DNA of 64,000 nt from Escherichia phage DCP2. The notes under the pieces are model-generated. The model was not told the DNA's origin, searched no databases, and worked only from the letters and a program-made list of their open reading frames with translations. This document shows, one piece after another, positions 1 through 64,000 of this stretch. How positions within the stretch are numbered: position 1 is the first letter of the stretch; every line of letters begins with the position of its first letter. The stretch lies in sequence record OR780565.1, one strand, 5' to 3'. Both the position numbers and the translations under genes were made by a program.

Positions 1-2
1 TA

Positions 3-521
3 TTGGCCATTTCAATGATGGCACATAGCTCCGAGCATACTTTCAGTAATGTCCAACTCGATAACATGCGTTACGCGTATCAATTCGGGGAACAATTTTC
101 TAAGGATGGAAAATATAAAACACACAAAAACATCCATAAGAGCGGATTGGGTCATATAATGGCTGCTATTTTGTGGCAAGAAAGCTCTGCCGGAGTTAAT
201 TTAAAATCTAAACCAAAGCATCATGCCTATGGAATGTTCCAAAATTATTTGCCAACTATGCGAGCAAGAGTTAAGGAACTTGGTTATAATATGACCGATG
301 CCGAAATAAAAAGAATGTTGAATAAACGGTCCAATTCAGCTTCCTGGGCGTACATTGAACTTTCTTATTGGTTAAATATACATAAGGGTGATATAAGAAA
401 AGCAATATCATCTTATAATTCGGGATGGAATGTTAAAGCAGGTTCTAAATATGCTTCTGAAGTCCTAGAAAAGGCTAATTACCTTAAAAATAATAAACTT
501 TTGGAAATAGTAAATGACTAA
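3..521 (+). CDS. SLT-domain lytic transglycosylase-like protein, 5' partial (ORF open to window edge)
   Basis: ORF runs to the window start; motifs WQESS (catalytic Glu-Ser), GMFQ and AISSYNSG match the family-1 lytic transglycosylase signature. Confidence 0.6.
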   Translation: MAISMMAHSSEHTFSNVQLDNMRYAYQFGEQFSKDGKYKTHKNIHKSGLGHIMAAILWQESSAGVNLKSKPKHHAYGMFQNYLPTMRARVKELGYNMTDAEIKRMLNKRSNSASWAYIELSYWLNIHKGDIRKAISSYNSGWNVKAGSKYASEVLEKANYLKNNKLLEIVND

Positions 522-855
522 AATTTTGGTTTTATGTATAGGATTAATTTCATTTTCTGTGTTAGCAGATACATCATATACTGAAATTAGAGAGTATGTA
601 AACCGTACTGCAGCGGATTATTGCGGGAAAAATAAAGCATGCCAAGCTGAATTTGCGCAGAAATTAATATATGCATATAAAGACGGAGAAAGAGATAAAT
701 CAAGCAGATACAAAAACGATACATTATTAAAACGATATGCTAAAAAGTGGAATACCTTAGAATGTTCAGTTGCGGAGGAGAAAGATAAAGCCGCTTGTCA
801 TTCAATGGTTGACCGTTTGGTAGATTCTTATAATCGAGGATTGAGTACTAGATGA
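514..855 (+). CDS. Hypothetical secreted protein, 113 aa
   Basis: ATG overlaps upstream stop; N-terminal hydrophobic signal-like segment ILVLCIGLISFSVLA. Confidence 0.5.
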   Translation: MTKILVLCIGLISFSVLADTSYTEIREYVNRTAADYCGKNKACQAEFAQKLIYAYKDGERDKSSRYKNDTLLKRYAKKWNTLECSVAEEKDKAACHSMVDRLVDSYNRGLSTR

Positions 856-1319
856 TTGTAAAATATATCAAGGGCGATATTGTCGCCCTTTTCGCTGAAG
901 GTAAAAATATTGCGCATGGATGCAATTGTTTTCATACTATGGGTTCAGGCGTAGCGGGTCAATTAACCAAAGCTTTCCCTAAAATTTTGGAAGCTGATAA
1001 ATTACAGACTGAATGGGGTGATGTAACTAAACTCGGTTCTTACTCAGTCTATGAAAAATACTTTAGGACTCATAAAGCGTATTGCTTCAACCTTTATACT
1101 CAATTTCAACCAGGGCCAAATTTTGAGTATTCCGCTTTAATGAATTGTATGTTAGAATTAAATGAGTTTGGTGAAAATAAACTGATTAAACCTACAATCT
1201 ATATGCCTAGGATTGGTGCAGGCATAGGTAAAGGGAACTGGGATATTATTGAGGGGATTTTAGATACATATTCCTCTAAATTAGAAATTGTGATTGTTGA
1301 TTGGGAACCGTTATTATGA
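852..1319 (+). CDS. Macro-domain-like protein, 155 aa
   Basis: ATG overlaps upstream stop; N-terminal GDIV...HGCNC...GSGVAGQL and later RIGAGIGKGNW resemble macro domain ADP-ribose binding motifs. Confidence 0.55.
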   Translation: MIVKYIKGDIVALFAEGKNIAHGCNCFHTMGSGVAGQLTKAFPKILEADKLQTEWGDVTKLGSYSVYEKYFRTHKAYCFNLYTQFQPGPNFEYSALMNCMLELNEFGENKLIKPTIYMPRIGAGIGKGNWDIIEGILDTYSSKLEIVIVDWEPLL

Positions 1320-1528
1320 ATATACATTATCCACATCCATATGACCCAAAGAATAAGGTAGTAATTATTCGTCAATGGGAACGCATTTGCCGTACTAAAT
1401 GTCCAATTAATAGTCCGCATGATGTAGATAAAGACTACATTGGAACATTCGTTGAATATACCTTTATTGATAAGAAAGGTCGTAAACAGCATGTAGAAGA
1501 ATACTGCTTAAAGGTTACATGGTTATGA
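1316..1528 (+). CDS. Hypothetical protein, 70 aa
   Basis: ATG at 1316 overlaps upstream stop (ATGA); tracked ORF begins at an upstream TTG. Confidence 0.45.
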   Translation: MNIHYPHPYDPKNKVVIIRQWERICRTKCPINSPHDVDKDYIGTFVEYTFIDKKGRKQHVEEYCLKVTWL

Positions 1529-1731
1529 GCCAAACTAGTATTCTTAAAAATGCCCATTGTGAAAAGTGTAAATGGCCAGTTGTTTTTGCTTTATGCAACG
1601 ATGAAATGGCTTGTGATTTCGATTATTGGTGCTATTGTTCTAATAAAGGATGCATCAATCATAAAGGTGAAGGATTTTATTCGGGATTTTATCCTTATCC
1701 AGATTTCGTTAAAGAAGGTAAACCGAAATGA
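1519..1731 (+). CDS. Hypothetical Cys-rich protein, 70 aa
   Basis: Start overlaps upstream stop; nine Cys, possible metal binding. Confidence 0.5.
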   Translation: MVMSQTSILKNAHCEKCKWPVVFALCNDEMACDFDYWCYCSNKGCINHKGEGFYSGFYPYPDFVKEGKPK

Positions 1732-1901
1732 ATAGTTTTGAGTTACAGTATGAAGTGTTACGTGAGCTTGATAATTTAATTGAACTCGCTGTCAATAAAG
1801 GTTTTGCCATTGGAATCGGTCAAAAAGATACTGGTCATTTAACTATGGAAATATTTAAGCAAAAGCGAATTATTTTAAAACTCCTGGAAATTAATATATG
1901 A
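1728..1901 (+). CDS. Hypothetical protein, 57 aa
   Basis: ATG overlaps upstream stop; fills an otherwise non-coding gap in an operon-like array; below ORF-track cutoff. Confidence 0.4.
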   Translation: MNSFELQYEVLRELDNLIELAVNKGFAIGIGQKDTGHLTMEIFKQKRIILKLLEINI

Positions 1902-2083
1902 GTCTGAGTAAAGAACAAAAAGATAAATTGTTTGAGCTTATCCATGAACTTCTAGATGAGCATACAGAAGCAAACACCTTTTATGATGAATACGGCCCGC
2001 TATCTCCCGAACAGCAAGAAGAATTTGCTGATCGGTTTGATAAGAAAGAAAACGAATTAATAGCTTATGTGAATATGCTTTAA
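1898..2083 (+). CDS. Hypothetical acidic protein, 61 aa
   Basis: ATGA start/stop overlap with the upstream ORF. Confidence 0.5.
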   Translation: MSLSKEQKDKLFELIHELLDEHTEANTFYDEYGPLSPEQQEEFADRFDKKENELIAYVNML

Positions 2084-2092
2084 GAAGGTGAT

Positions 2093-2674
2093 ATGGCGAG
2101 TTTAATTTTTACTTACGCAGCAATGAATGCTGGAAAATCTGCTTCTCTTTTGACTGCTGCACATAATTATAAAGAACGCGGAATGGGTGTATTAGTTCTT
2201 AAGCCTGCTATTGATACTCGCGATTCTGTCTGTGAAGTCGTTTCTCGCATTGGAATTAAGCAGGAAGCGAATATTATTACGGATGATATGGATATTTTTG
2301 AGTTCTATAAATGGGCTGAAGCACAAAAAGATATTCATTGTGTATTTGTAGATGAAGCTCAGTTTTTAAAAACTGAACAGGTGCATCAATTAAGTCGAAT
2401 TGTTGATACATATAATGTTCCTGTTATGGCTTATGGGCTAAGGACTGATTTCGCTGGAAAATTATTTGAAGGTTCTAAAGAACTTTTGGCGATTGCAGAT
2501 AAACTTATTGAACTAAAGGCAGTTTGTCATTGTGGTAAAAAAGCTATTATGACAGCTCGATTAATGGAAGATGGAACACCAGTTAAAGAAGGTAATCAAA
2601 TCTGTATTGGTGATGAAATTTATGTTTCTTTGTGTAGAAAACATTGGAACGAATTAACTAAAAAGCTCGGTTAG
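2093..2674 (+). CDS. tk: Thymidine kinase
   Basis: 193 aa; P-loop NAGKS; matches T4 Tk length and sequence as recalled; SD aaggtgat. Confidence 0.95.
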   Translation: MASLIFTYAAMNAGKSASLLTAAHNYKERGMGVLVLKPAIDTRDSVCEVVSRIGIKQEANIITDDMDIFEFYKWAEAQKDIHCVFVDEAQFLKTEQVHQLSRIVDTYNVPVMAYGLRTDFAGKLFEGSKELLAIADKLIELKAVCHCGKKAIMTARLMEDGTPVKEGNQICIGDEIYVSLCRKHWNELTKKLG

Positions 2675-2716
2675 TGCAAAAGTTATAAATAGGTTTATCT
2701 AACTAAAGGGGTATAT

Positions 2717-2929
2717 ATGCTACAATTAACTGAAAAGCAACTTCGCAATCTTACTGTTCTTCAATTAGATGAAATTCGTAGGGAAGTTGGAAATATCATT
2801 TCAGCTTTGCGTCGAGAAGTATCACTCAACCAATCTCCGGCAGACTATACTAGATTGCGAAATTTTGAAAAATACCTTGATAAAGTTAAGGCCGTGCATC
2901 GGCATAAAGTAAATACAGGACAAAAATGA
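2717..2929 (+). CDS. Hypothetical protein, 70 aa
   Basis: ORF with SD aagggg; lies between tk and rI. Confidence 0.55.
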
Positions 2930-2941
2930 TAGGAGGCCTTT

Positions 2942-3235
2942 ATGGCCTTAAAAGCAACGGCACTATTTGCCATGCTAGGATTAGCGTTTGCTTTATCTCC
3001 ACCAATTGAAGCGAATGTCGATCCTCATTTTGATAAATTTATGGAATCTGGTATTAGACACGTTTATATGCTTTTTGAAAATAAAAGCGTAGAATCATCT
3101 GAACAGTTCTATAGTTTTATGCGAACGACTTATAAAAATGACCCGTGCTCTTCCGATTTTGAATGTATAGAGCGAGGCGCGGAGATGGCACAATCATACG
3201 CTAGAATTATGAACATTAAATTGGAGACTGAATGA
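2942..3235 (+). CDS. rI: Lysis inhibition regulator rI
   Basis: 97 aa with signal-anchor; near-identical to T4 RI as recalled; SD taggagg. Confidence 0.9.
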   Translation: MALKATALFAMLGLAFALSPPIEANVDPHFDKFMESGIRHVYMLFENKSVESSEQFYSFMRTTYKNDPCSSDFECIERGAEMAQSYARIMNIKLETE

Positions 3236-3618
3236 AATTCAGCGACTTTTCACAAAGTGGAAAACCTTCAAAGGCAGATGAATACTTAGGTTTATTAATG
3301 GCTGCACAAGCTTATTTTCATTCTGCGCATTTTGAAACTAAAAGTTATGCTAGACACAAAGCATACGATTTTATTTTCTCTGAGTTGCCAGATTTGATTG
3401 ATAAATTTGGTGAGCAATATTTGGGGTATTCTGGTAGAAAATACACGCCTTCTATTCCAGATGCCAGTAAACTTCCTACCGACACAATTAAAATGATTGA
3501 TCGCATACTAGACCAATCTAACAGCATTTATAAAGAAATGCCTCCAGCCATTCAAAGCACGATAGATGATATTACTGGGATGTTTTACCAGAGTAAATAT
3601 CTTCTTTCCCTCGAATAA
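3232..3618 (+). CDS. Hypothetical protein, 128 aa
   Basis: ATGA overlap with rI stop; followed by a terminator hairpin. Confidence 0.6.
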
Positions 3619-3622
3619 CATT

Positions 3623-3646
3623 AGTCTCCTTCGGGAGACTTTTTTC
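3623..3646 (+). terminator. Hairpin terminator (stem gtctcc/ggagac, UUCG loop, T-run)
   Basis: tagtctccttcgggagactttttt. Confidence 0.7.
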
Positions 3647-3655
3647 ATTTTACCG

Positions 3656-3690
3656 GTTTACTTTCCATTTGAGCTGTGATACTATACAAC
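3656..3690 (+). promoter_or_regulatory. T4-type early promoter
   Basis: GTTTAC at 3656 followed by gatactatacaact; directly downstream of a terminator hairpin. Confidence 0.6.
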
Positions 3691-3713
3691 TATCGGATAA
3701 AGAGGAGAACATC

Positions 3714-3902
3714 ATGAAAATTGAAGCACTTAATCAAGAAGGAAATATCTACGTCATCATTAATGGTGATTTTTTCGTCGACATGGATGAAGTTACTAGT
3801 GAAGAACTTGTAGAACTTCTTAAGAAACGTTATGATATGTGTGATGAAGCTGCAACTCATATGGCGTGTGCAATATTCTCTCTTTCATATGTGGTGGAAT
3901 AA
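3714..3902 (+). CDS. Hypothetical protein, 62 aa
   Basis: ATG preceded by SD aaagaggag; first gene after the early promoter. Confidence 0.5.
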
Positions 3903-4105
3903 TGACTAGAATTGAACAAGCAGATAAAATTAAAGAATTGGTAGCTTTAATTCGCAAAGCAGATGAGGAACTTAGTGACTTTGCTTGGTTTTCGGCAGGC
4001 ATTGCAAATAAAGGTATTGAAAAATTTGAAGCTAAAGTTGATAATGCTTTAGAAGCGTTAGATATGTTTCTTGATGAAATTATCGATCATAATACGAGAG
4101 TTTAA
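3902..4105 (+). CDS. Hypothetical protein, 67 aa
   Basis: TAATG overlap with upstream stop. Confidence 0.5.
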   Translation: MTRIEQADKIKELVALIRKADEELSDFAWFSAGIANKGIEKFEAKVDNALEALDMFLDEIIDHNTRV

Positions 4106-4107
4106 TT

Positions 4108-4302
4108 ATGCTAACACGTGAACAGTTTGAAAAAATTATTAAATTAGCACGTGATATTGAAATAGATTCATACCAATTAGCAGTTGAGCATTGTGAAGGA
4201 TATTCATACGACGGTATAGAAGCAGCTAAAAAGGATTTGGATAAATCCAAAGCTAAGTTAGTTCAATATCTTGAAATGATTAGGTGGAATAATGAAAACT
4301 GA
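4108..4302 (+). CDS. Hypothetical protein, 64 aa
   Basis: ORF tightly packed after previous stop. Confidence 0.5.
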   Translation: MLTREQFEKIIKLARDIEIDSYQLAVEHCEGYSYDGIEAAKKDLDKSKAKLVQYLEMIRWNNEN

Positions 4303-4465
4303 AAAGCAGATGTTTTTAATGAAGCTAATTGAAGAATATGCTAATGCAGTTTCTGACTATGAGTATTCTGCTCGGGAAAGAGGTACAGCTTTCGCAAAGG
4401 AAGAAATGAAAATCATGGTTGATGCTCACACAAAGCTTCAGAATTTTATTGAAAACGTCATTTAA
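4292..4465 (+). CDS. Hypothetical protein, 57 aa
   Basis: ATG overlapping upstream 3' end; below ORF-track cutoff. Confidence 0.4.
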   Translation: MKTEKQMFLMKLIEEYANAVSDYEYSARERGTAFAKEEMKIMVDAHTKLQNFIENVI

Positions 4466-4467
4466 TG

Positions 4468-4498
4468 GTTTACAAGTTGGCAAGATTATGATATAGTA
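4468..4498 (+). promoter_or_regulatory. T4-type early promoter with overlapping inverted repeat
   Basis: GTTTAC then tatgatatagtaat; imperfect palindrome ttggcaagatta / taatcttgtcaa. Confidence 0.55.
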
Positions 4499-4632
4499 AT
4501 CTTGTCAACTGCCAAGGAGAAGAGAATGAAAGTTTTGTTTGTTGTGTATGTGATGATTCAATATAATTATCCAATGTTTACTTATAATCTGGTGAACAAC
4601 ATTATTGATATTATTCAAAGGAGTATGTAATT

Positions 4633-5190
4633 GTGGGTGAGTCGAAGAGAATCAATATGAAACGATTAGTATTAGAAGTTAGTCCGCTTTTTGGTGAATT
4701 AGCTATAGAAAAAGTAAATAATATGTATCGTTTGACACAAGAAGACGATATGCTATATTTTACGCCTAGTGAAATCATTCATTTAACCCAAATTGAATAT
4801 CCTTATACTGATAAAATAGTAAGCATCAATGATGAGCACAAAATTCATTTTTATTCTTCATGCCCAGGATTTAATATTAAAAGTGAGTCAATGTGTTTAT
4901 CAGTTATCCATTGGGATAGTTTTATAGATAAGATTAAATATTTTTATTATTCTAATGAAAGAAAACATAGTTTAAAATGGCTCAAAAATTGCAATGCTAT
5001 TATTACTAACGCTTGCAATCAGAATGATGAAACTGTTTTAAACGTATCAAAATGCTATGAAGATGGTGATGTCTTAACTATTCGTCAAATTGATGATTTT
5101 CGATCGTATATTGTCACATTTACCAAAGACGAAGCTATTGCGCTAAAGACTTATCTCGATTCTGTCATTCCAACTATGATTTCAAAGTGA
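4633..5190 (+). CDS. Hypothetical protein, about 185 aa
   Basis: GTG at 4633 ten nt after SD aaggag; alternative ATG at 4657. Confidence 0.55.
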   Translation: MGESKRINMKRLVLEVSPLFGELAIEKVNNMYRLTQEDDMLYFTPSEIIHLTQIEYPYTDKIVSINDEHKIHFYSSCPGFNIKSESMCLSVIHWDSFIDKIKYFYYSNERKHSLKWLKNCNAIITNACNQNDETVLNVSKCYEDGDVLTIRQIDDFRSYIVTFTKDEAIALKTYLDSVIPTMISK

Positions 5191-5196
5191 GGAAAT

Positions 5197-5718
5197 ATGT
5201 TTATTTCAAGTGGAAGTGGTTTAATTCGTGTTGAATTTAAAAATGACATCTTCCTTATTCAAGGAGATGATATTATTAAAATGAGTTATGATGAAATTAA
5301 GAAAATTTGTAATGCTCTTGAAAGTCATGGAAAAGTGAACGCTGTTATTGATATTGGTGATTTATGGGTGACACTTTATGAAGTATCCGAAGGATTTAAT
5401 ATTGAAGATGAAAACAACATCTTAGCTATTGATAAAAGAAGCGATTTGTTTGATGTGTTAAAAGTTTATGAACAGTCAAACGGTGGAAGAAAAGCCGTAT
5501 TGATTTATCAAAAACCGCATTCATGTGGAACTGCTTCAATCATTTCAAATATTGAAGATGAAACTGATACTTATATGTGTGTTTTGAAAGCTGGCCGTGA
5601 CCGTCATCCGGATTTTATTTCTATTCGTCAAAACAATGAAGAAATTTCATTATCAAAATCAGAAGCTGAAGCTATGATTAAGTATTTAACAACTGTTACA
5701 CCTTCAATGAAAGGATAA
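5197..5718 (+). CDS. Hypothetical protein, 173 aa
   Basis: SD tgaggaaat; C-terminus resembles that of the preceding ORF (possible tandem paralog). Confidence 0.6.
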   Translation: MFISSGSGLIRVEFKNDIFLIQGDDIIKMSYDEIKKICNALESHGKVNAVIDIGDLWVTLYEVSEGFNIEDENNILAIDKRSDLFDVLKVYEQSNGGRKAVLIYQKPHSCGTASIISNIEDETDTYMCVLKAGRDRHPDFISIRQNNEEISLSKSEAEAMIKYLTTVTPSMKG

Positions 5719-5720
5719 TT

Positions 5721-6182
5721 ATGATTATTAATGAAAACTCTTGGCACTATAAATTATTCAAACTGTTTAACGACGAATGGAAACGACCTAAGACACTGTG
5801 TGCATACTTTTGGTCTATTGTTATCCCTACATTTTTCGTTTCTTTTTTCGGATGTACTATACTCGCAGGTCTAACTATCATCTGTGCAGAAATCATACAG
5901 AAATGGCTTATTTTTGGTAGTTTATGGACTCTTATTCCATCAGCATTTGTACTTGCCATTTTGCTTGTTTTACTTATTATCGGTTCATTTGTTATTCCTG
6001 CACAACTGCGTGAAAAATATAAAGATTATAAATGGAAAAAGGATTATGCTTTACACGTAGAAAATATTGATAGGGCGTATAAAGGTTTACCTCCTATTCA
6101 ACCCAAGAAATCTATTATCGTCGAATTTTTAAAAGCTCGTAAAGCTAAAGTATGTCCTGTTATTGAATATAAGGCTGAATGA
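5721..6182 (+). CDS. Hypothetical membrane protein, 153 aa
   Basis: SD aaagga; at least three long hydrophobic segments. Confidence 0.6.
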   Translation: MIINENSWHYKLFKLFNDEWKRPKTLCAYFWSIVIPTFFVSFFGCTILAGLTIICAEIIQKWLIFGSLWTLIPSAFVLAILLVLLIIGSFVIPAQLREKYKDYKWKKDYALHVENIDRAYKGLPPIQPKKSIIVEFLKARKAKVCPVIEYKAE

Positions 6183-7192
6183 TGAAAACAGTAATGAAAA
6201 GCTATTTTGGTAGTCATCTTTATGGAACTTCTACTCCAGAATCTGATGTAGATTTTAAAGAAATCTTTGTTCCTCCTGCTCGCGATATTCTTATCGGAAA
6301 TGTTAAAGAGCATATGAGTAAAAACACTAACAACACATCATCTAAAAACACTAAAGATGATATTGACCACGAATTGTATAGTCTTAAATATTTCTTTAAA
6401 TTAGCAGCAGATGGTGAAACTGTAGCGTTAGATATGCTTCACACTCCACCTGAGTTAGTGGTTAAATCTGATTTGCCTGATGTGTGGAAGTTTATTCAAG
6501 ACAACCGTTCTCGTTTTTATACGACTAACATGAAATCCTATTTAGGATATGTCCGTAAGCAAGCTTCTAAATACGGCGTTAAGGGTTCTCGTTTGGCTGC
6601 ATTACGTGATGTATTGAAAGTAGTTAATCAAATCCCTGAGAAATGGGTTGATTACCAAGAAGATGGTTCTATTAAGCAGCGTCGTACTAAAGTTGAAGAT
6701 ATTAAGCATCGTCTTCCAGAAAACGAATTCTGTGAATGGGTGTTCCATAATCATGAGAAAACAGGCCCACAGACGTTCTACACAGTGTTGGGTCGTAAAT
6801 ATCAGACAACGCTTTCTCTTATTGAGCTTAAGCAGTCACTGAACAAATTAGATGCTGAATACGGTGAACGTGCTCGTAAGGCCGAAGCCAATGAAGGTAT
6901 TGACTGGAAAGCTCTGAGTCATGCTTGCCGTGGTGGACTCCAACTATTGGAAATTTACAAAACTGGTGACTTGGTTTATCCACTCCAAGATGCTCCATTT
7001 ATTCTCGACGTGAAGTTGGGTAAACATCCATTTAAAACGGTTCAAGAGTTTTTGGAAGATGTGGTCGATCAAGTAGAAGCAGCATCTACTGAAGCTTCTA
7101 AGAACGGTATGCAGCAAAAAGTAGACATGGGTTTTTGGGATGACTTCCTTGAGAGGGTTTATCTTGAAAACCACCGAAGTTATTATAAATGA
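6179..7192 (+). CDS. Nucleotidyltransferase-fold protein, 337 aa
   Basis: ATGA overlap with upstream gene; N-terminal GS-x9-SDVDF matches the pol-beta-type nucleotidyltransferase signature. Confidence 0.6.
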   Translation: MMKTVMKSYFGSHLYGTSTPESDVDFKEIFVPPARDILIGNVKEHMSKNTNNTSSKNTKDDIDHELYSLKYFFKLAADGETVALDMLHTPPELVVKSDLPDVWKFIQDNRSRFYTTNMKSYLGYVRKQASKYGVKGSRLAALRDVLKVVNQIPEKWVDYQEDGSIKQRRTKVEDIKHRLPENEFCEWVFHNHEKTGPQTFYTVLGRKYQTTLSLIELKQSLNKLDAEYGERARKAEANEGIDWKALSHACRGGLQLLEIYKTGDLVYPLQDAPFILDVKLGKHPFKTVQEFLEDVVDQVEAASTEASKNGMQQKVDMGFWDDFLERVYLENHRSYYK

Positions 7193-7194
7193 TA

Positions 7195-7219
7195 GGGAGC
7201 CTTCGGGCTCCCTTTTTTT
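7195..7219 (+). terminator. Hairpin terminator
   Basis: gggagccttcgggctccc followed by a T-run. Confidence 0.75.
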
Positions 7220-7243
7220 ATTTCAAAAATTTTTCACAAAATT

Positions 7244-7276
7244 GTTTACAAGCATAAAGCTTTATGGTACTATACA
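7244..7276 (+). promoter_or_regulatory. T4-type early promoter
   Basis: GTTTAC then tatggtactatacaact. Confidence 0.65.
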
Positions 7277-7310
7277 ACTATCAAAACAAACACTTAAACG
7301 GAAAAACAAA

Positions 7311-7460
7311 ATGAAAATTACACCAATTGAAGTAAAAAAGTTGATTGACACAGAAGAAATTTCAGAGTGTTTTGAAAGTTTCTTAGAAGATGCAACTGAA
7401 GATAATGCAGTTTATCTCGCTCAGAAAATTATCGAAACTTATTTGGAGAAGAATCAATGA
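7311..7460 (+). CDS. Hypothetical protein, 49 aa
   Basis: First ATG after the promoter; the longer tracked ORF begins upstream of the promoter. Confidence 0.45.
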   Translation: MKITPIEVKKLIDTEEISECFESFLEDATEDNAVYLAQKIIETYLEKNQ

Positions 7461-7720
7461 CAGTTTACGTAGATGTTTTAATGAATCATGGATGGAAACT
7501 TCGCGGTCATCCAACTAAAAATTGTCATATGTTCACTGATGGAGATATTGAAGAGCTTCATGAAATGGCAGAAGCAATAGGAATGAAACGTTCTTGGTTT
7601 CAAGATAAACGCATTAAACATTATGACTTACACGCTCGCCGACGCCAAAAAGCTGTAGAACTTGGAGCTGTAGAAGTATCTCGCCGTGAAGCAGTAAAAA
7701 TTTGGCGAACGTTAAAATAA
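7457..7720 (+). CDS. Hypothetical protein, 87 aa
   Basis: ATGA overlap with upstream stop. Confidence 0.55.
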   Translation: MTVYVDVLMNHGWKLRGHPTKNCHMFTDGDIEELHEMAEAIGMKRSWFQDKRIKHYDLHARRRQKAVELGAVEVSRREAVKIWRTLK

Positions 7721-7723
7721 ATT

Positions 7724-7756
7724 GTTTACAGAAGGGTAGTAGTGTGATACTATTAC
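7724..7756 (+). promoter_or_regulatory. T4-type early promoter
   Basis: GTTTAC then gtgtgatactattaccctatc. Confidence 0.6.
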
Positions 7757-7789
7757 CCTATCAAAACAAATGTGAGATTGGAGAATAAA

Positions 7790-8758
7790 ATGAAAACTGT
7801 AACTATCAATAAGGGTATCTACTTCGGTAAAGAAATCTCTGGAACTTTTGAGCTCTTAGGTGAATGGTTCCCAGATAATGCTCCGGTAGATGCACAAGGA
7901 GATGGTAAAGTTTTTGTTGAAATTGACGGTAAGCGTCGCGGTGTTTGGGTTTACAAATCAGACATTTCATATGATGGTGTAAAAGTTGAAGAAGTTAAAG
8001 AATCATATGAAGATATGAAAACCCGCATTAATAAAAGATTTAATGTTATGGGAATGATGACGAATGGTATTATTAATGGAAATATTCGTTCATTAATTAT
8101 CTCTGGCGCAGCAGGTATTGGTAAAACGTATTCTTTAGATAAAGCTTTAAATAAAGCAAATGATATTGGATACATTGAATATAAAAGCATTAATGGTAAA
8201 ATCTCTGGTATTGGTCTTTATGAGCAGCTTTGGAATAATCGTGAAGAGAATTCTGTCCTTTTGATTGATGATGTGGATGTTTTCTCTGATATGGACATTC
8301 TTAATCTTCTGAAAGCTGCTCTGGACACTGGAGAGACCCGTAAAGTCTGCTGGAGCACCGCATCTTCTTACTTAGAAGAAAAAGGCATTGAGCGTGAGTT
8401 TGAATTTAAAGGAACGATTGTTTTTATCACAAACGTTGACATTGACCGCGAATTAGACCGTGGTACTAAACTTGCTCCACATTTACAAGCATTAGTGTCC
8501 CGCTCGGTTTATTTGGATTTGGGTGTTCACACTAATGAAGAAATTATGGTCAGGGTTGAAGATGTTATTCTTTCAACTGACATGATGCAAAAGCGCGGTC
8601 TTTCTGATGAAGAAACTTATAAAGCATTATCATGGATGAAAGTTAATGTTAATCGTTTACGCAATGTTTCACTGCGTACTGCTCTTTATCTTGCTGACTT
8701 TATTATGACCGACAAAAACGGTTGGGAAGAAATTGCTGAGGTTACTCTTCTGAAATAA
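7790..8758 (+). CDS. P-loop ATPase, 322 aa
   Basis: Walker A GAAGIGKT and Walker B VLLIDDVD; ATG with SD ggag; tracked ORF begins at upstream GTG. Confidence 0.7.
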   Translation: MKTVTINKGIYFGKEISGTFELLGEWFPDNAPVDAQGDGKVFVEIDGKRRGVWVYKSDISYDGVKVEEVKESYEDMKTRINKRFNVMGMMTNGIINGNIRSLIISGAAGIGKTYSLDKALNKANDIGYIEYKSINGKISGIGLYEQLWNNREENSVLLIDDVDVFSDMDILNLLKAALDTGETRKVCWSTASSYLEEKGIEREFEFKGTIVFITNVDIDRELDRGTKLAPHLQALVSRSVYLDLGVHTNEEIMVRVEDVILSTDMMQKRGLSDEETYKALSWMKVNVNRLRNVSLRTALYLADFIMTDKNGWEEIAEVTLLK

Positions 8759-8847
8759 TTCATAAGAGGACTTCTATGACAAAAAGGCAGTTCAGAAATA
8801 GATTATATGGACTGCCATTAAAAAGATAACTAGAATTAAACTGGTGA

Positions 8848-9162
8848 ATGGAGGTAATGATGTTATACTCAAAGGCTCGTGAAATTTACGAAACTAAAAT
8901 TAAAGAAGCAGTATTTCAATTCGCAACGACAATGCGATGGACAAATGACTGGGAGTATTCAAAAAATCATAAGAAGCCCATGGTGACAAGAAAGGCTCAT
9001 ATGTTAGTGTTAATAGACCGTGAGCAGATTAAAGCCCGAGAAGCCCTCCAGAATCACAAAAAGGCTGCCTTTGAATGGTTTATGGATAACACTGCTCCTG
9101 AGACCAAGAAAGCGGTAAGTGCATGGTTCAGTGGAAAAAATTGTGAAAGAAGTTTCTTTTAG
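8848..9162 (+). CDS. Hypothetical protein, about 104 aa
   Basis: Three in-frame ATGs near SD ggagg (8848, 8857, 8860); exact start uncertain. Confidence 0.5.
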   Translation: MEVMMLYSKAREIYETKIKEAVFQFATTMRWTNDWEYSKNHKKPMVTRKAHMLVLIDREQIKAREALQNHKKAAFEWFMDNTAPETKKAVSAWFSGKNCERSFF

Positions 9163-9164
9163 TG

Positions 9165-9196
9165 GTTTACAAGACTGTTCCTCTGTGGTATTATTA
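9165..9196 (+). promoter_or_regulatory. T4-type early promoter
   Basis: GTTTAC then ctgtggtattattaccctatc; near-identical copy at 61323. Confidence 0.65.
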
Positions 9197-9227
9197 CCCT
9201 ATCAACTACGGAGGAACAGAAAATGAA
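9165..9227 (+). repeat. 62-bp promoter plus leader repeat (second copy at 61323..61385)
   Basis: Three mismatches over about 62 bp including SD ggaggaacagaaaATG. Confidence 0.8.
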
Positions 9228-9750
9228 CGCTAAAGATATTTTCAACTTAGTAAATTATAACGATGGTAAATTTAAATCTGAAGCACAAAGCAAGTTCTTT
9301 AATGACATCTCAATCGGAGGTGAAATCACGGTTGATGGAGGACAAATTTACAAATCCCGTTGGAATTGGATCGTTATTATCGATGAGATTGGTATTGTAG
9401 AAATTTACAAGAATACGAATAAAAATCGTACATTACACTGGTCTCGTGATACTAATGAACAGTACAAAAAGGATAAAGCATCTAAATTATCTCGTGTAAC
9501 TCAAGAAGATATTGAGTTCATCAAGAAAGATATTTTGATGTATGATAACTTAATTGCTGAAGAGCAAGCTGTTATTGATAAATTTGATGAGATTAAAGCT
9601 TCTCGTGAAATTCCTGATTTTATGAAAGAATCAGTAAATGAACGATACACTCTCATTTCAGAGCGTATTGAAACTTACAAAAAGCAAAGAGCTGAACGCC
9701 AAAATACTCTTCGGAAGTTTGAAGAACGGTTAAAGACGGTACTCGCATAA
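9223..9750 (+). CDS. Hypothetical protein, 175 aa
   Basis: ATG with SD ggagg directly after the early promoter. Confidence 0.6.
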   Translation: MNAKDIFNLVNYNDGKFKSEAQSKFFNDISIGGEITVDGGQIYKSRWNWIVIIDEIGIVEIYKNTNKNRTLHWSRDTNEQYKKDKASKLSRVTQEDIEFIKKDILMYDNLIAEEQAVIDKFDEIKASREIPDFMKESVNERYTLISERIETYKKQRAERQNTLRKFEERLKTVLA

Positions 9751-9805
9751 CCGCTTTATACCAAGGATGGTATAATGGTTCTAAGCCCTTTTAATTGAGA
9801 TTATT

Positions 9806-10210
9806 ATGAAACAGTTGATAATTAAAAGATTGAATTTATTGATATGTTGTTTATGTATAATAATTGCATATGGTTATTATGCTATTAATGATTATATGCA
9901 TTATAAAGATTATGATGTTACTGTAGTTAATACCTTTACAGGAACTCAAGGAAAGGGGTCTAGTTTATCGTTTATTGCTGTATATGAACTCAAAGACGGT
10001 TATAGATTTAGTGAATATATTTCCCCAGAGATGTATTCTTCAATAGAAAAAGGTGATAATATTACTGTAAGTTTACGTCCTTTCGACGTAAAACAGACAT
10101 TGTTTGATAATATTGTTTGGTTCTTTGGAATGGTATTAGTTCAATCTGTGTGTGGTGCTTATATAGTCTGTTCCATCTTATTCTGTATATTTAGTAAAAT
10201 TGAAAATTGA
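9806..10210 (+). CDS. Hypothetical membrane protein, 134 aa
   Basis: N- and C-terminal hydrophobic segments. Confidence 0.55.
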   Translation: MKQLIIKRLNLLICCLCIIIAYGYYAINDYMHYKDYDVTVVNTFTGTQGKGSSLSFIAVYELKDGYRFSEYISPEMYSSIEKGDNITVSLRPFDVKQTLFDNIVWFFGMVLVQSVCGAYIVCSILFCIFSKIEN

Positions 10211-10221
10211 GTGAGGAAAAT

Positions 10222-11109
10222 ATGTCAGTAGTAATTAATAATGTCAATGCAGTAATTAAATCTTTAGTTAATAAAAAATTAAATGAATGGACTGTACTTC
10301 GTCGTGGAGAGCCAGATAAATTTTTTCATAGATTTAACCCAACTTTGGATTTGAATGTTATTGACAGAGATGTTCATGCTGAAATTTTAGATAAATTTAA
10401 AGTTGATATTGGGTTTGGATTAGATAAACATTTGCAACGAACAAACGGATCTGGAATGGGTTTATCTAATCGCATCATGAAAGCCCTTAATAAAATTGGA
10501 GCGTTGTCTCGTATTAATGCGAGTGAAATCCTTCGCAATTATAATAAAGGATATGACCTTTATGGTCGACTAATGCCGAAATTATCATTTGACCAAATGA
10601 TTGCGGATTTGTGGGAAAATCAACGACGATTATTAGCATTAGGCGCTCGATTAGCTAAAGGTCTAGATAAACAAATGATTTTTAAGACCAATAATACAGA
10701 AGACCTTAAATGCTTTAAATTTAGTACTCGTGGAGATGATTATTACATCAGAGCTCGCTCTACAGATTATGTTAATATGGGGCATCATCTCTGTTTAGCT
10801 TTTGAAGTTTTAAAAGAAGCCGGAACATTAGAATATGTGTCTGGTGCTAAATGTCCGATTGGTTCAAATTGCATTTTAATTTATCGCCCAGATGAATCCA
10901 GTTCAACTAAATTACCTACAAAACCTGTACCAGTTCGCAGTAATGAAAAACATTCTGAACAAATTGCTTATTTTAATAAGCAGATTGAAGAGCTAAATAT
11001 TTCTATTCAGCAATATGATGATGAAATTTTCAGACTATCTGGATTGAGTAGTAAAGCTAAATCTGAGCGTGAAAAATTAATTAAAATCGTTGATTTACTT
11101 AAATCTTAA
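10222..11109 (+). CDS. Hypothetical protein with C-terminal coiled coil (tandem paralog 1 of 4), 295 aa
   Basis: ATG with SD gaggaaaat; C-terminal heptad-like region. Confidence 0.6.
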   Translation: MSVVINNVNAVIKSLVNKKLNEWTVLRRGEPDKFFHRFNPTLDLNVIDRDVHAEILDKFKVDIGFGLDKHLQRTNGSGMGLSNRIMKALNKIGALSRINASEILRNYNKGYDLYGRLMPKLSFDQMIADLWENQRRLLALGARLAKGLDKQMIFKTNNTEDLKCFKFSTRGDDYYIRARSTDYVNMGHHLCLAFEVLKEAGTLEYVSGAKCPIGSNCILIYRPDESSSTKLPTKPVPVRSNEKHSEQIAYFNKQIEELNISIQQYDDEIFRLSGLSSKAKSEREKLIKIVDLLKS

Positions 11110-11117
11110 GGAACACC

Positions 11118-12146
11118 ATGAAAACTCGTTCTCAAATTGAAGATATGGTTCGTAATGCCAGCTATACTCGTGATGTTATGACATTTTTGTGTGAAAATAA
11201 TTTAGACCCTGATAAAGTTAATCGTGTTATTCATCACTTTAAGTATACGAATAGCAGTGAATGGGTGCGTAATTTTAGTAAAGCAGGGTATATTACGCAA
11301 ATGACGGCTCGTGAGCAGCTCACCGATTTCTGTAAAACTATTGATTATAAAAATCCTTTGATTGTTCAAGGCGTTGGTCAAAGTAAGGTCGATTTATCAT
11401 CTGGATTTTTCAATCCAAATCATTATCGTATTGAATGGAGATTTATTGCTCTGTTCCGTAGACAATTAAAGCAAATTTTATCAACTGCGAGTCGATTAAA
11501 AGGTTCTGATATTAACTTAAAGAATCTGAAATTTGATGGTTATACTCTTCAGATGGAAGTAAGACCGTTAAAAGAAAATAATAGAACTGCACGAATTAGC
11601 TTTAAGCCTAATACTAAAAATTCTCTTTCAATTTGTGAATGTCTTAAATCACAGCTGACAGAAGCATTTAAGTATATGGATGTTGTTGCTGCTGTTCAAT
11701 CTAAGATTTTACCTCGTTTTGAGCGAAATTGGGAACATACAACAACATATGAACTTGATATGATCGTTTCATTTAAATATGAATTTTTGAGAAAGGATGA
11801 AATTGTTCAAGAGAAAAAGCAGGAAGTGCAAGATACCTTAAATTTAAATTTATCCAATTACTTATCAAACGATCCTAAATGTTGGATGTACAGTTCAAGT
11901 AACATAGATGCATGTAAACTTAATAAAGTGAGTTTTCTTCCTACTGAAAATTCAAATTTTAAACCTGTAGAAAAATGGCACGCTGATGCGATTGAAAAGT
12001 CTCTTAAGGCAGTAGATGATGAACTCGTTAAAGCGACCAATGAAATGCTAGAAGCTGAAAAGGCGTTAGAACAAGCTCAGTCAAGGGTTCAAAATCTGAC
12101 AAAGCAACGTTCTAAACTGAACAATGCACTAAATGCACTGAACTAG
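11118..12146 (+). CDS. Hypothetical protein with C-terminal coiled coil (paralog 2 of 4), 342 aa
   Basis: SD aagga; C-terminal coiled-coil-like segment ending NALNALN. Confidence 0.6.
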   Translation: MKTRSQIEDMVRNASYTRDVMTFLCENNLDPDKVNRVIHHFKYTNSSEWVRNFSKAGYITQMTAREQLTDFCKTIDYKNPLIVQGVGQSKVDLSSGFFNPNHYRIEWRFIALFRRQLKQILSTASRLKGSDINLKNLKFDGYTLQMEVRPLKENNRTARISFKPNTKNSLSICECLKSQLTEAFKYMDVVAAVQSKILPRFERNWEHTTTYELDMIVSFKYEFLRKDEIVQEKKQEVQDTLNLNLSNYLSNDPKCWMYSSSNIDACKLNKVSFLPTENSNFKPVEKWHADAIEKSLKAVDDELVKATNEMLEAEKALEQAQSRVQNLTKQRSKLNNALNALN

Positions 12147-12177
12147 TTTACTTTACCACAAGGATGTGGTATAATGT
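12146..12177 (+). promoter_or_regulatory. T4-type early promoter
   Basis: GTTTAC then ggatgtggtataatg; same 32-bp element recurs at 56535. Confidence 0.65.
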
Positions 12178-12203
12178 TCTTACTTTCTACTGAGGAGATT
12201 AAT

Positions 12204-13205
12204 ATGACTCGTAACGAATATATCAAATCATTCAATAGTGTTATTGATGATAAAGTTAAACCTATGTCTAGTCAGAATAGCGTTATTTCCATTATCAATC
12301 AATGGCTCAATAATATTGATGTAAGCATTGTTTCTTCCAGCAAATTTATTCATGAAGTTCATAAAATTTCTAGTCGCGAAGATAAAGATGATATTAAGGA
12401 AACCTTTAAAGGTTCTCGTCTTCTTTCATATTTAGTTAATCAGGATATTCTTGGTAAATTTGGGAAAGAAATTAAACGAACTAAAGATGTAGTAGGATAT
12501 AATTGGTTCGGTGATGTTAATTCTTATCATCTTAATAATAAAGAAGACCCTGAGAATATTTTTACTCGTCGTTGGATTAGTAATTTCAGACTTTTCAAAG
12601 GACAGATTCTAAAATCAGCTTCTAAATTATGTTATGGCGATTATCGTCAAATTCATCCTTTGGCTTCTGATATGATTATCATAAAAGAATATGAACTTGA
12701 TAAAAATAAAGTATCTATTTTTGTGAATTATGGATTTTTTACACCAGAAACTAACCAAAAGAATATTAATAAATTTTTCTCAATTGCTAGCACTATAACT
12801 CGTCAATTAGAGACCGCATTACTTTGTATGGAAACAGTAGAAAATATTCATACATATCCTTTTAAGAATATATGCGGTTGGGAAGGATATAAACTCGTAA
12901 TTAGCCTTCGTGAAGTGAAATGTGCTTATTCACCTACTGATAAAGAAATTTACCAACAAAAATGTGATGAAATTGTGAATACTCCTAAAGAAGAAACTAC
13001 CCTTGAGGAACTAATGGAATGTCTTGATGATTCACCTGAACCGATAGAAATTCGTCCAGAAGTTATTGCATTAGAAAAAGCTTATAAAGAAGCTCTAGAA
13101 ATTTCTAATAAAGCGCAGAAAGAATATGAACAGGCTAAAAGGATTTGGGAAGAATCTGTTAATCGCCTGGATCGTCTTGAACAAGCTTTACAGTTAATTA
13201 AGTAA
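12204..13205 (+). CDS. Hypothetical protein with C-terminal coiled coil (paralog 3 of 4), 333 aa
   Basis: ATG with SD gaggag; the tracked start at 12174 lies inside the promoter -10. Confidence 0.6.
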   Translation: MTRNEYIKSFNSVIDDKVKPMSSQNSVISIINQWLNNIDVSIVSSSKFIHEVHKISSREDKDDIKETFKGSRLLSYLVNQDILGKFGKEIKRTKDVVGYNWFGDVNSYHLNNKEDPENIFTRRWISNFRLFKGQILKSASKLCYGDYRQIHPLASDMIIIKEYELDKNKVSIFVNYGFFTPETNQKNINKFFSIASTITRQLETALLCMETVENIHTYPFKNICGWEGYKLVISLREVKCAYSPTDKEIYQQKCDEIVNTPKEETTLEELMECLDDSPEPIEIRPEVIALEKAYKEALEISNKAQKEYEQAKRIWEESVNRLDRLEQALQLIK

Positions 13206-13257
13206 TTTAAAGCCAAGGATGGCTCGGAGTATAAATCATTAACCAAGTGAGAAGAAC

Positions 13258-14187
13258 ATGAAAACTCGTAAACATTATATTGATTATTTTGATAGTCTTA
13301 TTACTAAACACCGTAATTATCAGATTGGGCACAGAGCAGTAATCAATAATATTCTTCGTGATTTCTTTCAATATGTTGGCCAGGAAAATCATATCTGTAA
13401 AGATACTCAAAACGCTTATTCTCATTCGTTAGGCAATTTGCTTCAATGGTTTAAACGTTCTCGTCTGTTATCTTCTACTGTAGCTAGTGATAACATTAAA
13501 AACTTTATGAAGCCGAGCTTCATTAAATCTGCGACATCTATAACCGATTTGGTTGAATTTACTATTGTTAACGATGTTAAAAAGACCCATTTGGCTGATT
13601 GGTTATCTACCATTCCTGAAACTAAATTTGCTGATAAATTCGCTTGTCAATTCAATGACCAAGTGAATATGCTTTTTAAGCATGCTCGTAAACTATTTAC
13701 CGCGGGCGATGACCGTACAAATACAGTTCATGTTAAGGACTGGGTTATTGCTGATGAAGTAACACACAAGCCAGGTGGTTCATCAGTATTAATTAATATC
13801 CAGGTTCCTTATTATTACTCACGTAATCTCGGCACCATGACAGCTAGAGAAATTAATAAGCATAACAAAACTATTCGTTCGTTGTCTTATAAACTCTGCA
13901 CGATGGTGGAGATGATGGACGTAGTGGAAATGTATGACGAAACCGAAGATAATGGTTCAATGTTATACAGTTCACGCATTCTAATTAAACTGAAGAACCC
14001 TAATACATATAAGCCAGTTGTAAAAGAACCTAAAGTAGAAAAGATTGATAACTTGCGCGAAGAACGTGAATATCTCAATGCTCGTTTGATTGAAGTTGAA
14101 GTCCAGATTGCCGAACATACCAAATTGTTAAAAGCTCTTAATGCAAAAGCAAATGGTTTACGTAATGCTATTGAGGTATTGAAATGA
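13258..14187 (+). CDS. Hypothetical protein with C-terminal coiled coil (paralog 4 of 4), 309 aa
   Basis: SD gtgagaag; C-terminal coiled-coil-like region. Confidence 0.6.
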   Translation: MKTRKHYIDYFDSLITKHRNYQIGHRAVINNILRDFFQYVGQENHICKDTQNAYSHSLGNLLQWFKRSRLLSSTVASDNIKNFMKPSFIKSATSITDLVEFTIVNDVKKTHLADWLSTIPETKFADKFACQFNDQVNMLFKHARKLFTAGDDRTNTVHVKDWVIADEVTHKPGGSSVLINIQVPYYYSRNLGTMTAREINKHNKTIRSLSYKLCTMVEMMDVVEMYDETEDNGSMLYSSRILIKLKNPNTYKPVVKEPKVEKIDNLREEREYLNARLIEVEVQIAEHTKLLKALNAKANGLRNAIEVLK

Positions 14188-14501
14188 AAAAGCGTCTATT
14201 AGAAGATATTGCAGCTTCAAGTAATTCCAGTCTAATTAAAATCATTATGGCTGGTGAAGAAGACGATCTGGAAATGCGTGGAAAGATTCATGGCTGTGAC
14301 GATCTAGACTTTAAACCTCCTGCTTGGGATGCCATTATGGTTATGGTTGAACGCCGCGAAAGGGCTTCTAAGAATGTTCCGAACTGCCCAAAATGTGGTA
14401 CTGAACAGGTCCAATTGATTAACTGGCGTAAACCAGAGCTTGAATATAAATGTCGTCATTGCAAACACCGATTTAACCGAGAAGAAAATGACCAAGCGTA
14501 A
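14184..14501 (+). CDS. Zinc-ribbon protein, 105 aa
   Basis: ATGA overlap; CPKCG ... CRHCKH Cys4 pair. Confidence 0.55.
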
Positions 14502-14730
14502 AGAATATATGGAGGCTGCTGAAAAGGCAGTCCGTGAATTAGCAATAGCTTATTATAATGAACATGGTAAATTTCCTGATAGATACAGCGTGCTTAAATC
14601 TGCTTTAACTCGTTCATATAAAAATATGCTATCAGAAGTAAGTGATATTATATACAAACATAAAGAACAAACGGGCCAAAGTCTTGATTACGACGAGACT
14701 TTTAAACAAGTACTAGGAATTAAGGAATAA
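14488..14730 (+). CDS. Hypothetical protein, about 80 aa
   Basis: ATG overlapping the 3' end of the upstream gene; start uncertain (alternatives 14440, 14509). Confidence 0.45.
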
Positions 14731-14731
14731 T

Positions 14732-14995
14732 ATGTTTAAAGTATATGGTTATGATAGCAACATCCACAAATGTGTGTATTGCGATAATGCAAAACGTCTT
14801 TTGACTGTGAAGAAACAGCCGTTTGAATTTATCAACATTATGCCGGAAAAAGGTGTTTTTGATGATGAGAAAATCGCTGAGCTTCTGACTAAACTGGGTC
14901 GTGATACTCAAATCGGATTGACGATGCCTCAGGTATTTGCTCCTGACGGAAGTCATATTGGTGGATTTGACCAATTGCGGGAATACTTTAAATGA
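14732..14995 (+). CDS. nrdC: Glutaredoxin/thioredoxin NrdC
   Basis: 87 aa; CVYC active site; matches T4 NrdC as recalled. Confidence 0.95.
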   Translation: MFKVYGYDSNIHKCVYCDNAKRLLTVKKQPFEFINIMPEKGVFDDEKIAELLTKLGRDTQIGLTMPQVFAPDGSHIGGFDQLREYFK

Positions 14996-15207
14996 TGCTT
15001 GAAGGAACTGATTATATCCATGACTACCGCGGAAGCGCGGTATATGTAGGTGATGAGGTTGCAGTTTATTATGGATATGGAACTTTGATGACAGCAAAGG
15101 TTATTCAAATTAAAAATAATCGTGCTAAACTCGAAGTTTATTATTCTAATGGTGAAAAGTCTATTTCTAAGTGGAAATACGGCGATTGTATGGTCAAACT
15201 GGGGTAA
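14992..15207 (+). CDS. Hypothetical protein, 71 aa
   Basis: ATGATG overlap with nrdC stop. Confidence 0.55.
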   Translation: MMLEGTDYIHDYRGSAVYVGDEVAVYYGYGTLMTAKVIQIKNNRAKLEVYYSNGEKSISKWKYGDCMVKLG

Positions 15208-15209
15208 AT

Positions 15210-15380
15210 ATGATTTACGATATTAATGTAGCAAGAACTCCATCAATGGTTACTATTCCAGCTGAAGAATTAGATCGTCTTCATAAAATTGAAGAACTTC
15301 TTTGGGAAATTGAATCTGATTTGCCATCAGGACTAGAATCCTGGATTGATTATGAAGAACTTAATAAGCTTCGGGGTTAA
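15210..15380 (+). CDS. Hypothetical protein, 56 aa
   Basis: ATG just after upstream stop; tracked ORF begins further upstream. Confidence 0.4.
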   Translation: MIYDINVARTPSMVTIPAEELDRLHKIEELLWEIESDLPSGLESWIDYEELNKLRG

Positions 15381-15502
15381 ACCTTGGTGGGCGGTTAGAT
15401 GGGAAACTGTAGAGCCAGAGCCGGAAGAACCGGTTTACACTGATGAAGAAACAGTATATAATGAACCTACAATAAATGACTTAATTGATATGGAGATGGG
15501 AC

Positions 15503-15988
15503 ATGATTACAGTAGATAAGTGGTTTAGAATTAATCGTGTTGATACAGGGCTATGTAATTACTGGCCGGAACTTAGTGCAGGTACTGTCTTTAAAGTTCG
15601 TGAACTTGCAAAAGAATGCGAAGATGATATAGAACCTGATACTGGAATTATTGAAATTGAACTTTCCGACGGAAAGATTATTAACATCTATGATAAGCCA
15701 ATTACATACTGGTGTTTGTGGAATACTGAATCCGTTGAAAATGGCGAAATTGAAGAAGTTGTAGAGAGAACTAGCCAAGATGTTCAGAAGCCTAAAGCCG
15801 CTTTTCAAGGTGAACGTATTTCATACGCATTAGCTAAATTAGCTGCGCAAGAAAATAACGATGGCTATGAAGGTAACCTGATGCAAGCTGCCGCAGAGTA
15901 CATTGAATGGCTTGAAACTCAAATTTCTTTTTCTGACCAAAAGATTCGGCAATATAAGCGATTGCATCAAATGTTTTACAATACTTGA
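15503..15988 (+). CDS. pin: Protease inhibitor Pin-like protein, 161 aa
   Basis: Length and position between nrdC and gene 49 fit T4 pin; tracked ORF starts at an upstream TTG. Confidence 0.7.
   Translation: MITVDKWFRINRVDTGLCNYWPELSAGTVFKVRELAKECEDDIEPDTGIIEIELSDGKIINIYDKPITYWCLWNTESVENGEIEEVVERTSQDVQKPKAAFQGERISYALAKLAAQENNDGYEGNLMQAAAEYIEWLETQISFSDQKIRQYKRLHQMFYNT
15940..15988 (+). repeat. Direct repeat of the pin 3' end (second copy at 16153..16201)
   Basis: About 45 bp encoding IRQYKRLHQMFYNT, repeated as IRQYKRLHRMFYNT at the end of the next small ORF. Confidence 0.75.
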
Positions 15989-16024
15989 AAAAACTCAAAA
16001 TTCTTTTTCTGACAGGACATTTTA

Positions 16025-16201
16025 ATGAAAACCGAATTGGTTTATACTGAAAAGTTAAATGGCGGTAAGGTTTGGAAACTTTTTATTAAAGGACATTCTA
16101 CGGACCCTCATATGACCACTTGCGTAGGAACCTATTCTCGTCCTACTAAAAAGATGATTCGACAGTATAAACGATTGCATCGAATGTTTTACAATACTTA
16201 A
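16025..16201 (+). CDS. Hypothetical protein, 58 aa, with duplicated pin C-terminus
   Basis: ATG-initiated ORF ending in a copy of the pin C-terminal 14 aa. Confidence 0.45.
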   Translation: MKTELVYTEKLNGGKVWKLFIKGHSTDPHMTTCVGTYSRPTKKMIRQYKRLHRMFYNT

Positions 16202-16243
16202 AAATAATAAATACCCTTATCTATTTAAGGTAAGGGTTTTATT

Positions 16244-16717
16244 ATGTTATTGACTGGCAAATTATATAAAGAAGAAAAACAGAAATTTTATGATGCGCAA
16301 AACGGTAAATGCTTAATTTGCCAACGAGAACTAAATCCTGATGTTCAAGCTAATCATCTTGATCATGACCATGAATTAAATGGACCAAAAGCAGGAAAGG
16401 TACGTGGATTGCTTTGTAATCTATGCAATGCCGCAGAAGGTCAAATGAAGCATAAATTTAATCGTTCTGGCTTAAAGGGACAAGGTGTTGATTATCTTGA
16501 ATGGTTAGAAAATTTACTTACTTATTTAAAATCCGATTACACCCAAAATAATATTCACCCTAACTTTGTTGGAGATAAATCAAAGGAATTTTCTCGTTTA
16601 GGAAAAGAGGAAATGATGGCCGAGATGCTTCAAAGAGGATTTGAATATAATGAATCTGACACTAAAACACAATTAATAGCTTCATTTAAGAAGCAGCTTA
16701 GAAAGAGTTTAAAATGA
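16244..16717 (+). CDS. 49: Endonuclease VII (Holliday junction resolvase)
   Basis: 157 aa; Cys/His zinc site and HLDHDH; matches T4 gp49 as recalled. Confidence 0.95.
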   Translation: MLLTGKLYKEEKQKFYDAQNGKCLICQRELNPDVQANHLDHDHELNGPKAGKVRGLLCNLCNAAEGQMKHKFNRSGLKGQGVDYLEWLENLLTYLKSDYTQNNIHPNFVGDKSKEFSRLGKEEMMAEMLQRGFEYNESDTKTQLIASFKKQLRKSLK

Positions 16718-18531
16718 CAATTGAAAAAGAAATTGAAGGATTGATTCATAAAACTAATAAAGACCTTTTGAACGAGAATGCTAATAAAGATTCTCGTGTT
16801 TTTCCAACTCAACGGGACCTTATGGCTGGTATTGTGTCTAAACACATTGCCAAAAATATGGTCCCGTCTTTTATTATGAAAGCGCATGAAAGCGGAATTA
16901 TTCATTTTCATGATATTGATTATTCCCCTGCTCTTCCATTTACTAATTGCTGTTTAGTAGATTTAAAAGGAATGCTTGAGAACGGATTTAAGCTTGGTAA
17001 TGCGCAGATTGAAACTCCTAAATCAATTGGCGTTGCTACTGCAATTATGGCACAAATTACTGCGCAAGTTGCTTCCCATCAATATGGCGGAACGACTTTT
17101 GCTAATGTAGATAAAGTACTTTCTCCTTATGTTAAACGCACCTATGCAAAACATATTGAGGATGCAGAAAAATGGCAAATCGCTGATGCGTTGAATTACG
17201 CCCAGTCTAAAACAGAAAAAGACGTATACGATGCATTTCAAGCTTATGAATATGAAGTAAACACTCTCTTTAGTTCAAACGGACAAACGCCTTTTGTAAC
17301 AATTACATTTGGTACGGGAACTGACTGGACTGAACGAATGATTCAGAAAGCAATTCTGAAAAATCGTATTAAAGGTCTTGGTCGTGATGGGATAACTCCT
17401 ATTTTCCCTAAGCTTGTTATGTTCGTTGAAGAAGGTGTTAATCTTTATAAAGACGATCCGAACTATGATATTAAGCAGCTTGCTCTAGAGTGTGCAAGCA
17501 AAAGGATGTATCCTGATATTATTTCAGCTAAGAACAATAAAGCTATCACCGGCTCATCTATTCCTGTTTCTCCAATGGGTTGCCGCAGTTTCTTGAGCGC
17601 GTGGAAAGATTCAACCGGTAATGAAATTCTTGATGGACGTAATAATCTTGGTGTTGTAACACTGAATCTTCCTCGTATTGCGTTGGATTCTTATATTGGA
17701 ACACAGTTCAATGAACAGAAATTTACTGAATTGTTCAATGAGCGAATGGATTTATGTTTTGAAGCTTTGATGTGTAGAATTAGTTCCTTAAAAGGAGTTA
17801 AAGCGACTGTTGCTCCTATTCTTTACCAAGAAGGTGCATTCGGGGTTCGTCTTAAACCTGATGACGACATAATTGAGTTATTTAAAAACGGTAGAAGTTC
17901 AGTGTCTTTAGGATACATTGGTATTCATGAATTGAATATTCTTGTCGGTCGTGATATTGGACAAGAAATTTTAACTAAAATGAATGCTCGTCTTAAACAG
18001 TGGGCTGAAAGAACTGGGTTTGCTTTTAGTTTGTATTCGACTCCTGCTGAAAACCTTTGTTATCGCTTCTGTAAACTTGATACAAAAAAATATGGAAGTG
18101 TAAAAGATGTTACCGATAAAGGATGGTACACTAACAGTTTCCATGTTTCAGTAGAAGAAAATATTACTCCGTTTGAAAAGATTTCTCGCGAAGCCCCATA
18201 TCATTTCATTGCGACAGGTGGTCACATTTCTTATGTTGAACTTCCTGATATGAAAAATAACCTAAAAGGTCTTGAGGCTGTCTGGGATTATGCTGCACAA
18301 CATTTAGATTATTTTGGTGTTAACATGCCAGTAGATAAATGTTTTACGTGTGGAAGTACCCATGAAATGACTCCTACTGAAAACGGGTTTGTTTGTTCTA
18401 TTTGTGGAGAAACTGATCCTAAAAAGATGAACACAATAAGAAGAACTTGTGGTTATTTGGGAAATCCGAACGAACGTGGATTTAATCTCGGCAAAAATAA
18501 AGAAATCATGCATAGGGTTAAACACCAATGA
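16714..18531 (+). CDS. nrdD: Anaerobic ribonucleoside-triphosphate reductase, uninterrupted
   Basis: 605 aa; C-terminal glycyl radical motif RRTCGY and CxxC...CxxC zinc site; single continuous ORF. Confidence 0.95.
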   Translation: MTIEKEIEGLIHKTNKDLLNENANKDSRVFPTQRDLMAGIVSKHIAKNMVPSFIMKAHESGIIHFHDIDYSPALPFTNCCLVDLKGMLENGFKLGNAQIETPKSIGVATAIMAQITAQVASHQYGGTTFANVDKVLSPYVKRTYAKHIEDAEKWQIADALNYAQSKTEKDVYDAFQAYEYEVNTLFSSNGQTPFVTITFGTGTDWTERMIQKAILKNRIKGLGRDGITPIFPKLVMFVEEGVNLYKDDPNYDIKQLALECASKRMYPDIISAKNNKAITGSSIPVSPMGCRSFLSAWKDSTGNEILDGRNNLGVVTLNLPRIALDSYIGTQFNEQKFTELFNERMDLCFEALMCRISSLKGVKATVAPILYQEGAFGVRLKPDDDIIELFKNGRSSVSLGYIGIHELNILVGRDIGQEILTKMNARLKQWAERTGFAFSLYSTPAENLCYRFCKLDTKKYGSVKDVTDKGWYTNSFHVSVEENITPFEKISREAPYHFIATGGHISYVELPDMKNNLKGLEAVWDYAAQHLDYFGVNMPVDKCFTCGSTHEMTPTENGFVCSICGETDPKKMNTIRRTCGYLGNPNERGFNLGKNKEIMHRVKHQ

Positions 18532-18998
18532 ATTATGATAGATTTTATCCTTGCGATTTTGTGAATGGCCCTGGATGCAGGGTCGTTCTTTTCGTTACAG
18601 GTTGTTTGCATAAATGTGAAGGGTGTTATAATAAATCAACATGGAACGCTAGAAATGGCGTTCCATTCACTGGTGAAACGCTAGAACAATTAATTGAATG
18701 TTTGAATAATGATTATATAGAAGGATTAACTATAACTGGAGGAGACCCTCTTTATCCTGATAACCGAGATGTTGTTCATTGCATTGTTCAAACAGTAAAA
18801 AATCTTTATCCAAATAAAAGCATTTGGTTGTGGACAGGGTACAAGTTTGAAGATATTAAACAACTAGAAATGCTTAAATATGTTGATGTTATTATTGATG
18901 GGAAGTATGAGAAAAATCTTCCGACCAAAAAGCTGTGGCGAGGTTCAGATAATCAGCGACTTTGGTCAAATACCGATGGGGTGTGGAAACATGATTAA
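18528..18998 (+). CDS. nrdG: Anaerobic RNR activating enzyme (radical SAM)
   Basis: 156 aa; CLHKCEGC cluster motif; ATGA coupling to nrdD. Confidence 0.95.
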   Translation: MNYDRFYPCDFVNGPGCRVVLFVTGCLHKCEGCYNKSTWNARNGVPFTGETLEQLIECLNNDYIEGLTITGGDPLYPDNRDVVHCIVQTVKNLYPNKSIWLWTGYKFEDIKQLEMLKYVDVIIDGKYEKNLPTKKLWRGSDNQRLWSNTDGVWKHD

Positions 18999-19116
18999 AC
19001 TGAATTATATTATTGATACTATAAATGATATGATTTTTCATTTTGGTCCAGAATTTTATTCACAGTATAGTTTAGTACTTATCAATGCTTGGTTAATCAA
19101 TTAAAGGTAAAGGTAA

Positions 19117-19329
19117 ATGTATAAATTTCGTAAAGGTTTAGCTGATTTTCTTACAACTGTAACGTTCTTTTTGTTTATGGCAGTTGGTGCTATTTTTCTT
19201 ATTCCTTTTATTGCTATATTTTTCGTGATTAGTTTGATTTCTCCAGAAAAAGGCTTATCTTCTAGCGAGTTCAATGAGCGTCTGGATAAAATTACTAACA
19301 AGCTGAATGCTGCTCTTAGTAAGGAATAG
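19117..19329 (+). CDS. Hypothetical membrane protein, 70 aa
   Basis: ATG after aaaggtaaagg; hydrophobic core. Confidence 0.5.
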   Translation: MYKFRKGLADFLTTVTFFLFMAVGAIFLIPFIAIFFVISLISPEKGLSSSEFNERLDKITNKLNAALSKE

Positions 19330-19331
19330 TT

Positions 19332-19640
19332 GTGAAACAAAACAAGATTGAAGTCTATGGAATTCCAGATGAAGTAGGTCGTTGTCCTGGATGTCAATCA
19401 GTTACAAAACTTCTAAAGGAGCTCAATGCTCCTTTTACTTTCTATAAAGTTCTTACAAATAATGGTAAGATTGAGTATGATCGTCCGCTGATTGTATCTC
19501 TTGCTAAACGCGCTGGATTCACATCTCTTAACATTCGTTATCCAGTCATTTTCATCAATGATTCTAGACAAAAGAACATTAAACACTTCAAAGAAACTCT
19601 CATTTCACTTGGATATGATAGAGATATCATAGAAGACTAA
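19332..19640 (+). CDS. nrdH: Glutaredoxin-like protein NrdH
   Basis: 102 aa; CPGC redox motif near N-terminus; apparent GTG start. Confidence 0.8.
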   Translation: MKQNKIEVYGIPDEVGRCPGCQSVTKLLKELNAPFTFYKVLTNNGKIEYDRPLIVSLAKRAGFTSLNIRYPVIFINDSRQKNIKHFKETLISLGYDRDIIED

Positions 19641-19643
19641 GAC

Positions 19644-19660
19644 GGGCCCTCTGGGCCTTT
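19644..19660 (+). terminator. Weak hairpin (gggccc tct gggcc) plus T-rich tail
   Basis: Position immediately after nrdH. Confidence 0.4.
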
Positions 19661-19737
19661 CTTTCTCACATTCTGTATATTAACCATTCTAACTATCATT
19701 CACTTCTTATCATTCCCTAAAATAATTTTCACAAAGT

Positions 19738-19770
19738 TGTTTACAACAAGTTCAAACTGTGGTATTATTA
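19738..19770 (+). promoter_or_regulatory. T4-type early promoter
   Basis: GTTTAC then ctgtggtattattaac. Confidence 0.65.
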
Positions 19771-19798
19771 ACATATGAATTGCCTTTGAGGAATTGAT

Positions 19799-19981
19799 AT
19801 GGTTGTGGTTGATAAAGAAATTAAAAAGGGACAATATTATTTTATTAATGGTAATGTTGTTCGTGTTACTTACGTAAACGGTTTTGAAGTTTATTATCTT
19901 ATACTTAAGTTACATAAACAGATGATTTGTGACCGTGCTGTATTTAGTTCAGTTGCTAAGGAAATTAAACTCCATGGGTAA
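19799..19981 (+). CDS. Hypothetical protein, 60 aa
   Basis: ATG with SD gagga after the early promoter. Confidence 0.5.
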   Translation: MVVVDKEIKKGQYYFINGNVVRVTYVNGFEVYYLILKLHKQMICDRAVFSSVAKEIKLHG

Positions 19982-20267
19982 AACGTATCGTCGTAAAGAC
20001 TTGAAAGTTCGTGATTATGACTATTTCGGAAAGCGTAAAGCTCCTGATGGTGTAAGTCATAAAGATATGGTCGAAAACATTTTTCGCTCAGATAAATGGC
20101 GTAGAATGAAAGGCATTGATTCAGAAGTTAAAGATGAGCTAAATCGCCAATTACGTGGTGAAGTAAGAAAGTTGAAAAAATCAGTTTACATTGACGATGA
20201 TTTTGATTATAATATTTCTCAACGAGTTGCTAAACGTAAATCAAACGAGTGCTATCGTTACAGCTGA
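19974..20267 (+). CDS. Hypothetical basic protein, 97 aa
   Basis: ATG overlapping upstream 3' end; Arg/Lys-rich. Confidence 0.5.
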   Translation: MGKTYRRKDLKVRDYDYFGKRKAPDGVSHKDMVENIFRSDKWRRMKGIDSEVKDELNRQLRGEVRKLKKSVYIDDDFDYNISQRVAKRKSNECYRYS

Positions 20268-20274
20268 GGAAAAT

Positions 20275-20406
20275 ATGAATATCAAACGAATGCTTTTTAA
20301 GCAAGGGCTATATACTTTAAATGCTACTCCAAAAGGCGATACAACTAAGTGGTCAGTAAATGACTGGATTAAATTTATTGATGAAAATGGTAATTGGGAA
20401 ATTTAA
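20275..20406 (+). CDS. Hypothetical protein, 43 aa
   Basis: ATG with SD gagga. Confidence 0.35.
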   Translation: MNIKRMLFKQGLYTLNATPKGDTTKWSVNDWIKFIDENGNWEI

Positions 20407-20607
20407 ATGAATCCTGAATCTAAATTATCGCAGCGAATTGCTGAAGAACGCGCCAAATTTTTCCAGAACATGAAACACAATGGTATTGAGGATGAAGTTT
20501 TTCTAAATTGGTTCTGGAATAATAAGTATGCAGCATGTGAAGGAGCTTTGTCATTGTCAGTCGCAATGATGTACGAAGGCTGGAAGGGTGCCAAAAAGTT
20601 TAGCTAA
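20407..20607 (+). CDS. Hypothetical protein, 66 aa
   Basis: ATG adjacent to upstream stop; followed by a terminator. Confidence 0.5.
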   Translation: MNPESKLSQRIAEERAKFFQNMKHNGIEDEVFLNWFWNNKYAACEGALSLSVAMMYEGWKGAKKFS

Positions 20608-20625
20608 GGGCTTCGGCCCTTTTTG
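20607..20625 (+). terminator. Hairpin terminator
   Basis: aagggcttcggccctttttgg. Confidence 0.75.
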
Positions 20626-20659
20626 GATAATAAAATTTTAATGTAATTGAGGATAATGT

Positions 20660-20986
20660 ATGACTATTCAAATTAAAAACGCCATCAATTCTTATGCATA
20701 TGATAAAGTAGTTTCTTTGCTAGAAAAAGGCGATATTGTAACTCCTCAAATTTTGGATAAATGGGAAAAAGAGCTTCATCAGACGATGAAACAGAATGAT
20801 CAGAAAATTGGACGAAATACTATCCGTGAATTGTTGGTTCAATATATCTTGTCTGAATTTGACGTTAAAGCTTTTGGTGTAGAATCTAAAGCTTATCAAA
20901 AGCATGAAATTTCTGATAAAACTATTCGTCGTATGAAAAATCAACGCAAGAAAAAATTTGCTGATCTGAAAATTGCTAAGGTATGA
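20660..20986 (+). CDS. Hypothetical protein, 108 aa
   Basis: SD gaggataat. Confidence 0.55.
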   Translation: MTIQIKNAINSYAYDKVVSLLEKGDIVTPQILDKWEKELHQTMKQNDQKIGRNTIRELLVQYILSEFDVKAFGVESKAYQKHEISDKTIRRMKNQRKKKFADLKIAKV

Positions 20987-21204
20987 ATATGAACGAAGCT
21001 CTTATTAACGATTTGCGTCTTTCCGGATATGAAGTAAATACAAACGGCATTGGTTTAACTCAAATTGAAGGAAACGGATTCATCCTTGAGTATGAATTTA
21101 GCCAATGGTGGTTGTATGCTAATTACGGCAAACTGATTGAATATGTCGATCAATTTGATTCACTAGATGCAGCTCTTGAAGCGGCTAACTTAATGAATGC
21201 GTGA
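20983..21204 (+). CDS. Hypothetical protein, 73 aa
   Basis: ATGA overlap. Confidence 0.5.
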   Translation: MNMNEALINDLRLSGYEVNTNGIGLTQIEGNGFILEYEFSQWWLYANYGKLIEYVDQFDSLDAALEAANLMNA

Positions 21205-21286
21205 AATTGATTCATCCTCTATGCTTTAAGATAGATCTTCAAATATTATGATATAATAGATCTATGAATTGAGCTAAGAGGTGAAA

Positions 21287-21844
21287 ATGTCAGAAACTAA
21301 GCCTAAATATAATTACGTAAACAATAAAGAGCTTTTACAAGCTATTATTGATTGGAAAACAGAATTAGCAAATAATAAAGACCCAAATAAAGTAGTTCGT
21401 CAGAATGATACTATCGGATTAGCCATTATGCTTATTGCAGAAGGCTTATCTAAACGTTTCAACTTTTCAGGATACACCCAGTCTTGGAAACAAGAAATGA
21501 TTGCAGATGGTATAGAAGCTTCTATTAAGGGGCTTCATAATTTTGATGAAACGAAATATAAAAACCCACATGCATATATAACTCAAGCTTGTTTTAATGC
21601 ATTCGTCCAACGTATTAAAAAAGAACGTAAGGAAGTTGCAAAGAAATATAGTTACTTCGTTCACAATGTCTATGACAGTCGTGACGACGATATGGTTGCG
21701 TTAGTAGATGAAACTTTTATTCAAGACATCTACGATAAAATGACGCATTACGAAGAATCAACCTATAGAACACCAGGGGCTGAAAAGAAAAGTGTTGTAG
21801 ACGATTCTCCTAGTTTGGATTTTTTATATGAGGCTAACGATTAA
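21287..21844 (+). CDS. 55: Late-transcription sigma factor gp55
   Basis: 185 aa starting [11 protein letters not shown] as in T4 gp55 (recalled); SD aagagg. Confidence 0.95.
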
Positions 21845-22046
21845 CCTCTCCGGATTCTTGGAAGAAATACCTGAAGTTGAAGCTATTCCCTATTTACTTA
21901 AAATGTATCTCAGGGAAGTTTTAGCTCTTGACATTGATATTGATCCAGAAAATCCGTATGATACCGCTTTTAAATCTAATGGTGTAGAATTAAACTATCG
22001 GTATCATTTAACAGATGATGATTTTTATTTTATATTAGAGAAATAA
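21828..22046 (+). CDS. Hypothetical protein, 72 aa
   Basis: ORF overlapping the 3' end of gene 55 in another frame. Confidence 0.45.
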
Positions 22047-22047
22047 T

Positions 22048-22365
22048 ATGACTGATAAACCCGAAATTAATGATGAAGTGGAAAAGCTTATTTCTTCTAT
22101 TGAAGAAAAGAACCGTCTTGAAGCAGAAAGAAAAGCAAATAAGTTATTGTCTAAAAACAAACGCGAACTGAATCGTCTTTATAAGCACGCTCAGATCGCA
22201 GCTGAAAATAATAATTTTGCTCAATACGAATATGCTATCAAGAAAAGTCGGGATATTCTAAAACAGCCATATAACGATGAACTCATTAGTATTCTTTGGA
22301 AGACTACTAGATCGCAGATTGAGGATATGATTGATGCTTACACACGTAAAATTCAAGCGTCTTAA
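22048..22365 (+). CDS. Hypothetical protein, 105 aa
   Basis: ATG directly after upstream stop. Confidence 0.55.
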   Translation: MTDKPEINDEVEKLISSIEEKNRLEAERKANKLLSKNKRELNRLYKHAQIAAENNNFAQYEYAIKKSRDILKQPYNDELISILWKTTRSQIEDMIDAYTRKIQAS

Positions 22366-22537
22366 AATTAATGCAGGATTTACTGAATCTCTGAATGGTC
22401 ATCTTTGTGTGAAAATTTCTGAAAAAGAATACCATGATAGTTCAATTAAAGAAGTTAATCCTCCTATTGTAAGAGCAGACCCTAATATGAAAGTGTGGGT
22501 TGATTCTTATCAAGTCAAAAAATGGTGGCAACTGTGA
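22331..22537 (+). CDS. Hypothetical protein, 68 aa
   Basis: Overlapping ORF; start uncertain. Confidence 0.4.
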   Translation: MMLTHVKFKRLKINAGFTESLNGHLCVKISEKEYHDSSIKEVNPPIVRADPNMKVWVDSYQVKKWWQL

Positions 22538-22540
22538 AAG

Positions 22541-22714
22541 ATGAACACCCAGACTTCTGAAATAGATTATAATAAAATTCGTTCCTCTAAAGAGGAAATG
22601 ATGAGACGCTTTAAAGAGTCTCATGATAAAGCTAAAGCAGAAGGAACTATAAAATATAAGCGCATAAAATTTAAAAGTTCTAACGAGCCTCTGTATGGCG
22701 TATTATGTGGATAG
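22541..22714 (+). CDS. Hypothetical protein, 57 aa
   Basis: ATG after upstream stop; followed by hairpin ggagcttcggctcc. Confidence 0.4.
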   Translation: MNTQTSEIDYNKIRSSKEEMMRRFKESHDKAKAEGTIKYKRIKFKSSNEPLYGVLCG

Positions 22715-22780
22715 GAGCTTCGGCTCCTATATTGCTTTATAAATTTTTGGTAAAATAAACCAAAACAAAGAGGATATTAA

Positions 22781-23983
22781 ATGAAAGTATGTATTTTTAT
22801 GGCTCGAGGTCTTGAAGGTTGCGGTGTAACTAAATTTTCTCTTGAGCAGCGTGATTGGTTTATTAAAAATGGTCATGAAGTAACTTTGGTTTATGCTAAA
22901 GATAAATCATTTACCCGTAATTGCGCGCATGATTATAAGTCATTTTCAATTCCAGTTTTATTGGCAAAAGAATACGATAAAACACTTAAGCTGGTAAATG
23001 ATTGTGATATTCTAATTATCAATTCAGTTCCTGCTACTTCAGTAGAAGAAGACACAATTAATAACTATAAAAAAATTATTGATAACATTAAACCTTCGGT
23101 TCGTGTTGTAGTTTATCAACATGACCATTCTTCTCTTTCTTTACGTCGAAATTTGGGATTAGAAGAAACTGTTCGTCGAGCTGATGTTATTTTTAGCCAT
23201 TCTGATAATGGTGATTTTAATAAAGTTTTAATGAAAGAATGGTATCCGGAAACTGTTTCTTTGTTTGATGATATTGAAGAAGCACCGACCGTATATAACT
23301 TTCAGCCTCCTATGGATATTGCGAAGGTTCGATCAACCTACTGGAAAGATGTTTCTGAAATTAACATGAATATCAACCGTTGGATTGGTCGTACTACTAC
23401 ATGGAAAGGCTTTTATCAGATGTTTGATTTTCATGAAAAACATCTTAAACCTGCGGGATTGAGTACTATTATGGAAGGTCTGGAACGTTCTCCAGCGTTC
23501 ATTCCTATTAAAGAAAAAGGAATTCCATACGAGTATTATCGTCTTCATCAAGTAGACCAAATTAAAATTGCTCCTAATTTGCCAACGCAAATTCTCGATC
23601 GTTATGTAAATAGCGAAATGCTTGAACGCATGAGTAAATCCGGATTTGGTTATCAGCTGAGTAAATTAGATAAAAAATATCTACAACGTTCTTTAGAATA
23701 TACTCATCTCGAGCTTGGTGCATGTGGAACAATTCCGGTATTTTGGAAATCTACGGGCGAAAATTTAAAATTCCGTGTTGATAACACTCCATTAATTTCT
23801 CATGATAGCGGTATCGTTTGGTTTGATGAAAATGACATGGAATCAACATTTGAACGTATTAAAGAACTGTCATCTGATCGAGCTCTTTATGACCGTGAAC
23901 GTGAAAAAGCTTATGAATTTTTGTATCAGCATCAAGATTCAAGCTTCTGCTTTAAAGAACAGTTTGACATTATTACAAAATAA
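22781..23983 (+). CDS. agt: DNA alpha-glucosyltransferase
   Basis: 400 aa; length and position between 55 and 47 as in T4; SD aaagagga. Confidence 0.85.
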   Translation: MKVCIFMARGLEGCGVTKFSLEQRDWFIKNGHEVTLVYAKDKSFTRNCAHDYKSFSIPVLLAKEYDKTLKLVNDCDILIINSVPATSVEEDTINNYKKIIDNIKPSVRVVVYQHDHSSLSLRRNLGLEETVRRADVIFSHSDNGDFNKVLMKEWYPETVSLFDDIEEAPTVYNFQPPMDIAKVRSTYWKDVSEINMNINRWIGRTTTWKGFYQMFDFHEKHLKPAGLSTIMEGLERSPAFIPIKEKGIPYEYYRLHQVDQIKIAPNLPTQILDRYVNSEMLERMSKSGFGYQLSKLDKKYLQRSLEYTHLELGACGTIPVFWKSTGENLKFRVDNTPLISHDSGIVWFDENDMESTFERIKELSSDRALYDREREKAYEFLYQHQDSSFCFKEQFDIITK

Positions 23984-23984
23984 A

Positions 23985-24000
23985 GGGCTTCGGCCCTTTA
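23985..24000 (+). terminator. Hairpin terminator
   Basis: aagggcttcggcccttt. Confidence 0.7.
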
Positions 24001-24024
24001 GCTTTATACGGAGTTTGATATAAT
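23998..24024 (+). promoter_or_regulatory. Candidate MotA-dependent middle promoter
   Basis: tagctttat box about 12 bp upstream of TATAAT at 24019. Confidence 0.5.
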
Positions 24025-24163
24025 GATATTTCTTGGATATGTGATACTTTTTCTTGCATTTTATCTATTTGCTAGAGCATGTTGGATTGGGTTCTTTAGC
24101 ACTCCAGATGGATTTATTTCAATAATTTTATTTTGCATTTCAATGACGGTTCTTGATATATGA
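24023..24163 (+). CDS. Small hydrophobic protein, 46 aa
   Basis: ATG to stop overlapping the gene 47 start; two hydrophobic stretches. Confidence 0.4.
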   Translation: MIFLGYVILFLAFYLFARACWIGFFSTPDGFISIILFCISMTVLDI

Positions 24164-25179
24164 AAATTTTAAATTTAGGTGATTGGCATTTAGGCGTTAA
24201 AGCTGATGATGAGTGGATTCAATCAATCCAGTTGGATGGAATTAAGCAAGCGATAGAATATTCTAAGAAAAACGGAATTACTACATGGATTCAATACGGC
24301 GATATTTTTGATGTGCGAAAAGCAATCACACATAAAACTATGGAGTTCGCCCGTGAAATAGTTCAAATGCTTGATGATGCTGGTATTACCCTGCATACTG
24401 TTGTAGGAAACCATGATATGCACTTTAAAAATACTTTAACTCCAAATGCTTCTACTGAGCTTTTGGCTAAATATCCTAATGTTAAAGTATATGATAAGCC
24501 TACTACAGTAGATTTTGACGGATGTTTGATTGATTTAATTCCTTGGATGTGCGAAGAAAATACTGGTGAAATTCTTGAACACATCAAAACTTCATCTGCT
24601 TCTTTTTGTGTTGGTCACTGGGAACTGAATGGATTTTATTTTTATAAAGGAATGAAATCTCACGGCCTTGAACCTGATTTCCTTAAGACTTATAAAGAAG
24701 TGTGGTCTGGTCACTTCCATACTATCTCTGAGGCTGCTAACGTCAGATATATTGGGACACCATGGACACTAACTGCAGGTGACGAGAATGACCCTCGCGG
24801 GTTCTGGATGTTTGATACAGAAACAGAACGAATGGAATTTATTCCAAACAACACTACCTGGCATCGTCGAATTCATTATCCATTTAAGGGAAAAATTGAC
24901 TATAAAGATTTTACAAATCTGTCAGTACGTGTTATAGTAACTGAGGTAGACAAAAATCTGACAAAGTTCGAATCTGAACTAGAAAAAGTTGTGCATTCAT
25001 TACGAGTTGTGTCAAAGATTGATAACTCTGTCGAGTCAGATGATAGTGAAGAAGTTGAAGTTCAATCTCTTCAGACGTTGATGGAAGAATACATTAATGC
25101 AATTCCAGACATCACTGATTCTGACCGTGAAGCACTTATTCAATATGCAAATCAGTTATATGTAGAGGCAACACAATGA
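24160..25179 (+). CDS. 47: Recombination nuclease subunit gp47 (Mre11-like)
   Basis: 339 aa; phosphoesterase motifs GDWHLG and GNHD. Confidence 0.95.
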   Translation: MKILNLGDWHLGVKADDEWIQSIQLDGIKQAIEYSKKNGITTWIQYGDIFDVRKAITHKTMEFAREIVQMLDDAGITLHTVVGNHDMHFKNTLTPNASTELLAKYPNVKVYDKPTTVDFDGCLIDLIPWMCEENTGEILEHIKTSSASFCVGHWELNGFYFYKGMKSHGLEPDFLKTYKEVWSGHFHTISEAANVRYIGTPWTLTAGDENDPRGFWMFDTETERMEFIPNNTTWHRRIHYPFKGKIDYKDFTNLSVRVIVTEVDKNLTKFESELEKVVHSLRVVSKIDNSVESDDSEEVEVQSLQTLMEEYINAIPDITDSDREALIQYANQLYVEATQ

Positions 25180-25439
25180 CTTTTGATGAATTTAAAAATG
25201 TTATGATGAGTCAGCATTTTGAATGCGAAGTAAAAGATGATATTGGGCATAAAGAAATTATTGAATACTGGTTTGAACCACTAGAGGTTGAAGATAATTG
25301 TATTAAAAAGGTCACGGTCTGCACTGACTGGGCTGTATCTTTTAACTTCAACATTTTAGATAATGACACACCTAAATCATTACAAGATATGGCTGTATCT
25401 TGTATTAAGGATGCATACTGTGAAGTTTTCGACATTTGA
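25176..25439 (+). CDS. Hypothetical protein, 87 aa
   Basis: ATGA overlap with gene 47. Confidence 0.55.
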   Translation: MTFDEFKNVMMSQHFECEVKDDIGHKEIIEYWFEPLEVEDNCIKKVTVCTDWAVSFNFNILDNDTPKSLQDMAVSCIKDAYCEVFDI

Positions 25440-25626
25440 CATTAACGATGAATTCATAGCAAATATTGATTACACCGAAGAAGATTCTAGATATGTTGGA
25501 ATAATTTATATCACATCAAAAGCAGCACAAGGTGTTGTTTGCATGGCTGAATTTGATGAATACTTTTTAGATTATGATGATATGATAGAATGGTCTAAAA
25601 GATACATTAAAAGGAATCTTTTGTGA
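25411..25626 (+). CDS. Hypothetical protein, about 71 aa
   Basis: Start ambiguous (ATG at 25363 or 25411); stop overlaps gene 46 start. Confidence 0.4.
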   Translation: MHTVKFSTFDINDEFIANIDYTEEDSRYVGIIYITSKAAQGVVCMAEFDEYFLDYDDMIEWSKRYIKRNLL

Positions 25627-27305
25627 AGAATTTTAAACTAAACCGAGTTAGGTATCAAAATATAATGTCAGTAGGCGGAAATCCTATTGACATTCAACTA
25701 GATAAGGTTCAAAAAACTCTTATCACTGGACGAAATGGCGGTGGTAAGTCTACTATGTTAGAAGCCATCACATTTGGGCTTTTTGGCAAGCCATTTCGTG
25801 ATGTAAAGAAAGGTCAATTAATAAACAGCACAAATAAGAAAGAACTTTTAGTTGAACTGTGGATGGAATATGATGAGAAAAAGTACTATATCAAAAGAGG
25901 ACAAAAACCAAACGTTTTCGAAATCACCGTTAACGGTACACGTCTTAATGAATCTGCCAGCAGTAAAGATTTCCAAGCAGAATTTGAACAGCTTATCGGA
26001 ATGTCATACGCCAGTTTCAAACAGATCGTCGTACTCGGCACGGCTGGATATACCCCTTTTATGGGCCTATCCACTCCTGCAAGAAGAAAACTTGTCGAAG
26101 ACCTGCTCGAGGTAGGAACATTAGCTGAAATGGATAAGCTTAATAAAGCACTAATACGTGAATTAAATTCACAAAACCAAGTGCTTGATGTTAAAAAAGA
26201 TAGTATTATCCAACAAATTAAAATATATAACGATAATGTTGAACGACAGAAAAAATTGTCTGGTGACAACCTTACTCGTCTACAGAATATGTATGACGAT
26301 TTGGCAAAGGAAGCTAGAACGCTAAAATCGGAAATAGAAGAAGCTAATGAAAGATTAGTTAATATTGTTTTGGATGAAGACCCGACTGATGCATTTAATA
26401 AAATCGGCCAAGAAGCATTTTTAATTAAATCAAAAATTGACTCGTATAATAAAGTCATTAATATGTATCACGAAGGTGGATTATGTCCAACCTGTTTGTC
26501 ACAATTAAGTTCCGGTGATAAAGTTGTTTCTAAAATTAAAGATAAAGTTTCTGAATGCACGCATTCGTTTGAACAGCTTTCAACACACCGTGATAATTTA
26601 AAAGTTCTTGTTGACGAATACCGAGACAATATTAAAACCCAGCAGACGCTGGCAAATGATATTCGCAATAAAAAGCAATCCTTAATCACGACGGTAGATA
26701 AAGCTAAAAAAGTTAAAGCGGCTATAGAAAAAGCATCATCTGAGTTTATTGACCATGCTGATGAAATAGCACTGCTTCAAGAAGAACTTGATAAAATTGT
26801 TAAGACAAAAACTAATTTAGTAATGGAAAAATACCACAGAGGAATTTTGACTGACATGCTCAAAGATTCTGGTATTAAAGGTGCTATTATTAAAAAGTAC
26901 ATTCCATTATTTAATAAGCAGATTAACCATTATCTTAAAATAATGGAAGCGGATTATGTGTTTACATTAGATGAAGAATTTAATGAGACAATTAAATCCC
27001 GTGGTCGTGAAGATTTTAGTTATGCTTCATTTAGTCAAGGCGAAAAAGCACGAATTGATATTGCTCTTTTATTTACTTGGCGTGATATTGCTGAAAAAGT
27101 TTCAGGTGTTAAAATAAACACATTAATTCTTGATGAAGTTTTTGATTCAGCAACTGATGTTGAAGGTGTAAAAGCTATTTCAACTATTTTAGATAGTTTA
27201 AAAAATACTAATGTTTTTGTTATTTCGCATAGAGACCATGATCCGCAAGCATATGGTCAGCATCTTCAAATGAAGAAAGTTGGTCGGTTTACTGTAATGG
27301 TTTAA
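25623..27305 (+). CDS. 46: Recombination ATPase gp46 (Rad50/SbcC-like)
   Basis: 560 aa; Walker A GRNGGGKST; apparent GTG start overlapping upstream stop. Confidence 0.95.
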   Translation: MKNFKLNRVRYQNIMSVGGNPIDIQLDKVQKTLITGRNGGGKSTMLEAITFGLFGKPFRDVKKGQLINSTNKKELLVELWMEYDEKKYYIKRGQKPNVFEITVNGTRLNESASSKDFQAEFEQLIGMSYASFKQIVVLGTAGYTPFMGLSTPARRKLVEDLLEVGTLAEMDKLNKALIRELNSQNQVLDVKKDSIIQQIKIYNDNVERQKKLSGDNLTRLQNMYDDLAKEARTLKSEIEEANERLVNIVLDEDPTDAFNKIGQEAFLIKSKIDSYNKVINMYHEGGLCPTCLSQLSSGDKVVSKIKDKVSECTHSFEQLSTHRDNLKVLVDEYRDNIKTQQTLANDIRNKKQSLITTVDKAKKVKAAIEKASSEFIDHADEIALLQEELDKIVKTKTNLVMEKYHRGILTDMLKDSGIKGAIIKKYIPLFNKQINHYLKIMEADYVFTLDEEFNETIKSRGREDFSYASFSQGEKARIDIALLFTWRDIAEKVSGVKINTLILDEVFDSATDVEGVKAISTILDSLKNTNVFVISHRDHDPQAYGQHLQMKKVGRFTVMV

Positions 27306-27360
27306 TTTATAAGAGATTATGCTTTAATTTATTAGAGTATAATCTCTATGGAGGAAAAAC

Positions 27361-27549
27361 ATGGAATATTCAACTGGACAGCATCTATTAACTATTCCTG
27401 AAATAAAACGATATATTCTGAGAAATAATTTTTCTAATGAAGAGCATATAGTTACTGAATCTATGCTTAAGAATGCATTTAAATCAGAATATACGAAAAT
27501 AATGTCCAACAGAAATGAAGCTTGGACTGTTACTGATTATTATGACTAA
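27361..27549 (+). CDS. Hypothetical protein, 62 aa
   Basis: SD ggaggaaaaac. Confidence 0.55.
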   Translation: MEYSTGQHLLTIPEIKRYILRNNFSNEEHIVTESMLKNAFKSEYTKIMSNRNEAWTVTDYYD

Positions 27550-27558
27550 AGGTGTATT

Positions 27559-27948
27559 ATGACTAAAATTACTGTGAATTATACTGTTGATGTAAAAGAT
27601 ATTCAGCCAAAACACGTGCGTTCTGAATCAAATCCGCAAAACCAAAATAAAATTCGTCGAGCATGGGTTTTGTCTCTTTCTGATAACGCGATGGAAGTTA
27701 TTCAGAATAAAATTAAATCTGCACCTGCTCGTCATGCGTATTATGAAGCTATCGATCGTGAAGTGAGTGATAAATGGATTGAACTAATGCGCAAACATAC
27801 GACAGAATCTCTAAATGCTGGTGCTAAATTTATTATGACTTCATGTGGTGAACGCCTTGAAGACGATTATTGTGGTAATGCAGATGAACGTCTAATTGTT
27901 GCTGCTCAAATTGTTGCTGAAACAATTGCTGCTGATTTTAATCGTTAA
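27559..27948 (+). CDS. rpbA: RNA polymerase binding protein RpbA
   Basis: 129 aa; position upstream of gene 45 and length as in T4. Confidence 0.8.
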
Positions 27949-27974
27949 TTGCTTTATTAAATTAGTTATAAAAT
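27947..27974 (+). promoter_or_regulatory. Candidate MotA-dependent middle promoter for gene 45
   Basis: aattgctttat box then tataaaat. Confidence 0.6.
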
Positions 27975-28003
27975 TAAATCTCATTTGAATTGAAGGAAAT
28001 TAC

Positions 28004-28690
28004 ATGAAACTGTCTAAAGATACTACTGCTCTGCTTAAAAATTTCGCTACTATTAACTCCGGTATTATGCTTAAATCCGGTCAATTTATTATGACTCGCG
28101 CGGTTAATGGTACTACTTATGCGGAAGCAAATATTTCTGACACTATTGATTTTGATGTAGCAATTTACGATTTGAACGGTTTTCTCGGTATTCTGTCCCT
28201 AGTTAATGATGATGCAGAAATTTCCCAGTCAGAAGATGGAAATATTAAAATTGCTGATGCTCGTTCAACAATTTTTTGGCCAGCAGCTGATCCGAGTACA
28301 GTAGTTGCTCCTAATAAACCAATTCCATTCCCAGTAGCATCTGTTGTTACTGAAATTAAAGCTGAAGACCTTCAACAGCTGTTGCGTGTATCTCGCGGTC
28401 TGCAGATTGATACAATTGCTATCACAGTAAAAGAAGGTAAAATCGTAATTAACGGTTTTAATAAAGTAGAAGATTCTGCTTTGACCCGTGTTAAATATTC
28501 TTTGACTCTTGGTGATTATGATGGTGAAAATACATTTAATTTCATTATCAATATGGCAAATATGAAAATGCAACCAGGAAATTATAAACTTCTGCTCTGG
28601 GCAAAAGGTAAACAAGGTGCTGCTAAATTTGAAGGTGAACATGCGAATTATGTAGTAGCTCTTGAAGCTGATTCTACCCACGACTTTTAA
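28004..28690 (+). CDS. 45: Sliding clamp gp45
   Basis: 228 aa; matches T4 gp45 as recalled. Confidence 0.95.
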   Translation: MKLSKDTTALLKNFATINSGIMLKSGQFIMTRAVNGTTYAEANISDTIDFDVAIYDLNGFLGILSLVNDDAEISQSEDGNIKIADARSTIFWPAADPSTVVAPNKPIPFPVASVVTEIKAEDLQQLLRVSRGLQIDTIAITVKEGKIVINGFNKVEDSALTRVKYSLTLGDYDGENTFNFIINMANMKMQPGNYKLLLWAKGKQGAAKFEGEHANYVVALEADSTHDF

Positions 28691-28693
28691 TAG

Positions 28694-28710
28694 AGGGCTT
28701 CGGCCCTTTA
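28694..28710 (+). terminator. Hairpin
   Basis: agggcttcggcccttta. Confidence 0.6.
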
Positions 28711-28741
28711 TAATTTACACTAAAACTTGAATGAGGAAATT

Positions 28742-29701
28742 ATGATTACTGTAAATGAAAAAGAACACATTCTTGAACAGAAATATCGTCCATCTACTAT
28801 CGATGAATGTATTCTTCCCGCCTTTGATAAAGAAACCTTTAAATCTATTACAAGTAAAGGTAAGATTCCACATATTATTCTTCATTCTCCTTCTCCAGGA
28901 ACAGGTAAAACAACCGTAGCAAAAGCATTGTGTCATGATGTAAATGCTGATATGATGTTTGTGAATGGGTCAGATTGTAAAATTGATTTCGTTCGCGGTC
29001 CTTTGACCAATTTTGCTAGTGCAGCTTCATTTGATGGTCGTCAAAAAGTAATTGTTATTGATGAATTTGACCGCTCAGGGTTAGCAGAGTCTCAGCGACA
29101 TCTTCGTTCCTTTATGGAAGCTTATAGTTCAAACTGTAGTATTATTATTACTGCTAACAATATTGATGGTATTATTAAACCGCTTCAGTCACGCTGCCGA
29201 GTTATTACGTTCGGTCAACCGACCGATGAAGATAAAATTGAAATGATGAAGCAGATGATTCGTCGATTGACTGAAATCTGTAAGCATGAAGGAATTGCTA
29301 TAGCTGATATGAAAGTTGTAGCAGCTTTGGTTAAAAAGAATTTTCCTGATTTTCGTAAAACTATTGGTGAGCTCGATAGTTATTCATCTAAAGGTGTTTT
29401 GGATGCTGGTATTTTATCACTGGTTACTAACGATCGTGGTGCTATTGATGATGTTCTTGAATCTCTCAAAAATAAAGATGTTAAACAGCTCAGAGCTTTA
29501 GCACCAAAATATGCAGCTGATTATTCGTGGTTCGTAGGTAAACTTGCCGAAGAAATTTATACACGCGTAACTCCGCAAAGTATTATTCGTATGTATGAAA
29601 TTGTTGGTGAAAATAACCAGTATCATGGAATTGCGGCTAATACGGAATTACATTTAGCATATCTTTTCATTCAATTGGCATGCGAAATGCAGTGGAAGTG
29701 A
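28742..29701 (+). CDS. 44: Clamp loader large subunit gp44
   Basis: 319 aa from ATG 28742 (tracked ORF starts at upstream TTG); Walker [11 protein letters not shown]. Confidence 0.95.
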
Positions 29702-29702
29702 T

Positions 29703-30266
29703 ATGAGCTTATTTGAAGATGATATTCAATTAAACGAGCATCAAGTTGCTTGGTATTCAAAAGATTGGACAGCTGTCCAATCTGCTGCTGATTCTTTTAA
29801 AGAAAAAGCTGAAAATGAGTTTTTTGAAATAATTGGAGCTATTAATAATAAAACTAAATGCTCTATTGCTCAAAAAGATTATTCAAAATACATGGTTGAG
29901 AATGCATTATCACAATTTCCTGAGTGCATGCCAGCTGTATATGCTATGAATTTAATTGGATCAGGTTTAAGCGATGAAGCCCATTTTAATTATCTGATGG
30001 CTGCTGTTCCTCGTGGTAAAAGATATGGTAAATGGGCAAAACTGGTTGAAGATTCTACCGAAGTATTGATTATTAAGTTACTTGCTAAGCGGTATCAAGT
30101 TAATACAAATGATGCAATTAACTATAAATCAATTCTTACTAAAAATGGAAAACTTCCTTTAGTATTAAAAGAACTAAAAGGTTTAGTCACGGATGATTTT
30201 TTGAAAGAAGTGACTAAGAACGTAAAAGAACAGAAACAACTCAAAAAACTAGCATTGGAATGGTAA
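29703..30266 (+). CDS. 62: Clamp loader small subunit gp62
   Basis: 187 aa directly after gene 44. Confidence 0.9.
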
Positions 30267-30267
30267 A

Positions 30268-30636
30268 ATGATTGAAATTACTCTTAAAAAACCTGAAGAT
30301 TTTCTGAAAGTAAAAGAAACCTTGACTCGTATGGGAATTGCTAATAATAAAGATAAAGTTCTGTATCAGTCCTGCCACATTCTTCAGAAAAAAGGACTAT
30401 ACTATATCGTTCATTTTAAAGAAATGCTTCGTATGGATGGTCGCCAAGTTGAAATGACAGAAGAAGATGAAGTTCGTCGTGATTCAATTGCATGGCTGTT
30501 AGAAGATTGGGGACTGATTGAAATCGCTCCCGGTCAAAGAACTTTTATGAAAGATTTAACTAATAACTTCCGAGTTATTTCTTTTAAACAAAAACATGAA
30601 TGGAAACTCGTTCCTAAATATACGATTGGTAATTAA
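30268..30636 (+). CDS. regA: Translational repressor RegA
   Basis: 122 aa between 62 and 43. Confidence 0.9.
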   Translation: MIEITLKKPEDFLKVKETLTRMGIANNKDKVLYQSCHILQKKGLYYIVHFKEMLRMDGRQVEMTEEDEVRRDSIAWLLEDWGLIEIAPGQRTFMKDLTNNFRVISFKQKHEWKLVPKYTIGN

Positions 30637-30640
30637 GCAA

Positions 30641-30660
30641 GGGGCTTCGGCCCCTTATTT
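30641..30660 (+). terminator. Hairpin
   Basis: ggggcttcggcccc then ttattt. Confidence 0.65.
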
Positions 30661-30714
30661 GGAGTATAATATATCAAGAGCCTAATAACTCGGGCTATAA
30701 ACTAAGGAATATCT

Positions 30715-33411
30715 ATGAAAGAATTTTATATCTCTATTGAAACAGTCGGAAATAGCATTGTTGAACGTTATATTGATGAAAATGGAAAGGAACGTACTCG
30801 CGAAGTAGAATATCTTCCGACTATGTTTAGACATTGTAAGGAAGAATCAAAATACAAAGACATTTACGGTAAAAACTGCGCTCCTCAAAAATTTCCATCA
30901 ATGAAAGATGCACGAGATTGGATGAAGCGAATGGAAGACATCGGTCTCGAAGCTCTTGGTATGAACGATTTTAAACTCGCTTATATCAGTGATACATATG
31001 GTTCAGAAATTGTTTATGACCGAAAATTTGTTCGTGTAGCTAACTGTGACATTGAGGTTACTGGCGATAAATTTCCTGACCCAATGAAAGCAGAATATGA
31101 AATTGATGCTATCACTCATTATGATTCAATTGACGACCGTTTTTACGTATTTGATTTGTTGAATTCAATGTACGGTTCAGTATCAAAATGGGATGCAAAG
31201 TTAGCTGCTAAGCTTGACTGTGAAGGTGGTGATGAAGTTCCTCAAGAAATTCTTGACCGAGTAATTTATATGCCATTCGATAATGAGCGTGATATGCTCA
31301 TGGAATATATTAATCTCTGGGAACAGAAACGACCTGCTATTTTTACTGGTTGGAATATTGAGGGATTTGACGTTCCGTATATCATGAATCGTGTTAAAAT
31401 GGTTCTCGGTGAACGTAGTATGAAACGCTTCTCTCCAATCGGTCGAGTAAAATCTAAACTAATTCAAAATATGTACGGTAGCAAAGAAATTTATTCTATT
31501 GATGGCGTATCTATTCTTGATTATTTAGATTTGTACAAAAAATTCGCATTTACTAATTTGCCATCATTCTCTTTGGAATCAGTTGCTCAGCACGAAACCA
31601 AAAAAGGTAAATTGCCGTACGATGGTCCTATTAATAAACTTCGTGAGACTAATCATCAACGATACATTAGTTATAACATCATTGACGTAGAATCAGTTCA
31701 AGCAATTGATAAAATTCGTGGGTTTATCGATCTAGTTTTAAGTATGTCTTATTACGCTAAAATGCCTTTTTCTGGTGTAATGAGTCCTATTAAAACTTGG
31801 GATGCTATTATTTTTAACTCACTGAAAGGTGAACATAAGGTTATTCCTCAACAAGGTTCGCACGTTAAACAGAGTTTTCCAGGTGCATTTGTATTTGAAC
31901 CTAAACCGATTGCTCGTCGATACATTATGAGTTTTGACTTGACGTCTCTGTATCCTAGCATTATTCGTCAGGTTAACATTAGTCCTGAGACTATTCGTGG
32001 ACAGTTTAAAGTTCATCCAATTCATGAATATATCGCAGGAACAGCTCCTAAGCCAAGTGATGAATATTCTTGTTCTCCGAATGGATGGATGTATGATAAG
32101 CATCAAGAAGGTATCATTCCAAAGGAAATCGCTAAAGTATTTTTCCAACGTAAAGATTGGAAAAAGAAAATGTTCGCTGAAGAAATGAATGCCGAAGCTA
32201 TTAAAAAGATTATTATGAAAGGTGCAGGGTCTTGTTCAACTAAACCAGAAGTTGAACGATATGTTAAGTTCAATGATGATTTCTTAAACGAATTATCGAA
32301 TTACACTGAATCTGTTCTTAATAGTCTGATCGAAGAATGTGAAAAAGCAGCTACACTTGCTAACACAAATCAGCTGAACCGTAAAATTCTTATTAACAGT
32401 CTTTATGGTGCTCTTGGTAATATTCATTTCCGTTACTATGATTTGCGAAATGCTACTGCTATCACAATTTTCGGTCAAGTTGGTATTCAGTGGATTGCTC
32501 GTAAAATTAATGAATATCTGAATAAAGTATGTGGAACTGATGGTGAAGATTTCATCGCAGCAGGTGATACTGATTCGGTATATGTTTGTGTAGATAAAGT
32601 AATTGAAAAAGTAGGTCTTGACCGCTTTAAAGAACAAAATGATTTAGTTGAATTCATGAATCAGTTCGGTAAGAAAAAGATGGAACCTATGATTGATGTT
32701 GCATATCGTGAGTTATGTGATTATATGAATAACCGCGAGCATCTGATGCATATGGACCGTGAAGCTATTTCTTGTCCTCCGCTTGGTTCAAAGGGTGTTG
32801 GTGGATTTTGGAAAGCGAAAAAACGTTATGCTCTGAACGTTTATGATATGGAAGATAAGCGATTTGCTGAACCGCATCTAAAAATCATGGGTATGGAAAC
32901 TCAGCAGAGCTCAACACCAAAAGCAGTACAAGAAGCTCTCGAAGAAAGTATTCGTCGTATTCTTCAGGAAGGCGAAGAGTCTGTTCAAGAATACTACAAG
33001 AACTTTGAAAAAGAATATCGTCAGCTTGACTATAAAGTTATTGCTGAAGTAAAAACCGCGAACGATATAGCTAAATATGATGATAAAGGTTGGCCAGGAT
33101 TTAAATGCCCGTTCCACATTCGTGGTGTGCTAACTTATCGTCGAGCTGTGAATGGTTTAGGTGTAGCTCCAATTTTGGATGGAAATAAGGTAATGGTTCT
33201 TCCATTACGTGAGGGAAATCCATTTGGTGATAAGTGCATTGCTTGGCCATCGGGTACGGAACTTCCAAAAGAAATTCGTTCTGATGTACTGTCTTGGATT
33301 GACTACTCAACTTTGTTCCAAAAATCGTTTGTTAAACCGCTTGCGGGTATGTGTGAATCGGCAGGTATGGACTATGAGGAAAAAGCTTCGTTAGACTTCC
33401 TGTTTGGCTGA
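30715..33411 (+). CDS. 43: DNA polymerase gp43 (family B)
   Basis: 898 aa; exonuclease DIE motif and polymerase DTDS motif. Confidence 0.97.
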   Translation: MKEFYISIETVGNSIVERYIDENGKERTREVEYLPTMFRHCKEESKYKDIYGKNCAPQKFPSMKDARDWMKRMEDIGLEALGMNDFKLAYISDTYGSEIVYDRKFVRVANCDIEVTGDKFPDPMKAEYEIDAITHYDSIDDRFYVFDLLNSMYGSVSKWDAKLAAKLDCEGGDEVPQEILDRVIYMPFDNERDMLMEYINLWEQKRPAIFTGWNIEGFDVPYIMNRVKMVLGERSMKRFSPIGRVKSKLIQNMYGSKEIYSIDGVSILDYLDLYKKFAFTNLPSFSLESVAQHETKKGKLPYDGPINKLRETNHQRYISYNIIDVESVQAIDKIRGFIDLVLSMSYYAKMPFSGVMSPIKTWDAIIFNSLKGEHKVIPQQGSHVKQSFPGAFVFEPKPIARRYIMSFDLTSLYPSIIRQVNISPETIRGQFKVHPIHEYIAGTAPKPSDEYSCSPNGWMYDKHQEGIIPKEIAKVFFQRKDWKKKMFAEEMNAEAIKKIIMKGAGSCSTKPEVERYVKFNDDFLNELSNYTESVLNSLIEECEKAATLANTNQLNRKILINSLYGALGNIHFRYYDLRNATAITIFGQVGIQWIARKINEYLNKVCGTDGEDFIAAGDTDSVYVCVDKVIEKVGLDRFKEQNDLVEFMNQFGKKKMEPMIDVAYRELCDYMNNREHLMHMDREAISCPPLGSKGVGGFWKAKKRYALNVYDMEDKRFAEPHLKIMGMETQQSSTPKAVQEALEESIRRILQEGEESVQEYYKNFEKEYRQLDYKVIAEVKTANDIAKYDDKGWPGFKCPFHIRGVLTYRRAVNGLGVAPILDGNKVMVLPLREGNPFGDKCIAWPSGTELPKEIRSDVLSWIDYSTLFQKSFVKPLAGMCESAGMDYEEKASLDFLFG

Positions 33412-33424
33412 TAGAATAAATCTA

Positions 33425-33445
33425 GGGACCTCCGGGTCCCTTTTT
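33425..33445 (+). terminator. Hairpin terminator
   Basis: gggacctccgggtccc followed by ttttt. Confidence 0.75.
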
Positions 33446-33528
33446 CATACAAGTAATATAAATCTATACTTAGGAAAAATAGATGATTCTAGGTCCTGTA
33501 AATTCATTAAAAATTTTTTCACAAAACT

Positions 33529-33561
33529 GTTTACATCCCCGTTCTTCCATGGTACTATACA
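33529..33561 (+). promoter_or_regulatory. T4-type early promoter
   Basis: GTTTAC then ccatggtactatacaact. Confidence 0.65.
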
Positions 33562-33592
33562 ACTATCAACTGATACGGATTTGGAGAATGAA

Positions 33593-33973
33593 ATGAAAAT
33601 CGCTATTTTGGTTATTGCATTGGGTCTTACTGGTTGTGTAGCTCAAGGACCGGTAGTAAATCAATCTGATGTAGGAAAAATTGTAAACTGTTCAAGCAAA
33701 TTTTATAATCCTAATGTTAAGTGTTATAAAGAAGCTCCAAAACAGACAGTAGAACAAATGCAGGCGAATTTTGACGAAGCTATTCGTCCAGATGAATCTG
33801 CTCAAGCATATCGTAATTCAGATGTGATTACACGTGAAGAAAAAATTGAAAGTTACTGTGCCGAACTTTGGGCTAATTGGGCTAATAATTATCAATGGCG
33901 TACTGGTAAAAATGCTCCGATGGAGTATGTAGTAAATTCTTATAATTCATGCGTAAAAAATTTGACTAAGTGA
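33593..33973 (+). CDS. Lipoprotein, 126 aa
   Basis: First ATG after the promoter; signal peptide with lipobox LTGC. Confidence 0.6.
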   Translation: MKIAILVIALGLTGCVAQGPVVNQSDVGKIVNCSSKFYNPNVKCYKEAPKQTVEQMQANFDEAIRPDESAQAYRNSDVITREEKIESYCAELWANWANNYQWRTGKNAPMEYVVNSYNSCVKNLTK

Positions 33974-33980
33974 GGAAAAC

Positions 33981-34232
33981 ATGGAAACTTTAGTAGCAGG
34001 TTCAATTTTTATGGTTTTAGTTTCAGGTGTGTTGGCTATTATTATATACATGCTCCCATGGTTCATCGCCTTGATGCGTGGGTCAAAATCGACAGTAGGA
34101 ATCTTTTTTACATCTTTACTGTTTAACTGGTCAATCATTGGTTGGTTTATTACATTTATTTGGTCAATTGCGGGTGAAACCAAAAAGTCTGCACAGCCAA
34201 ATCAAGTAATTATCATCAGAGAGAAGGAATGA
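33981..34232 (+). CDS. imm: Immunity protein Imm (superinfection exclusion, membrane)
   Basis: 83 aa with two TM segments; matches T4 Imm as recalled. Confidence 0.9.
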   Translation: METLVAGSIFMVLVSGVLAIIIYMLPWFIALMRGSKSTVGIFFTSLLFNWSIIGWFITFIWSIAGETKKSAQPNQVIIIREKE

Positions 34233-34378
34233 AAAGCAAAATTATAGCAGTGTTGCTTTTAATCTTGATGATTATAATAAGTATATACTATAGTGTAACG
34301 GTTCCTCTTATGATTCCAACTATTATTTTAGGTTGGGGTTTATTACTGTTACAAGTTAAATATGAATGTATCAATTGA
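34229..34378 (+). CDS. Small hydrophobic protein, 49 aa
   Basis: ATGA overlap with imm stop; almost entirely hydrophobic. Confidence 0.35.
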   Translation: MKSKIIAVLLLILMIIISIYYSVTVPLMIPTIILGWGLLLLQVKYECIN

Positions 34379-34385
34379 GGTTTAA

Positions 34386-35126
34386 ATGATTAGTGACTCT
34401 ATGACAGTTGAAGAAATCCGTCTTCATTTGGGGCTTGCATTAAAAGAAAAAGATTTCGTAGTTGATAAAACCGGGGTTAAAACTATTGAAATTATTGGCG
34501 CATCATTTGTAGCAGATGAACCGTTTATTTTTGGCGCTCTTAATGATGAATACATTCAACGTGAACTTGAATGGTATAAGTCTCAAAGTCTGTTTGTTAA
34601 AGATATTCCAGGCGAAACGCCAAAGATTTGGCAACAGGTAGCATCTTCTAAAGGTGAAATTAACTCGAATTATGGTTGGGCTATCTGGTCAGAAGATAAC
34701 TATGCCCAGTATGATATGTGTTTAGCTGAACTTGGTCAAAATCCTGATTCTCGCCGCGGTATCATGATTTATACTCGTCCATCCATGCAGTTTGACTACA
34801 ACAAAGATGGTATGTCAGATTTCATGTGTACGAATACAGTACAGTACCTGATTCGTGATAAGAAAGTCAATGCAGTAGTAAGCATGCGTTCAAATGACGT
34901 GGTCTTTGGATTCCGTAATGATTATGCATGGCAAAAATACGTACTAGATAAATTAGTATCTGATTTGAATGCAGGTGATTCAACTCGTCAGTATAAAGCA
35001 GGTTCCATTATATGGAATGTCGGGAGCCTTCATGTGTATTCCCGTCATTTTTATTTGGTTGACCATTGGTGGAAAACTGGCGAAACTCATATTGCGAAAA
35101 AAGATTATAACGGTGAGTGGAAATGA
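34386..35126 (+). CDS. 42: dCMP hydroxymethylase gp42
   Basis: 246 aa; thymidylate-synthase-like; matches T4 gp42 as recalled. Confidence 0.95.
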   Translation: MISDSMTVEEIRLHLGLALKEKDFVVDKTGVKTIEIIGASFVADEPFIFGALNDEYIQRELEWYKSQSLFVKDIPGETPKIWQQVASSKGEINSNYGWAIWSEDNYAQYDMCLAELGQNPDSRRGIMIYTRPSMQFDYNKDGMSDFMCTNTVQYLIRDKKVNAVVSMRSNDVVFGFRNDYAWQKYVLDKLVSDLNAGDSTRQYKAGSIIWNVGSLHVYSRHFYLVDHWWKTGETHIAKKDYNGEWK

Positions 35127-35965
35127 TTCAATTCGTAATTCCAAGTTATCAACGCGTAGGGGCAGTTTCTGCCCTTGATATGTTTCCGACTGATTATGAA
35201 CCTCATATTGTAGTACGTGAACACGAAGAAAAAGCTTATTATGACGCTTACGGGTCTAGAGCTAAAATTGTAGTTATTCCCGATGATGTAAATGGAATTG
35301 CTGGAACTCGTAAAGCAATTACTGATATGTATGCAGGTCAGCGAATTTGGATGATTGATGATGATACTACTATTCGTATGAGTTCAATGCGAAAGAAAGA
35401 TGATCGTCGCTGCGTAGATAAAATTAATCAGTTAACTCGTGAACAGTTCTATGAATTGATTCAATACGTTGAAGATGCCATGGATTGCGGGTATTATCAT
35501 GGTCATGCTCGTTTACCTATTTTTAAAATTACTTCATCTTGGGGTAATTATCGTGAAAATTCATATGGATTCACGAATACATGGTATGACCTTGGAAAAC
35601 TTACAACAGAACAAATTGGGTATGGAAAAATTGATTTATGCGAAGATATGTATGCATTTCTCAATTTAATTAATCAAGGTTATCCGCATTTGGCCTTGTT
35701 CAAATATCTGGTTGTATCCGGAAAAGCACAAGCTCCTGGCGGATGCAGCTCAATTCGTAGTAATTCTAAACATAATAGAGCTCTTGAGCAAATCAATAAA
35801 GAGTTTCCAGAGCAAGCTCGTTGGAAAACTTCTAATATTGAAAAACGAAAATCATTAGGTGAAGAAGACGAGCCATTAAAGGTTCTTCGCATGTGTGTTT
35901 CACGCAAAGAAAAGTCAGAAGCATTTCATAAGTTTAATGCTATTCATCCAATAGCAGTTGATTAA
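35123..35965 (+). CDS. Putative glycosyltransferase in the beta-gt position, 280 aa
   Basis: ATGA coupling to gene 42; DxD-like WMIDDDTT; does not resemble T4 beta-gt as recalled. Confidence 0.65.
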   Translation: MIQFVIPSYQRVGAVSALDMFPTDYEPHIVVREHEEKAYYDAYGSRAKIVVIPDDVNGIAGTRKAITDMYAGQRIWMIDDDTTIRMSSMRKKDDRRCVDKINQLTREQFYELIQYVEDAMDCGYYHGHARLPIFKITSSWGNYRENSYGFTNTWYDLGKLTTEQIGYGKIDLCEDMYAFLNLINQGYPHLALFKYLVVSGKAQAPGGCSSIRSNSKHNRALEQINKEFPEQARWKTSNIEKRKSLGEEDEPLKVLRMCVSRKEKSEAFHKFNAIHPIAVD

Positions 35966-36042
35966 TGCCTAAATTTATTGTGTTATAATTACCCTATCTT
36001 TAACCAGTGAGGAAAATATAATGATGCCTATGGAAAAAATGA

Positions 36043-37224
36043 ATGTCTATTGCAGATTTAAAATCCCGTTTGATTAAAGCTTCCACTTCTAAAATGACTG
36101 CTGAACTGACTACATCTAAATTCTTTAATGAAAAGGATGTAATTCGTACAAAAATTCCAATGCTCAATATCGCTATTTCTGGTGCGATTGATGGTGGAAT
36201 GCAGTCTGGTTTAACTATTTTCGCAGGTCCTTCTAAACACTTTAAATCAAATATGTCTTTGACTATGGTTGCGGCGTATTTGAACAAATATCCTGATGCG
36301 GTTTGTTTATTCTATGATAGCGAATTTGGTATTACTCCAGCTTATTTGCGATCAATGGGAGTTGACCCGGAACGAGTAATTCATACACCAATCCAGTCAG
36401 TTGAACAACTGAAAATTGATATGGTGAATCAGCTTGAAGCTATTGAGCGCGGTGAAAAGGTTATTGTATTCATCGACTCAATCGGTAATATGGCCTCTAA
36501 GAAAGAAACGGAAGATGCCTTGAATGAAAAATCTGTGGCAGATATGACTCGTGCTAAATCACTGAAGTCATTATTCCGTATTGTTACTCCTTATTTTAGT
36601 ATTAAAAACATTCCATGTGTTGCGGTTAACCATACAATTGAAACAATTGAAATGTTTAGTAAAACCGTGATGACAGGTGGTACAGGCGTAATGTATTCGG
36701 CTGATACTGTATTCATTATCGGTAAGCGTCAGATTAAAGATGGTTCTGATCTTCAGGGGTATCAATTTGTTCTAAATGTAGAAAAATCTCGTACCGTTAA
36801 AGAAAAAAGTAAATTCTTTATTGATGTTAAATTTGACGGTGGTATCGATCCTTATTCTGGATTGTTAGATATGGCTCTTGAATTAGGATTTGTAGTAAAA
36901 CCTAAAAATGGCTGGTATGCTCGTGAATTTCTTGATGAAGAAACCGGCGAGATGATTCGCGAAGAAAAATCTTGGCGTGCAAAAGATACCAATTGCACTA
37001 CATTCTGGGGTCCTTTATTTAAGCATCAACCATTCCGAGATGCTATTAAACGCGCTTATCAGTTAGGTGCTATTGATAGTAATGAAATTGTTGAAGCTGA
37101 AGTTGATGAATTGATTAACTCAAAGGTTGAAAAATTTAAATCTCCAGAAAGTAAAAGTAAATCAGCAGCTGATTTAGAAACTGACCTAGATCAGTTAAGT
37201 GATATGGAAGAATTTAATGAATAA
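36043..37224 (+). CDS. uvsX: Recombinase UvsX (RecA-like)
   Basis: 393 aa; Walker A GPSKHFKS; near-identical to T4 UvsX apart from the N-terminus. Confidence 0.95.
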   Translation: MSIADLKSRLIKASTSKMTAELTTSKFFNEKDVIRTKIPMLNIAISGAIDGGMQSGLTIFAGPSKHFKSNMSLTMVAAYLNKYPDAVCLFYDSEFGITPAYLRSMGVDPERVIHTPIQSVEQLKIDMVNQLEAIERGEKVIVFIDSIGNMASKKETEDALNEKSVADMTRAKSLKSLFRIVTPYFSIKNIPCVAVNHTIETIEMFSKTVMTGGTGVMYSADTVFIIGKRQIKDGSDLQGYQFVLNVEKSRTVKEKSKFFIDVKFDGGIDPYSGLLDMALELGFVVKPKNGWYAREFLDEETGEMIREEKSWRAKDTNCTTFWGPLFKHQPFRDAIKRAYQLGAIDSNEIVEAEVDELINSKVEKFKSPESKSKSAADLETDLDQLSDMEEFNE

Positions 37225-37561
37225 AGATGATTTAGATTTAGATCTAGAAATTATCGACGAATCCCCCTCTTCGGAGGGGGAAGAAGAAAGAAAAGAACGT
37301 CTTTTTAATGAATCCCTTAAGATAATTAAATCTGCCATGGAAAATGTTATCCAGGAGATTGTCATTAAACTAGAAGATGGTTCTACACACATTGTGTATG
37401 TGACAAAATTAGATTGGGTTGATGGAAAAGTCGTAATGGACTTTGCTGTTCTTGACCAAGAAAGAAAAGCTGAGTTAGCTCCTCATGTAGAAAAATGTAT
37501 TACAATGCAACTACAAGATGCATTTAATAAAAGGTCAAAGAAAAAATTTAAATTCTTTTAA
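37217..37561 (+). CDS. 40: Head vertex assembly chaperone gp40
   Basis: 114 aa from ATG overlapping the uvsX 3' end; position between uvsX and 41. Confidence 0.75.
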   Translation: MNKDDLDLDLEIIDESPSSEGEEERKERLFNESLKIIKSAMENVIQEIVIKLEDGSTHIVYVTKLDWVDGKVVMDFAVLDQERKAELAPHVEKCITMQLQDAFNKRSKKKFKFF

Positions 37562-37570
37562 GGAGTAAGT

Positions 37571-38998
37571 GTGGTAGAAATTATTCTTTCTCATCTCATA
37601 TTTGATCAAGCTTATTTTTCAAAAGTTTGGCCATATATGGATTCAGAATATTTTGAAAGTGGTCCAGCTAAAAATACATTCAAATTAATTAAATCTCATG
37701 TTAATGAGTACCATAGCGTTCCATCTATTAATGCGTTAAATGTTGCATTAGAAAATAGTTCATTTACTGAAACAGAATATTCTGGTGTAAAAACACTTAT
37801 TTCAAAACTAGCTGATTCTCCAGAAGACCACAGCTGGTTAGTAAAAGAAACAGAAAAATATGTTCAGCAAAGGGCGATGTTTAACGCCACATCTAAAATA
37901 ATTGAAATTCAAACCAATGCTGAGCTTCCTCCAGAAAAACGAAATAAGAAAATGCCGGATGTAGGTGCTATTCCTGACATTATGCGCCAAGCATTATCAA
38001 TTTCATTTGATAGCTACGTTGGCCATGATTGGATGGATGACTATGAAGCACGTTGGCTATCTTATATGAATAAAGCTCGTAAGGTTCCATTTAAACTCAA
38101 AATTCTAAATAAAATTACTAAAGGCGGAGCTGAAACTGGAACACTGAATGTTTTAATGGCTGGTGTTAACGTCGGTAAGTCATTAGGTCTGTGTTCATTG
38201 GCAGCAGATTATTTGCAGCTCGGACATAATGTTCTTTACATTTCCATGGAAATGGCAGAAGAAGTCTGTGCTAAGCGTATTGACGCTAACATGCTCGATG
38301 TTTCTCTTGATGACATTGATGACGGGCATATTTCTTACGCTGAGTATAAAGGAAAAATGGAAAAATGGCGTGAGAAATCTACTCTTGGCCGTTTAATCGT
38401 TAAACAGTATCCTACTGGTGGAGCAGACGCTAATACATTTCGATCGCTTTTAAACGAATTAAAGCTCAAGAAGAATTTTGTTCCAACAATCATTATTGTC
38501 GACTATCTAGGTATTTGTAAATCTTGTCGCATCAGAGTTTACTCAGAAAATAGTTACACAACTGTTAAAGCTATCGCAGAGGAATTGCGTGCTCTAGCTG
38601 TTGAAACCGAAACTGTTCTTTGGACTGCAGCACAGGTTGGTAAGCAAGCTTGGGATTCTTCTGATGTTAACATGAGCGATATTGCAGAATCTGCCGGTCT
38701 TCCAGCAACAGCCGATTTTATGCTTGCGGTCATTGAAACCGAGGAGTTAGCAGCGGCTGAACAGCAACTCATTAAGCAAATCAAATCACGATACGGTGAT
38801 AAGAATAAATGGAATAAGTTTTTGATGGGTGTTCAAAAAGGAAATCAGAAATGGGTAGAAATTGAACAAGATTCTACTCCAACTGAAGTGAACGAAGTAG
38901 CAGGTTCACAACAGATACAAGCTGAACAGAATCGCTATCAAAGAAATGAATCTACTCGAGCCCAGTTAGATGCTTTAGCAAACGAATTAAAATTTTAG
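37571..38998 (+). CDS. 41: Replicative helicase gp41 (DnaB-like)
   Basis: 475 aa; Walker A GVNVGKS; GTG start 6 nt after SD aaggag. Confidence 0.95.
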   Translation: MVEIILSHLIFDQAYFSKVWPYMDSEYFESGPAKNTFKLIKSHVNEYHSVPSINALNVALENSSFTETEYSGVKTLISKLADSPEDHSWLVKETEKYVQQRAMFNATSKIIEIQTNAELPPEKRNKKMPDVGAIPDIMRQALSISFDSYVGHDWMDDYEARWLSYMNKARKVPFKLKILNKITKGGAETGTLNVLMAGVNVGKSLGLCSLAADYLQLGHNVLYISMEMAEEVCAKRIDANMLDVSLDDIDDGHISYAEYKGKMEKWREKSTLGRLIVKQYPTGGADANTFRSLLNELKLKKNFVPTIIIVDYLGICKSCRIRVYSENSYTTVKAIAEELRALAVETETVLWTAAQVGKQAWDSSDVNMSDIAESAGLPATADFMLAVIETEELAAAEQQLIKQIKSRYGDKNKWNKFLMGVQKGNQKWVEIEQDSTPTEVNEVAGSQQIQAEQNRYQRNESTRAQLDALANELKF

Positions 38999-39031
38999 TT
39001 TACAAGCTGACAAGACTATGGTATAGTAGTC
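38998..39031 (+). promoter_or_regulatory. T4-type early promoter with inverted repeat
   Basis: GTTTAC then ctatggtatagtag; arms acaagacta / tagtcttgt. Confidence 0.6.
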
Positions 39032-39056
39032 TTGTTGGTTAAATGAGGAGATTGTT

Positions 39057-39239
39057 ATGGAATTGGTAAAGGTAGTTTTTATGGGGTGGTTTAAGAATGA
39101 AAGCATGTTTACTAAAGAAATCACAATGATGAAAGACGACGTTCAATGGGCTACTACTCAATATGCTGAAGTTAATAAAGCATTAGTTAAAGCTTTCATT
39201 GATGACAAGAAAGTATGCGAAGTGGATTGCCGAGGATAA
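39057..39239 (+). CDS. dmd: Dmd, discriminator of mRNA degradation (antitoxin against RnlA/LsoA)
   Basis: 60 aa; position next to gene 41 and sequence as recalled for T4 Dmd. Confidence 0.8.
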   Translation: MELVKVVFMGWFKNESMFTKEITMMKDDVQWATTQYAEVNKALVKAFIDDKKVCEVDCRG

Positions 39240-39240
39240 T

Positions 39241-39483
39241 ATGCACATTGTTTTATTTAAACCTACTCCGTATAATGTCAGGAAAAATACTCAATTCAAA
39301 GCACTTATTGCAGATACGTGGGAATTGGTGTTAGATATTCCAGCAGAAGAAAGTCCTCCATTTGGTCGAGTGGAATTTATTAAGTTTGCTGTGCGCCCTA
39401 CGAAGCGGCAGATTCGCCAATGCAAAAGATACTTTCGTAAAATCGTCAAGTTAGAGAAACAGTTATTGATGCTAGTAAAATAG
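39241..39483 (+). CDS. Hypothetical basic protein, 80 aa
   Basis: ATG with SD gagga just after the dmd stop. Confidence 0.5.
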   Translation: MHIVLFKPTPYNVRKNTQFKALIADTWELVLDIPAEESPPFGRVEFIKFAVRPTKRQIRQCKRYFRKIVKLEKQLLMLVK

Positions 39484-39485
39484 TA

Positions 39486-39520
39486 GTTTACAAGCTGATA
39501 GAGTTGTGTTATAGTAATTC
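39486..39520 (+). promoter_or_regulatory. T4-type early promoter with inverted repeat
   Basis: GTTTAC then gtgttatagtaatt; arms ctgatagag / ctatcag. Confidence 0.6.
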
Positions 39521-39546
39521 TATCAGCTAATCGCGGAGAAAAGAAA

Positions 39547-39801
39547 ATGATGCTAGTTAATAGAGAATATCAGTTTAAATCAGAAGAAGATTTGGAAAAA
39601 TTCGCAAGTGGTTGTGAACTGAATAGACGCACAGCTAAAGTCATAGGATTAAAACCCTTTACAGTTCTAGATTGTGAAGTTTCTAAATTCCGCAGAGGGT
39701 GTTCTATTAGCGGTCATGCTCTGGTTGATGGGAACACATTTTTCTTTGTTTTTAGCGTCAGAGAACTTTTATTGATTAACGAACTTGAGGAAATAAAATA
39801 G
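39547..39801 (+). CDS. Hypothetical protein, 84 aa
   Basis: SD gcggagaaaag. Confidence 0.55.
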   Translation: MMLVNREYQFKSEEDLEKFASGCELNRRTAKVIGLKPFTVLDCEVSKFRRGCSISGHALVDGNTFFFVFSVRELLLINELEEIK

Positions 39802-39858
39802 TTTACTTTTGTTGGAAATTGAGATACTATATAAACATAAACTACTGAGGAGATTATC

Positions 39859-40152
39859 ATGAAAAAATTTGTTTTTGCTGCAATTTTTGCTTTAGCTTCT
39901 TGTGCTGCTCAGCCTGCTATGGCAGGTTATGATAAAGATTTGTGCGAATGGTCTATGACTGCAGATCAGACTGAGGTTGAAACTCAGATTGAAGCAGATA
40001 TTATGAACATCGTTGAGCGTGATCGCCCTGAAATGAAAGCTGAAGTACAAAAACAGCTTAAGTCTGGTGGTGTAATGCAGTATAATTACGTTCTGTATTG
40101 TGATAAAAACTTCAATAATAAAAATATCATCGCTGAAGTGGTAGGTGAATAA
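39859..40152 (+). CDS. sp: Spackle (periplasmic superinfection exclusion protein)
   Basis: 97 aa with signal peptide; position between 41 and 61; SD gaggag. Confidence 0.8.
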   Translation: MKKFVFAAIFALASCAAQPAMAGYDKDLCEWSMTADQTEVETQIEADIMNIVERDRPEMKAEVQKQLKSGGVMQYNYVLYCDKNFNNKNIIAEVVGE

Positions 40153-40164
40153 TTAGAGGCTAAT

Positions 40165-40329
40165 ATGAAAACGTTTAAAGAATTTATTAAAGAAGATATG
40201 GTAGCTGGAGATTCAGGTGGTAATCCTGAAAATATCTCTACTGGAACAACGTCAGGCGCTGTAGTAAATAAAGGTCCTGAACAGATTCCTAAAAAGAAAA
40301 AAGAGGAATCTAAAGAAAAAGAAGAGTAA
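40165..40329 (+). CDS. Hypothetical protein, 54 aa, Lys/Glu-rich tail
   Basis: ATG after sp; stop just before the gene 61 start. Confidence 0.45.
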   Translation: MKTFKEFIKEDMVAGDSGGNPENISTGTTSGAVVNKGPEQIPKKKKEESKEKEE

Positions 40330-40332
40330 AAA

Positions 40333-41361
40333 ATGTCATCAATACCTTGGATTGATAATGAGTTTGCATATCGTGCGCTAGCTCATTTACCTAAATTCAC
40401 ACAAGTAAATAATAGTTCAACTTTTAAATTACGGTTTAGATGCCCTGTTTGTGGAGATTCAAAAACCGACCAAAATAAAGCTCGTGGATGGTATTATGGC
40501 GATAATAATGAAGGAAATATTCATTGCTATAACTGTAACTATCATGCACCAATCGGAATATATTTAAAGGAGTTTGAACCTGATTTATATCGTGAGTATA
40601 TCTTTGAAATAAGAAAAGAAAAAGGTAAAAGTCGTCCAGTAGAAAAACCTAAAGAACTTCCTAAACAACCCGAGAAGAAAATAATTAAATCTCTTCCGTC
40701 ATGCATTAGATTAGATAAACTGACGGAAGACCATCCAATTATAAAATACGTAAAAGCTCGTTGTATTCCAAAGGATAAATGGAAATATCTTTGGTTTACA
40801 ACCGAATGGCCTAAATTAGTTAATAGTATAGCACCAGGAACATATAAAAAGGAAATACCTGAGCCTCGTCTTGTTATTCCAATTTATAATGCTAATGGAA
40901 AAGCTGAGTCTTTTCAAGGACGTGCATTAAAGAAAGATGCTCCTCAAAAATATATCACCATCAAAGCTTATCCTGAGGCAACAAAAATCTATGGTGTTGA
41001 ACGAGTTAAAGATGGTGATGTATATGTTCTAGAAGGACCTATAGATTCACTTTTTATTGAAAATGGTATAGCTATTACGGGTGGTCAATTAGACCTAGAA
41101 ATTGTTCCATTTAAAGATAGACGTGTATGGGTTTTAGATAATGAACCTCGTCACCCTGATACTATTAAACGAATGACTAAATTAGTTGATGCAGGAGAAA
41201 GGGTTATGTTTTGGGATAAATCTCCCTGGAAATCAAAAGATGTTAATGATATGATTAGAAAGGAAGGTGCAACCCCTGAACAAATTATGGAATATATGAA
41301 AAATAATATTGCCCAAGGGTTGATGGCTAAAATGCGGCTATCTAAATATGCTAAGATTTAA
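40333..41361 (+). CDS. 61: DNA primase gp61
   Basis: 342 aa; N-terminal zinc ribbon CPVCGDS...CYNCNYH and Toprim EGPIDSLF. Confidence 0.95.
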   Translation: MSSIPWIDNEFAYRALAHLPKFTQVNNSSTFKLRFRCPVCGDSKTDQNKARGWYYGDNNEGNIHCYNCNYHAPIGIYLKEFEPDLYREYIFEIRKEKGKSRPVEKPKELPKQPEKKIIKSLPSCIRLDKLTEDHPIIKYVKARCIPKDKWKYLWFTTEWPKLVNSIAPGTYKKEIPEPRLVIPIYNANGKAESFQGRALKKDAPQKYITIKAYPEATKIYGVERVKDGDVYVLEGPIDSLFIENGIAITGGQLDLEIVPFKDRRVWVLDNEPRHPDTIKRMTKLVDAGERVMFWDKSPWKSKDVNDMIRKEGATPEQIMEYMKNNIAQGLMAKMRLSKYAKI

Positions 41362-41558
41362 ATTAATCCAACTAAAGCAAATGCTAAATCTACGAATGTA
41401 TCGAGAGTAATTACTGGAATACTAACGCCATGAGCAATAGCAATTGGCGATAAAATAAAGTTCCATAGTAAAATTCCTATCATAGCAGAAATAGTAAAAG
41501 CTATACGTTTTTTATTACCTTTTATGGCATTAACAAGTGCCATTAATTTTTGTACCAT
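41358..41558 (-). CDS. Small membrane protein, 66 aa, on the opposite strand
   Basis: Minus-strand ORF with a strong SD (AAAGGAGG 7 nt before ATG); two hydrophobic segments; its stop overlaps the gene 61 stop. Confidence 0.5.
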   Translation of the reverse strand: MVQKLMALVNAIKGNKKRIAFTISAMIGILLWNFILSPIAIAHGVSIPVITLDTFVDLAFALVGLI

Positions 41559-41607
41559 GCGTCGTCCTCCTTTAAATTAAATATTTATCGCAAATTTTAC
41601 AAAATTT

Positions 41608-41641
41608 GTTTACTTTCTCAGCTTGCTGTGGTATTATAAAA
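41608..41641 (+). promoter_or_regulatory. T4-type early promoter
   Basis: GTTTAC then gctgtggtattataaa; arms ctcagc / gctgag flank the -10, the second overlapping the SD. Confidence 0.65.
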
Positions 41642-41662
41642 TAAACTGCTGAGGATAATATA

Positions 41663-43000
<1,338 letters not shown>

Positions 43001-43002
<2 letters not shown>

Positions 43003-43028
43003 TTGCTTATATATTCAAATGATATAAT
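43001..43028 (+). promoter_or_regulatory. Candidate MotA-dependent middle promoter for gene 56
   Basis: aattgcttat box then TATAAT at 43023. Confidence 0.55.
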
Positions 43029-43062
43029 TATTTAACTTATTAATGAATTGAAAGGAAAAATA

Positions 43063-43581
43063 ATGGCATACTTTAATGAATGTTCACAACTGATTGAAGG
43101 CGCTGATAAAGCTCAAAACGAATACTGGGATATTCTCGGTGATGAAAAAGACCCGCTGCAAGTTATGCTTGATATGCAGAAATCTCTGCAGGTTCGTTTA
43201 GCTAAAGATAAACCTGAATATAACCGTCATCCTGATGATTTGGCTACTGCGGGTGAAGTTGTTGATTGGCTGCGTAATCAGAAAGATTATATTGATGATG
43301 AATTCCGCGAACTATTGACTTCTCTTGGTGGTATGAGCAATGGTGAAAAAGATGCATCTGCTGTATGGAAGCCTTGGAAAGCTCAACATGGTGAACGACG
43401 TGAAACTCTGATTACTGATTTGTCTCCACAAGACCAGTTGGAAATTAAATTCGAAATGATTGATATTCTTCATTTCGTTCTGAACATGTTCCAAGGTCTC
43501 GGTCTTACGGCTGAAGAAATCTTTAAACTTTATTATCTGAAAAATGCTGAAAACTTCGCTCGTCAAGACCGAGGTTATTAA
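43063..43581 (+). CDS. 56: dCTPase/dUTPase gp56
   Basis: 172 aa from ATG with SD aaagga; MazG-like; matches T4 gp56 as recalled. Confidence 0.9.
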   Translation: MAYFNECSQLIEGADKAQNEYWDILGDEKDPLQVMLDMQKSLQVRLAKDKPEYNRHPDDLATAGEVVDWLRNQKDYIDDEFRELLTSLGGMSNGEKDASAVWKPWKAQHGERRETLITDLSPQDQLEIKFEMIDILHFVLNMFQGLGLTAEEIFKLYYLKNAENFARQDRGY

Positions 43582-43781
43582 TGGCTCGTTTAAATAAACG
43601 TCAACTTAAGAAAGCCCACAAGAAACGTATTGACCAGCTATTTAAAAATTATGACAAGGAGCTCACATACGAGCTCCTATCTAATCAGCTCCACAAAGCT
43701 TACACAATTAAAACTGGACATATACAATTAGGTAAGGTGCATGAAGAAGCCTTAAAATTAATTATAGAGCATTCAAAATGA
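43581..43781 (+). CDS. Hypothetical basic protein, 66 aa
   Basis: TAATG overlap with gene 56. Confidence 0.5.
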   Translation: MARLNKRQLKKAHKKRIDQLFKNYDKELTYELLSNQLHKAYTIKTGHIQLGKVHEEALKLIIEHSK

Positions 43782-43965
43782 AATTTGATTTTTATGCATG
43801 GCAAAAAGCCGGGAGACCGGCTAGTTGAGCATTTGGTTCTGATGGATATAATATTAGAGCTCATTGGAAGTTTAATGCTCCAGCCGATTATTCTCCGGTA
43901 ATTATTAACGGTGATGTTGTTATATTAACTAAAATTGGGTATTTTAACGTTCCGCAAGAATTTAT

Positions 43966-43973
43966 TATAAATA
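43966..43973 (+). promoter_or_regulatory. T4 late promoter (TATAAATA) upstream of soc
   Basis: Exact TATAAATA about 30 nt upstream of the soc ATG. Confidence 0.6.
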
Positions 43974-44002
43974 GTCATGTAATTTAAATAAAGGAGAATT
44001 AC

Positions 44003-44248
44003 ATGGCTAGTACTCGCGGTTATGTTAATATTAAAACATTTGAGCAAAAATTAGATGGAAATAAGAAAATTGAAGGAAAGGAAATTTCTGTAGCTTTCCC
44101 TCTTTATTCTGACGTTCACAAAATTTCTGGCGCTCATTATCAGATATTCCCTTCAGAAAAAGCAGCATATTCTACAGTATATGAAGAAAATCAACGTACT
44201 GAATGGATTACTGCAAACGAAGATTTGTGGAAAGTAACTGGTGAATAA
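44003..44248 (+). CDS. soc: Small outer capsid protein Soc
   Basis: 81 aa; near-identical to T4 Soc as recalled; SD aaaggag. Confidence 0.95.
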   Translation: MASTRGYVNIKTFEQKLDGNKKIEGKEISVAFPLYSDVHKISGAHYQIFPSEKAAYSTVYEENQRTEWITANEDLWKVTGE

Positions 44249-44254
44249 ATTCAA

Positions 44255-44278
44255 GGACTCCTTCGGGAGTCCTTTTTT
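44255..44278 (+). terminator. Hairpin terminator
   Basis: ggactccttcgggagtcc followed by tttttt. Confidence 0.75.
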
Positions 44279-44288
44279 CATTTTACCG

Positions 44289-44321
44289 GTTTACTTTCCA
44301 AAATGAGTATGGTATAATAAA
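44289..44321 (+). promoter_or_regulatory. T4-type early promoter
   Basis: GTTTAC then gtatggtataataa; the 26 bp before it are identical to 3641..3666. Confidence 0.65.
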
Positions 44322-44344
44322 ATTATCTTATAGAGGAGAGCACT

Positions 44345-44557
44345 ATGTTAAATCGCTGGATTAAACCAAATGAAGACCTCCAGAAGGTTCTTGATAAAGC
44401 TATCTCTGATAAATGGGGTATGAAAAGCTGGGATTGTGATATCGTCACGCATTCATTCATGATGCATGCAGATGGTTCAGTCGAGTTCAATGCTGAAATG
44501 CGATACACTGATTGGGGTGGATTTCAAAGAGTCGAATTTCAAAGAGGCTTTTTGTAA
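44345..44557 (+). CDS. Hypothetical protein, 70 aa
   Basis: SD tagaggagag. Confidence 0.55.
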   Translation: MLNRWIKPNEDLQKVLDKAISDKWGMKSWDCDIVTHSFMMHADGSVEFNAEMRYTDWGGFQRVEFQRGFL

Positions 44558-44895
44558 TGTTTATCTTTAATTGGTTTAAAAGTTTCTTTACGGATTTTTT
44601 CTCTACAACTCCCGGAGAAGGTGTAGTTCCTATTTCAAATGACTACCTTCCTTTAACTGTAGTTGAATATGTTTATATGGGAGATGGAACAGTAGAAGCA
44701 GTTACTATGACTTATGAAGAAGCCCAGGAATATTATAAAAATCCTTGGCGTTGGTCAACACCTACATCATCTAATACGCAGAATACACAGTCTAGTTCTG
44801 ATTCATATGATACTAATGTTCCTGTTCATGTGTGGACGGGCGATTCATGTGGAAGTTCTTGTGATTCTAGTTGTTCATCTACATCTTGTGATTGA
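44557..44895 (+). CDS. Hypothetical protein with Cys/Ser-rich C-terminus, 112 aa
   Basis: TAATG overlap; SD aaagagg; C-terminal [17 protein letters not shown]. Confidence 0.5.
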
Positions 44896-44903
44896 GGAAA
44901 ATT

Positions 44904-45389
44904 ATGGAAGCGATTTTGTTTGAAATGTATATTAGCAGTAATAGTATGTCGTTTGCTAAAGACGTTCCAATTACCGTAGCAGTAATGATTGATAAGGGTT
45001 ATTGTGACCCAATGTATCTCGTAGAAAATTTCGTTTCAATGCCAGTTCCAGAAGATGCTGAAATAAAACTTAAAAAGATTGGTATCATTGAAACTGTACC
45101 AAATATTCCATTTAGAGCAATTGAAGCATTTACTAAATCCGAATACATTAATGTTAGCGCAGAACAATATAATGATAAACCTTTATCTTTCTATTCGTAC
45201 GATTCATTATATAGTTGGAAAATAGATAAAGGAAATAAATTTATAATTGCGAGTGAAGACGCTTTATCATATTTTATTTCTTCTGTATGGAATAGTTTAC
45301 ATCCAAATTTGCTAAAAATTCATGAATTTGACGATGCTTCTACTGTCGTTTTAGGTAAAACAAATGAAAGTTCTGAAGAAAATGTTTGA
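44904..45389 (+). CDS. mrh: Mrh-like protein (modulator of host heat-shock sigma)
   Basis: 161 aa from ATG with SD gaggaaaatt; length and position fit T4 mrh. Confidence 0.65.
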
Positions 45390-45567
45390 ATGGTTCAATA
45401 GACCAAACTCAATGTACATTGATGATGGTTGGGTTGAACAAGCAAATAAAGAAATGCAGAACGAATCGGAAGAATGGATGAAATCAATGATTAGTGCTGA
45501 GAAAGAAAAGAAATTAGAACGCTCAGCGCTTAAATTGATGAGAGATATCTATGGGGATAAATCATGA
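45364..45567 (+). CDS. Hypothetical protein, about 67 aa
   Basis: Overlaps mrh 3' end; start uncertain (45364 or 45382). Confidence 0.4.
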
Positions 45568-45728
45568 ACAGAGATATGACGCTAGAAGAGGCCAAGGCTA
45601 AAGCAAATGAAGCACTGGATTTGCTTCTTAAAATTGGCAGTAAAATGATGGAAGAAAATGAGAAATATATCCAGGAAAACAAAATTCCTGACGGCCCATT
45701 AGTAGGCAAAAGGAAATCACATGATTGA
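45564..45728 (+). CDS. Hypothetical protein, 54 aa
   Basis: ATGA overlap with upstream ORF. Confidence 0.4.
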
Positions 45729-46191
45729 AGTAGCAAAACATTATTCAATAGAATTTATGTCTAAAGAAGGTAAATCAGTAAATGCACTTGATAAAAAATG
45801 CTCATTAATTATTCCTTTAGCAGAAAATCCGGATCTTTTAATTAAAGATATAAAAGAAAGAAAATATCCAGAAAATGTTATTCTAATTATAAAGCATACT
45901 GAAGATATTTTACAGAATACTGATTCACCGTTTTCTTCTTCTGAAGCTTTAACTATTAAAGGCTATAAAAGAGCTCATGAATATGGTCTTTTTGACCTGT
46001 TTGAAGATGATAAAGTTAAATTAGCGAGTCAACCTTTTAAAAGTAAAACATTCATTATTGAAGATATTAAAGATATAAATGCATTTGTTAAGATGGTCTG
46101 GGCTCATTTTGATGTTGGACTACGCTGGAGAATGTCTGAAGAAGAAAGAAAGATTATTGAAGCTAATCGTCAATTTGGTTTTTATCGCTAG
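45721..46191 (+). CDS. Hypothetical protein, 156 aa
   Basis: ATG overlapping upstream 3' end. Confidence 0.55.
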
Positions 46192-46199
46192 GAATTAGT

Positions 46200-46382
46200 A
46201 TGGATTTATTTGAGATGTTAGAAGATAATCATTCTACGAATATCCAGAATGATTCTAGTGATTATAAGAAAGAATACCGTATAGTATTACAGAATTATGG
46301 AATTGAAGCCCCAGATGCTCTTCTAGAAGAACTAGCTTCATACCATCTTGACCCTCCGCCCTGGGCTCCCTGGGCAAAATAA
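46200..46382 (+). CDS. Hypothetical protein, 60 aa
   Basis: ATG after ggaattagt. Confidence 0.5.
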   Translation: MDLFEMLEDNHSTNIQNDSSDYKKEYRIVLQNYGIEAPDALLEELASYHLDPPPWAPWAK

Positions 46383-46393
46383 TTCAAAAAGTT

Positions 46394-46426
46394 GTTTACT
46401 TTCCTTCCTAACAATGATATGATAGC
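46394..46426 (+). promoter_or_regulatory. T4-type early promoter
   Basis: GTTTAC then caatgatatgatag. Confidence 0.6.
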
Positions 46427-46449
46427 TTCTGAAGTATATGGAGGCTATC

Positions 46450-47073
46450 ATGATTATTAATCTTGCAGATGTTGAACAGTTATCTATAAAAGCTGAAAGT
46501 GTCGATTTTCAATATGATATGTATAAAAAAGTCTGTGAAAAATTTACTGACTTTGAACAATCAGTTCTTTGGCAATGTATGGAAGCCAAAAAGAATGAAG
46601 CTCTTCATCGGCAGTTGAATAAAATCGTTAAAAAGCATTTAACTAAATCACCTTATCAGCTATATCGTGGTATATCAAAATCGACAAAAGAGCTCATTAA
46701 AGATTTACAAGTTGGAGAAGTGTTTTCAACGAATAGAGTAGATTCATTTACTACTAGTTTGCACACAGCGTGCGGTTTTTCTTATGTTGAGTATTTCACT
46801 GAAATAATATTTCGCTTAAAAACTGATAAAGCTTTTAATTACTCTGACCATATCAGCGATATTATACTTTCTTCTCCTAATACTGAGTTTAAGTATACAT
46901 ATGAAGATACTGATGGATTAGATTCAGAACGTACTGATAACTTAATGATGATTGTGCGTGAACAAGAATGGATGATTCCAATTGGAAAGTATAGAATAAC
47001 TTCTATTTCAAAAGAAAAATTACACGATTCATTTGGAACATTTAAAGTGTATGATATTGAGGTAGTTGAATGA
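46450..47073 (+). CDS. modB: ADP-ribosyltransferase ModB
   Basis: 207 aa from ATG with SD ggagg; R-S-ExE pattern (YRGIS, STN, EQEWMIP). Confidence 0.8.
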   Translation: MIINLADVEQLSIKAESVDFQYDMYKKVCEKFTDFEQSVLWQCMEAKKNEALHRQLNKIVKKHLTKSPYQLYRGISKSTKELIKDLQVGEVFSTNRVDSFTTSLHTACGFSYVEYFTEIIFRLKTDKAFNYSDHISDIILSSPNTEFKYTYEDTDGLDSERTDNLMMIVREQEWMIPIGKYRITSISKEKLHDSFGTFKVYDIEVVE

Positions 47074-47672
47074 AATATTCAGCAATGCAATTAAAAGATT
47101 TTAAAATCAAATCAATGGATGCATCGGTGCGTGCTTCTATTCGTGAAGAATTACTTTCTGAAGGATTTAATTTATCTGAAATTGAACTTTTAATTCATTG
47201 TATTACTAATAAGCCAGACGACCACTCTTGGTTAAATGAAATAATCAAATCTCGTTTGGTTCCAAACGATAAACCTCTTTGGAGAGGTGTTCCAGTTGAG
47301 ACTAAGCAGGTGTTAAATCAAGGAATTGATATTATTACATTTGATAAAGTAGTATCAGCTTCATATGATAAAAATATAGCTCTACATTTTGCTTCTGGAT
47401 TAGAATACAATACACAAGTTATTTTTGAATTCAAAGCTCCTATGGTATTTAATTTTCAGGAGTATGCTATAAAAGCTCTACGTTGTAAAGAATATAGTCC
47501 GAGTTTTAAATTTCCAGATAGCCATCGCTATCGTAATATGGAATTAGTTTCAGATGAACAAGAAGTAATGATACCAGCTGGAAGTGTATTTAGAATTGCG
47601 GATAGATATGAGTATAAAAAGTATTCAACATACACTATCTATACTCTTGATTTTGAAGGATTTAATCTATAA
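47070..47672 (+). CDS. modA: ADP-ribosyltransferase ModA
   Basis: 200 aa; ATGA coupling to modB; R-S-ExE pattern (LWRGV, SASYD, EQEVMIP). Confidence 0.8.
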   Translation: MKYSAMQLKDFKIKSMDASVRASIREELLSEGFNLSEIELLIHCITNKPDDHSWLNEIIKSRLVPNDKPLWRGVPVETKQVLNQGIDIITFDKVVSASYDKNIALHFASGLEYNTQVIFEFKAPMVFNFQEYAIKALRCKEYSPSFKFPDSHRYRNMELVSDEQEVMIPAGSVFRIADRYEYKKYSTYTIYTLDFEGFNL

Positions 47673-47727
47673 TGGAAGGACTTAGATTCATTATACCATG
47701 AAAGTTTTAAAGCATTTTTCATAAAGT

Positions 47728-47761
47728 TGTTTACAAGCTGAAGTAAAAATGATATAGTATA
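47728..47761 (+). promoter_or_regulatory. T4-type early promoter
   Basis: GTTTAC then aatgatatagtat. Confidence 0.65.
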
Positions 47762-47787
47762 AGTAGTTAACCGTCCGTGAGAAAAAT

Positions 47788-48534
47788 ATGAAACTGTCTA
47801 AAAATCAAATTCGTAAAATTACACGTCGTTTAGAGCATACTCAGGCATCAGCTAAAAGACGTTCTAAAGATTTTAACTTAGACTTCAATTACATTAAGAA
47901 CATTTTAGATCAGAAAGTTTGCGCTTACTCAGGAGAACCTTTTGATAATCGTATTGAAGGAGAGAAATTATCGTTAGAACGTTTTGATAATAACGTTGGA
48001 TACATTAAAGGGAATGTTATTGCAGTAAAGAAAAAGTATAATACATTTCGTTCTGATTATACTTTAGAAGAGTTGATTGAAAAGCGTGATTTATTTGCTT
48101 TGCGAATTGGTCGTTCATCTGCGAAAAAAGTTCATAAACTAAATTTAGATGAAAAGAAATGGGCTAAAATCAAAAAGACTTATAATCAAATTAAAGCTAT
48201 ACAGAAAAAACGCGAAAACCGAATTGAGCACATTTCTCAGCTTTCTAAATCAAAACAAACTTCTGACGTTAAGCTAACGATTATAGCACTTAAAGCTCGT
48301 ATTGATGGTTCTCGTATAGCAGAAGGCGCTGAAGTTGTTAAATTGAACGTTCTTCTTAAAGGCTCGGATTGGAAAACTGTGAAAAAGTTGTCAGAAGCAG
48401 AAATGCAATATGATATGTGTGATAAAATTATTCAAGGTGTAGAGCGGTATCAAAACTTGTCTTTTATTGATAAACTTAAACTGAAAAGAGGATACCCGCT
48501 AAATTGTTCAATTTTTAAACTTATCCGAGGATAA
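47788..48534 (+). CDS. srd: Srd-like protein (sigma-related early protein)
   Basis: 248 aa; position between modA and dda fits T4 srd. Confidence 0.65.
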   Translation: MKLSKNQIRKITRRLEHTQASAKRRSKDFNLDFNYIKNILDQKVCAYSGEPFDNRIEGEKLSLERFDNNVGYIKGNVIAVKKKYNTFRSDYTLEELIEKRDLFALRIGRSSAKKVHKLNLDEKKWAKIKKTYNQIKAIQKKRENRIEHISQLSKSKQTSDVKLTIIALKARIDGSRIAEGAEVVKLNVLLKGSDWKTVKKLSEAEMQYDMCDKIIQGVERYQNLSFIDKLKLKRGYPLNCSIFKLIRG

Positions 48535-48535
48535 T

Positions 48536-48847
48536 ATGTTTTATGTATATGCGATAGTGTATAGAGATAAAGATGGATTTGCGGTGCCTGTTCCTCTTGA
48601 TGAACATCGTCCTGCTATATTTTTTGAAAGGGAGATTGCTGATAAAGTATTTACAACTCTTAAAGAGCAGTATCAACTAGCTTTAGGTATGGGAATTCCG
48701 AGATTAGTCGAGACTCCACGCAAGTTTTGGTTTAATAAAATAGAAGTTAAACATGTTAAGCCTGATGTAGACACACAAAGATTATATCGGCGAATTTTAG
48801 ATACTGGGCGTATTGTTAGTATACCAATTGCAGGGAATTTACGATGA
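48536..48847 (+). CDS. Hypothetical protein, 103 aa
   Basis: SD gaggataat. Confidence 0.55.
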   Translation: MFYVYAIVYRDKDGFAVPVPLDEHRPAIFFEREIADKVFTTLKEQYQLALGMGIPRLVETPRKFWFNKIEVKHVKPDVDTQRLYRRILDTGRIVSIPIAGNLR

Positions 48848-50163
48848 CATTTGATGATTTGACCGAAGGCCAGAAAAATGCCTTTAACATTGTTATGAGG
48901 GCTATTAAAGAAAAGAAACATCATGTAACTATTAATGGACCTGCTGGTACTGGTAAGACTACTCTTACTAAGTTCATCATTGAAGCTTTAATATCTACGG
49001 GCGAAACTGGCATTATTTTAGCAGCTCCTACTCATGCAGCTAAAAAGATTCTTTCAAAACTATCAGGGAAAGAAGCGAGTACTATTCACAGTATTCTTAA
49101 AATTAACCCTGTAACATATGAAGAAAACGTTCTTTTTGAACAAAAAGAAGTACCGGATTTGGCTAAATGCAGAGTATTAATCTGTGACGAAGTGTCAATG
49201 TATGATAGAAAGCTATTTAAAATTCTGCTTTCAACTATCCCGCCATGGTGTACTATAATTGGAATAGGCGATAATAAGCAAATTAGACCTGTTGACCCAG
49301 GAGAAAATACTGCTTATATCAGTCCATTTTTTACGCACAAAGATTTTTATCAGTGTGAACTCACTGAAGTTAAACGCAGTAATGCTCCTATTATTGATGT
49401 AGCTACTGATGTTCGTAACGGTAAGTGGATTTATGATAAAATTATTGATGGGCATGGAGTACGTGGATTTACCGGTGATACCGCTTTACGCGATTTTATG
49501 GTAAATTATTTTTCAATCGTAAAATCACTAGATGATTTGTTTGAAAATCGTGTGATGGCATTTACGAATAAATCTGTTGATAAGTTAAATAGCATTATTC
49601 GTAAAAAGATTTTTGAAACTGATAAAGATTTTATTGTCGGTGAAATTATTGTAATGCAGGAACCATTAATTAAAACATATAAAATTGATGGAAAGCCTGT
49701 GTCAGAAATTATTTTTAATAACGGACAATTAGTTCGTATTATAGAAGCAGAGTATACATCAACATTTGTTAAAGCTCGTGGTGTTCCTGGAGAATATCTA
49801 ATTCGTCATTGGGATTTAACAGTAGAAACTTACGGCGATGATGAATATTATCGTGAAAAGATTAAAATAATTTCATCTGATGAAGAGCTGTATAAGTTTA
49901 ACCTATTTTTAGGTAAAACTGCAGAAACTTACAAAAATTGGAATAAAGGCGGAAAGGCTCCATGGAGTGATTTTTGGGATGCTAAATCACAGTTTAGTAA
50001 AGTGAAAGCACTTCCTGCATCAACATTCCATAAAGCTCAGGGTATGTCTGTAGATCGTGCTTTCATCTATACACCTTGTATTCATTATGCAGATGCTGAA
50101 CTAGCACAGCAGCTTCTTTATGTTGGTGTCACTCGTGGTCGTTATGATGTGTTTTACGTATGA
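48844..50163 (+). CDS. dda: DNA helicase Dda (SF1)
   Basis: 439 aa; Walker A GPAGTGKT; ATGA coupling. Confidence 0.95.
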   Translation: MTFDDLTEGQKNAFNIVMRAIKEKKHHVTINGPAGTGKTTLTKFIIEALISTGETGIILAAPTHAAKKILSKLSGKEASTIHSILKINPVTYEENVLFEQKEVPDLAKCRVLICDEVSMYDRKLFKILLSTIPPWCTIIGIGDNKQIRPVDPGENTAYISPFFTHKDFYQCELTEVKRSNAPIIDVATDVRNGKWIYDKIIDGHGVRGFTGDTALRDFMVNYFSIVKSLDDLFENRVMAFTNKSVDKLNSIIRKKIFETDKDFIVGEIIVMQEPLIKTYKIDGKPVSEIIFNNGQLVRIIEAEYTSTFVKARGVPGEYLIRHWDLTVETYGDDEYYREKIKIISSDEELYKFNLFLGKTAETYKNWNKGGKAPWSDFWDAKSQFSKVKALPASTFHKAQGMSVDRAFIYTPCIHYADAELAQQLLYVGVTRGRYDVFYV

Positions 50164-50184
50164 TTAAATTTGAGGAAGCTATTC

Positions 50185-50430
50185 GTGGAAATAACTAAAG
50201 ACCAGTTTTATCTACTTCAAGATAAAGTGAGCGAAATTTATGAAATAGCTTATAGTAAAAATTGTACAAATGTAAAAATTAAATCAGGCAAGTTAATGCT
50301 TCAACTAGAAGAAATTGAACGAGATTTGATTGCGTTAGAATTCTTTTGTGGTGAAGTGAAAACTGTTACAATCAGTGATTACGTTTTAGGTGAAATTAGC
50401 CATCTTTATAAGGCGGTTATTAATGATTGA
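50185..50430 (+). CDS. Hypothetical protein, 81 aa (tandem paralog a)
   Basis: GTG 6 nt after SD gaggaag. Confidence 0.45.
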   Translation: MEITKDQFYLLQDKVSEIYEIAYSKNCTNVKIKSGKLMLQLEEIERDLIALEFFCGEVKTVTISDYVLGEISHLYKAVIND

Positions 50431-50665
50431 ATTAAGTTTGCATCAGTTTAAATCTCTTATGACAAATGTTAAAGCTGTCATTCAAGAAAATTCAGGACCT
50501 GATAATGTTACTATTCGCGAAAAAGCTTTAAAGATAGTATACAGTCTTGAAGAGATACAAAAAGATATTGAATCTATGGCAAAATTTATTGATGAGCCCA
50601 TTAATAAAGTTTATATCCAAGATTATACTGTAGGTCAAATTCGCGATTTAGCGAGGAAAATTTAA
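50423..50665 (+). CDS. Hypothetical protein, 80 aa (tandem paralog b)
   Basis: ATGA overlap; visibly related to the preceding small ORF. Confidence 0.45.
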   Translation: MIELSLHQFKSLMTNVKAVIQENSGPDNVTIREKALKIVYSLEEIQKDIESMAKFIDEPINKVYIQDYTVGQIRDLARKI

Positions 50666-51348
50666 TGTTTGATTTTATTATAGATTTTGAAACAATGGGA
50701 AGCGGTGAAAAAGCAGCTGTTATTGATTTGGCTGTTATTGCCTTTGACCCTAACCCAGAAGTAGTTGAAACATTTGATGAATTAGTTTCACGCGGCATTA
50801 AAATCAAATTTGATTTAAAAAGCCAAAAAGGACAACGTCTTTTTACTAAAAGCACCATCGAATGGTGGAAAAATCAGTCTCCTGAAGCTCGAAAAAATAT
50901 TGCACCGTCAGATGAAGATGTAAGCACTATCGATGGTATTGTAAAATTTAATGATTATATCAATGCGCATAATATCGATCCTTGGAAATCTCAAGGCTGG
51001 TGTCGTGGAATGTCGTTTGATTTTCCAATTTTAGTCGATCTCATTCGCGATATTCAACGTCTTAATGGCGTTTCTGAGAATGAACTTGACACATTTAAGT
51101 TAGAACCATGTAAATTCTGGAATCAGCGTGATATTCGTACCAGAATTGAAGCACTTCTCCTTGTTCGTGATATGACCACGTGTCCTCTTCCAAAGGGAAC
51201 TTTAGATGGATTCGTTGCACATGATTCTATTCATGACTGTGCGAAAGACATCCTGATGATGAAGTATGCTTTGCGCTATGCTATGGGTCTTGAAGATGCT
51301 CCATCAGAGGAAGAATGCGATCCTCTGTCTCTTCCAACAAAACGATAA
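50665..51348 (+). CDS. dexA: Exonuclease A (DnaQ-like 3'-5' exonuclease)
   Basis: 227 aa; N-terminal DFET exonuclease motif. Confidence 0.9.
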   Translation: MFDFIIDFETMGSGEKAAVIDLAVIAFDPNPEVVETFDELVSRGIKIKFDLKSQKGQRLFTKSTIEWWKNQSPEARKNIAPSDEDVSTIDGIVKFNDYINAHNIDPWKSQGWCRGMSFDFPILVDLIRDIQRLNGVSENELDTFKLEPCKFWNQRDIRTRIEALLLVRDMTTCPLPKGTLDGFVAHDSIHDCAKDILMMKYALRYAMGLEDAPSEEECDPLSLPTKR

Positions 51349-51354
51349 AAAGTT

Positions 51355-51388
51355 GTTTACTTCCTCAGTTAGTTGTGGTATTATAACA
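51355..51388 (+). promoter_or_regulatory. T4-type early promoter with SD-sequestering inverted repeat
   Basis: GTTTAC then ttgtggtattataac; perfect 7-bp arms cctcagt (51363) and actgagg (51398), the latter containing the SD. Confidence 0.65.
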
Positions 51389-51411
51389 CCATAGCTACTG
51401 AGGATAATAAA

Positions 51412-51912
51412 ATGAAAATTTATCGTGTTGAATCATCGTTTAGTATTCTTGATTATGAAGATGCTATAACAATACGTCGAAATCTTTGTGTTCAAATAAC
51501 GCCGTACAGGAGTATAATAGATTCATGGAGCGAAGAGTGGCTATTACACGTAGGTTATGACAGACCTAATTTTATGCATCATAGCGATAATAATAAAAGA
51601 ATTCCTTTACCACACGAAGATAAACTATTAGTTAAAAACGCTAATATAGTAATTAATACTAAGTTCAAGAAAGATTATGTTGGATTAGAATATCATATTC
51701 CAGGATGGTTTATAGCTCTTTATCATTTTGCTTTCGCTAGTGAATATGATATGATGAGATGGTTCACACGAGAAGAGCGGGAAGAATTATCTTCTAAAGG
51801 ATTTTATCTCGCTGTATACGAAGTTCCAGATGATCAAGTTATCATTGGCGGGCACCAAGTAATGTTCCGCAAATCGCATGCTGAACTCATAGATTTTATT
51901 GAAATGAGATAA
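51412..51912 (+). CDS. Hypothetical protein, 166 aa
   Basis: ATG with SD tgaggataat after the promoter. Confidence 0.55.
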   Translation: MKIYRVESSFSILDYEDAITIRRNLCVQITPYRSIIDSWSEEWLLHVGYDRPNFMHHSDNNKRIPLPHEDKLLVKNANIVINTKFKKDYVGLEYHIPGWFIALYHFAFASEYDMMRWFTREEREELSSKGFYLAVYEVPDDQVIIGGHQVMFRKSHAELIDFIEMR

Positions 51913-51914
51913 TT

Positions 51915-52460
51915 ATGAAATTTAATTATAATCCTGAATACACACCAAATCCGGTAGCTAAACTGATTGATTTTGATGTTGTAAGCACTTATGTATGCCC
52001 TGTTAAACCACTGGAAATTAAGGAACCTACTATGACTACCACTATTGAAATCGGCAAAACCTACAAACTGGTTGAACCTAAAATTAAAACTAATGCCTTG
52101 ATTTCTGGTCATAAAACTCTGACTGATGTTTTTGGCGAAGGCGAATTTATTGTTGAAGAATTTGCCAAAAGTGAGTGGTTTGACAAATCTTACGTCATCC
52201 ACAGTCGCCGGTTAGATAATAACAAAATAAAGAAAAACCTGGTTTATGAAGATGAGTTCATCCTGTTCCAAGAAGTTGAAGAACAAGACCCTACAGACCT
52301 GTTGTGTGCTGCTGTGTCTATCCGTCGTCCTTTTGATAATCCTATCTGTGGTTGGGTAACAGACCAGTGGGTTGAAGACGGTGTTGAGCTTCTGAACGTT
52401 GTCCATGCAGGAGATTTTAGTGTAGTACCTCGTAGTGCGGTGGTAGCTATTTTAAATTAA
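51915..52460 (+). CDS. MotB paralog, 181 aa
   Basis: C-terminal region CGWVTDQWVEDGVELLNVV aligns with motB CAYITDQWVEDGVKLYNVV. Confidence 0.6.
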   Translation: MKFNYNPEYTPNPVAKLIDFDVVSTYVCPVKPLEIKEPTMTTTIEIGKTYKLVEPKIKTNALISGHKTLTDVFGEGEFIVEEFAKSEWFDKSYVIHSRRLDNNKIKKNLVYEDEFILFQEVEEQDPTDLLCAAVSIRRPFDNPICGWVTDQWVEDGVELLNVVHAGDFSVVPRSAVVAILN

Positions 52461-52463
52461 TAG

Positions 52464-52496
52464 TTTACAAACTCTTGGGACCAGAGTATAATGGTC
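52464..52496 (+). promoter_or_regulatory. T4-type early promoter
   Basis: GTTTAC then cagagtataatgg; arms ggacca / tggtcc. Confidence 0.6.
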
Positions 52497-52536
52497 CTGT
52501 GGAGTATAAAATCTTTTTAACAAGTGAGAGATAACT

Positions 52537-53025
52537 ATGATTATTAATATTGGTGAAATTGCTCGTGTATCTGATAAATCCCGTTCTAAAGCAGCAGGAA
52601 AATTGGTCGAAATTGCAAGCATTCAGCTTAAACATGGCGTTAAAGATGAAGATTCTGAAGTAAAAGTGCGTATCATTCCTAAAGATGGAAAGTCTAAACC
52701 TCAGTTTGGCTATGTTCGTGCGAAATTTCTTGAATCTGCGTTTTTGAAAGCTGTTCCTGCTAAAGGAATTGAAACGATTGATACTTCACATGTAGGTGTA
52801 GACTTTAAGTGGAAACTCGGTCAGGCTATTAAGTTCATTGCTCCTCATGAATTTAAATTTATCAAAGATGGTGGTGCGGCTGTTTATACTCGTGCTATGT
52901 GCGCATACATTACTGATCAGTGGGTAGAAGATGGTGTTAAGCTGTACAACGTGGTATTTTTAGGAACATACAAAGTCATTCCTGAAAGCTGGATTAAACA
53001 CTATAGCAAAGCTCTCTATGCATAA
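52537..53025 (+). CDS. motB: MotB-like protein
   Basis: 162 aa; position between dexA and gene 39 as in T4. Confidence 0.7.
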   Translation: MIINIGEIARVSDKSRSKAAGKLVEIASIQLKHGVKDEDSEVKVRIIPKDGKSKPQFGYVRAKFLESAFLKAVPAKGIETIDTSHVGVDFKWKLGQAIKFIAPHEFKFIKDGGAAVYTRAMCAYITDQWVEDGVKLYNVVFLGTYKVIPESWIKHYSKALYA

Positions 53026-53047
53026 AGTTTAAAATTTTTTCATAAAA

Positions 53048-53095
53048 CTATATACATCAGTAGTTGATTATGGTACTATATCAATATCAACTACT
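53048..53095 (+). promoter_or_regulatory. Promoter-like -10 (tatggtactatat) framed by a perfect 11-bp inverted repeat
   Basis: cagtagttgat ... atcaactactg around the -10-like sequence; no GTTTAC box. Confidence 0.45.
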
Positions 53096-53197
53096 GATAC
53101 AGAAAACAACTTAGAGAATAAAATGGAAAATTTGCCAAAGGTGCTGCTACTCTTCTGAAACGCATCACTCCAATGTTCAATTAATGAGGAAATTGTA

Positions 53198-53413
53198 ATG
53201 AAACGTAAAATTGTTCAGAACTGCACTAATGACGAATTTGAAGATGTATTATTTGATCCAGATTTGGTAGTGGTTCAAAAAGAACATACCGTTAAGTTTA
53301 CTCACTTGACTTCGGTTTATGTGTATGAAAAGGTTGGTGATAAACAACCAATTTATGGCGTATTTCGTGAAATTACTGAAGATGGCACAACTTACTGGAA
53401 GGAAATTTATTAA
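53198..53413 (+). CDS. Hypothetical protein, 71 aa (cef-like by position and size)
   Basis: SD tgaggaaatt; 71 aa downstream of motB. Confidence 0.5.
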
Positions 53414-53832
53414 TGGCTATTAGATTTGAAGTTAATAAATGGTATCAATTTAAAAATAAACAAGCTCAAGAAAATTTTATTAAAGACCATACTGATAACA
53501 GAATCTATGCACGACGTTTAGGTATGGAACCTTTTAAAATTTTAGATGTTGACTATTACGGGCGTCCTACTAAAATTGTGACATCTACTGGCATAATTGG
53601 ATATTCAACATATGGTACAGTCATTGACGAAAACTTTATCTGGCTCTCTACTAACGAAGCTGGGTTCTTTGATGAAGTGGAAAATCCATATCAGGTTGCT
53701 GAAGAACAAGAGCAGGAAGAGCAAGAACAAATAGAAGATTTCACAGAATTCCCGGTAATGAAAGTTACTATTGAAAATAATGAACAGGCATGGTCCTTGT
53801 ATCAGATGTTGAAAGCACACTTTAAGGAATAA
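53413..53832 (+). CDS. Hypothetical protein, 139 aa, acidic repeat (goF-like by position)
   Basis: ATGG overlap; low-complexity [10 protein letters not shown]. Confidence 0.5.
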
Positions 53833-53834
53833 TT

Positions 53835-54011
53835 ATGCCAATGTATGATTATAAATGCCAATCCGAAGATTGTGGGCATGAATATGAAAAAATTAAAAAG
53901 ATTTCTGAACGAGAAAATGATGTTTGCCCTAAATGTCATCGTTTGTCTACTCGTCGGCCTTCTGCTCCTAAGCATGTGAATGGTGGATTTTACGACTTAC
54001 TTAAAGGGTAA
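53835..54011 (+). CDS. Zinc-ribbon protein, 58 aa (FmdB-like)
   Basis: MPMYDYKC...CGH...CPKCH Cys4 arrangement typical of FmdB-family zinc ribbons; below ORF-track cutoff. Confidence 0.5.
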   Translation: MPMYDYKCQSEDCGHEYEKIKKISERENDVCPKCHRLSTRRPSAPKHVNGGFYDLLKG

Positions 54012-54013
54012 TT

Positions 54014-54385
54014 ATGTTTAAAATTGGTAAGAAATATCGTGTTCGCGAAGGTGAAGAAAAGAAATATCTACTTTCTTCTATTTATAGGAATGGTTCTATT
54101 AATGCCGTAATATCTACAAGCGAATTTATCGTTGAAGATATGAAAGGCCATAATGTTACAATGATTAGTACAGCATCTGGAAATGATGGAAAAATTCTTC
54201 ACAGTTTTCAGAGTAATGTTCTAATTTATGATGAAGAATTTGACTTCTTCGAAGAAGTTCCTGAAGATTTTGATTTTGAATGCACTATCACTATGAAATC
54301 TGGTGACCCTCTTTCTTTTACAGTTAAAGATGAAAGAAGTCGCTTGAGAATTATTAGTCTCCTTCAAGCCATTAAATTTGAGTGA
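54014..54385 (+). CDS. Hypothetical protein, 123 aa
   Basis: ATG directly after upstream stop. Confidence 0.55.
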   Translation: MFKIGKKYRVREGEEKKYLLSSIYRNGSINAVISTSEFIVEDMKGHNVTMISTASGNDGKILHSFQSNVLIYDEEFDFFEEVPEDFDFECTITMKSGDPLSFTVKDERSRLRIISLLQAIKFE

Positions 54386-54389
54386 AATT

Positions 54390-54650
54390 ATGAAATATGT
54401 TAATCGTTCTATCGCGGCATTAGTATTAGCAGTATCTTTAGTAGGATGTACTGATGCTGATAATGCAACCAAAGTTTTGTCTTCAAGCGGTTTTACTAAT
54501 ATTGAAATCACTGGATATAATTGGTTCGGTTGCTCTGAAAATGATTTCCAACATACTGGATTTCGTGCTATTGGACCTACCGGGCAGAAAGTAGAAGGAA
54601 CAGTATGTTCTGGTCTATTCTTCAAGGATTCGACTATCCGTTTTAAATAA
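54390..54650 (+). CDS. Lipoprotein, 86 aa
   Basis: Signal peptide with lipobox LVGC; followed by a terminator. Confidence 0.55.
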   Translation: MKYVNRSIAALVLAVSLVGCTDADNATKVLSSSGFTNIEITGYNWFGCSENDFQHTGFRAIGPTGQKVEGTVCSGLFFKDSTIRFK

Positions 54651-54651
54651 A

Positions 54652-54668
54652 AGGCCTTCGGGCCTTTA
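54652..54668 (+). terminator. Hairpin
   Basis: aaggccttcgggccttt. Confidence 0.65.
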
Positions 54669-54692
54669 GCTTTATGATTACTGGAGTATAAT
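54668..54692 (+). promoter_or_regulatory. Candidate MotA-dependent middle promoter for gene 39
   Basis: tagctttat box then TATAAT at 54687. Confidence 0.5.
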
Positions 54693-54719
54693 ATTCCCGA
54701 AACCAAACGAGGATAAGTG

Positions 54720-56537
54720 ATGATTAAGAATGAAATTAAAATTCTGAGCGATATTGAACATATCAAAAAGCGTAGCGGCATGTACATTGGTTCTTCTGCT
54801 AATGAAATGCATGAGCGCTTTCTGTTTGGTAAATGGGAAAGTGTTCAGTATGTACCTGGTCTTGTTAAGCTTATTGATGAAATTATCGATAACTCAGTAG
54901 ATGAAGGTATTCGTACTAAGTTTAAATTCGCAAATAAAATTAATGTTACCATTAAAAATAATCAGGTAACAGTTGAAGATAACGGTCGTGGTATTCCACA
55001 GGCGATGGTTAAAACACCTACCGGTGAAGAAATTCCTGGTCCTGTTGCTGCCTGGACTATTCCAAAAGCAGGTGGTAACTTTGGTGATGATAAAGAACGC
55101 GTCACCGGCGGTATGAACGGTGTTGGTTCTAGTTTAACTAACATTTTTTCTGTGATGTTTGTCGGTGAAACTGGCGACGGTCAAAATAATATTGTGGTTC
55201 GCTGCTCGAATGGCATGGAAAATAAATCATGGGAAGATATTCCTGGAAAATGGAAAGGAACTCGCGTTACTTTCATTCCTGATTTTATGTCATTTGAAAC
55301 TAATGAGCTATCTCAAGTTTATCTTGACATTACACTAGATCGTCTCCAGACACTTGCGGTAGTTTATCCTGATATTCAATTTACCTTTAATGGTAAAAAG
55401 GTTCAGGGTAATTTTAAGAAATATGCACGCCAATATGATGAACATGCTATTGTTCAAGAACAAGAAAATTGTTCTATTGCGGTTGGTCGTTCACCGGATG
55501 GTTTTCGTCAATTAACATACGTCAATAACATTCATACTAAGAATGGTGGCCATCACATTGACTGTGTTATGGATGATATTTGTGAAGACCTTATTCCACA
55601 AATCAAACGTAAATTCAAAATTGATGTAACTAAAGCACGTGTTAAAGAATGTTTGACTATCGTTATGTTTGTCCGTGATATGAAAAACATGCGATTTGAT
55701 TCTCAAACTAAAGAGCGTTTGACTTCTCCATTTGGTGAAATTCGTAGTCATATTCAGCTTGATGCTAAAAAGATTTCACGTGCTATTTTGAATAATGAAG
55801 CAATTTTAATGCCAATCATTGAAGCTGCTTTGGCTCGTAAATTGGCGGCAGAAAAAGCAGCAGAAACTAAAGCAGCTAAAAAGGCTTCTAAAGCTAAGGT
55901 TCATAAACATATTAAAGCGAATCTTTGTGGTAAAGATGCTGACACTACTCTTTTCTTGACTGAGGGTGATTCTGCTATTGGATATCTTATTGATGTTCGT
56001 GATAAAGAACTTCATGGTGGTTATCCATTGCGTGGTAAAGTTCTTAACAGTTGGGGTATGTCATATGCTGATATGCTTAAAAACAAAGAACTATTTGATA
56101 TTTGCGCAATCACTGGATTAGTTCTTGGTGAAAAAGCTGAAAACTTGAATTATCATAATATTGCAATTATGACCGATGCTGACCATGATGGTCTAGGAAG
56201 CATTTATCCTTCTCTGCTCGGATTTTTTAGTAATTGGCCAGAATTGTTTGAACAAGGAAGAATTCGCTTTGTCAAAACTCCTGTAATCATCGCTCAGGTA
56301 GGTAAAAAACAAGAATGGTTTTATACAGTCGCTGAATATGAGAGTGCTAAAGATGCTCTACCTAAACATAGCATCCGTTATATTAAGGGACTTGGCTCTT
56401 TGGAAAAATCTGAATATCGCGAGATGATTCAAAACCCAGTATATGATGTTGTTAAACTTCCTGAGAACTGGAAAGAGCTTTTTGAAATGCTCATGGGAGA
56501 TAATGCTGACCTTCGTAAAGAATGGATGAGCCAGTAG
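54720..56537 (+). CDS. 39: DNA topoisomerase II large subunit gp39 (GyrB-like), unsplit
   Basis: 605 aa; GHKL ATPase EDNGRGIP and Toprim LTEGDSA; one continuous ORF (T4 splits this into genes 39 and 60). Confidence 0.95.
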   Translation: MIKNEIKILSDIEHIKKRSGMYIGSSANEMHERFLFGKWESVQYVPGLVKLIDEIIDNSVDEGIRTKFKFANKINVTIKNNQVTVEDNGRGIPQAMVKTPTGEEIPGPVAAWTIPKAGGNFGDDKERVTGGMNGVGSSLTNIFSVMFVGETGDGQNNIVVRCSNGMENKSWEDIPGKWKGTRVTFIPDFMSFETNELSQVYLDITLDRLQTLAVVYPDIQFTFNGKKVQGNFKKYARQYDEHAIVQEQENCSIAVGRSPDGFRQLTYVNNIHTKNGGHHIDCVMDDICEDLIPQIKRKFKIDVTKARVKECLTIVMFVRDMKNMRFDSQTKERLTSPFGEIRSHIQLDAKKISRAILNNEAILMPIIEAALARKLAAEKAAETKAAKKASKAKVHKHIKANLCGKDADTTLFLTEGDSAIGYLIDVRDKELHGGYPLRGKVLNSWGMSYADMLKNKELFDICAITGLVLGEKAENLNYHNIAIMTDADHDGLGSIYPSLLGFFSNWPELFEQGRIRFVKTPVIIAQVGKKQEWFYTVAEYESAKDALPKHSIRYIKGLGSLEKSEYREMIQNPVYDVVKLPENWKELFEMLMGDNADLRKEWMSQ

Positions 56538-56569
56538 TTTACTTTACCACAAGGATGTGGTATAATTAA
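56537..56569 (+). promoter_or_regulatory. T4-type early promoter
   Basis: GTTTAC then ggatgtggtataatt; 32-bp identity with 12143..12174. Confidence 0.65.
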
Positions 56570-56591
56570 TTGGGCAAATGAGGATATTGAA

Positions 56592-56795
56592 ATGAAATCA
56601 TATAAAGTAAATTTAGAACTTTTTGATAAAGCAGTTCACCGAGAATATAGAATCATTCAACGCTTTTTCGATATGGGAGAAGCCGAAGAGTTTAAAAACC
56701 GCTTTAAGGATATTAGAGATAAAATTCAATCCGACACCGCAACCAAAGATGAATTACTAGAAGTTGCTGAAGTTATTAAACGCAATATGAATTAA
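56592..56795 (+). CDS. Hypothetical protein, 67 aa
   Basis: SD aatgaggatatt. Confidence 0.55.
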
Positions 56796-56805
56796 TGAGG
56801 AAATT

Positions 56806-58983
56806 ATGATTATCACCACTGAAAAAGAAACAATTCTTGGTAATGGTTCTAAATCAAAAGCATTTAGCATCACAGCATCTCCTAAAGTATTTAAAATTCT
56901 ATCATCTGATTTGTATACAAACAAGATTCGCGCAGTAGTTCGTGAATTGATTACCAACATGATTGATGCCCATGCTCTCAATGGAAATCCTGAAAAATTT
57001 ATCATTCAAGTTCCAGGACGATTAGATCCGCGATTTGTTTGCCGAGATTTTGGTCCGGGTATGAGCGATTTTGATATTCAGGGTGATGATAATTCTCCTG
57101 GGTTGTATAATTCATACTTCAGTTCATCTAAGGCTGAATCTAACGATTTCATTGGTGGATTTGGTTTAGGTTCTAAATCTCCGTTTAGTTATACTGATAC
57201 GTTTAGTATTACTTCGTACCATAAAGGTGAAATTCGCGGTTATGTAGCTTATATGGATGGTGACGGTCCGCAGATTAAACCTACATTCGTAAAAGAAATG
57301 GGTCCAGACGATAAAACTGGTATTGAAATCGTAGTTCCAGTTGAAGAAAAAGACTTTAGAAACTTTGCTTATGAAGTTTCTTATATCATGCGACCATTCA
57401 AAGATTTGGCTATCATTAATGGTCTTGACCGTGAAATTGATTATTTTCCGGATTTTGATGACTATTACGGCGTAAATCCAGAAAGATACTGGCCAGATCG
57501 TGGTGGATTGTATGCTATCTATGGTGGTATTGTTTATCCTATTGATGGTGTTATTAGAGACCGTAACTGGTTAAGCATTCGCAATGAAGTGAATTATATT
57601 AAGTTTCCAATGGGTTCACTTGATATTGCTCCATCACGTGAGGCTCTTTCACTAGATGATCGTACTCGTAAAAATATTATTGAGCGTGTTAAAGAGCTCA
57701 GTGAGAAGGCATTTAATGAAGATGTAAAACGATTTAAAGAATCTACATCTCCTCGTCATACATACCGTGAATTGATGAAGATGGGGTATTCTGCTCGAGA
57801 TTATATGATTAGTAATTCGGTCAAATTCACGACTAAAAATCTGTCATATAAAAAGATGCAGAGCATGTTTGAACCTGACAGTAAGTTATGCAATGCAGGG
57901 GTTGTGTATGAAGTAAATCTTGACCCTCGACTGAAACGCATTAAGCAAAGTCATGAAACTTCAGCCGTTGCATCAAGTTATCGTCTGTTTGGTATTAACA
58001 CAACAAAAATTAATATCGTTATTGATAATATTAAAAATCGTGTTAATATTGTCCGTGGATTAGCACGTGCGTTAGATGATAATGAATTTAATAACACCTT
58101 AAATATTCATCACAATGAACGCCTTTTGTTTATTAATCCGGAAGTAGAATCACAGATTGATTTGCTTCCTGATATTATGGCAATGTTTGAAAGTGATGAA
58201 GTTAACATTCATTATTTGTCAGAAATTGAAGCTTTAGTTAAAAGTTATATTCCAAAGGCAGTAAAAAGTACAGCTCCTCGTCCTAAAGCTGCCACTGCAT
58301 TTAAGTTTGAAATTAAAGACGGGCGCTGGGAAAAAGAGGAGTTGTTTACACTTACGTCAGAAGCAGATGAAATTACTGGTTATGTAGCATACATGCATCG
58401 TTCTGATATTTTCTCTATGGATGGTACTACATCGCTTTGTCATCCATCTACGAATATTTTGATTCGTATGGCTAATCTTATTGGCATTAATGAATTTTAT
58501 GTTATTCGTCCGCTTTTGCAGAAAAAGGTAAAAGAACTTGGTCAGTGCCAATGTATTTTTGAAACTTTGCGTGATTTATATGTAGATGCTTTTGATGATG
58601 TAGATTATGATAAGTATGTAGGTTATTCAAGTTCAGCTAAACGATATATTGATAAAATTATCAAGTATCCTGAGTTAGATTTTATGATGAAGTACTTCAG
58701 TGTAGATGAAGTTTCCGAAGAATATACACGACTCGCTAATATGGTTAGTTCATTACAGGGTGTATATTTTAATGGTGGAAAAGATACCATCGGTCATGAC
58801 ATCTGGACGGTAACTAATCTTTTTGATGTATTATCAAATAATGCTTCAAAAAACAGTGATAAAATGGTTGCTGAGTTTACCAAGAAATTCCGTATTGTTT
58901 CCGACTTCATCGGTTATCGCAACTCTTTAAGTGATGATGAAGTTTCCCAAATCGCTAAAACTATGAAGGCCCTTGCGGCCTAA
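56806..58983 (+). CDS. rIIA: rIIA protein
   Basis: 725 aa; N-terminal ATPase-like region; matches T4 rIIA as recalled. Confidence 0.95.
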
Positions 58984-58994
58984 TAAGGAAAATT

Positions 58995-59933
58995 ATGTAC
59001 AATATTAAATGCCTGACCAAAAACGAACAAGCTGAAATTGTCAAACTGTATTCAAGCGGTAATTATACCCAACAGGAATTGGCTGATTGGCAAGGTGTAT
59101 CGGTTGACACAATCCGTCGTGTTTTGAAAAATGCTGAAGAAGCTGAGCGTTCCAAAGTTACCATTAGCGGTGACATTACAGTTGAAGTTAAGAGTGATGT
59201 AGCTATTGCTCCAGTTGCTAAATCTGACATTATTTGGAATGCATCTAAAAAATTCATTTCAATTACTGTTGATGGCGTAACTTATAACGCAACTCCTAAT
59301 ACTCATTCAAACTTTCAGGAAATTCTTAACCTGCTTGTTGCAGATAAATTGGAAGAAGCGGCACAAAAAATTAATGTTCGTCGCGCCGTTGAAAAATATA
59401 TTTCCGGTGATGTTCGAATTGAAGGTGGAAGCCTGTTCTATCAAAATATTGAATTGCGGTCTGGTTTAGTTGATCGTATTCTCGATTCGATGGAAAAAGG
59501 TGAAAACTTTGAATTTTATTTTCCGTTCTTGGAAAATCTGCTGGAAAACCCAAGCCAAAAAGCAGTATCTCGACTCTTTGATTTCTTGGTAGCAAACGAT
59601 ATTGAAATTACAGAAGACGGTTACTTCTATGCTTGGAAAGTAGTTCGCAGCAATTACTTTGACTGTCATTCAAATACTTTTGATAACAGCCCTGGTAAAG
59701 TAGTTAAAATGCCACGTACTCGTGTGAATGACGATGATACACAAACTTGTTCTCGCGGTCTGCATGTGTGTTCTAAATCTTATATTCGTCACTTTGGCAG
59801 TTCAACCAGCCGAGTTGTAAAAGTTAAAGTACATCCTCGCGATGTAGTATCAATTCCGATTGATTACAACGATGCTAAAATGCGTACCTGCCAATACGAA
59901 GTAATTGAAGACGTTACTGAACAATTTAAATAA
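58995..59933 (+). CDS. rIIB: rIIB protein
   Basis: 312 aa directly after rIIA. Confidence 0.95.
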   Translation: MYNIKCLTKNEQAEIVKLYSSGNYTQQELADWQGVSVDTIRRVLKNAEEAERSKVTISGDITVEVKSDVAIAPVAKSDIIWNASKKFISITVDGVTYNATPNTHSNFQEILNLLVADKLEEAAQKINVRRAVEKYISGDVRIEGGSLFYQNIELRSGLVDRILDSMEKGENFEFYFPFLENLLENPSQKAVSRLFDFLVANDIEITEDGYFYAWKVVRSNYFDCHSNTFDNSPGKVVKMPRTRVNDDDTQTCSRGLHVCSKSYIRHFGSSTSRVVKVKVHPRDVVSIPIDYNDAKMRTCQYEVIEDVTEQFK

Positions 59934-59948
59934 GGGCTTCGGCCCTTA
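59933..59948 (+). terminator. Hairpin
   Basis: agggcttcggccctta. Confidence 0.6.
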
Positions 59949-59961
59949 ACTGAGGAAAATT

Positions 59962-60156
59962 ATGTTAGGTTATCAAGCACGAGTAAAAGAAGAATACGAT
60001 CAATTAATGCTCAAAATTAATGCACTGAGCAAATTTTTAGAAAGCACAAAGTTTCTAACGATTAATGAAGTTGAGCAAGAACTGCTGCTTTCACAGTTTA
60101 TCTCAATGAAATCTTACGCAGATTGTTTAGAGAAAAGAATTGCACAATTCAAATAA
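59962..60156 (+). CDS. Hypothetical protein, 64 aa
   Basis: SD ctgaggaaaatt. Confidence 0.55.
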   Translation: MLGYQARVKEEYDQLMLKINALSKFLESTKFLTINEVEQELLLSQFISMKSYADCLEKRIAQFK

Positions 60157-60161
60157 AATAA

Positions 60162-60180
60162 GGGCTTCGGCCCTTTTGTT
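60162..60180 (+). terminator. Hairpin terminator
   Basis: agggcttcggccc then ttttg. Confidence 0.7.
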
Positions 60181-60242
60181 TTAAGAGAAATTATGATTTA
60201 TTATATGAATACCAGTGATTCAGACATAAAAGGAAAGTCTAA

Positions 60243-60800
60243 ATGCAGAAAACGAATCCGGGTTTACAGAGACTATTTCAGATTCCGACATTTACCCTAT
60301 CGAACAATGATTTGACTAGTGAAATGAAGGTCAAAATTGCTGATACAGCAAGATACTCTTTAAAACAAAATCCTAATCAGGATAAAGCAGAAGTTATTGA
60401 AAGATGTCGTATCGCTGTGTACGCAGAATTTTTTGTAGCAGATTGGCTAAGCGGGTACGTTAACAAAGGCCAAGAGGATGTTAATGACCCGTATACATAT
60501 GCATGGGATGTATTAGCGCATCCAAAATACTGTGGGCTTCGTGTAGAAGTTAAGACACATCAAACTGACTCACGTTGGATTTCTGTAACAACAGGATGCA
60601 GCGGAGAGTATCCATATGGTTCTGGAATAAATCTAGGGCCTATTCTAAATCATCAAGTCGCTGACTGTATAATTATATTCAACACTAAAGAAATTCATCC
60701 AGGTGTCATCCAGTACACTCCGAAGTTCATCGGTGATAGAGAAGACCTTCGTAAGGTTGTAAGAAAAAGCAACTACAGCGGATGGTATCTTTCCATTTAA
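60243..60800 (+). CDS. denB: Endonuclease IV DenB
   Basis: 185 aa; position after rIIB and length as in T4. Confidence 0.8.
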   Translation: MQKTNPGLQRLFQIPTFTLSNNDLTSEMKVKIADTARYSLKQNPNQDKAEVIERCRIAVYAEFFVADWLSGYVNKGQEDVNDPYTYAWDVLAHPKYCGLRVEVKTHQTDSRWISVTTGCSGEYPYGSGINLGPILNHQVADCIIIFNTKEIHPGVIQYTPKFIGDREDLRKVVRKSNYSGWYLSI

Positions 60801-60816
60801 AAAATTTCACAAAATG

Positions 60817-60848
60817 GTTTACATACCACAAGGACCGTGGTACTATAC
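60817..60848 (+). promoter_or_regulatory. T4-type early promoter
   Basis: GTTTAC then ccgtggtactatacaact. Confidence 0.65.
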
Positions 60849-60873
60849 AACTATCAACTACAGAGGAACAAAA

Positions 60874-61137
60874 ATGAAATTTAAATTCTTTTATGTTAAA
60901 CATAAAATCACAGGTGAATTTGTTCATGTACAATATTCTGAAATTGACGATGCAACATCATTTATTTCATTGGGATTGTCTAAATATGAATCAGACCAAC
61001 CATATCTTACTGATAAATTGCAACAAGAGCGTTTGTTGAATGGTGATTTAAACAATTCTTGGGAAGTTCTTATTTACGATGATTTAAAGAAAGCTATTAA
61101 AGAAAATAATCTTGAAATCATTGAGATTGAACTATGA
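60874..61137 (+). CDS. Hypothetical protein, 87 aa
   Basis: First ATG after the promoter with SD agagga. Confidence 0.5.
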   Translation: MKFKFFYVKHKITGEFVHVQYSEIDDATSFISLGLSKYESDQPYLTDKLQQERLLNGDLNNSWEVLIYDDLKKAIKENNLEIIEIEL

Positions 61138-61322
61138 GTTCACTATGGTGGTGTTTTGTTTGGTTAATTAGTATTCCAGTAATTTGTTTAATATTTACTT
61201 TTGTGATGAGGTTATTATGAAAATTTTGAATTCTGTACTTATTGCTTGTGCGTGGTGGGTTGCACAGGTTTCAGCGGTAGTAGTTGGTATTCACATTTAT
61301 TACGAATATTTTTAAAAAAGTT

Positions 61323-61354
61323 GTTTACAAGACTGTTCTTCCGTGGTACTATTA
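61323..61354 (+). promoter_or_regulatory. T4-type early promoter
   Basis: GTTTAC then ccgtggtactattaccctatc; second copy of the 62-bp repeat. Confidence 0.65.
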
Positions 61355-61380
61355 CCCTATCAACTACGGAGGAACAGAAA

Positions 61381-61494
61381 ATGAAAAAGATTGTTAAAGC
61401 TATATGGAATGTAGTTATAATACTAGTAGTTTTGAGTATATTCCTAATCGTTTTAATGATTGATGTATTAAACGCTTACTTTGGATTTATGTGA
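61381..61494 (+). CDS. Small hydrophobic peptide, 37 aa
   Basis: ATG with SD ggagg after the promoter; single TM-like segment. Confidence 0.35.
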   Translation: MKKIVKAIWNVVIILVVLSIFLIVLMIDVLNAYFGFM

Positions 61495-61501
61495 GGAAAA
61501 T

Positions 61502-61699
61502 ATGAAGCGTAAACGCAGTGCTTTTACATTTATTGAATGGTTTTTCGATAATATTTTTCCGGCTTTATTCATTTTCATGCTGATTTTTGCCTTAGGTTCA
61601 GTTGTAGTTGGAATCTATTTGATGACAGTAGTCGGAATTGATATTCATCAAAATGGTTTAAAATCCGTGGTTGAAACAATTTGGAATGGTGTAAAATGA
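61502..61699 (+). CDS. Small membrane protein, 65 aa
   Basis: SD tgaggaaaat; long hydrophobic core. Confidence 0.45.
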   Translation: MKRKRSAFTFIEWFFDNIFPALFIFMLIFALGSVVVGIYLMTVVGIDIHQNGLKSVVETIWNGVK

Positions 61700-61814
61700 T
61701 GAATTTGCTGAGCGGTTGGTTTTATATTCTTATGTTTTACATTGGTGCAAATTTTCCATATTGGATGGGATGGTCAACAACTGCGTTTGGATTTTATACT
61801 CCTTGAGGTGAATT

Positions 61815-62030
61815 ATGAAAAGTTTTAAAGATGTAAAAGTTGGTGAAATTTTTTGTTTAGATAACGGTGATCAGTTAATTCGTATTTCACCTCTTAAGAG
61901 CACTAGCGAAAAAATGACAGTTAATGCTACTTTAGCAAATAACAGTAATGAACGTTTCTGTATTGAAAATGATACTGAAACTTATACCGTAGAAGAGTTT
62001 TGGGAATTGAGCGTCGACTGCGACGATTAA
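61815..62030 (+). CDS. Hypothetical protein, 71 aa
   Basis: SD gaggtgaatt; followed by hairpin ggccg...cggcc. Confidence 0.5.
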   Translation: MKSFKDVKVGEIFCLDNGDQLIRISPLKSTSEKMTVNATLANNSNERFCIENDTETYTVEEFWELSVDCDD

Positions 62031-62089
62031 TTTAATGGCCGTGTGTATTCATGCGGCCTTGGAGTAGAAAATAATTAGAGGAAAATAAC

Positions 62090-62548
62090 ATGAAATATAT
62101 GACTGTTACTGATTTGAATAATGCAGGCGCAACTGTTATTGGTACAATCAAGGGTGGTGAATGGGTTTTTGGAACTCCGCATAAAGACATTTTGTCTAAC
62201 CCTGGATTTTACTTTTTAGTAAGTAAATTAGATGGTCGTCCATTTAGTAATCCATGTGTGTCTGCACGATTTTATGTAGGTAATCAGCGTTCTAAGCAAG
62301 GATTCAGTGCAGTTCTAAGTCATATTCGCCAGCGTCGATCTCAGCTTGCGCGTACTATTGCAAATAACAATGTTCCATACACGGTATTTTATCTACCTGC
62401 TTCTAAGATGAAACCTCTGACGACGGGATTTGGAAAAGGTCAGTTAGCTTTAGCGTTTACTCGTAATCATCATTCTGAGTATCAAACGCTTGAAGAAATG
62501 AATCGTATGTTGGCTGATAACTTTAAATTTGTTTTGCAGGCATATTAA
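62090..62548 (+). CDS. ndd: Nucleoid disruption protein Ndd
   Basis: 152 aa; SD gaggaaaataac; matches T4 Ndd as recalled. Confidence 0.85.
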
Positions 62549-62628
62549 TGAGTAATTTCCACAACGAACACGTGATGCAGTTCTATCGTAATAATCTTAA
62601 AACTAAAGGCGTCTTCGGACGCCAGTGA
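62548..62628 (+). CDS. stp: Stp peptide (26 aa; modulator of host restriction/anticodon nuclease)
   Basis: [26 protein letters not shown], matching T4 Stp as recalled; TAATG overlap with ndd; too short for the ORF track. Confidence 0.75.
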
Positions 62629-62635
62629 GGAAAAT

Positions 62636-62794
62636 ATGAATATCGCAAAATTATTAGGAGTTATTTCATTTATTTGTTGGATAGTAGCATGTGTTTTAAC
62701 TATCTGTATTGATGCCAGCAGTGTGTTTTCGCAAGCTTTAGCTCAGGGTATGTGTGCATATTTAACATTTGTGTTGTTATCTACTAATGATTAA
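62636..62794 (+). CDS. ac: Ac protein (acridine sensitivity), small membrane protein
   Basis: 52 aa hydrophobic; SD gaggaaaat; position between stp and 52. Confidence 0.7.
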   Translation: MNIAKLLGVISFICWIVACVLTICIDASSVFSQALAQGMCAYLTFVLLSTND

Positions 62795-62927
62795 GAAAAT
62801 CTTGGGCTACTCAGTAGCCCTTGCTGCTTTATTGGTAGCACTATATTATGGAGTAATGTTCGGATTAATTCAAGTCGTGCTTTTCATTTCTGATGTTATT
62901 ATGGCACTACATTCACTAGTATGGTAA
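62787..62927 (+). CDS. Small hydrophobic protein, 46 aa
   Basis: ATG overlapping the ac 3' end; stop just before the gene 52 start. Confidence 0.4.
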   Translation: MIKKILGYSVALAALLVALYYGVMFGLIQVVLFISDVIMALHSLVW

Positions 62928-62931
62928 ATTT

Positions 62932-64000
62932 ATGCAACTGAATAATCGCGATTTAAAAAGTATCATTGATAATGAAGCATTGGCTTATGCTATGTACACG
63001 GTTGAAAATCGTGCTATTCCAAATATGATTGATGGATTTAAGCCAGTTCAACGATTTGTTATTGCTCGAGCTCTTGATTTGGCACGGGGAAATAAAGATA
63101 AGTTTCACAAACTTGCTTCTATTGCAGGTGGTGTAGCAGACCTTGGATATCATCATGGTGAAAACTCTGCACAAGACGCAGGTGCTTTGATGGCTAACAC
63201 ATGGAATAATAACTTTCCTTTGTTAGACGGCCAAGGAAACTTTGGTTCTCGTACTGTTCAAAAGGCAGCGGCAAGTCGTTATATTTTTGCTCGTGTAAGT
63301 AAAAATTTCTATAACGTATATAAAGATACTGAATATGCTCCAGTACATCAAGATAAAGAACACATTCCGCCTGCTTTCTATTTGCCTATTATTCCTACTG
63401 TTCTTCTTAATGGCGTTTCCGGTATTGCAACTGGTTATGCAACTTACATTCTTCCTCATAGTGTTTCTTCTGTCAAGAAAGCTGTACTGCAAGCTCTTCA
63501 AGGAAAGAAAGTAACTAAACCGAAGGTAGAATTCCCAGAATTTCGTGGTGAAGTCGTTGAAATTGATGGGCAATATGAAATTCGTGGAACATATAAGTTT
63601 ACTTCACGAACTCAAATGCATATCACTGAGATTCCATATAAGTATGATCGTGAAACTTATGTGAGTAAAATCTTAGACCCGCTTGAAGATAAAGGCTTCA
63701 TTACATGGGATGATGCTTGCGGTGAGCATGGTTTTGGCTTTAAAGTTAAATTCCGAAAAGAATACTCTTTGAGCGATAATGAAGAAGAACGCCATGCAAA
63801 AATTATGAAAGACTTCGGGTTGATTGAGCGTCGTTCCCAGAATATTACCGTCATTAATGAGAAAGGAAAGCTGCAAGTTTACGATAATGTAGTTGATTTA
63901 ATCAAAGACTTCGTTGAAGTTCGTAAAACTTATGTCCAAAAACGAATTGATAACAAAATCAAAGAAACTGAATCAGCATTTCGTTTAGCTTTTGCCAAGG
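62932..64000 (+). CDS. 52: DNA topoisomerase II medium subunit gp52 (GyrA-like), 3' partial
   Basis: DGFKPVQRF motif; ORF runs to the window end. Confidence 0.95.
   Translation, partial: MQLNNRDLKSIIDNEALAYAMYTVENRAIPNMIDGFKPVQRFVIARALDLARGNKDKFHKLASIAGGVADLGYHHGENSAQDAGALMANTWNNNFPLLDGQGNFGSRTVQKAAASRYIFARVSKNFYNVYKDTEYAPVHQDKEHIPPAFYLPIIPTVLLNGVSGIATGYATYILPHSVSSVKKAVLQALQGKKVTKPKVEFPEFRGEVVEIDGQYEIRGTYKFTSRTQMHITEIPYKYDRETYVSKILDPLEDKGFITWDDACGEHGFGFKVKFRKEYSLSDNEEERHAKIMKDFGLIERRSQNITVINEKGKLQVYDNVVDLIKDFVEVRKTYVQKRIDNKIKETESAFRLAFAK

What the first reader, a model, noticed from the sequence alone, without database searches (positions are those of the whole stretch)
852..1319. Macro-domain-like protein upstream of tk
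The 155-aa product has GDIV...HGCNC...GSGVAGQL near the N-terminus and RIGAGIGKGNW later, resembling the ADP-ribose-binding loops of macro domains. The same phage encodes ADP-ribosyltransferases ModA and ModB in this window, so a macro domain could reverse or read ADP-ribosylation, or degrade an ADP-ribose-derived defence signal.
Basis: partly seen in the sequence, partly recalled or inferred. Interest (0 to 1): 0.5.

Follow-up and report, generated by a model that had tools for sequence, protein, structure and literature searches.

The report
T4 Tk.4/AdfM macrodomain, anti-DarTG2 factor

Summary

The domain was annotated as "A1pp phosphatase" by 2006. A 2025 preprint found tk.4 as the only T4 transposon hit under DarTG2. 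A clean knockout sensitised T4, and the gene was renamed adfM. T4 AdfM has not been assayed biochemically.

What I add:
- Tk.4 lacks the catalytic Lys of DarG and TARG1. It has Gln84 instead, present in 260/260 aligned relatives.
- Gln84 aligns with Gln85 of Streptomyces SCO6735. SCO6735 is a Lys-less macrodomain shown to hydrolyse thymidine-linked ADP-ribose on DNA, and its Q85A mutant is dead.
- Tk.4 lacks the longer mobile loop of SCO6735, so it forms a separate, largely phage-borne clade.
- It is not a close relative of PhiKZ "AdfM", which is the Lys type.
- One relative fuses this macro type to NADAR, the anti-DarT1 domain.

Reversing ModA/ModB marks is unlikely, because those are on arginine. 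Verdict: already known, low interest.

The parts
852..1319 (+). tk.4 / adfM coding sequence (155 aa plus stop), a single macro domain
836..840 (+). Shine-Dalgarno-like GAGGA, 11 nt upstream of the ATG
   Evidence: Read from the sequence. The old T4 record X04567 annotates a ribosome binding site under the match.
852..855 (+). ATGA overlap: tk.4 start codon with the stop codon of vs (514-855), suggesting translational coupling
   Evidence: No sigma-70-like site above chance and no MotA box was found directly upstream. I therefore infer the gene is read as part of a polycistronic unit.
915..929 (+). H22-G-C-N25-C26 motif. N25 is the macro-domain Asn (DarG 'VNxVG'; PhiKZ AdfM N23). H22 aligns with Poa1p H23, TARG1 H32 and SCO6735 H24.
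   Evidence: N25 260/261, C26 260/261 and H22 250/261 across family members. Alignments.
939..959 (+). Loop 1 (M30-G-S-G33-V-A35-G36), the first Gly-rich phosphate-binding loop
   Evidence: G33 and A35 are invariant in 79/79 and 260-261/261. The loop aligns with GxG[VI]A of DarG, TARG1 and SCO6735.
996..998 (+). D49, a clade-specific near-invariant Asp of unknown role
   Evidence: 260/261. DarG, BT1257 and SCO6735 have Tyr at the aligned position. Poa1p has Asp.
1095..1103 (+). Y82-T83-Q84. Q84 occupies the position of the catalytic Lys of DarG (K80) and TARG1 (K84), and of the essential Gln85 of SCO6735.
   Evidence: hhalign against Taq DarG. Profile alignment to TARG1 and BT1257. hhalign against SCO6735, prob 98.5. 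Q in 260/260 aligned members. SCO6735 Q85A/E are inactive.
1206..1241 (+). Loop 2 (P119-R-I-G-A-G-I-G-K-G-N-W130), the second Gly-rich loop. G126 sits where TARG1 has the catalytic D125.
   Evidence: P119, I121, G122 and G124 are invariant.
1316..1319 (+). ATGA overlap: tk.4 stop codon with the tk.3 start codon (tk.3 = 1316-1528, DUF7202)

Best explanation
The ORF is the T4 gene tk.4, recently renamed adfM (anti-DarT factor, macrodomain). It encodes a stand-alone 155-aa macrodomain of the ALC1-like class (TARG1/DarG/Poa1p/SCO6735) and has no toxin partner. It acts as an 'orphan antitoxin'. When the host DarTG2 system releases DarT2, which ADP-ribosylates thymidines in single-stranded TNTC motifs and stalls replication, Tk.4 binds the ADP-ribose through its two Gly-rich loops and Asn25 and hydrolyses the thymidine-ADP-ribose bond. 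This restores replicable DNA and releases free ADP-ribose. Catalysis cannot follow the lysine route of DarG and TARG1, because position 84 is an invariant Gln. It most likely follows the route proposed for SCO6735, in which the equivalent Gln positions the substrate and a backbone-held water starts the reaction. Basis of each step: identity, fold and motifs are shown here; the anti-DarTG2 role is shown genetically in a preprint; hydrolysis of dT-ADPr by Tk.4 and the role of Gln84 are inferred by homology.
Against: No biochemical assay of T4 Tk.4 was found in the library searched, and no catalytic mutant has been tested. The genetic evidence comes from one preprint and one DarTG2 system. Tk.4 lacks the catalytic Lys of DarG and TARG1, the Asp125 of TARG1, and the extended mobile loop and Lys34/Lys89 of SCO6735, so no characterised active site is fully reproduced. 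Catalytically dead SCO6735, DarG and TARG1 still inhibit DarT in vitro, which that paper calls interaction-inhibition, so protection need not be purely enzymatic. An earlier comparative analysis argued that most phage macro domains target small ADPr derivatives.
Confidence: 0.75

Rival explanations
1. Tk.4 counters DarTG2 mainly without catalysis. It would bind and block DarT2, or shield ADP-ribosylated sites, as a stoichiometric inhibitor.
For: Catalytically dead SCO6735 Q85A, DarG K80A and TARG1 K84A all inhibit DarT activity in vitro, and SCO6735 does so most strongly. Tk.4 lacks the known catalytic Lys.
Against: The ADP-ribose-binding loops, Asn25 and Gln84 are near-invariant over hundreds of divergent relatives, which is the pattern of an enzyme active site. 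Tk.4 has no counterpart of the C-terminal DarT-binding domain of DarG: it is 155 aa and scores 30 bits against the 250-bit DarG cut-off. Toxin binders are usually toxin-specific and evolve fast, as described for AdfA and AdfB.
Confidence: 0.1
2. Its main role is housekeeping of small ADP-ribose derivatives: ADP-ribose-1''-phosphate phosphatase or O-acetyl-ADP-ribose deacetylase, as in the historical 'A1pp phosphatase' annotation, or destruction of ADPr-based immune signals. The DarTG2 phenotype would then be a side activity.
Against: The only phenotype reported for tk.4 is DarTG2-specific. The 'phosphatase' label is a domain-name transfer, not an assay. T4's own RNA-repair route (Pnkp/Rnl1) does not use the Tpt1/KptA step that makes ADPr-1''-phosphate; this rests on established knowledge and was not tested here.
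Confidence: 0.1
3. Tk.4 reverses or reads the phage's own ADP-ribosylation by Alt, ModA and ModB.
For: The same genome encodes ModA and ModB (window 46438-47672).
Against: ModA modifies Arg265 of the RNA polymerase alpha subunits, and Alt also modifies arginines. The characterised ALC1-like macrodomains act on Glu/Asp-linked and thymidine-linked ADPr. Arg-ADPr is removed by the unrelated ARH/DraG fold (established knowledge). The genes are 45 kb apart with no operon link. Tk.4 homologues occur in 2,846 phage records across many genera, but I did not check how many of those phages have Mod or Alt.
Confidence: 0.03

Closest known systems
Phage T4 Tk.4 = AdfM (NP_049723.1; ORF 60.5 of X04567)
   Same: Identical protein, 155/155 aa. 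Same position between vs and tk.3. Same ATGA-coupled arrangement.
   Different: Nothing at the protein level. The window is a T4 relative rather than T4 itself: 94-97.6% nucleotide identity here, and the small ORFs between tk.3 and tk differ.
Streptomyces coelicolor SCO6735 (PDB 5e3b) and Bacteroides BT1257 (PDB 2fg1/2afc), Gln-type ALC1-like macrodomains
   Different: About 22-29% identity. Tk.4 lacks their five-residue-longer mobile loop (gap) and SCO6735's Lys34 and Lys89 (Ser32 aligns with Lys34). It has the clade-specific Asp49 and Tyr82. It is phage-borne rather than chromosomal.
DarG antitoxin macrodomain (T. aquaticus 5m31/5m3e, M. tuberculosis 5m3i) and PhiKZ gp104 'AdfM'
   Different: DarG and PhiKZ gp104 carry the catalytic Lys in FPTK, where Tk.4 has Gln. 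DarG has a C-terminal DarT-binding domain and an adjacent darT gene; Tk.4 has neither. Tk.4 against PhiKZ gp104 gives only a 23-residue BLASTP match, E 0.005. The shared name AdfM therefore covers two different macrodomain clades.
Human TARG1 / C6orf130 (4j5r, 4j5s)
   Same: Best Foldseek hit (2.3e-10). Shares the H at position 22, both loops and a similar size. TARG1 also removes DarT-type thymidine ADPr.
   Different: The TARG1 catalytic dyad Lys84/Asp125 corresponds to Gln84/Gly126 in Tk.4.
Yeast Poa1p, an ADP-ribose-1''-phosphate phosphatase (6lfq-6lfu)
   Different: Poa1p has Ser where Tk.4 has Gln84. Its substrate is a tRNA-splicing by-product that is not known to arise in T4 infection.
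T4 AdfN (gp30.3, NADAR domain)
   Same: Same strategy in the same phage: an orphan antitoxin-like ADP-ribosylglycohydrolase that counters a DarTG system. The two domain types are fused in one natural protein.
   Different: Unrelated fold. AdfN acts on guanine-ADPr from DarT1 and does not counter DarTG2.

Membership tests
Macro domain (Pfam PF01661) | Profile score above the curated gathering threshold | tested here: met
   27.7 bits against a cut-off of 22, covering profile positions 2-113 of 118.
Macro domain (Pfam PF01661) | Alpha/beta macro fold | tested here: met
Macro domain (Pfam PF01661) | Two Gly-rich ADP-ribose/diphosphate-binding loops and the conserved Asn | tested here: met
   Loop 1 MGSGVAG (G33 and A35 invariant), loop 2 PRIGAGIGKG (P119, I121, G122 and G124 invariant), N25 in 260/261.
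ALC1-like macrodomain class (TARG1 / DarG / Poa1p / SCO6735) | Closest structural and sequence relatives are members of this class | tested here: met
DarG antitoxin (NCBIfam NF048014; type II TA DarTG2) | Full-length equivalog score, that is, macro plus the C-terminal DarT-binding domain | tested here: not met
   30.3 bits against a cut-off of 250. Only positions 2-146 of the 338-position model are matched, and the protein is 155 aa.
DarG antitoxin (NCBIfam NF048014; type II TA DarTG2) | Catalytic lysine (Taq DarG K80, motif FPTK) | tested here: not met
   Gln84 aligns with K80. Gln is present in 260/260 family members.
DarG antitoxin (NCBIfam NF048014; type II TA DarTG2) | Adjacent darT toxin gene | tested here: not met
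   The neighbours are vs.1 (SLT), vs, tk.3 (DUF7202), a phage zinc-binding ORF, an unknown ORF, DUF7438 and tk.
SCO6735/BT1257 subclass of ALC1-like macrodomains | Gln at the position of the DarG/TARG1 catalytic Lys (essential in SCO6735) | tested here: met
   Q84 aligns with SCO6735 Q85 (hhalign prob 98.5) and with the Gln of BT1257.
SCO6735/BT1257 subclass of ALC1-like macrodomains | Mobile loop five residues longer than in DarG/TARG1, stated to be characteristic of the subclass | tested here: not met
   The hhalign shows a five-residue gap in Tk.4 right after Q84-F-Q-P, opposite SCO6735 'HGMKTGSKG'.
AdfM (anti-DarT factor, macrodomain), a functional class | Loss of the gene sensitises the phage to DarTG2 | not testable with these tools
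   Reported for T4 tk.4, an identical protein, in bioRxiv 10.1101/2025.11.20.689424. Consistent with this, DarTG2-sensitive T5 has no homologue.
AdfM (anti-DarT factor, macrodomain), a functional class | Removes DarT2-made ADP-ribose from thymidine in ssDNA | not testable with these tools
   Shown for PhiKZ gp104 and SCO6735. I found no such assay for Tk.4.
Poa1p-type ADP-ribose-1''-phosphate phosphatase | His23/Ser30 active-site residues, the positions mutated in PDB 6lfs/6lft, and phosphatase activity | tested here: inconclusive
   H22 aligns with Poa1p H23 and T29 with S30 (mutant names). Activity cannot be tested here.

The most novel reading that the evidence does not exclude
Tk.4 would represent a third, largely phage-borne catalytic type of ALC1-like macrodomain. 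Its signature is H-G-C-N-C, Asp49 and Y-T-Q84, with Gln in place of Lys but without the long mobile loop of SCO6735. Its chemistry and substrate range would differ from both DarG and SCO6735. For example, it might be a broad 'eraser' that also handles other nucleic-acid or small-molecule ADP-ribose adducts made by defence systems, or a dual hydrolase and DarT2 binder. About 1,200 50%-identity clusters match at E <= 1e-30 and 2,846 phage records carry a homologue, so this could be among the commonest anti-defence enzymes of large lytic phages.
Probability: 0.2. Interest if true: 0.4.

Novelty: already known. Interest (0 to 1): 0.12.

Why it matters
The gene illustrates a general phage tactic: carry a copy of the antitoxin's enzymatic domain, without the toxin, to undo a toxin-antitoxin defence. 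T4 does this twice, with AdfN against DarTG1 and Tk.4/AdfM against DarTG2. Both the domain call and the function are already in the literature, so the finding adds little. The small point of value here concerns mechanism. Tk.4 is not a DarG-like lysine enzyme. It is a Gln-type macrodomain whose closest biochemical precedent is SCO6735, and the name 'AdfM' currently covers two unrelated macrodomain clades (T4 and PhiKZ). This points to specific mutants to test (Q84, N25, H22, D49) and cautions against transferring DarG mechanism or inhibitors to the T4-type enzyme.

Tried and rejected
1. I looked for a dedicated promoter. The sigma-70-like scan of 1-3300 gave 13 sites against 14.7 expected. No MotA-box middle promoter and no late TATAAATA lie upstream of 852. 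I conclude the gene is read through from upstream, but transcription was not resolved.

2. The 8-bp hairpin at 870-890 was flagged as terminator-like on the minus strand. As RNA it folds no better than shuffles (z = -1.42, 18 of 200 shuffles as good), so I treat it as unremarkable.

3. I looked for bacterial members of the Tk.4 clade next to a DarT toxin, to test for direct descent from DarG. The two homologues labelled as bacterial MAG proteins that I looked up (P0072, P0118) sit on T4-like phage contigs with Rnl1, PNKP, dCMP deaminase and a Dda-like helicase. A longer homologue (P0087) lies among unannotated genes. No DarT neighbour was seen.

4. I first suspected that the missing catalytic Lys argued against hydrolase activity. 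I dropped this after finding the SCO6735 study.

5. The Pfam hit to ThsA_Macro appears only in the fusion protein P0259 and only just above its cut-off (26.5 bits against 25). I do not take it as evidence for a Thoeris link.

6. I could not measure distances in the AF2 model, for example from D49 to the active site, because model coordinates are not exposed to the scripting tool.

Full report
**Observation.** The ORF finder lists 852..1319 on the + strand, starting with ATG and encoding 155 aa. The start codon overlaps the stop of the upstream gene (ATGA at 852-855). The stop overlaps the next start (ATGA at 1316-1319). Thymidine kinase lies at 2093-2674 (Pfam TK 1.7e-60), so "upstream of tk" is correct, with four small ORFs in between. 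The T4 modA/modB region maps to window 44583-48573 at 94% identity. There are ORFs of the right size at 46438-47073 (modB) and 47070-47672 (modA).

**Identity.** The 2.2-kb region is 99.8% identical to many Tequatrovirus genomes. In those records the gene is variously called "macro domain protein", "Poa1p-like family protein" or "phosphatase". The protein is 155/155 identical to T4 Tk.4, NP_049723.1, annotated "phosphatase; contains A1pp phosphatase motif". It was first sequenced as ORF 60.5 of X04567. The window itself is a T4 relative, not T4: it shows 94-97.6% nucleotide identity here, and the stretch 1529-2093 has no nucleotide match in the T4 tk region.

**Is it a macro domain?** Yes.
- Pfam Macro scores 27.7 bits against a cut-off of 22, and PHROG 335 scores 1.3e-65.
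- PDB sequence hits include BT1257 (1.3e-9), Poa1p, DarG and TARG1.
- A profile of 79 relatives raises these to 1.3e-17 (BT1257), 2e-15 (TARG1), 5e-14 (Poa1p, SCO6735) and 8e-14 (Mtb DarG).
- The AlphaFold model is confident, with pLDDT 95.9 and pTM 0.91.
- Foldseek puts TARG1, Poa1p, BT1257 and DarG first.

This places the protein in the ALC1-like class. Both Gly-rich loops and the macro Asn are conserved: G33, A35, P119, I121, G122 and G124 are invariant, and N25 is present in 260/261 members.

**What is already known.** The A1pp/macro match of tk.4 orthologues was reported in 2006 (PMC1524935). A 2025 paper on AdfN (T4 gp30.3, a NADAR domain) showed that T4 lacking adfA and adfN stays resistant to DarTG2, and predicted a further factor (PMC11825919). 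The HIDEN-SEQ preprint (bioRxiv 10.1101/2025.11.20.689424) infected DarTG2 cells with a T4 transposon library. [quoted passage not shown] Enzymatic removal of ADP-ribose from DNA was proposed "analogous to AdfN" but not tested. Independently, a Cell Reports 2026 paper named PhiKZ gp104 "AdfM" and showed that it removes DarT2-made ADP-ribose from a TNTC oligonucleotide, with N23A reducing activity (PMC13309987). A 2026 preprint detects T2 Tk.4 in the infected-cell proteome and finds its mRNA paired with the host sRNA ArcZ, without an effect on protein level.

**What I add on mechanism.** DarG and TARG1 depend on a lysine (K80 and K84), and TARG1 also on D125. Three alignments place Tk.4 Gln84 at that lysine position and Gly126 at the TARG1 D125 position:
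- the profile-profile alignment to Taq DarG;
- the profile alignment to TARG1;
- an hmmalign of 261 family members with the reference sequences.

Gln84 is present in 260 of 260 aligned relatives. Tyr82, Asp49, Asn25 and Cys26 are each present in 260, and His22 in 250. This looked like an argument against hydrolase activity until I found the SCO6735 study (PMC9411070). SCO6735 and BT1257 are ALC1-like macrodomains with Gln85 in place of the lysine. SCO6735 removes thymidine-linked ADP-ribose faster than DarG or TARG1 and rescues E. coli from DarT. It has no activity on guanine-ADPr, and it is inactivated by Q85A or Q85E. The authors propose a mechanism initiated by a water molecule, with Gln positioning the substrate.

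The hhalign of the Tk.4 family against SCO6735 (prob 98.5) aligns Q84 with Q85 and H22-x-C24-N25 with H24-V25-C26-N27. The same alignment shows that Tk.4 lacks the five-residue-longer mobile loop that the authors call characteristic of the SCO6735 subclass. Ser32 replaces SCO6735 Lys34. Tk.4 is therefore a Gln-type enzyme, but a clade of its own.

By contrast, PhiKZ gp104 is a plain DarG-type protein: it matches Mtb DarG at 9.4e-25 with the FPTK lysine conserved. It shares only a 23-residue BLASTP match with Tk.4 (E 0.005). The two "AdfM" proteins are analogues within one fold class, not orthologues.

**Distribution and context.**
- tblastn finds homologues in 2,846 of 50,697 phage records across Escherichia, Klebsiella, Salmonella, Pseudomonas, Vibrio, Acinetobacter and other hosts.
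- The exhaustive profile search finds 1,198 50%-identity clusters at E <= 1e-30 and 8,932 at E <= 1e-10.
- The two homologues labelled as bacterial MAG proteins that I looked up lie on T4-like phage contigs.
- No DarT gene neighbours the window gene, and the protein fails the full-length DarG model (30 bits against 250). It is an orphan.
- One relative (P0259, 472 aa) fuses a Tk.4-type macro to NADAR and DUF4326. This joins in one chain the two domain types that T4 uses against DarT2 and DarT1. Another relative fuses the macro to NUDIX.
- T5, used as the DarTG2-sensitive control in the preprint, has no credible Tk.4-family ORF in 1-112,000. The best score is 8.9 bits, against 216.6 bits for the window gene under the same procedure. 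The remaining 9.75 kb of T5 is the right terminal repeat, which the record annotates as identical to the left one.

**Rival explanations.**
- A non-catalytic block of DarT2 is possible as a contribution, because dead SCO6735, DarG and TARG1 still inhibit DarT in vitro. The active-site-like conservation pattern argues for catalysis.
- The historical "phosphatase" reading rests on a domain name. Poa1p is structurally close and shares H-x-C-N-C, and some distant homologues sit beside NAD-salvage genes. A small-molecule side activity cannot be excluded.
- Reversal of ModA/ModB marks is unlikely. The marks described for ModA and Alt are on arginine, whereas characterised ALC1-like macrodomains act on Glu/Asp- and thymidine-linked ADPr.

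**Verdict.** Its domain has been annotated for two decades and its anti-DarTG2 role was reported in 2025. Novelty: already known. Interest is low. The only fresh points are the Gln-type active site, the SCO6735 precedent, and the non-orthology with PhiKZ AdfM. These refine the mechanism and suggest specific mutants to test.

Noticed in passing
window 1519-2083: The three small ORFs between tk.3 and tk have no blastn match to the T4 tk.3-tk interval. They are 1519-1731 (Cys-rich, Pfam Phage_zn_bind 2.6e-29), 1728-1901 (no family) and 1898-2083 (DUF7438); the Pfam results are. This looks like a mosaic replacement of T4 tk.2/tk.1 in this T4 relative. All three are joined by overlapping start and stop codons.
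   Followed up: partly
L007 6268-7686 and L008 8001-9419 (protein P0259): A 472-aa protein fuses a Tk.4-type (Gln) macro domain to a NADAR domain and DUF4326. These are the two domain types that T4 uses separately against DarT2 and DarT1. It lies on metagenomic contigs of mostly unannotated genes plus a DnaJ gene, and the host or virus is unknown.
   Followed up: partly
protein P0232 (247 aa): A Tk.4-type macro domain is fused to a NUDIX domain (Pfam 3.8e-13). This suggests that release of ADP-ribose is coupled to its breakdown.
   Followed up: no
phage hits H38 (Acinetobacter phage vB_AbaM_B09_Aci02-2) and H46 (Vibrio phage Gary): Distant Tk.4 homologues (about 35% identity) lie next to nicotinamide phosphoribosyltransferase and ribose-phosphate pyrophosphokinase genes. 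This hints at a link between some phage macro domains and NAD+ salvage.
   Followed up: no
L002 41-2397; L003 6001-8941: Homologues deposited as bacterial MAG proteins (Bacilli, Culicoidibacterales) sit on T4-like phage contigs. In L002 the macro gene follows a DUF4326 gene and a T4-type RNA ligase 1, and in both loci it lies a few kb from a PNKP gene. So phage contigs are binned into MAGs, and the macro gene may be associated with RNA-repair genes.
   Followed up: partly
window 870-890: A perfect 8-bp stem (AAGGGCGA / TCGCCCTT) lies inside the first 40 nt of the tk.4 coding region. The scan flags it as terminator-like on the minus strand. As RNA it is not more stable than shuffles (z -1.42).
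   Followed up: yes
window 514-855 (vs) and 3-521 (vs.1): The gene just upstream, vs (valyl-tRNA synthetase modifier), is translationally coupled to tk.4. The HIDEN-SEQ preprint reports it as the most strongly depleted T4 gene in minimal medium. vs.1 carries an SLT transglycosylase domain.
   Followed up: no
window 46438-47672: modB (211 aa) and modA (200 aa) are present as overlapping + strand ORFs, followed by srd at 47788-48534. The assignment is by 94% nucleotide identity to T4 11000-15000. They lie about 45 kb from tk.4.
   Followed up: partly
literature: The name AdfM has been given independently to T4 Tk.4 (Gln-type) and to PhiKZ gp104 (DarG-like, Lys-type). The two share only a 23-residue BLASTP match, so the shared name could mislead annotation transfer.
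   Followed up: yes

Follow-up and report, generated by a model that had tools for sequence, protein, structure and literature searches.

The 64,000-nucleotide stretch of Escherichia phage DCP2 analyzed here (sequence record OR780565.1; hereafter the window) belongs to a Tequatrovirus, a T4-like phage, and is oriented as the reverse complement of the standard T4 map. Two of its intergenic junctions, ∼52 kb apart and in direct orientation, carry nearly the same promoter and leader. Site 1 sits between homologues of nrdC.9 and nrdC.8, and site 2 between homologues of ndd.5 and ndd.4; both the nrdC.x and the ndd.x clusters are made up of small ORFs. All four genes are on the plus strand. The nrdC.9 homologue upstream of site 1 (8848..9162) was assigned by its DUF7203 domain (Pfam PF23833), by phrog_1931 and by T4 gene order, and its TAG stop codon (9160-9162) falls 3 nt short of the -35 hexamer of site 1. 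The nrdC.8 homologue that follows (9223..9750; phrog_2274 and T4 gene order) encodes 175 aa. At site 2, a 32-aa ndd.5 homologue (61217..61315, with a TAA stop codon at 61313-61315; phrog match) precedes the ndd.4 homologue (61381..61494; phrog_3098), which encodes a 37-aa predicted membrane peptide. A Pfam search with NrdC.8 and Ndd.4 returned no match for either, and the two downstream genes are unrelated, as the original prediction held. The small ORFs at 9119-9226 and 61284-61397, which overlap the cassettes, are other reading frames through the cassette and were dismissed as spurious.

Around site 1, the window is 99.9% identical to Escherichia phage ECO07P4. The two are not the same phage throughout: at site 2, the TACCC of the window is replaced by ACAAC in ECO07P4, and identity across the gene 43-imm region drops to 98%. 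The genome is a mosaic, and no record in the phage collection matches the window over its whole length.

Both sites have the features of T4-type early promoters, namely GTTTAC(A/T), 17-nt spacing, TGn and TAnnnT. On the plus strand at site 1, a promoter scan placed the -35 hexamer GTTTAC at 9165..9170 (TTTACA, 9166-9171, in the sigma-70 register) and the -10 hexamer TATTAT at 9189..9194; TTTACA-17-TATTAT gives 10/12 matches, and the TG of an extended -10 is present (9186-9187). At site 2, also on the plus strand, the scan placed GTTTAC at 61323..61328 and TACTAT at 61347..61352, with 9/12 matches for TTTACA-17-TACTAT and again an upstream TG. From the usual 7-nt distance to the -10, transcription is predicted to start at ∼9201 and ∼61359 (cassette position ∼37). 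The Shine-Dalgarno (SD) sequence GGAGG (9210-9214 at site 1 and 61368-61372 at site 2) lies 8 nt ahead of the ATG, and that of site 1 includes GGAG, a RegB site. Upstream of the -35, site 2 has an A/T-rich, UP-like stretch (AATATTTTTAAAAAAGTT, 61305-61322), and at site 1 this interval is the end of the nrdC.9 gene (GAAAGAAGTTTCTTTTAGTG), rich in A/T but with no clear UP element. The homologous position to site 1 in Yersinia phage fPS-90 is annotated as a “predicted early promoter.” Each cassette comprises the -35 GTTTAC, an extended -10 TGnTAYTAT, a ∼22-nt leader, the SD GGAGG and the ATG; it is predicted to be used by unmodified E. coli sigma-70 RNA polymerase straight after infection, so that one cassette would drive nrdC.8 and the other ndd.4. 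Just before the -35 of site 1, a small A/U-rich stem-loop (GAAAGAAGUUUCUUUU, 9144-9161) covers the last nrdC.9 codons; it fits the “AGNA-loop-TCNT” pattern of the promoter early stem-loop (PeSL) elements of PST and T4, yet it lies within conserved coding sequence.

Aligned from the -35 hexamer through the ATG, the 61-mers at 9165-9225 and 61323-61383 match at 58/61 positions; the three mismatches fall at cassette positions 17, 20 and 27. The original prediction, a 62-bp cassette occurring twice with three mismatches, was right in the repeat and the mismatch count, and its coordinates were 1-2 bases off. No further copy of the 61-mer with ≤3 mismatches was found in the whole window, nor any in 100 dinucleotide-preserving shuffles. 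Ungapped extension (repeat family D4) stretched the alignment to 9161-9227 versus 61319-61385 at 94% identity (63/67). The identity is bounded on the left by the -35 hexamer and on the right by the second base past the ATG (ATGAA).

To set this likeness against that of promoters in general, we compared the same 61 nt among ∼20 clear GTTTAC-N18-TAnnnT promoters on the plus strand of the window (190 pairs). Pairwise identity among these 20 early promoters averaged 0.49 (sd 0.09). The site 1/site 2 pair reached 0.95, and the next-best promoter pair 0.69. For the spacer alone, the pair scored 0.89 against a class mean of 0.41, and from the -10 to the ATG it scored 1.00 against 0.38, so the identity does run through the leader and the SD up to the ATG, as had been claimed. 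Over the 20 nt upstream of the -35, the pair was not outstanding relative to the class. The two sites are a clear outlier among the early promoters of the window; the shuffles and the 190 promoter pairs rule out a chance or consensus-only likeness, and the similarity is more than the generic promoter consensus, again in line with the prediction.

Other early promoters and repeats in the window are related to the two sites or to each other. A neighboring early promoter on the plus strand (60817..60876), 506 bp upstream of site 2, is related in its -10 and leader (ACTATCAACTACAGAGGAAC); it would feed read-through transcripts into site 2 and may have donated the ACAAC block. Together with an 87-aa ORF (60874-61137; phrog_2390), this promoter follows denB. 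In T4, all that is left of 60874-61137 is eight codons (MKIAEIEL) preceded by an imm.1-type leader; in PST, its place is taken by ORF268, which is 53% identical, and an additional ORF269. The 60817-61137 region illustrates how genes bounded by cassettes are gained and lost. The early promoter between gene 43 and imm.1 (33529..33595, plus strand) has a related spacer (GTTCTTCCATGG). Elsewhere, the promoters at 12144-12175 and 56535-56566 (family D6) share a 32-nt core (TAGTTTACTTTACCACAAGGATGTGGTATAAT) at 100% identity with different genes behind them; here, the identity runs from the -35 through the -10 only, and the leaders differ. The related promoters at 41608-41660 and 51355-51410 (family D9) are 87% identical over 39 nt, and in each the spacer UCCUCAG pairs with its own SD, CUGAGGA (predicted −10.1 and −24.4 kcal/mol, respectively). 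We also observed a terminator-like stem-loop with a UUCG tetraloop (GGGCTTCGGCCC; families D7 and D8) in at least seven intergenic copies (20605, 23977, 28687, 30639, 54645, 59931 and 60154-60192). It is similar to the GGGC...GCCC motif tied to deletion endpoints by Mosig et al. (cited in PMC2839356).

The original prediction had explained the repeat by recent transfer of a regulatory cassette. We inspected the junctions in T4, T2, PST, fPS-90, Phaginator, nine metagenome or IMG/VR phages and the phage collection. T4 has the cassette at both junctions, between nrdC.9 and nrdC.8 and between ndd.5 and ndd.4. In the phage collection, site 1 with both flanks was present in at least 364 records, and site 2 with both flanks in at least 489. 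In every copy examined, the flanks were specific to the locus and the interior alleles alone differed. None of the relatives read base by base was without the cassette at either junction; a megablast table had suggested that T2 and Phaginator lack site 1, and direct reading exposed this as an artefact of word size and best placement. Cassette gain or loss at the two junctions was rejected, as the cassette was present in all phages checked. Neither copy therefore appears to be a new insertion, and both look long resident. Of the predicted transfer, the part that stood is that sequence has moved between the loci (see below). The part that fell is the recent gain, with both junctions already occupied in T4; the suggested comparison of flanks among related phages revealed no loss of the cassette and flanks that are constant for each locus.

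These data bear directly on the possibility that a mobile regulatory cassette was lately inserted at one locus, for example by integration of a PeSL mini-circle. A PeSL combines an early promoter, a stem-loop, and an SD and ATG, and such cassettes recombine (PMC2839356; PMC4122927); they give rise to mini-circles and bring about the gain and loss of ORFs (PMC2839356). Moreover, the region directly upstream of site 2 does vary, with the 87-aa ORF at 60874-61137 missing in T4 and ORF268/269 in PST. However, both junctions are occupied, within the same locus-specific flanks, in T4 and in all of the records counted above, and among the relatives read base by base every one had the cassette, with variation confined to interior alleles. 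We regard the recent-insertion reading as largely refuted and very improbable. For annotation, near-identical promoter cassettes in T4-like genomes should not be taken as recent insertions.

Within-genome identity between the sites ranged, among ten phages, from 52/61 in T4 to 60/61 in OBRH01000009; T4's own two copies thus match at 52/61 only. Positions 17, 20, 27, 31-34 (TACC versus ACAA) and 55 were each polymorphic at both loci, and three complete 61-nt haplotypes were found at both. With the flanks as markers, a four-gamete test gave a Hudson-Kaplan Rm of at least 4. A site-1-type cassette lay within site-2 flanks in 21 records, at 100% identity. In the opposite direction, a site-2-type cassette lay within site-1 flanks in phage e11/2 (61/61) and in Hafnia phage IsaacDaniel (60/61). 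In ECO07P4, the 31-34 block has apparently been swapped reciprocally between the sites, the site-1 allele being deduced. Relative to the close relative L027, 5/24 differences in 1300 nt cluster within 8 nt of the cassette. Overall, the exchanged patches range from ∼8 to 61 nt and go both ways.

Exchange also seems to extend beyond the two sites. In metagenome contig ULRM01008302.1 (L015), the gene 43/imm.1 promoter has a site-1-type spacer, -10 and ACAAC block; the overwriting of this promoter suggests that at least three loci take part. The ACAAC and TACCC blocks are present also in the early promoters at 7244, 7724, 33529 and 60817, so the donor of a patch need not always be the partner site. 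In the window itself, site 1 combines T27 with TACC, a combination like the site-2 alleles of L016 and L019, and T27 is not found in the window's own site 2. The -10-to-ATG half of site 1 is of the site-2 type, which raises the identity between the sites from the 52/61 of T4 to 58/61.

One could instead ascribe the likeness to convergence, that is, to selection acting in parallel on the strength of promoter and SD and on the pairing of the hairpin, without physical exchange. T4 early promoters have an unusually long consensus (PMC2988021), and the hairpin described below ties the spacer and the SD together, both of which would favor such an outcome. Yet both the 31-34 block, in which TACC and ACAA differ at four linked positions, and entire 61-nt haplotypes change locus among phages in both directions, the loop block 31-35 is free of pairing constraint, and the other early promoters of the same genome stay ∼49% identical. 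We therefore give convergence almost no weight. An old promoter duplication followed by slow divergence alone, with the identity in this lineage owed to strong purifying selection, would suit the membership of both sites in one promoter subfamily, along with 60817 and 33529. It predicts fixed, locus-specific differences, however, whereas nearly all variable positions are polymorphic at both loci, and within-genome identity swings over the range given above among close relatives; this account, too, is highly unlikely.

We favor, at a probability of roughly 80%, the reading that the two cassettes are resident members of one subfamily and that recurrent short-tract, non-crossover gene conversion maintains their likeness, the mechanism being deduced from the alleles. 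The closeness of the two cassettes would then come from repeated copying of short patches between loci and not from insertion. In this lineage, a patch covering at least positions 27-34 would have made that part of site 1 site-2 type, and a third locus would join the exchange now and then. The T4 recombination system, for which <50 bp of homology suffices, would perform the conversion. A crossover between the direct repeats would delete 52 kb, so presumably non-crossover products alone survive.

The cassette also contains an inverted repeat. Positions 11-25 are complementary to positions 41-55, giving a predicted 15-bp stem with a 15-nt loop. By RNA folding on the plus strand, the 5′ arm at site 1 (CTGTTCCTCTGTGGT, 9175..9189) lies in the promoter spacer and holds the extended -10 TG, and the 3′ arm (ACTACGGAGGAACAG, 9205..9219) holds the SD GGAGG; at site 2, the 5′ arm (CTGTTCTTCCGTGGT, 61333..61347) is likewise in the spacer, and the 3′ arm (ACTACGGAGGAACAG, 61363..61377) again holds GGAGG. 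The predicted hairpins have folding energies of −25.5 kcal/mol (z = −6.2) at site 1 and −22.7 kcal/mol (z = −4.7) at site 2. The -10 box (positions 25-30) and the predicted start (∼37) fall in the hairpin loop, and the SD falls in the middle of the stem. By itself, the promoter-proximal leader was unstructured (z = 0.1 and −0.4 at sites 1 and 2, respectively).

This geometry suggests how the hairpin could act. Early promoters lie upstream of site 1 (7244 and 7724) and of site 2 (60817), and there is no detectable terminator between them and the cassettes, so read-through RNA with both arms is expected. RNA from the upstream promoters would fold the stem and bury the ribosome-binding site. RNA from the cassette's own promoter would start within the loop and, being without the 5′ arm, be open to translation.

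Variation in the stem is partly consistent with this idea. Among 13 distinct haplotypes, 5/13 core pairs vary, each on one side, and pairing is kept via G-U or A-U. Such one-sided, pairing-preserving variation fits the sense-strand RNA alone and not DNA. The only break in the core stem was G49U in T2; site 1 of T2 (L034) has GGATG for GGAGG, which weakens the SD and the hairpin alike. The two terminal stem pairs were frequently broken. Among the close-relative haplotypes, we observed no double-sided compensatory changes, and covariation statistics equaled the shuffle control, all changes being one-sided. At a more distant nrdC.8 locus (L032; 68% protein identity), the spacer is an unrelated one (UCUCCAGUAG), and it pairs with the SD region of that locus (CUACUGGAGG; −19.5 kcal/mol, z = −4.4). 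In the Mosigvirus-like L028 and L036, the spacer pairs with the region after the -10 and leaves the SD free; we therefore rejected the notion that SD occlusion is conserved in all nrdC.8 orthologues.

The folds of the other early promoters in the window complicate the picture. Eight of the 20 have z < −3.5, and 7 of these 8 have the 5′ arm in the spacer, yet the hairpin covers the SD in only ∼4/20 (9165, 61323, 41608 and 51355). With so few promoter hairpins covering the SD, occlusion may be a side effect of a more general role of the stem-loop. The main rival to SD occlusion is indeed such a general role, in which the inverted repeat works outside translation as an attenuator, as a stabilizer of RNA 3′ ends, or at the DNA level, for instance as a recombination hotspot. 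In support, inserting a PeSL stem-loop between a promoter and lacZ lowered expression as much as a strong terminator did (PMC2839356), and both the promoter census and the free SD in L028 and L036 fit. On the other hand, neither hairpin has a U-tract after the stem and no intrinsic terminator was detected at either cassette, on which grounds intrinsic termination was rejected as the function of the hairpin; furthermore, GGAGG sits mid-stem, and the G-U-only variation indicates sense-strand RNA and not DNA. We consider a non-translational role a serious possibility that nonetheless falls short of even odds. A search of Rfam gave no family above its gathering score (best potC RNA, 20.5 bits versus 44).

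Given this mixed evidence from haplotypes, distant relatives and other promoters of the window, we put SD occlusion as a selected function of the hairpin at about even odds. It is more tentative still, and on balance somewhat doubtful, that the dispersed early-promoter cassettes form a concerted-evolution family in which long-range conversion moves both arms together and so maintains an anti-SD insulator hairpin. If that were true, each small early gene would be shielded from read-through translation and expressed from its own promoter alone; the PeSL stem-loop would gain a post-transcriptional role and PeSL recombination a homogenizing role, neither of which is in the PeSL papers.

More broadly, strong early promoters serve as portable homology in T4-like phages. 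Cassette exchange can change how genes are expressed and set off the gain or loss of genes in hyperplastic regions, which hold host-adaptation genes. A functional spacer/SD hairpin would allow dozens of closely packed tiny early genes each to be expressed only from its own promoter, and would offer a compact insulator design for synthetic operons.

As promoters, the two sites resemble the T4 early class, which belongs to the sigma-70 “uber” UP/-35/TGn/-10 promoters and has extra conserved positions (Hinton, 2010, PMC2988021). GTTTAC, TGn, TAnnnT, the 17-nt spacing and extra start-proximal positions are common to both sites. We found no essential difference from this class, except that the pair is far closer (0.95 versus 0.49) than the consensus demands.

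Hairpins in which an internal promoter matters are also familiar from T4: those of e, soc, 49 and I-TevI have internal promoters that are late or middle, and the device delays expression. According to Uzan and Miller (2010, PMC3014915), a long RNA started upstream of these genes buries the SD or the AUG, and a promoter inside the hairpin yields a short RNA that is without the 5′ arm and is translated. The cassettes are similar in the predicted pairing of the SD in read-through RNA, with GGAGG central in the 15-bp stem. Here, the upstream and internal promoters are both early, and the hairpin would thus insulate transcription units from each other and not set the timing of expression. The SD of site 1 has a further parallel in RegB processing, since Durand et al. 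(2006, PMC1702504) found moderate in vivo cleavage of the T4 nrdC.8 GGAG by RegB; the accessible text does not report ndd.4. The sequence after the SD, GGAGGAACAGA, matches the RegB consensus GGAGRAYARAA in part only.

The closest known relatives are the PeSLs, and the cassettes belong to this established class of element, at promoter positions already known in T4. PeSLs have an A/T-rich upstream region, a strong early promoter and a stem-loop that commonly lies over the -10 box, and they are repeated in hyperplastic regions (PMC2839356; PMC4122927). Both of our sites fit the PST/T4 consensus TTTACW-N17-TAYWAT, have a predicted 15-bp stem-loop over the -10 box, and end the repeated unit with an SD and start codon; both lie among small non-essential ORFs in hyperplastic regions and are repeated round the genome. 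Like PeSLs, they serve as a recombination substrate, here seen in alleles and whole haplotypes common to both loci, and the window, T4 and PST differ in ORF content just upstream of site 2; the site 1 junction showed no indel. The ndd.4/.5 region had already been implicated as an exchange site, specifically in Comeau et al. (2014, PMC4122927; see also PMC2839356).

The cassettes differ from published PeSLs in two respects. In the published cases, crossover between nearby copies produces deletions, insertions and mini-circles, whereas here non-crossover patches appear to be exchanged over 52 kb, and neither junction has gained or lost a gene. The PeSL authors propose a terminator or attenuator for the stem-loop, whereas the hairpin here has a 15-nt loop, no U-tract, and a 3′ arm that contains the SD. 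Neither PeSL paper mentions gene conversion or translation (PMC2839356; PMC4122927). What our analysis adds to this framework is modest: population-level evidence of two-way patch conversion over 52 kb, and the geometry of a hairpin that would join the promoter spacer to the SD.

Follow-up and report, generated by a model that had tools for sequence, protein, structure and literature searches.

Profile comparisons indicate that four consecutive ORFs of Escherichia phage DCP2, the orthologs of T4 NrdC.6, NrdC.5, NrdC.4, and NrdC.3 in that order, are very old full-length tandem duplicates of one gene and form a single superfamily. The three other genes become counter-defence candidates because they are paralogs of nrdC.5, a known anti-Dsr1 gene. 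I put the probability at roughly 55% that these tandem paralogs, with one presumed fold, constitute a counter-defence array, in which the function of one member is taken from experiment and those of the other three are extrapolated.

The nrdC.6-nrdC.3 block and its distribution

The window, that is, the whole 64-kb stretch of OR780565.1 analyzed here, belongs to a Tequatrovirus (T4-like) genome. As shown in Table 1, the four tandem ORFs reported in a preliminary description of this DNA were confirmed in position and size. All lie on the + strand with intergenic gaps of 8, 57, and 52 nt, and each of the four has an ATG start and an upstream GAGG-type ribosome-binding site. The site resembling a T4 early promoter matches the consensus at 10 of 12 positions and has a TG extension; it was found by a consensus scan and is a consensus match only. 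In the T4 annotation, nrdC.3 to nrdC.6 stand in the same order, and the block lies between nrdC.7/nrdC.8 and nrdC.2/nrdC. Compared with their T4 counterparts, the proteins are 97% (NrdC.6, residues 1-258), 94% (NrdC.5), 94% (NrdC.4), and 61% (NrdC.3) identical. The ORF at 11118-12146 is thus the ortholog of T4 NrdC.5 (DUF7235), given this identity, its equal length, and the same neighbours. A megablast search matched 659 phage records, among which the Tequatrovirus ones are about 95% identical across the whole 4.7 kb, and all four ORFs are intact in most of several hundred Tequatrovirus records.

Table 1. Features of the nrdC.6-nrdC.3 block (positions in the window)
Feature	Position	Strand	Basis or remark
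NrdC.6 ortholog, 295 aa, phrog_2257	10222..11109	+	phrog_2257 E 3e-152
NrdC.6 C-terminal heptad helix, residues 242-295	10945..11106	+	AF2 helices 242-271, 277-294
NrdC.5 ortholog, 342 aa, DUF7235/PF23882	11118..12146	+	Pfam DUF7235 E 2.4e-120
NrdC.5 C-terminal heptad helix, residues 286-342	11973..12143	+	AF2 helix 286-341
T4 early-type promoter-like site, GTTTAC...TGGTATAAT	12147..12175	+	directly upstream of NrdC.4
NrdC.4 ortholog, 333 aa, phrog_1435	12204..13205	+	phrog_1435 E 1e-166
NrdC.4 C-terminal heptad segment, ~residues 284-333	13053..13202	+	boundaries from alignment to NrdC.5
NrdC.3 ortholog, 309 aa, phrog_1435	13258..14187	+	phrog_1435 E 9e-115
NrdC.3 C-terminal heptad segment, ~residues 263-309	14044..14184	+	boundaries from alignment

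The family is rare and was found only in T4-like phages (Straboviridae), where it occupies a constant genomic slot. The slot holds one copy in distant relatives, three copies in Dhakavirus and Gaprivervirus, and four copies here. NrdC.3, which is missing from the Gaprivervirus and Dhakavirus loci, is a duplicate of NrdC.4 present in Tequatrovirus. It occurs as two deep allele types, and its 61% identity to T4 NrdC.3 stands against 94-99% for the flanking genes. No further paralog of NrdC.3-6 was found elsewhere in the 64-kb window. NrdC.8 (9223-9750) was considered as a shortened fifth member; it has a heptad helix at its end, but homology is absent (E > 0.04). In distant phage contigs that have a single family member, the genes next to it (272 aa and 241 aa) are unrelated.

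Several natural variants of the block were found. A deletion joins nrdC.5 to nrdC.3 with the loss of nrdC.4, in contigs of up to 167 kb, and in phage SP18 the NrdC.5-like gene is broken into two ORFs. The T4 reference nrdC.6 carries a frameshift before the end of the C-terminal helix; either the gene is dispensable in the laboratory strain, or the frameshift is a sequencing error. In a sample of 5-7 loci, dN/dS is 0.11-0.30 for the four genes versus 0.01-0.06 for six neighbouring genes, while NrdC.7 (0.35) and NrdC.2 (0.20) change equally fast. The family had been called diversifying. This term fits insofar as the four genes change faster than most neighbours, but selection is purifying overall, with dN/dS below 1 everywhere measured.

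Relatedness of the four proteins

In Pfam (PF26897, PF26899, and PF23882) and in PHROGs (1435, 2257, and 2351), each ORF fits one family of unknown function, and these three separate families are joined here into one superfamily. DUF7235 (PF23882) scores 402 bits over the full length of NrdC.5 against a gathering threshold of 30 bits, and this model gave no match to NrdC.6, NrdC.4, or NrdC.3. PF26897 (Phage_T4_Y04OP) and PF26899 are precomputed matches on close homologs of NrdC.4 and NrdC.3 and of NrdC.6, respectively. By pairwise BLASTP, five of the six pairs are non-significant, the sole significant pair being NrdC.4 and NrdC.3 (E 3e-6), and the paralogs are less than 20% identical to NrdC.5.

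The family proposed in the preliminary description nevertheless proved real by profile-profile comparison with hhalign. NrdC.4 and NrdC.3 are linked at Prob 98% and E 1e-14. NrdC.5 and NrdC.4 are linked at Prob 83% and E 8.5e-6, with a score of 47 versus 16 +/- 2.8 for the shuffled-column control (z ~11), and NrdC.5 matches the NrdC.4+NrdC.3 profile at Prob 95% and E 4e-8. NrdC.6, the member that has diverged most within the superfamily, matches the enlarged superfamily profile at Prob 92-93%, E 3e-7 to 6e-7, and score 53-55, versus 13.3 +/- 2.2 for its shuffled-column control; this link covers about 90 aligned residues, and the profiles are of low diversity (Neff 1.6-2.8 for the families and 5.5 for the enlarged profile). 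Homologs of NrdC.6 were not retrieved when 1.84 billion representatives were searched by HMMER with the NrdC.5+NrdC.4+NrdC.3 profile at E <= 1e-3. One distant member, P0269, matches all four family profiles (E 5e-5 to 6e-4). The links of NrdC.4-NrdC.3, NrdC.5, and NrdC.6 are significant, and the similarity runs colinearly across the families. It goes beyond generic helical propensity, the profile scores far exceeding both shuffled-column and reversed controls.

Where this homology lies differs from what had been supposed, namely a common C-terminal module attached to unrelated N-terminal parts. The signal resides in the N-terminal and central domains (NrdC.5 versus NrdC.4, E 7e-6; NrdC.4 versus NrdC.3, E 3e-15), so that the divergence described for the N-terminal two thirds holds at the BLAST level only. 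The last 60 residues alone give hhalign E-values of 1e-3 to 0.17, and a shared C-terminal module was thus not supported as what makes the four proteins related.

One 803-nt metagenome contig encodes a protein (P0268) in which an unrelated N-terminus is fused to the C-terminal helix of NrdC.5. If true, this would show directly that modules are swapped, but it may be an assembly chimera and was given no weight here.

Predicted architecture and the C-terminal helices

The AF2 models of NrdC.6 (pLDDT 78) and NrdC.5 (pLDDT 69), both of moderate confidence, agree in the succession of their elements: a helical domain at the N-terminus is followed by a beta-beta-alpha-beta-beta unit, after which come a disordered linker and a long helix. 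The N-terminal domain contains two conserved helix pairs with the motifs 'F+.SRLLS...L..F' and 'IL+.A.+L..GD'. Among the folded parts, conservation is lowest in the beta-beta-alpha-beta-beta unit (27-42% identity), and the C-terminal element is an amphipathic helix, heptad-spaced and about 50 residues long. In Foldseek searches, full-length matches to the uncharacterised Straboviridae proteins A0A2S1GM98 and A0A2Z4QAR2 were common to both models (E 2e-6 to 3e-4). The TM-scores are low (0.3-0.5) because the domain orientation is flexible. Weak Foldseek matches between the beta unit of NrdC.5 and tail-completion proteins (E >= 0.01) were regarded as noise. No solved structure or known domain resembling NrdC.3-6 was matched, and no chain related to defence came up when the PDB was searched with profiles of the family alignments. 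The best explanation of the alignments and the two models may be that all four proteins have the same four-part architecture; relative to T4 NrdC.5, the other three ORFs stand as remote paralogs with a like domain order.

The heptad-rich helix ascribed to the end of each ORF is present in four of four, as judged by a heuristic score and, for NrdC.6 and NrdC.5, by AF2. The score is a home-made heuristic, not COILS or MARCOIL, and was applied to 80 + strand ORFs with a minimum length of 80 aa, most others of which score below 13. Over the last 42 residues, it is 19.8 for NrdC.5, 18.8 for NrdC.8, 18.1 for NrdC.4, 17.5 for NrdC.3, and 14.0 for NrdC.6, the last reaching 17.4 in a stretch that stops 22 residues before the C-terminus. 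When the last 60 residues of each protein were shuffled 1000 times, the scores were matched by 0.9% of shuffles for NrdC.6 (17.4), 0.1% for NrdC.5 (20.6), 2% for NrdC.4 (18.1), and 2.7% for NrdC.3 (17.9). Thus, by this heuristic score, a coiled-coil pattern of 3-4 periodicity over at least four heptads is present at p 0.001-0.027. Hydrophobic residues recur with a period of 3.4-3.5 in NrdC.6, NrdC.5, and NrdC.4 (3.5 in the latter two) and of 3.0 in NrdC.3, and in NrdC.5 the 3-4 hydrophobic spacing continues without a break across about 50 residues.

Apart from the heptad pattern, the four helices have nothing in common but a short motif at the end, '...[QE]R.KL..A[LI]..LK', which occurs in exactly these four of the 127 ORFs in the window and also in six of ten distant members left out of its definition. 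Orthologs of each protein agree best in the helix, where identity in distant orthologs is 62-82% for NrdC.6, NrdC.4, and NrdC.3 and 48% for NrdC.5 (two sequences only). The proteins may oligomerise through it.

The proposed counter-defence array and the alternatives

According to Srikant et al. 2022 (PMC9391042), T4 nrdC.5 overcomes the SIR2-domain defence Dsr1 of E. coli ECOR17, and plasmid-borne nrdC.5 alone allows a T4 deletion mutant to plate again on Dsr1 cells; the evidence presented there is genetic suppression, not binding. Nothing beyond PMC9391042 on anti-Dsr1 activity was found in the searched literature. The earlier assignment to host-takeover or exclusion proteins stands to the extent that a host-interaction role is published for one member, T4 nrdC.5, in that paper. 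The NrdC.5 of the window, being 94% identical to the T4 copy, presumably counteracts Dsr1 likewise, and I infer that it does so by binding Dsr1 directly. Paralogy alone does not prove shared function, and the experimental function is that of NrdC.5 only.

Two known systems offer comparisons. DSAD1, the inhibitor of DSR2 from phage SPbeta, neutralises a SIR2-domain NAD+-depleting defence, reportedly by direct binding. This Bacillus phage protein is far smaller and unrelated, and its likeness is a functional analogy only, which may lend NrdC.5 a working model of direct binding. The T-even internal proteins IPI, IPII, and IPIII share a short signal at the N-terminus that targets them to the capsid, and they end up packaged in the virion. 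They resemble the present case as a family with a common targeting sequence. Nothing suggests packaging of NrdC.3-6, however, and the feature shared by these is the whole fold plus the C-terminal helix. Together with the 'anti-TA island' dmd-tifA-adfA of T4, the internal proteins represent clustered, non-essential, fast-changing accessory genes, each of which defeats one host defence (in part PMC9391042).

If the four genes are a counter-defence array, NrdC.6, NrdC.4, and NrdC.3 would be early-expressed proteins of the NrdC.5 kind, each directed at its own host defence protein or at its own variant of one. Target contact would fall to the globular part and above all to its rapidly changing beta-beta-alpha-beta-beta unit, while the conserved C-terminal helix would form a dimer or a higher oligomer and so provide avidity against oligomeric defence proteins.

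It is highly improbable that the four are unrelated genes of similar size whose charged helical ends look alike by chance, and this reading is largely refuted here. The weak BLASTP results, the division into three families by Pfam and PHROGs, and the heptad-like terminal helix of the unrelated neighbour NrdC.8 would all agree with it, but the profile scores lie far over the controls, the alignments are colinear, the two models share their element order and their Foldseek matches, P0269 bridges the four families, and the end motif is confined, within the window, to the four ORFs and recurs in distant members. Unlikely, too, is a single hetero-oligomer in which the four proteins act jointly as subunits held by their C-terminal helices. 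Long exposed amphipathic helices are present in all four, the genes are adjacent and probably co-expressed, and the helices differ between paralogs and are conserved within lines, as specific pairing predicts; on the other hand, one or three copies suffice in related phages, and nrdC.5 alone on a plasmid rescued the deletion phage, whose paralog status is not stated in the available text of that study.

A more doubtful point for the array is whether NrdC.5 might be its only counter-defence member, the others being paralogs with unrelated early accessory roles, redundant or decaying. This is possible but would be a poor bet. The searched literature reports no function for nrdC.3, nrdC.4, or nrdC.6, and copies are lost or damaged naturally, as in the T4 nrdC.6 frameshift, the nrdC.5-nrdC.3 fusion, and the split gene of SP18. 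Against this reading stand the four intact ORFs in most Tequatrovirus records, the purifying selection on all four, and the conserved C-terminal helix that each ortholog line has kept as its own.

A bolder form of the counter-defence array may be offered tentatively. In it, nrdC.3-nrdC.6 would be an expandable cassette array on a scaffold limited to T4-like phages; each paralog, a globular target-binding head on a coiled-coil stalk, would disarm a different immune protein, e.g., SIR2/NADase-type sensors, and whether a phage has 1, 3, or 4 copies would depend on the defences found across its hosts. Since no solved structure is detectably related to it, such a scaffold, if true, would represent a novel architecture for an inhibitor.

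T4 is the best-studied phage, and about half of its genes are without a known function. Both the genes and one of their functions were already known, and the gain is incremental; the step taken here is the placement of nrdC.3, nrdC.4, and nrdC.6 in one family with the anti-Dsr1 gene nrdC.5. The parts to mutate for the mechanism of NrdC.5 against SIR2 defence are the beta unit, which varies, and the helix, which is conserved, and nrdC.3, nrdC.4, and nrdC.6 turn from anonymous ORFs into specific, cheaply testable counter-defence candidates.

The nrdC.6-nrdC.3 locus and its neighbours

The window comes from the genome of a T4-like phage (genus Tequatrovirus). It was found that 659 phage records match the 4.7 kb around the four genes, the best being about 95-97% identical across the entire stretch, and the gene order is identical in the T4 reference annotation. 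All four ORFs start with ATG, each preceded by a GAGG-type ribosome-binding site. In public annotations, these genes are called 'hypothetical' or, wrongly, 'thioredoxin'. The latter label was put on the nrdC.1 to nrdC.10 ORFs (under window 8848-14730) in many GenBank phage records because the nrdC name has spread; a thioredoxin domain is absent from all four proteins.

Features of the four-gene array in the window
Feature	Position	Strand	Remark
NrdC.6 ortholog	10222-11109	+	295 aa
NrdC.5 ortholog	11118-12146	+	342 aa
T4 early-type promoter consensus (GTTTAC...TGGTATAAT)	12147-12175		consensus match directly upstream of NrdC.4
NrdC.4 ortholog	12204-13205	+	333 aa
NrdC.3 ortholog	13258-14187	+	309 aa

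Ahead of NrdC.7 (9751-9776), a MotA-box-like CGCTTTA is followed by TATAAT 12 nt downstream, an arrangement that, judged by sequence, is typical of T4 middle promoters. Thus, the array may be entered by middle transcription besides early transcription, from this putative promoter. The nrdD gene for anaerobic ribonucleotide reductase (16714-18531) is uninterrupted and encodes 605 aa, whereas in T4 it is interrupted by the I-TevII-bearing group I intron. A further apparent difference lies in the mobC-type homing endonuclease context.

A whole-length paralog family

With BLASTP, NrdC.4 and NrdC.3 were the sole linked pair (E 3e-6 over the N-terminal 226 residues), and Pfam and PHROGs spread the four proteins over three families. 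Family alignments were made from a large protein database and then compared profile to profile.

Profile-to-profile comparisons
Comparison	Probability	E	Remark
NrdC.4 vs NrdC.3	98%	1e-14	
NrdC.5 vs NrdC.4	83%	8.5e-6	251 colinear columns
NrdC.5 vs NrdC.4+NrdC.3	95%	4e-8	
NrdC.6 vs each single family		0.01-0.04	marginal
NrdC.6 vs merged NrdC.5+NrdC.4+NrdC.3	62-72%	3.5e-5 to 1e-4	z ~12
NrdC.6 vs profile enlarged by 7 distant members	92-93%	3e-7 to 6e-7	

The NrdC.5-NrdC.4 score was 47, against 16 +/- 2.8 for shuffled columns and 18 for reversed controls, and NrdC.6 scored 53-55 with the enlarged profile, against a control of 13.3 +/- 2.2 (maximum 20.3). P0269, one of the distant members, by itself matches each of the four family profiles. 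When the proteins were cut, the signal was located in the N-terminal and central part, while the last 60 residues by themselves gave a weak E of 1e-3 to 0.17. The preliminary description had proposed a common C-terminal module on diverging N-terminal parts; this is not supported, and the architecture is that of a whole-length paralog family rather than a C-terminal module shared by unrelated heads.

Common motifs are visible by eye: 'F+.SRLLS' ('GALSRINA' in NrdC.6), 'ILKSASKL..GD' ('LLALGARLAKGLD' in NrdC.6), 'AL..M..VE', and, at the extreme C-terminus, '[QE]R.KL..A[LI]..L[KN]'. The last occurs in 4 of the 127 window ORFs, exactly these four, and in 6 of 10 distant members outside its defining set. 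The AlphaFold2 models of NrdC.6 and NrdC.5 have an identical order of elements: the N-terminal domain is helical and is followed by a helix flanked by two beta hairpins, then by a disordered linker (15 residues long in NrdC.6, 60 in NrdC.5) and finally by the long C-terminal helix. Foldseek searches of predicted viral structures gave full-length matches solely to uncharacterised 300-375 aa proteins of other T4-like phages, whose hosts include Erwinia, Klebsiella, Serratia, Acinetobacter, Pectobacterium, Yersinia, and Enterobacter; A0A2S1GM98 and A0A2Z4QAR2 were common to both models.

The C-terminal helix itself was correctly recognized. A simple heuristic heptad function (hydrophobic at a and d, polar or charged elsewhere) was applied to all + strand window ORFs of at least 80 aa (n=80). 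For the last 42 residues, NrdC.5, NrdC.8, NrdC.4, and NrdC.3 scored highest, with NrdC.6 just below, and for the last 60 residues the observed score of each of the four family proteins was reached by 0.1-2.7% of 1000 shuffles. The dominant hydrophobic period is 3.4-3.5 for NrdC.6, NrdC.5, and NrdC.4, and the 3-4 spacing is legible without a break over about 50 residues of the NrdC.5 C-terminus. The models show one helix in NrdC.5 (286-341) and two in NrdC.6 (242-271 and 277-294). The heptad-rich helices therefore stand, modelled in NrdC.5 and NrdC.6 and supported by the heuristic score in all four C-termini. NrdC.8 (9223-9750, 175 aa) also has a strong heptad-like C-terminal helix, the second-highest score in the window; profile comparison with the four genes detected no similarity, and it was ruled out as a family member.

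Copy number, selection, and variants

A HMMER search with the NrdC.5+NrdC.4+NrdC.3 profile gave only 22 matches among 1.84 billion representative proteins. Where context is available, the genomic slot is constant, between nrdC.9/nrdC.8 and nrdC.2/nrdC. Distant T4-like contigs have one family copy, Gaprivervirus and Dhakavirus have three (NrdC.6, an NrdC.5-like gene, and NrdC.4), and Tequatrovirus has four, the extra one being NrdC.3, a duplicate of NrdC.4. The four genes have dN/dS values of 0.11-0.30 across 5-7 Tequatrovirus loci, compared with 0.01-0.06 for NrdC.10, NrdC.9, NrdC.8, NrdC.1, NrdC, and gp49; NrdC.7 (0.35) and NrdC.2 (0.20) are also fast. The four genes thus evolve faster than most neighbours, yet selection on them is purifying. 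Conservation within each ortholog line is highest in the C-terminal helix and, among the folded parts, lowest in the beta unit (beta-beta-alpha-beta-beta). Differences between the window and T4 NrdC.5 are concentrated in the linker.

Several variants were found. Compared with the window and most relatives, the T4 reference nrdC.6 (NC_000866, 12008-12894) is one nucleotide short at about codon 259; therefore, the annotated 275-aa protein is missing the final 36 residues of the heptad helix. Read in the other frame, the lost sequence retains 97% conservation. Either the lab strain has mutated or the reference contains a sequencing error. Among Tequatroviruses, NrdC.3 and NrdC.2 (13258-14501) fall into two allele types that have diverged deeply. 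Since these share about 61-62% protein identity (dS 0.6-0.8) while the flanking genes are 94-99% identical, a mosaic segment exchanged by recombination is suggested. In P0161, a natural variant (contigs up to 167 kb; window ~11556-14187), a deletion creates an in-frame fusion of mid-NrdC.5 with the C-terminal half of NrdC.3, joined at non-homologous positions, and NrdC.4 is wholly lost. In P0001, the 378-aa NrdC.6 of Shigella phage Sf25, about 83 residues spanning the beta unit and linker are duplicated in tandem within the protein. P0268, a 173-aa ORF (120-641) carried by a single 803-nt metagenome contig, joins 110 unrelated N-terminal residues to a C-terminal helix nearly identical to that of NrdC.5, and represents either a genuine module swap or a chimeric assembly. 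In Shigella phage SP18, the NrdC.5-like gene (4956-5860 of its locus) is broken into two ORFs, probably as a pseudogene or through a sequencing error; the related phage UPEC07 has an intact version of 293 aa.

Proposed counter-defence by the array

Srikant et al. (eLife 2022, PMC9391042) report that compensatory deletions were present in an evolved T4 clone that had lost infection of E. coli ECOR17, that disruption of the host dsr1 (a SIR2-domain defence) restored it, and that T4 nrdC.5 expressed alone restored plating on MG1655 carrying dsr1. The window copy is 94% identical to T4 NrdC.5. T4 nrdC.5 counteracts Dsr1, and the earlier guess of a host-takeover or exclusion role was right in its general biology.

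The evidence best supports a tandem array of counter-defence proteins, a role shown for NrdC.5 and inferred for NrdC.6, NrdC.4, and NrdC.3. The variable globular part would recognise the target, and the conserved C-terminal helix would supply oligomerisation. There are two main rivals. The counter-defence role may be confined to NrdC.5; the literature searched holds no mention of a function for nrdC.3, nrdC.4, or nrdC.6. Alternatively, the four proteins may form one complex via their helices. What was already known is that all four are T4 ORFs, one with a known function. What is new is the superfamily link among NrdC.3-NrdC.6 and the testable predictions derived from it.

Follow-up and report, generated by a model that had tools for sequence, protein, structure and literature searches.

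Early promoters and two classes of inverted repeat

The window (the whole 64,000-nt stretch of Escherichia phage DCP2 DNA analysed here, OR780565.1) is the early region of a Tequatrovirus whose nearest database relative is ~96% identical, with the + strand as the early sense strand. A pattern scan identified 22 early promoters of the GTTTAC type in the window, and local transcription starts were predicted at ~7 nt past the -10. The T4, RB69 and RB49 records served as comparison genomes; single-protein locus searches gave few diverged loci. Searches with the Rfam 15 families at the gathering threshold returned 0 matches across the whole window.

An earlier note on this DNA had described, as a single class, inverted repeats with one arm upstream of the -10 of an early promoter and the other overlapping the Shine-Dalgarno sequence (SD). 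The named repeats all exist, with coordinates off by no more than 1-2 nt, but two classes had been merged. In class A, an arm in the promoter spacer pairs with the SD region (promoters at 51355, 46394, 9165, 61323 and, weakly, 41608). Class B comprises tight hairpins with the -10 in the loop, in which the stem ends at least 4-7 nt short of the SD and leaves it unmasked (4468, 38998, 39486, 52463, 7724 and 53056-53098); these match the published PeSL stem-loops. Overlap of the second arm with the SD, claimed for four sites, was confirmed at 51355 and 41608 and not at ~4476-4510 and ~39004-39035, where the 3' arm stops 4-7 nt short. In the pattern scan, the class A promoters are of the early sigma-70 type (GTTTAC-N18-TAnnnT) and not of the late-promoter type.

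A predicted SD-pairing hairpin at the motB.2 promoter

The features at and upstream of the first site (site 1) are as follows.

49470..49525, + strand: counterpart of the T4 middle promoter Pdex.2, inside dda; 54/56 identical to T4
51355..51384, + strand: motB.2 early promoter from the pattern scan; -35 GTTTAC at 51355-51360, 18-nt spacer, -10 TATTAT at 51379-51384, predicted start ~51391
51362..51379, + strand: 5' arm of site 1 (ttcctcagt.tagttgtggt), filling the promoter spacer, from minimum-energy and centroid structures
51388..51404, + strand: 3' arm of site 1 (accatagctactgagga), with the SD GAGGA (51400-51404) inside it; ATG at 51412

The repeat first noticed here, cctcagt at 51363-51369 and actgagg at 51397-51403, belongs to a larger stem of 17 bp with one bulge, which places part of the -10 TATTAT in an 8-nt loop. 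Folding of the 87-nt read-through RNA gives -32.4 kcal/mol (z = -7.8; 0/200 shuffles as good), compared to -1.8 kcal/mol (z = -0.2) for the locally started RNA. Because the 5' arm lies within the promoter spacer, it is missing from the latter. The orthologous T4 promoter is at T4 position 8218, upstream of motB.2, and the 3' arm includes the GGAU that RegB cuts in T4 motB.2 (Durand 2006, PMC1702504).

The dexA stop codon (51346-51348) ends 6 nt before the -35, and no terminator lies between them, making read-through into site 1 structurally unavoidable. Pdex.2 is a mapped middle promoter in T4 (Hinton 2010, Table 1), and its conserved counterpart is the predicted source of RNA crossing dexA into site 1.

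Other SD-pairing sites

Four further promoters were assigned to class A.

9165..9225, + strand: nrdC.8 promoter; -35 at 9165-9170; 5' arm ctgttcctctgtggt at 9175-9189; 3' arm actacggaggaacag at 9205-9219, with SD GGAGG; ATG at 9223
61323..61383, + strand: promoter of a 37-aa ORF in the ndd region; 5' arm ctgttcttccgtggt at 61333-61347; 3' arm actacggaggaacag at 61363-61377; ATG at 61381
46394..46458, + strand: modB promoter; 5' arm at 46413-46430, with -10 TATGAT; 3' arm at 46440-46458, with SD GGAGG and the ATG (46450)
41608..41665, + strand: site 2, weak; promoter at 41608-41637; 5' arm ttctcagc at 41615-41622; 3' arm gctgagga at 41648-41655, with the SD; ATG at 41663

The strongest of the class is 9165, with 15 bp and a duplex of -25.7 kcal/mol (z = -7.5 versus shuffled upstream arms); the probability that its SD is unpaired drops from 0.80 in the local RNA to 0.00 in the read-through RNA. 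Site 61323 also has 15 bp (duplex -25.2 kcal/mol, z = -6.4 versus shuffled upstream arms; SD unpaired 0.88 to 0.00), and the duplex of its T4 orthologue, at T4 166807, is -23.4. At modB, the duplex is -15.3 (p = 0.018), the fold -19.3 (z = -2.4) and the change in SD unpaired probability 0.70 to 0.01; pairing is kept in T4 (-15.3) and RB69 (-13.3). The earlier note had overlooked 9165 and 61323, the strongest SD-pairing sites in the window, and also 46394.

Site 2 has a core of ctcagc (41617-41622) and gctgag (41648-41653) that can be extended to 8 bp. Taken alone it is indistinguishable from chance (fold -10.9 kcal/mol, z = -0.67; duplex p ~0.05), and despite this weak fold its SD goes from 0.85 to 0.02 unpaired. 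The cassette is a paralogue of that at site 1 and precedes a 186-aa ORF that is absent from T4 at that position. Site 2 also has a GGAU, followed by an A-rich stretch.

Across the five class A promoters, the predicted probability that the SD is unpaired is 0.60-0.88 in short leaders versus 0.00-0.02 in long ones. Long RNAs fold at -32.4 (z = -7.8), -30.2 (z = -5.8), -22.9 (z = -3.9) and -19.3 (z = -2.4), and short RNAs at 0 to -2.6, with z about 0 or above. This comparison of leaders, which the earlier note had suggested, agrees at 51355, 41608, 46394, 9165 and 61323 with its claim that local RNA lacks the first arm and so frees the SD, closed in read-through RNA. At some sites the helix covers the AUG as well as the SD. 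Loops of 15-30 nt weaken several of the helices. The sites at regB, modB, denV, motB.2, nrdC.8 and similar genes exist in T4 as well.

Two other promoters were considered. That of mrh.2 (44289) was rejected: its duplex is borderline (-10.1), a real terminator lies upstream and the pairing is not conserved in relatives. At 33529, the SD becomes less accessible (0.77 to 0.10), yet the duplex is inside the shuffle range; with a different spacer and a weak duplex (-7.3) in the T4 orthologue (27080), it is a possible class A site.

Hairpins with the -10 in the loop

The class B hairpins are listed below.

4475..4510, + strand: third site of the earlier note; arms 4475-4489 / 4496-4510, 15 bp; 6-nt loop gatata
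39005..39040, + strand: fourth site of the earlier note; 15-bp stem, arms 39005-39019 / 39026-39040; SD GAGGAG downstream of the stem
39486..39535, + strand: agctgatagagtt / aattctatcagct around -10 TATAGT; -19.4 kcal/mol
52463..52510, + strand: motB promoter; gggacca / tggtcct around -10 TATAAT; -17.9, T4 orthologue -20.2
7724..7770, + strand: gggtagtag / ctattaccc overlapping -10 TACTAT; -16.9
53056..53098, + strand: class B-like; perfect 13-bp arms 53056-53068 / 53086-53098; -10 TACTAT in a 17-nt loop; degenerate -35 (ATATAC)

In the first of these, the -10 TATAGT (4492-4497) has its first four bases in the loop and its last two in the 3' arm, and the SD AAGGAG (4515-4520) is outside the stem; the fold is -24.6 (z = -3.6) and SD accessibility is not lowered (0.66 to 0.73). 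The same holds for accessibility at 39005..39040 (0.60 to 0.71; z = -3.45), where G·U pairs occur in the mRNA sense only and the fold is -19.3 in sense versus -11.5 in antisense.

For 53056..53098 (z = -5.4), the earlier note had given perfect 11-bp arms at 53048..53095 without SD involvement. The SD is indeed not involved, but the arms are 13 bp long; nothing favours the protein-binding site suggested there, and the architecture is that of the other -10-loop hairpins. The leader ATCAACTACTGAT, which is widely shared, forms its 3' arm. The site is identical in T4 and close relatives and hence carries no covariation information.

These promoters are strong, sigma-70-like and early, with an A/T-rich region upstream and an SD and ATG within ~60 nt, and their stem-loops, like that of site 1 in class A, lie between the -35 and -10 or over the -10 and tolerate G·T pairs. 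Class B hairpins likewise exist in read-through RNA only and are best equated with PeSL stem-loops.

SD pairing exceeds chance expectation

For the class A count, we required a duplex between upstream arm and translation initiation region (TIR) of -12 kcal/mol or better. This threshold is reached by 5/22 GTTTAC-type promoters in the window, compared to 0/22 in each of three positional controls and 6-8% with shuffled spacers or permuted promoter/TIR pairs. For the window, T4 and RB69 together, the figure is 17/79, against 0-7% in five controls: 1/79 for the 36 nt upstream of the -35, 0/79 for 36 nt inside an ORF, 4/79 for the reversed arm, 5.8% for shuffled spacers and 6.8% for permuted pairs. 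Duplexes of -17 or better were seen for 9/79 promoters versus 1/3950 shuffles. Anti-SD 4-mers are ~3-fold enriched in spacers (17/79 versus 6-8%), but this count is not diagnostic, because SD-like 4-mers are ~2-fold enriched as well.

We also compared cognate and permuted TIRs for 16 cassettes sharing an anti-SD/SD core. Cognate duplexes averaged -17.9 versus -11.4 ± 0.7 kcal/mol (p < 5e-5), and the cognate TIR was the best partner in 12/16, in a set that was picked because its members pair. More broadly, hairpins between the spacer and downstream sequence reach -12 kcal/mol or better at 32/79 promoters of the three genomes, and about half of them miss the SD.

Covariation and strand asymmetry

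At motB.2, regB, denV and nrdC.8, arm sequences differ among T4, RB69 and JS98-like phages while complementarity is kept. For motB.2, the arm pairs are cctcRgt/actgagg (T4-type), ttctcctcatg/catgaggagaa (JS98-like) and ttctcctctggtt/aaccagaggagaa (RB69); regB has three different pairs, and denV and nrdC.8 two each. In an alignment of eight cassettes, which were picked because they pair and form an in-register subset (N-padded MAFFT of T4-type and RB69-type motB.2 set the 3' side out of register), both partners change in 6/12 pairs, and pairing holds in 94.8% of cells versus 50-63% when the partner is slid 1-3 columns. Scanning IMG/VR while fixing no more than the 5' arm core GTTTACTTCTCCTC yielded six distinct T4-like variants, 5/6 with 3-6 more complementary bases. 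The 14-mer scan gave 120 matches, mostly chance occurrences in unrelated viruses; 16 had the promoter architecture, ~11 of them T4-like.

At the level of sequence, this covariation across phages shows that the predicted pairing is maintained. One caveat here is that promoter and leader are transferred from gene to gene as a single cassette, as seen for denV of T4 and regB of a JS98-like phage, which share one. Part of the covariation hence reflects cassette replacement rather than stepwise compensation. Moreover, RB69 has lost the nrdC.8 pairing, and the candidate at mrh.2 lacks conservation, indicating that pairing is dispensable at some genes.

Imperfect stems are far more stable in the mRNA sense than in antisense (e.g. 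-25.7 versus -16.5 and -19.8 versus -12.1; Wilcoxon p = 2e-4 over 79 promoters), and those of their mismatches that were read out are G·U in the mRNA sense.

Read-through context

At 3/5 class A sites (51355, 9165 and 46394), the upstream ORF stops 2-11 nt short of the -35 and no terminator intervenes; the nearest upstream ORF of at least 40 aa is much farther away at 61323 (~185 nt) and 41608 (~246 nt). None of the three promoters with a UUCG/T-run terminator just upstream is class A. In T4, motB.2 and regB are preceded by the mapped middle promoters Pdex.2 and Pvs.7 (Hinton 2010). Ribosomes terminating 12-15 nt upstream might open the base of a class A helix.

Intrinsic terminators are, like the promoter hairpins, stable intergenic RNA hairpins downstream of a gene, but they combine a G+C-rich stem and a 3-8 nt loop with a T-run, whereas the promoter hairpins have loops of up to 30 nt. 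No U-run follows any of the promoter stems, which argues against classical intrinsic termination. The terminator scan finds a real UUCG-loop, T-run terminator at 44253-44274; among promoter hairpins it lists 46418-46452 alone, whose tail is mixed A/T with no clean T-run.

A proposed promoter-dependent translation switch

Class A arms are complementary, beyond chance expectation, with covariation and strand asymmetry; a block of translation, its timing and an effect on RegB at these promoters are what we infer. We consider it probable that class A hairpins make translation depend on the promoter of origin. The 5' arm is the DNA between -35 and -10 (at modB including the -10), and the 3' arm the SD region of the gene that the promoter serves, at some sites with its AUG. 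Local early transcription would begin in or beyond the loop, ~7 nt downstream of the -10, giving a leader that lacks the 5' arm and would be unstructured and highly translatable. RNA from an upstream early or middle promoter would carry both arms. With the 5' arm made ~30 nt before the SD emerges, the helix could close at once and block 30S binding. The gene would then be translated from its own immediate-early promoter only, that is, in the first minutes of infection, and later read-through RNA would be silent. The same helix would hide GGAG/GGAU from RegB, a nuclease needing single-stranded RNA.

A more general form of the proposal, in which we have about even confidence, is that the 18-nt spacers of T-even early promoters act as translational silencers: ~20% would encode an anti-SD arm against their own gene, ~40% would sit in hairpins confined to read-through RNA, and the promoter from which a long polycistronic RNA started would decide, genome-wide, the translation of each small early gene on it and its cutting by RegB. 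Promoter shut-off and RegB account only in part for the abrupt stop of immediate-early protein synthesis a few minutes into T4 infection, and reviews call the mechanism incompletely understood. If true, the proposal would supply a built-in reason for the end of this synthesis while transcription across the genes continues. Were read-through RNA silent at regB, modB, denV, motB.2, nrdC.8 and similar genes, promoter shut-off alone would end synthesis despite middle-mode transcription crossing these genes. Spacer sequence would gain a functional reason, and promoter-plus-leader cassettes would have to travel together to work. For annotation and engineering of T4-like phages, the consequence may be that a native leader silences its gene when a foreign promoter is placed upstream.

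Alternative explanations

The hairpins could instead be PeSL-type elements, attenuating or terminating upstream transcription, stabilising upstream 3' ends or serving as recombination cassettes, with SD overlap a by-product of short leaders. In the passages on PeSLs examined (Arbiol 2010; Comeau 2014), the cassettes have an A/T-rich upstream region, a strong sigma-70-type promoter, a stem-loop that contains G·T pairs and lies within or across the promoter, and an SD and ATG 3' of it, which class B fits. Like the cassettes here, they recur between small early genes and are exchanged among genes, and the functions proposed in those passages are termination/attenuation and recombination, the SD being mentioned as a landmark only. 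There, RB49/phi1 hairpins lie between the -35 and -10 or over the -10, and termination by one of them was seen in a reporter (Arbiol 2010); for T4/PST, PeSLs are reported as well, with stems described just upstream of the promoter, unlike here (Comeau 2014). The 32/79 promoters with a hairpin, about half short of the SD, and the cassettes common to unrelated genes point the same way. However, the stems are without a U-run. Leader length is equal in the two classes (~21-25 nt), yet the class A 3' arm lies 10-13 nt further downstream than that of class B, with a larger loop, exactly over the SD, and arms track the bases flanking each SD. Furthermore, in RB49, where PeSLs were defined, 0/20 promoters scanned pair with the SD and hairpins are of the PeSL type only. 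We regard this account of class A as unlikely.

The helix might mainly shield intercistronic GGAG/GGAU from RegB and so spare long middle-mode RNAs, a role compatible with promoter-dependent translation. Secondary structure inhibits RegB, which requires single-stranded RNA. Only two GGAU sites are cut in vivo, among them that of motB.2; the SD of regB is cut by its own product; and GGAG occurs in most class A SDs. But the denV GGAG of T4 is RegB-resistant (it has no A-rich 3' element), yet it lies in a perfect 10-bp helix in T4 and RB69, and the AUG too lies within the helix at some sites. Shielding as the main function seems to us rather improbable.

It is very doubtful that the repeats work at the DNA level, whether by binding a dimeric repressor of early promoters as an operator or by forming a cruciform that aids promoter opening. 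They do flank or overlap the -10, where operators classically lie, and the shut-off of T4 early promoters is unexplained. However, complementarity alone, and not the arms, is conserved between promoters and phages, unlike a palindromic operator; arm spacing ranges from 6 to 30 nt; and the mismatches read out in imperfect stems, G·U in the mRNA sense, would be A·C on the other strand, the sense folds being significantly more stable. Chance complementarity of pyrimidine-rich spacers with purine-rich SDs is hardly credible, since, although site 2 alone falls inside the shuffle distribution and any anti-SD-like spacer pairs with many SDs at ~-10 to -12 kcal/mol, enrichment, the cognate-versus-permuted test, complementary extensions and ortholog recurrence reject it for class A as a whole.

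Comparison with known translational switches

The promoter-dependent switch proposed for class A has established counterparts in T4, where a TIR-sequestering hairpin with an internal promoter was demonstrated experimentally for e, soc, 49 and I-TevI (Uzan & Miller 2010). All have late promoters, and the earlier note was right that such a switch is known for a few T4 genes. In this type, which also includes I-TevII/III, segB and Aeh1 mobE, the SD and/or AUG is in the helix and the 5' strand lies upstream of or over the promoter. Class A is alike: the SD is predicted to be paired in upstream-started RNA at five sites, and the promoter's own RNA, from its predicted start, lacks the 5' strand of the helix. 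Long RNAs of the known type are translationally silent and internal-promoter RNAs open, as predicted for class A.

The types differ in their promoters. The published cases examined have a late promoter (gp55, TATAAATA) and the late protein is delayed, whereas class A has an immediate-early sigma-70 promoter whose spacer is itself the 5' arm, and the effect would be the reverse, early-only expression. They differ also in frequency, which is far higher for class A, ~20% of early promoters versus a handful of genes. We found no description of an early-promoter version of the TIR switch; earlier mention in older T4 literature is possible.

In the coat/replicase coupling hairpins of MS2, a downstream SD is closed by long-range pairing with upstream RNA, as in class A. 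Unlike in MS2, class A opening would come from a different 5' end and not from upstream translation; at 9165 and 51355, the 5' arm starts 12-14 nt past the upstream stop, and a terminating ribosome would barely reach it.

The validated soc hairpin lies in the window at 43972-44011, where our folding reproduces the switch of the known type, and soc is the only one of these sites with the late promoter TATAAATA (43967-43974). As a positive control, this hairpin folds at -20.2 (z = -2.5) and is not stronger than the class A sites.

Promoter-spacer arms predicted to pair with the Shine-Dalgarno

The window's + strand corresponds to the T4 minus strand and hence to the direction of early transcription. 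Scanning it for the pattern GTTTAC, 18 nt, TAnnnT, we found 22 T4-early-type promoters, each with an SD and ATG in the next 20–40 nt. The inverted repeats that the earlier note had placed at such promoters are all present, at positions within 1–2 nt. Four of them had been taken as a single kind of repeat with the 3' arm at the SD; in fact they are of two kinds. In class A, the 5' arm in the promoter spacer pairs with the SD region, as at 51355 and, weakly, at 41608. In class B, a tight hairpin surrounds the –10 and ends before the SD. The main class A site is as follows.

51355-51412, + strand, motB.2 promoter region (site 1; pattern scan)

The surrounding 4 kb match hundreds of Tequatrovirus genomes at identities up to 96%, with the gene order dda–dexA–motB.2–motB–cef–goF on the + strand. 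The repeat first noticed at site 1 (51363/51398) does pair with the SD, but its 7 bp belong to a longer, 17-bp stem (51362-51379 with 51388-51404), whose 8-nt loop holds part of the –10 and whose 3' arm includes the SD GAGGA. RNA folding of class A sites agrees with the proposal that short leaders leave the SD free and long leaders sequester it: at site 1, RNA from the predicted local start gives –1.8 kcal/mol (z = –0.2), versus –32.4 kcal/mol (z = –7.8) for an 87-nt read-through RNA including the end of dexA, in which outer helices are predicted to cover the AUG as well.

The strongest two SD-pairing sites of the window, 9165 (nrdC.8) and 61323, were absent from the earlier note. Each has 15 bp at about –25 kcal/mol (z = –7.5 and –6.4, respectively), and SD accessibility falls from 0.8–0.9 to 0.00. 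A further unlisted site, 46394 (modB), has a duplex of –15.3 kcal/mol, with accessibility falling from 0.70 to 0.01. At site 2 (41608; ctcagc/gctgag), an 8-bp stem spans a 25-nt loop; in the thermodynamic ensemble, SD accessibility drops from 0.85 in short RNA to 0.02 in long, but the fold is no better than shuffles (z = –0.67), and so the site belongs here only by its similarity to site 1.

At 4468 and 38998, where the 3' arm had been thought to overlap the SD (around 4476..4510 and 39004..39035), it stops 4–7 nt upstream, leaving the SD as accessible in long RNA as in short (0.66 to 0.73 and 0.60 to 0.71). These are class B hairpins, with 15-bp stems and a 6-nt loop holding most of the –10 (z about –3.5). 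The site at 53048-53095 has the same architecture, with the –10 inside a 17-nt loop (z = –5.4); its arms are perfect, as described, and measure 13 bp rather than 11. In RB69, one class B hairpin, aggacta-tgttatag-tagtcct, is common to many early promoters (L029/L030, e.g. 57675, 67945, 69240, 76445 and 76798), and the initial transcribed sequence TAGTCCTATCAA is conserved, as a family, together with its spacer complement. The original observation is thus real and at some sites stronger than first stated, though mis-assigned at two sites and weak at one; its interpretation as an SD switch is, as a prediction, well supported for class A.

Enrichment over chance

For 79 promoters (22 from the window, 31 from T4 and 26 from RB69), we calculated how strongly the TIR (ATG–18 to ATG+2) pairs with the segment that runs from the –35 up to the last base ahead of the start site.

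Promoters with a duplex of –12 kcal/mol or lower against the TIR
True upstream arm: 17/79 (21.5%)
Control, 36 nt upstream of the –35: 1/79
Control, 36 nt inside the ORF: 0/79
Control, reversed arm: 4/79
Control, spacer-shuffled arm: 5.8%
Control, promoter with non-cognate TIR: 6.8%

Duplexes of –17 or lower occur at 9/79 promoters versus 1/3950 shuffles. When the spacer was instead scored against the whole sequence past the –10, so that both classes count, 32/79 promoters reached –12, versus 3.6% of shuffles. One caveat is that window and T4 promoters are orthologous, and hence these two sets are not independent samples; RB69 alone gives 5/26.

Conservation of complementarity

These sites recur in T4, which has additional ones at regB, denV and elsewhere outside the window. 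In more distant T-even phages, a spacer/SD helix is found again at the same genes, built from different bases.

5' arm / 3' arm at orthologous genes
motB.2: T4-type cctcRgt / actgagg; JS98-like ttctcctcatg / catgaggagaa; RB69 ttctcctctggtt / aaccagaggagaa
regB: T4-type ttttcctctt / aagaggagaa; JS98-like atctcctgtag / ctacaggagat; RB69 ttctcctctagttg / caactagaggagaa
denV: T4-type tctcctgtag / ctacaggaga; RB69 ttcctccaag / cttggaggaa
nrdC.8: T4-type 13–15 bp; JS98-like ctccagtag / ctactggag; RB69 pairing lost

This recurrence, not selected for pairing, was positive in 7/8 checks across the RB69 and JS98-like lineages. Swapping arms between lineages costs 3–11 kcal/mol. In a set of 16 cassettes with a common anti-SD/SD core, 12 pair best with their own TIR, and mean cognate energy is –17.9 versus –11.4 ± 0.7 when permuted (p < 5e-5). 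In an in-register alignment of eight cassettes, both sides change at 6/12 pairs, and 94.8% of cells pair versus 50–63% with the partner slid. Both sets were picked for pairing, and these figures are inflated accordingly. When IMG/VR was scanned with GTTTACTTCTCCTC as the only fixed part, six distinct T4-like variants came up, and in five of them the core is extended by 3–6 additional complementary bases.

Nearly the same promoter/leader cassette (atctcctgtag ... ctacaggaga) occurs at regB of a JS98-like phage (L021, 2141) and at T4 denV (65413), and so spacer and leader appear to be exchanged together, as a unit, between unrelated genes. Because cassettes move in this way, part of the arm variation is replacement rather than stepwise compensation; each cassette is nonetheless internally complementary.

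Predicted consequences of read-through

Of the five class A sites, three (51355, 9165 and 46394) follow an upstream ORF closely: it ends 2–11 nt before the –35, with no terminator in between. At motB.2, 6 nt separate the dexA stop codon (51346-51348) from the –35. The remaining sites, 61323 and 41608, lie ~185 and 246 nt from the nearest upstream ORF of at least 40 aa. Three promoters (3656, 7244 and 44289), none of them class A, have a UUCG-loop terminator just upstream. In two of these cassettes (~3620-3690 and 44253-44320), the UUCG-tetraloop hairpin and T-run are followed directly by tttttcattttaccgGTTTACTTTCCA; the third (~7195-7250) is similar, with a different linker and –35 context. 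All three promoters are without an SD-pairing arm. Hinton 2010 (Table 1) lists mapped T4 middle promoters upstream of motB.2 (Pdex.2) and of regB (Pvs.7), and Pdex.2 has a counterpart here.

49470-49525, Pdex.2 counterpart inside dda, 54/56 identical to T4

RNA from the local early promoter would start ~7 nt past the –10, lack the 5' arm and have an essentially unstructured leader. RNA started upstream would contain both arms, and because the 5' arm would be available before the SD is made, the SD (plus the AUG at some sites) would be closed. Experiments on e, soc, 49 and I-TevI have demonstrated poor translation of the long transcript (Uzan & Miller 2010), and by analogy long RNAs of class A genes would be poorly translated. 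Expression would then be limited to the immediate-early burst, with later read-through silent, the mirror image of the outcome at those late genes. The main interest lies in how frequent class A is and in what it could mean for the restriction of immediate-early expression.

The helix would also protect the motB.2 GGAU and the regB SD from RegB in long RNAs. RegB targets single-stranded GGAG/GGAU, and regB is cut at its own SD; in vivo the enzyme cuts just two GGAU sites, that of motB.2 among them (Durand 2006). However, denV has the helix despite a RegB-resistant GGAG, and hence shielding cannot be the whole story. The data argue against a DNA operator or cruciform and for RNA structure in the sense transcript, since imperfect stems are far stabler when folded as mRNA than as the antisense strand (for example, –25.7 versus –16.5 and –19.8 versus –12.1 kcal/mol), the mismatches read out in them being G·U in mRNA and A·C on the other strand, and since complementarity alone is conserved while the arm sequences vary. 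Across the 79 promoters, too, folds are more stable on the sense strand (Wilcoxon p = 2e-4).

Relation to known hairpins

As a positive control, we folded the known soc hairpin (43972-44011), which at –20.2 kcal/mol (z = –2.5) is no stronger than the new sites.

43967-43974, soc late promoter TATAAATA

PeSLs, in the passages of Arbiol 2010 and Comeau 2014 consulted, are G·T-containing stem-loops that either lie within the –35/–10 spacer or extend over the –10; terminator and recombination-site roles have been proposed for them. The promoter hairpins as such coincide in part with these cassettes, and class B fits the description; those passages make no link between the stems and the SD. Among 20 promoters of RB49, the phage in which PeSLs were defined, 6 have –10 hairpins and none shows SD pairing. 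The reviews of T4 transcription and post-transcriptional control consulted give late-promoter cases alone, and a five-genome comparison of early promoters makes no mention of hairpins. Against this literature, class A appears to be a new variant of the known promoter-embedded hairpin mechanism, though priority is uncertain.

Other features of the early region

A small spacer-internal hairpin of 5–6 bp, accaca-agga-tgtggt, is common to three promoters (12146-12175, 56537-56566 and 60817-60846) and resembles the RB49 PeSL stems located between the –35 and –10. Many early transcripts share a leader, ATCAACTAC(T/G), in their first bases (e.g. 9201-9209, 60853-60861 and 53086-53094), and several 5' arms are complementary to this leader rather than to gene-specific sequence.

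Two ORFs lie near site 2.

41663-42223, + strand, 186-aa ORF between primase gene 61 and dam (42223-43002); absent from T4 at this position
41358-41558, – strand, 66-aa hydrophobic ORF with its own SD, between gene 61 and the site 2 promoter

The first matches the DpnII and BanI restriction endonuclease families weakly and below threshold (E ~0.005) and, lying directly upstream of a GATC methylase, may encode a nuclease partner of dam. The second may be comparable to RB69 ORF029w, which is also on the opposite strand beside gene 61.
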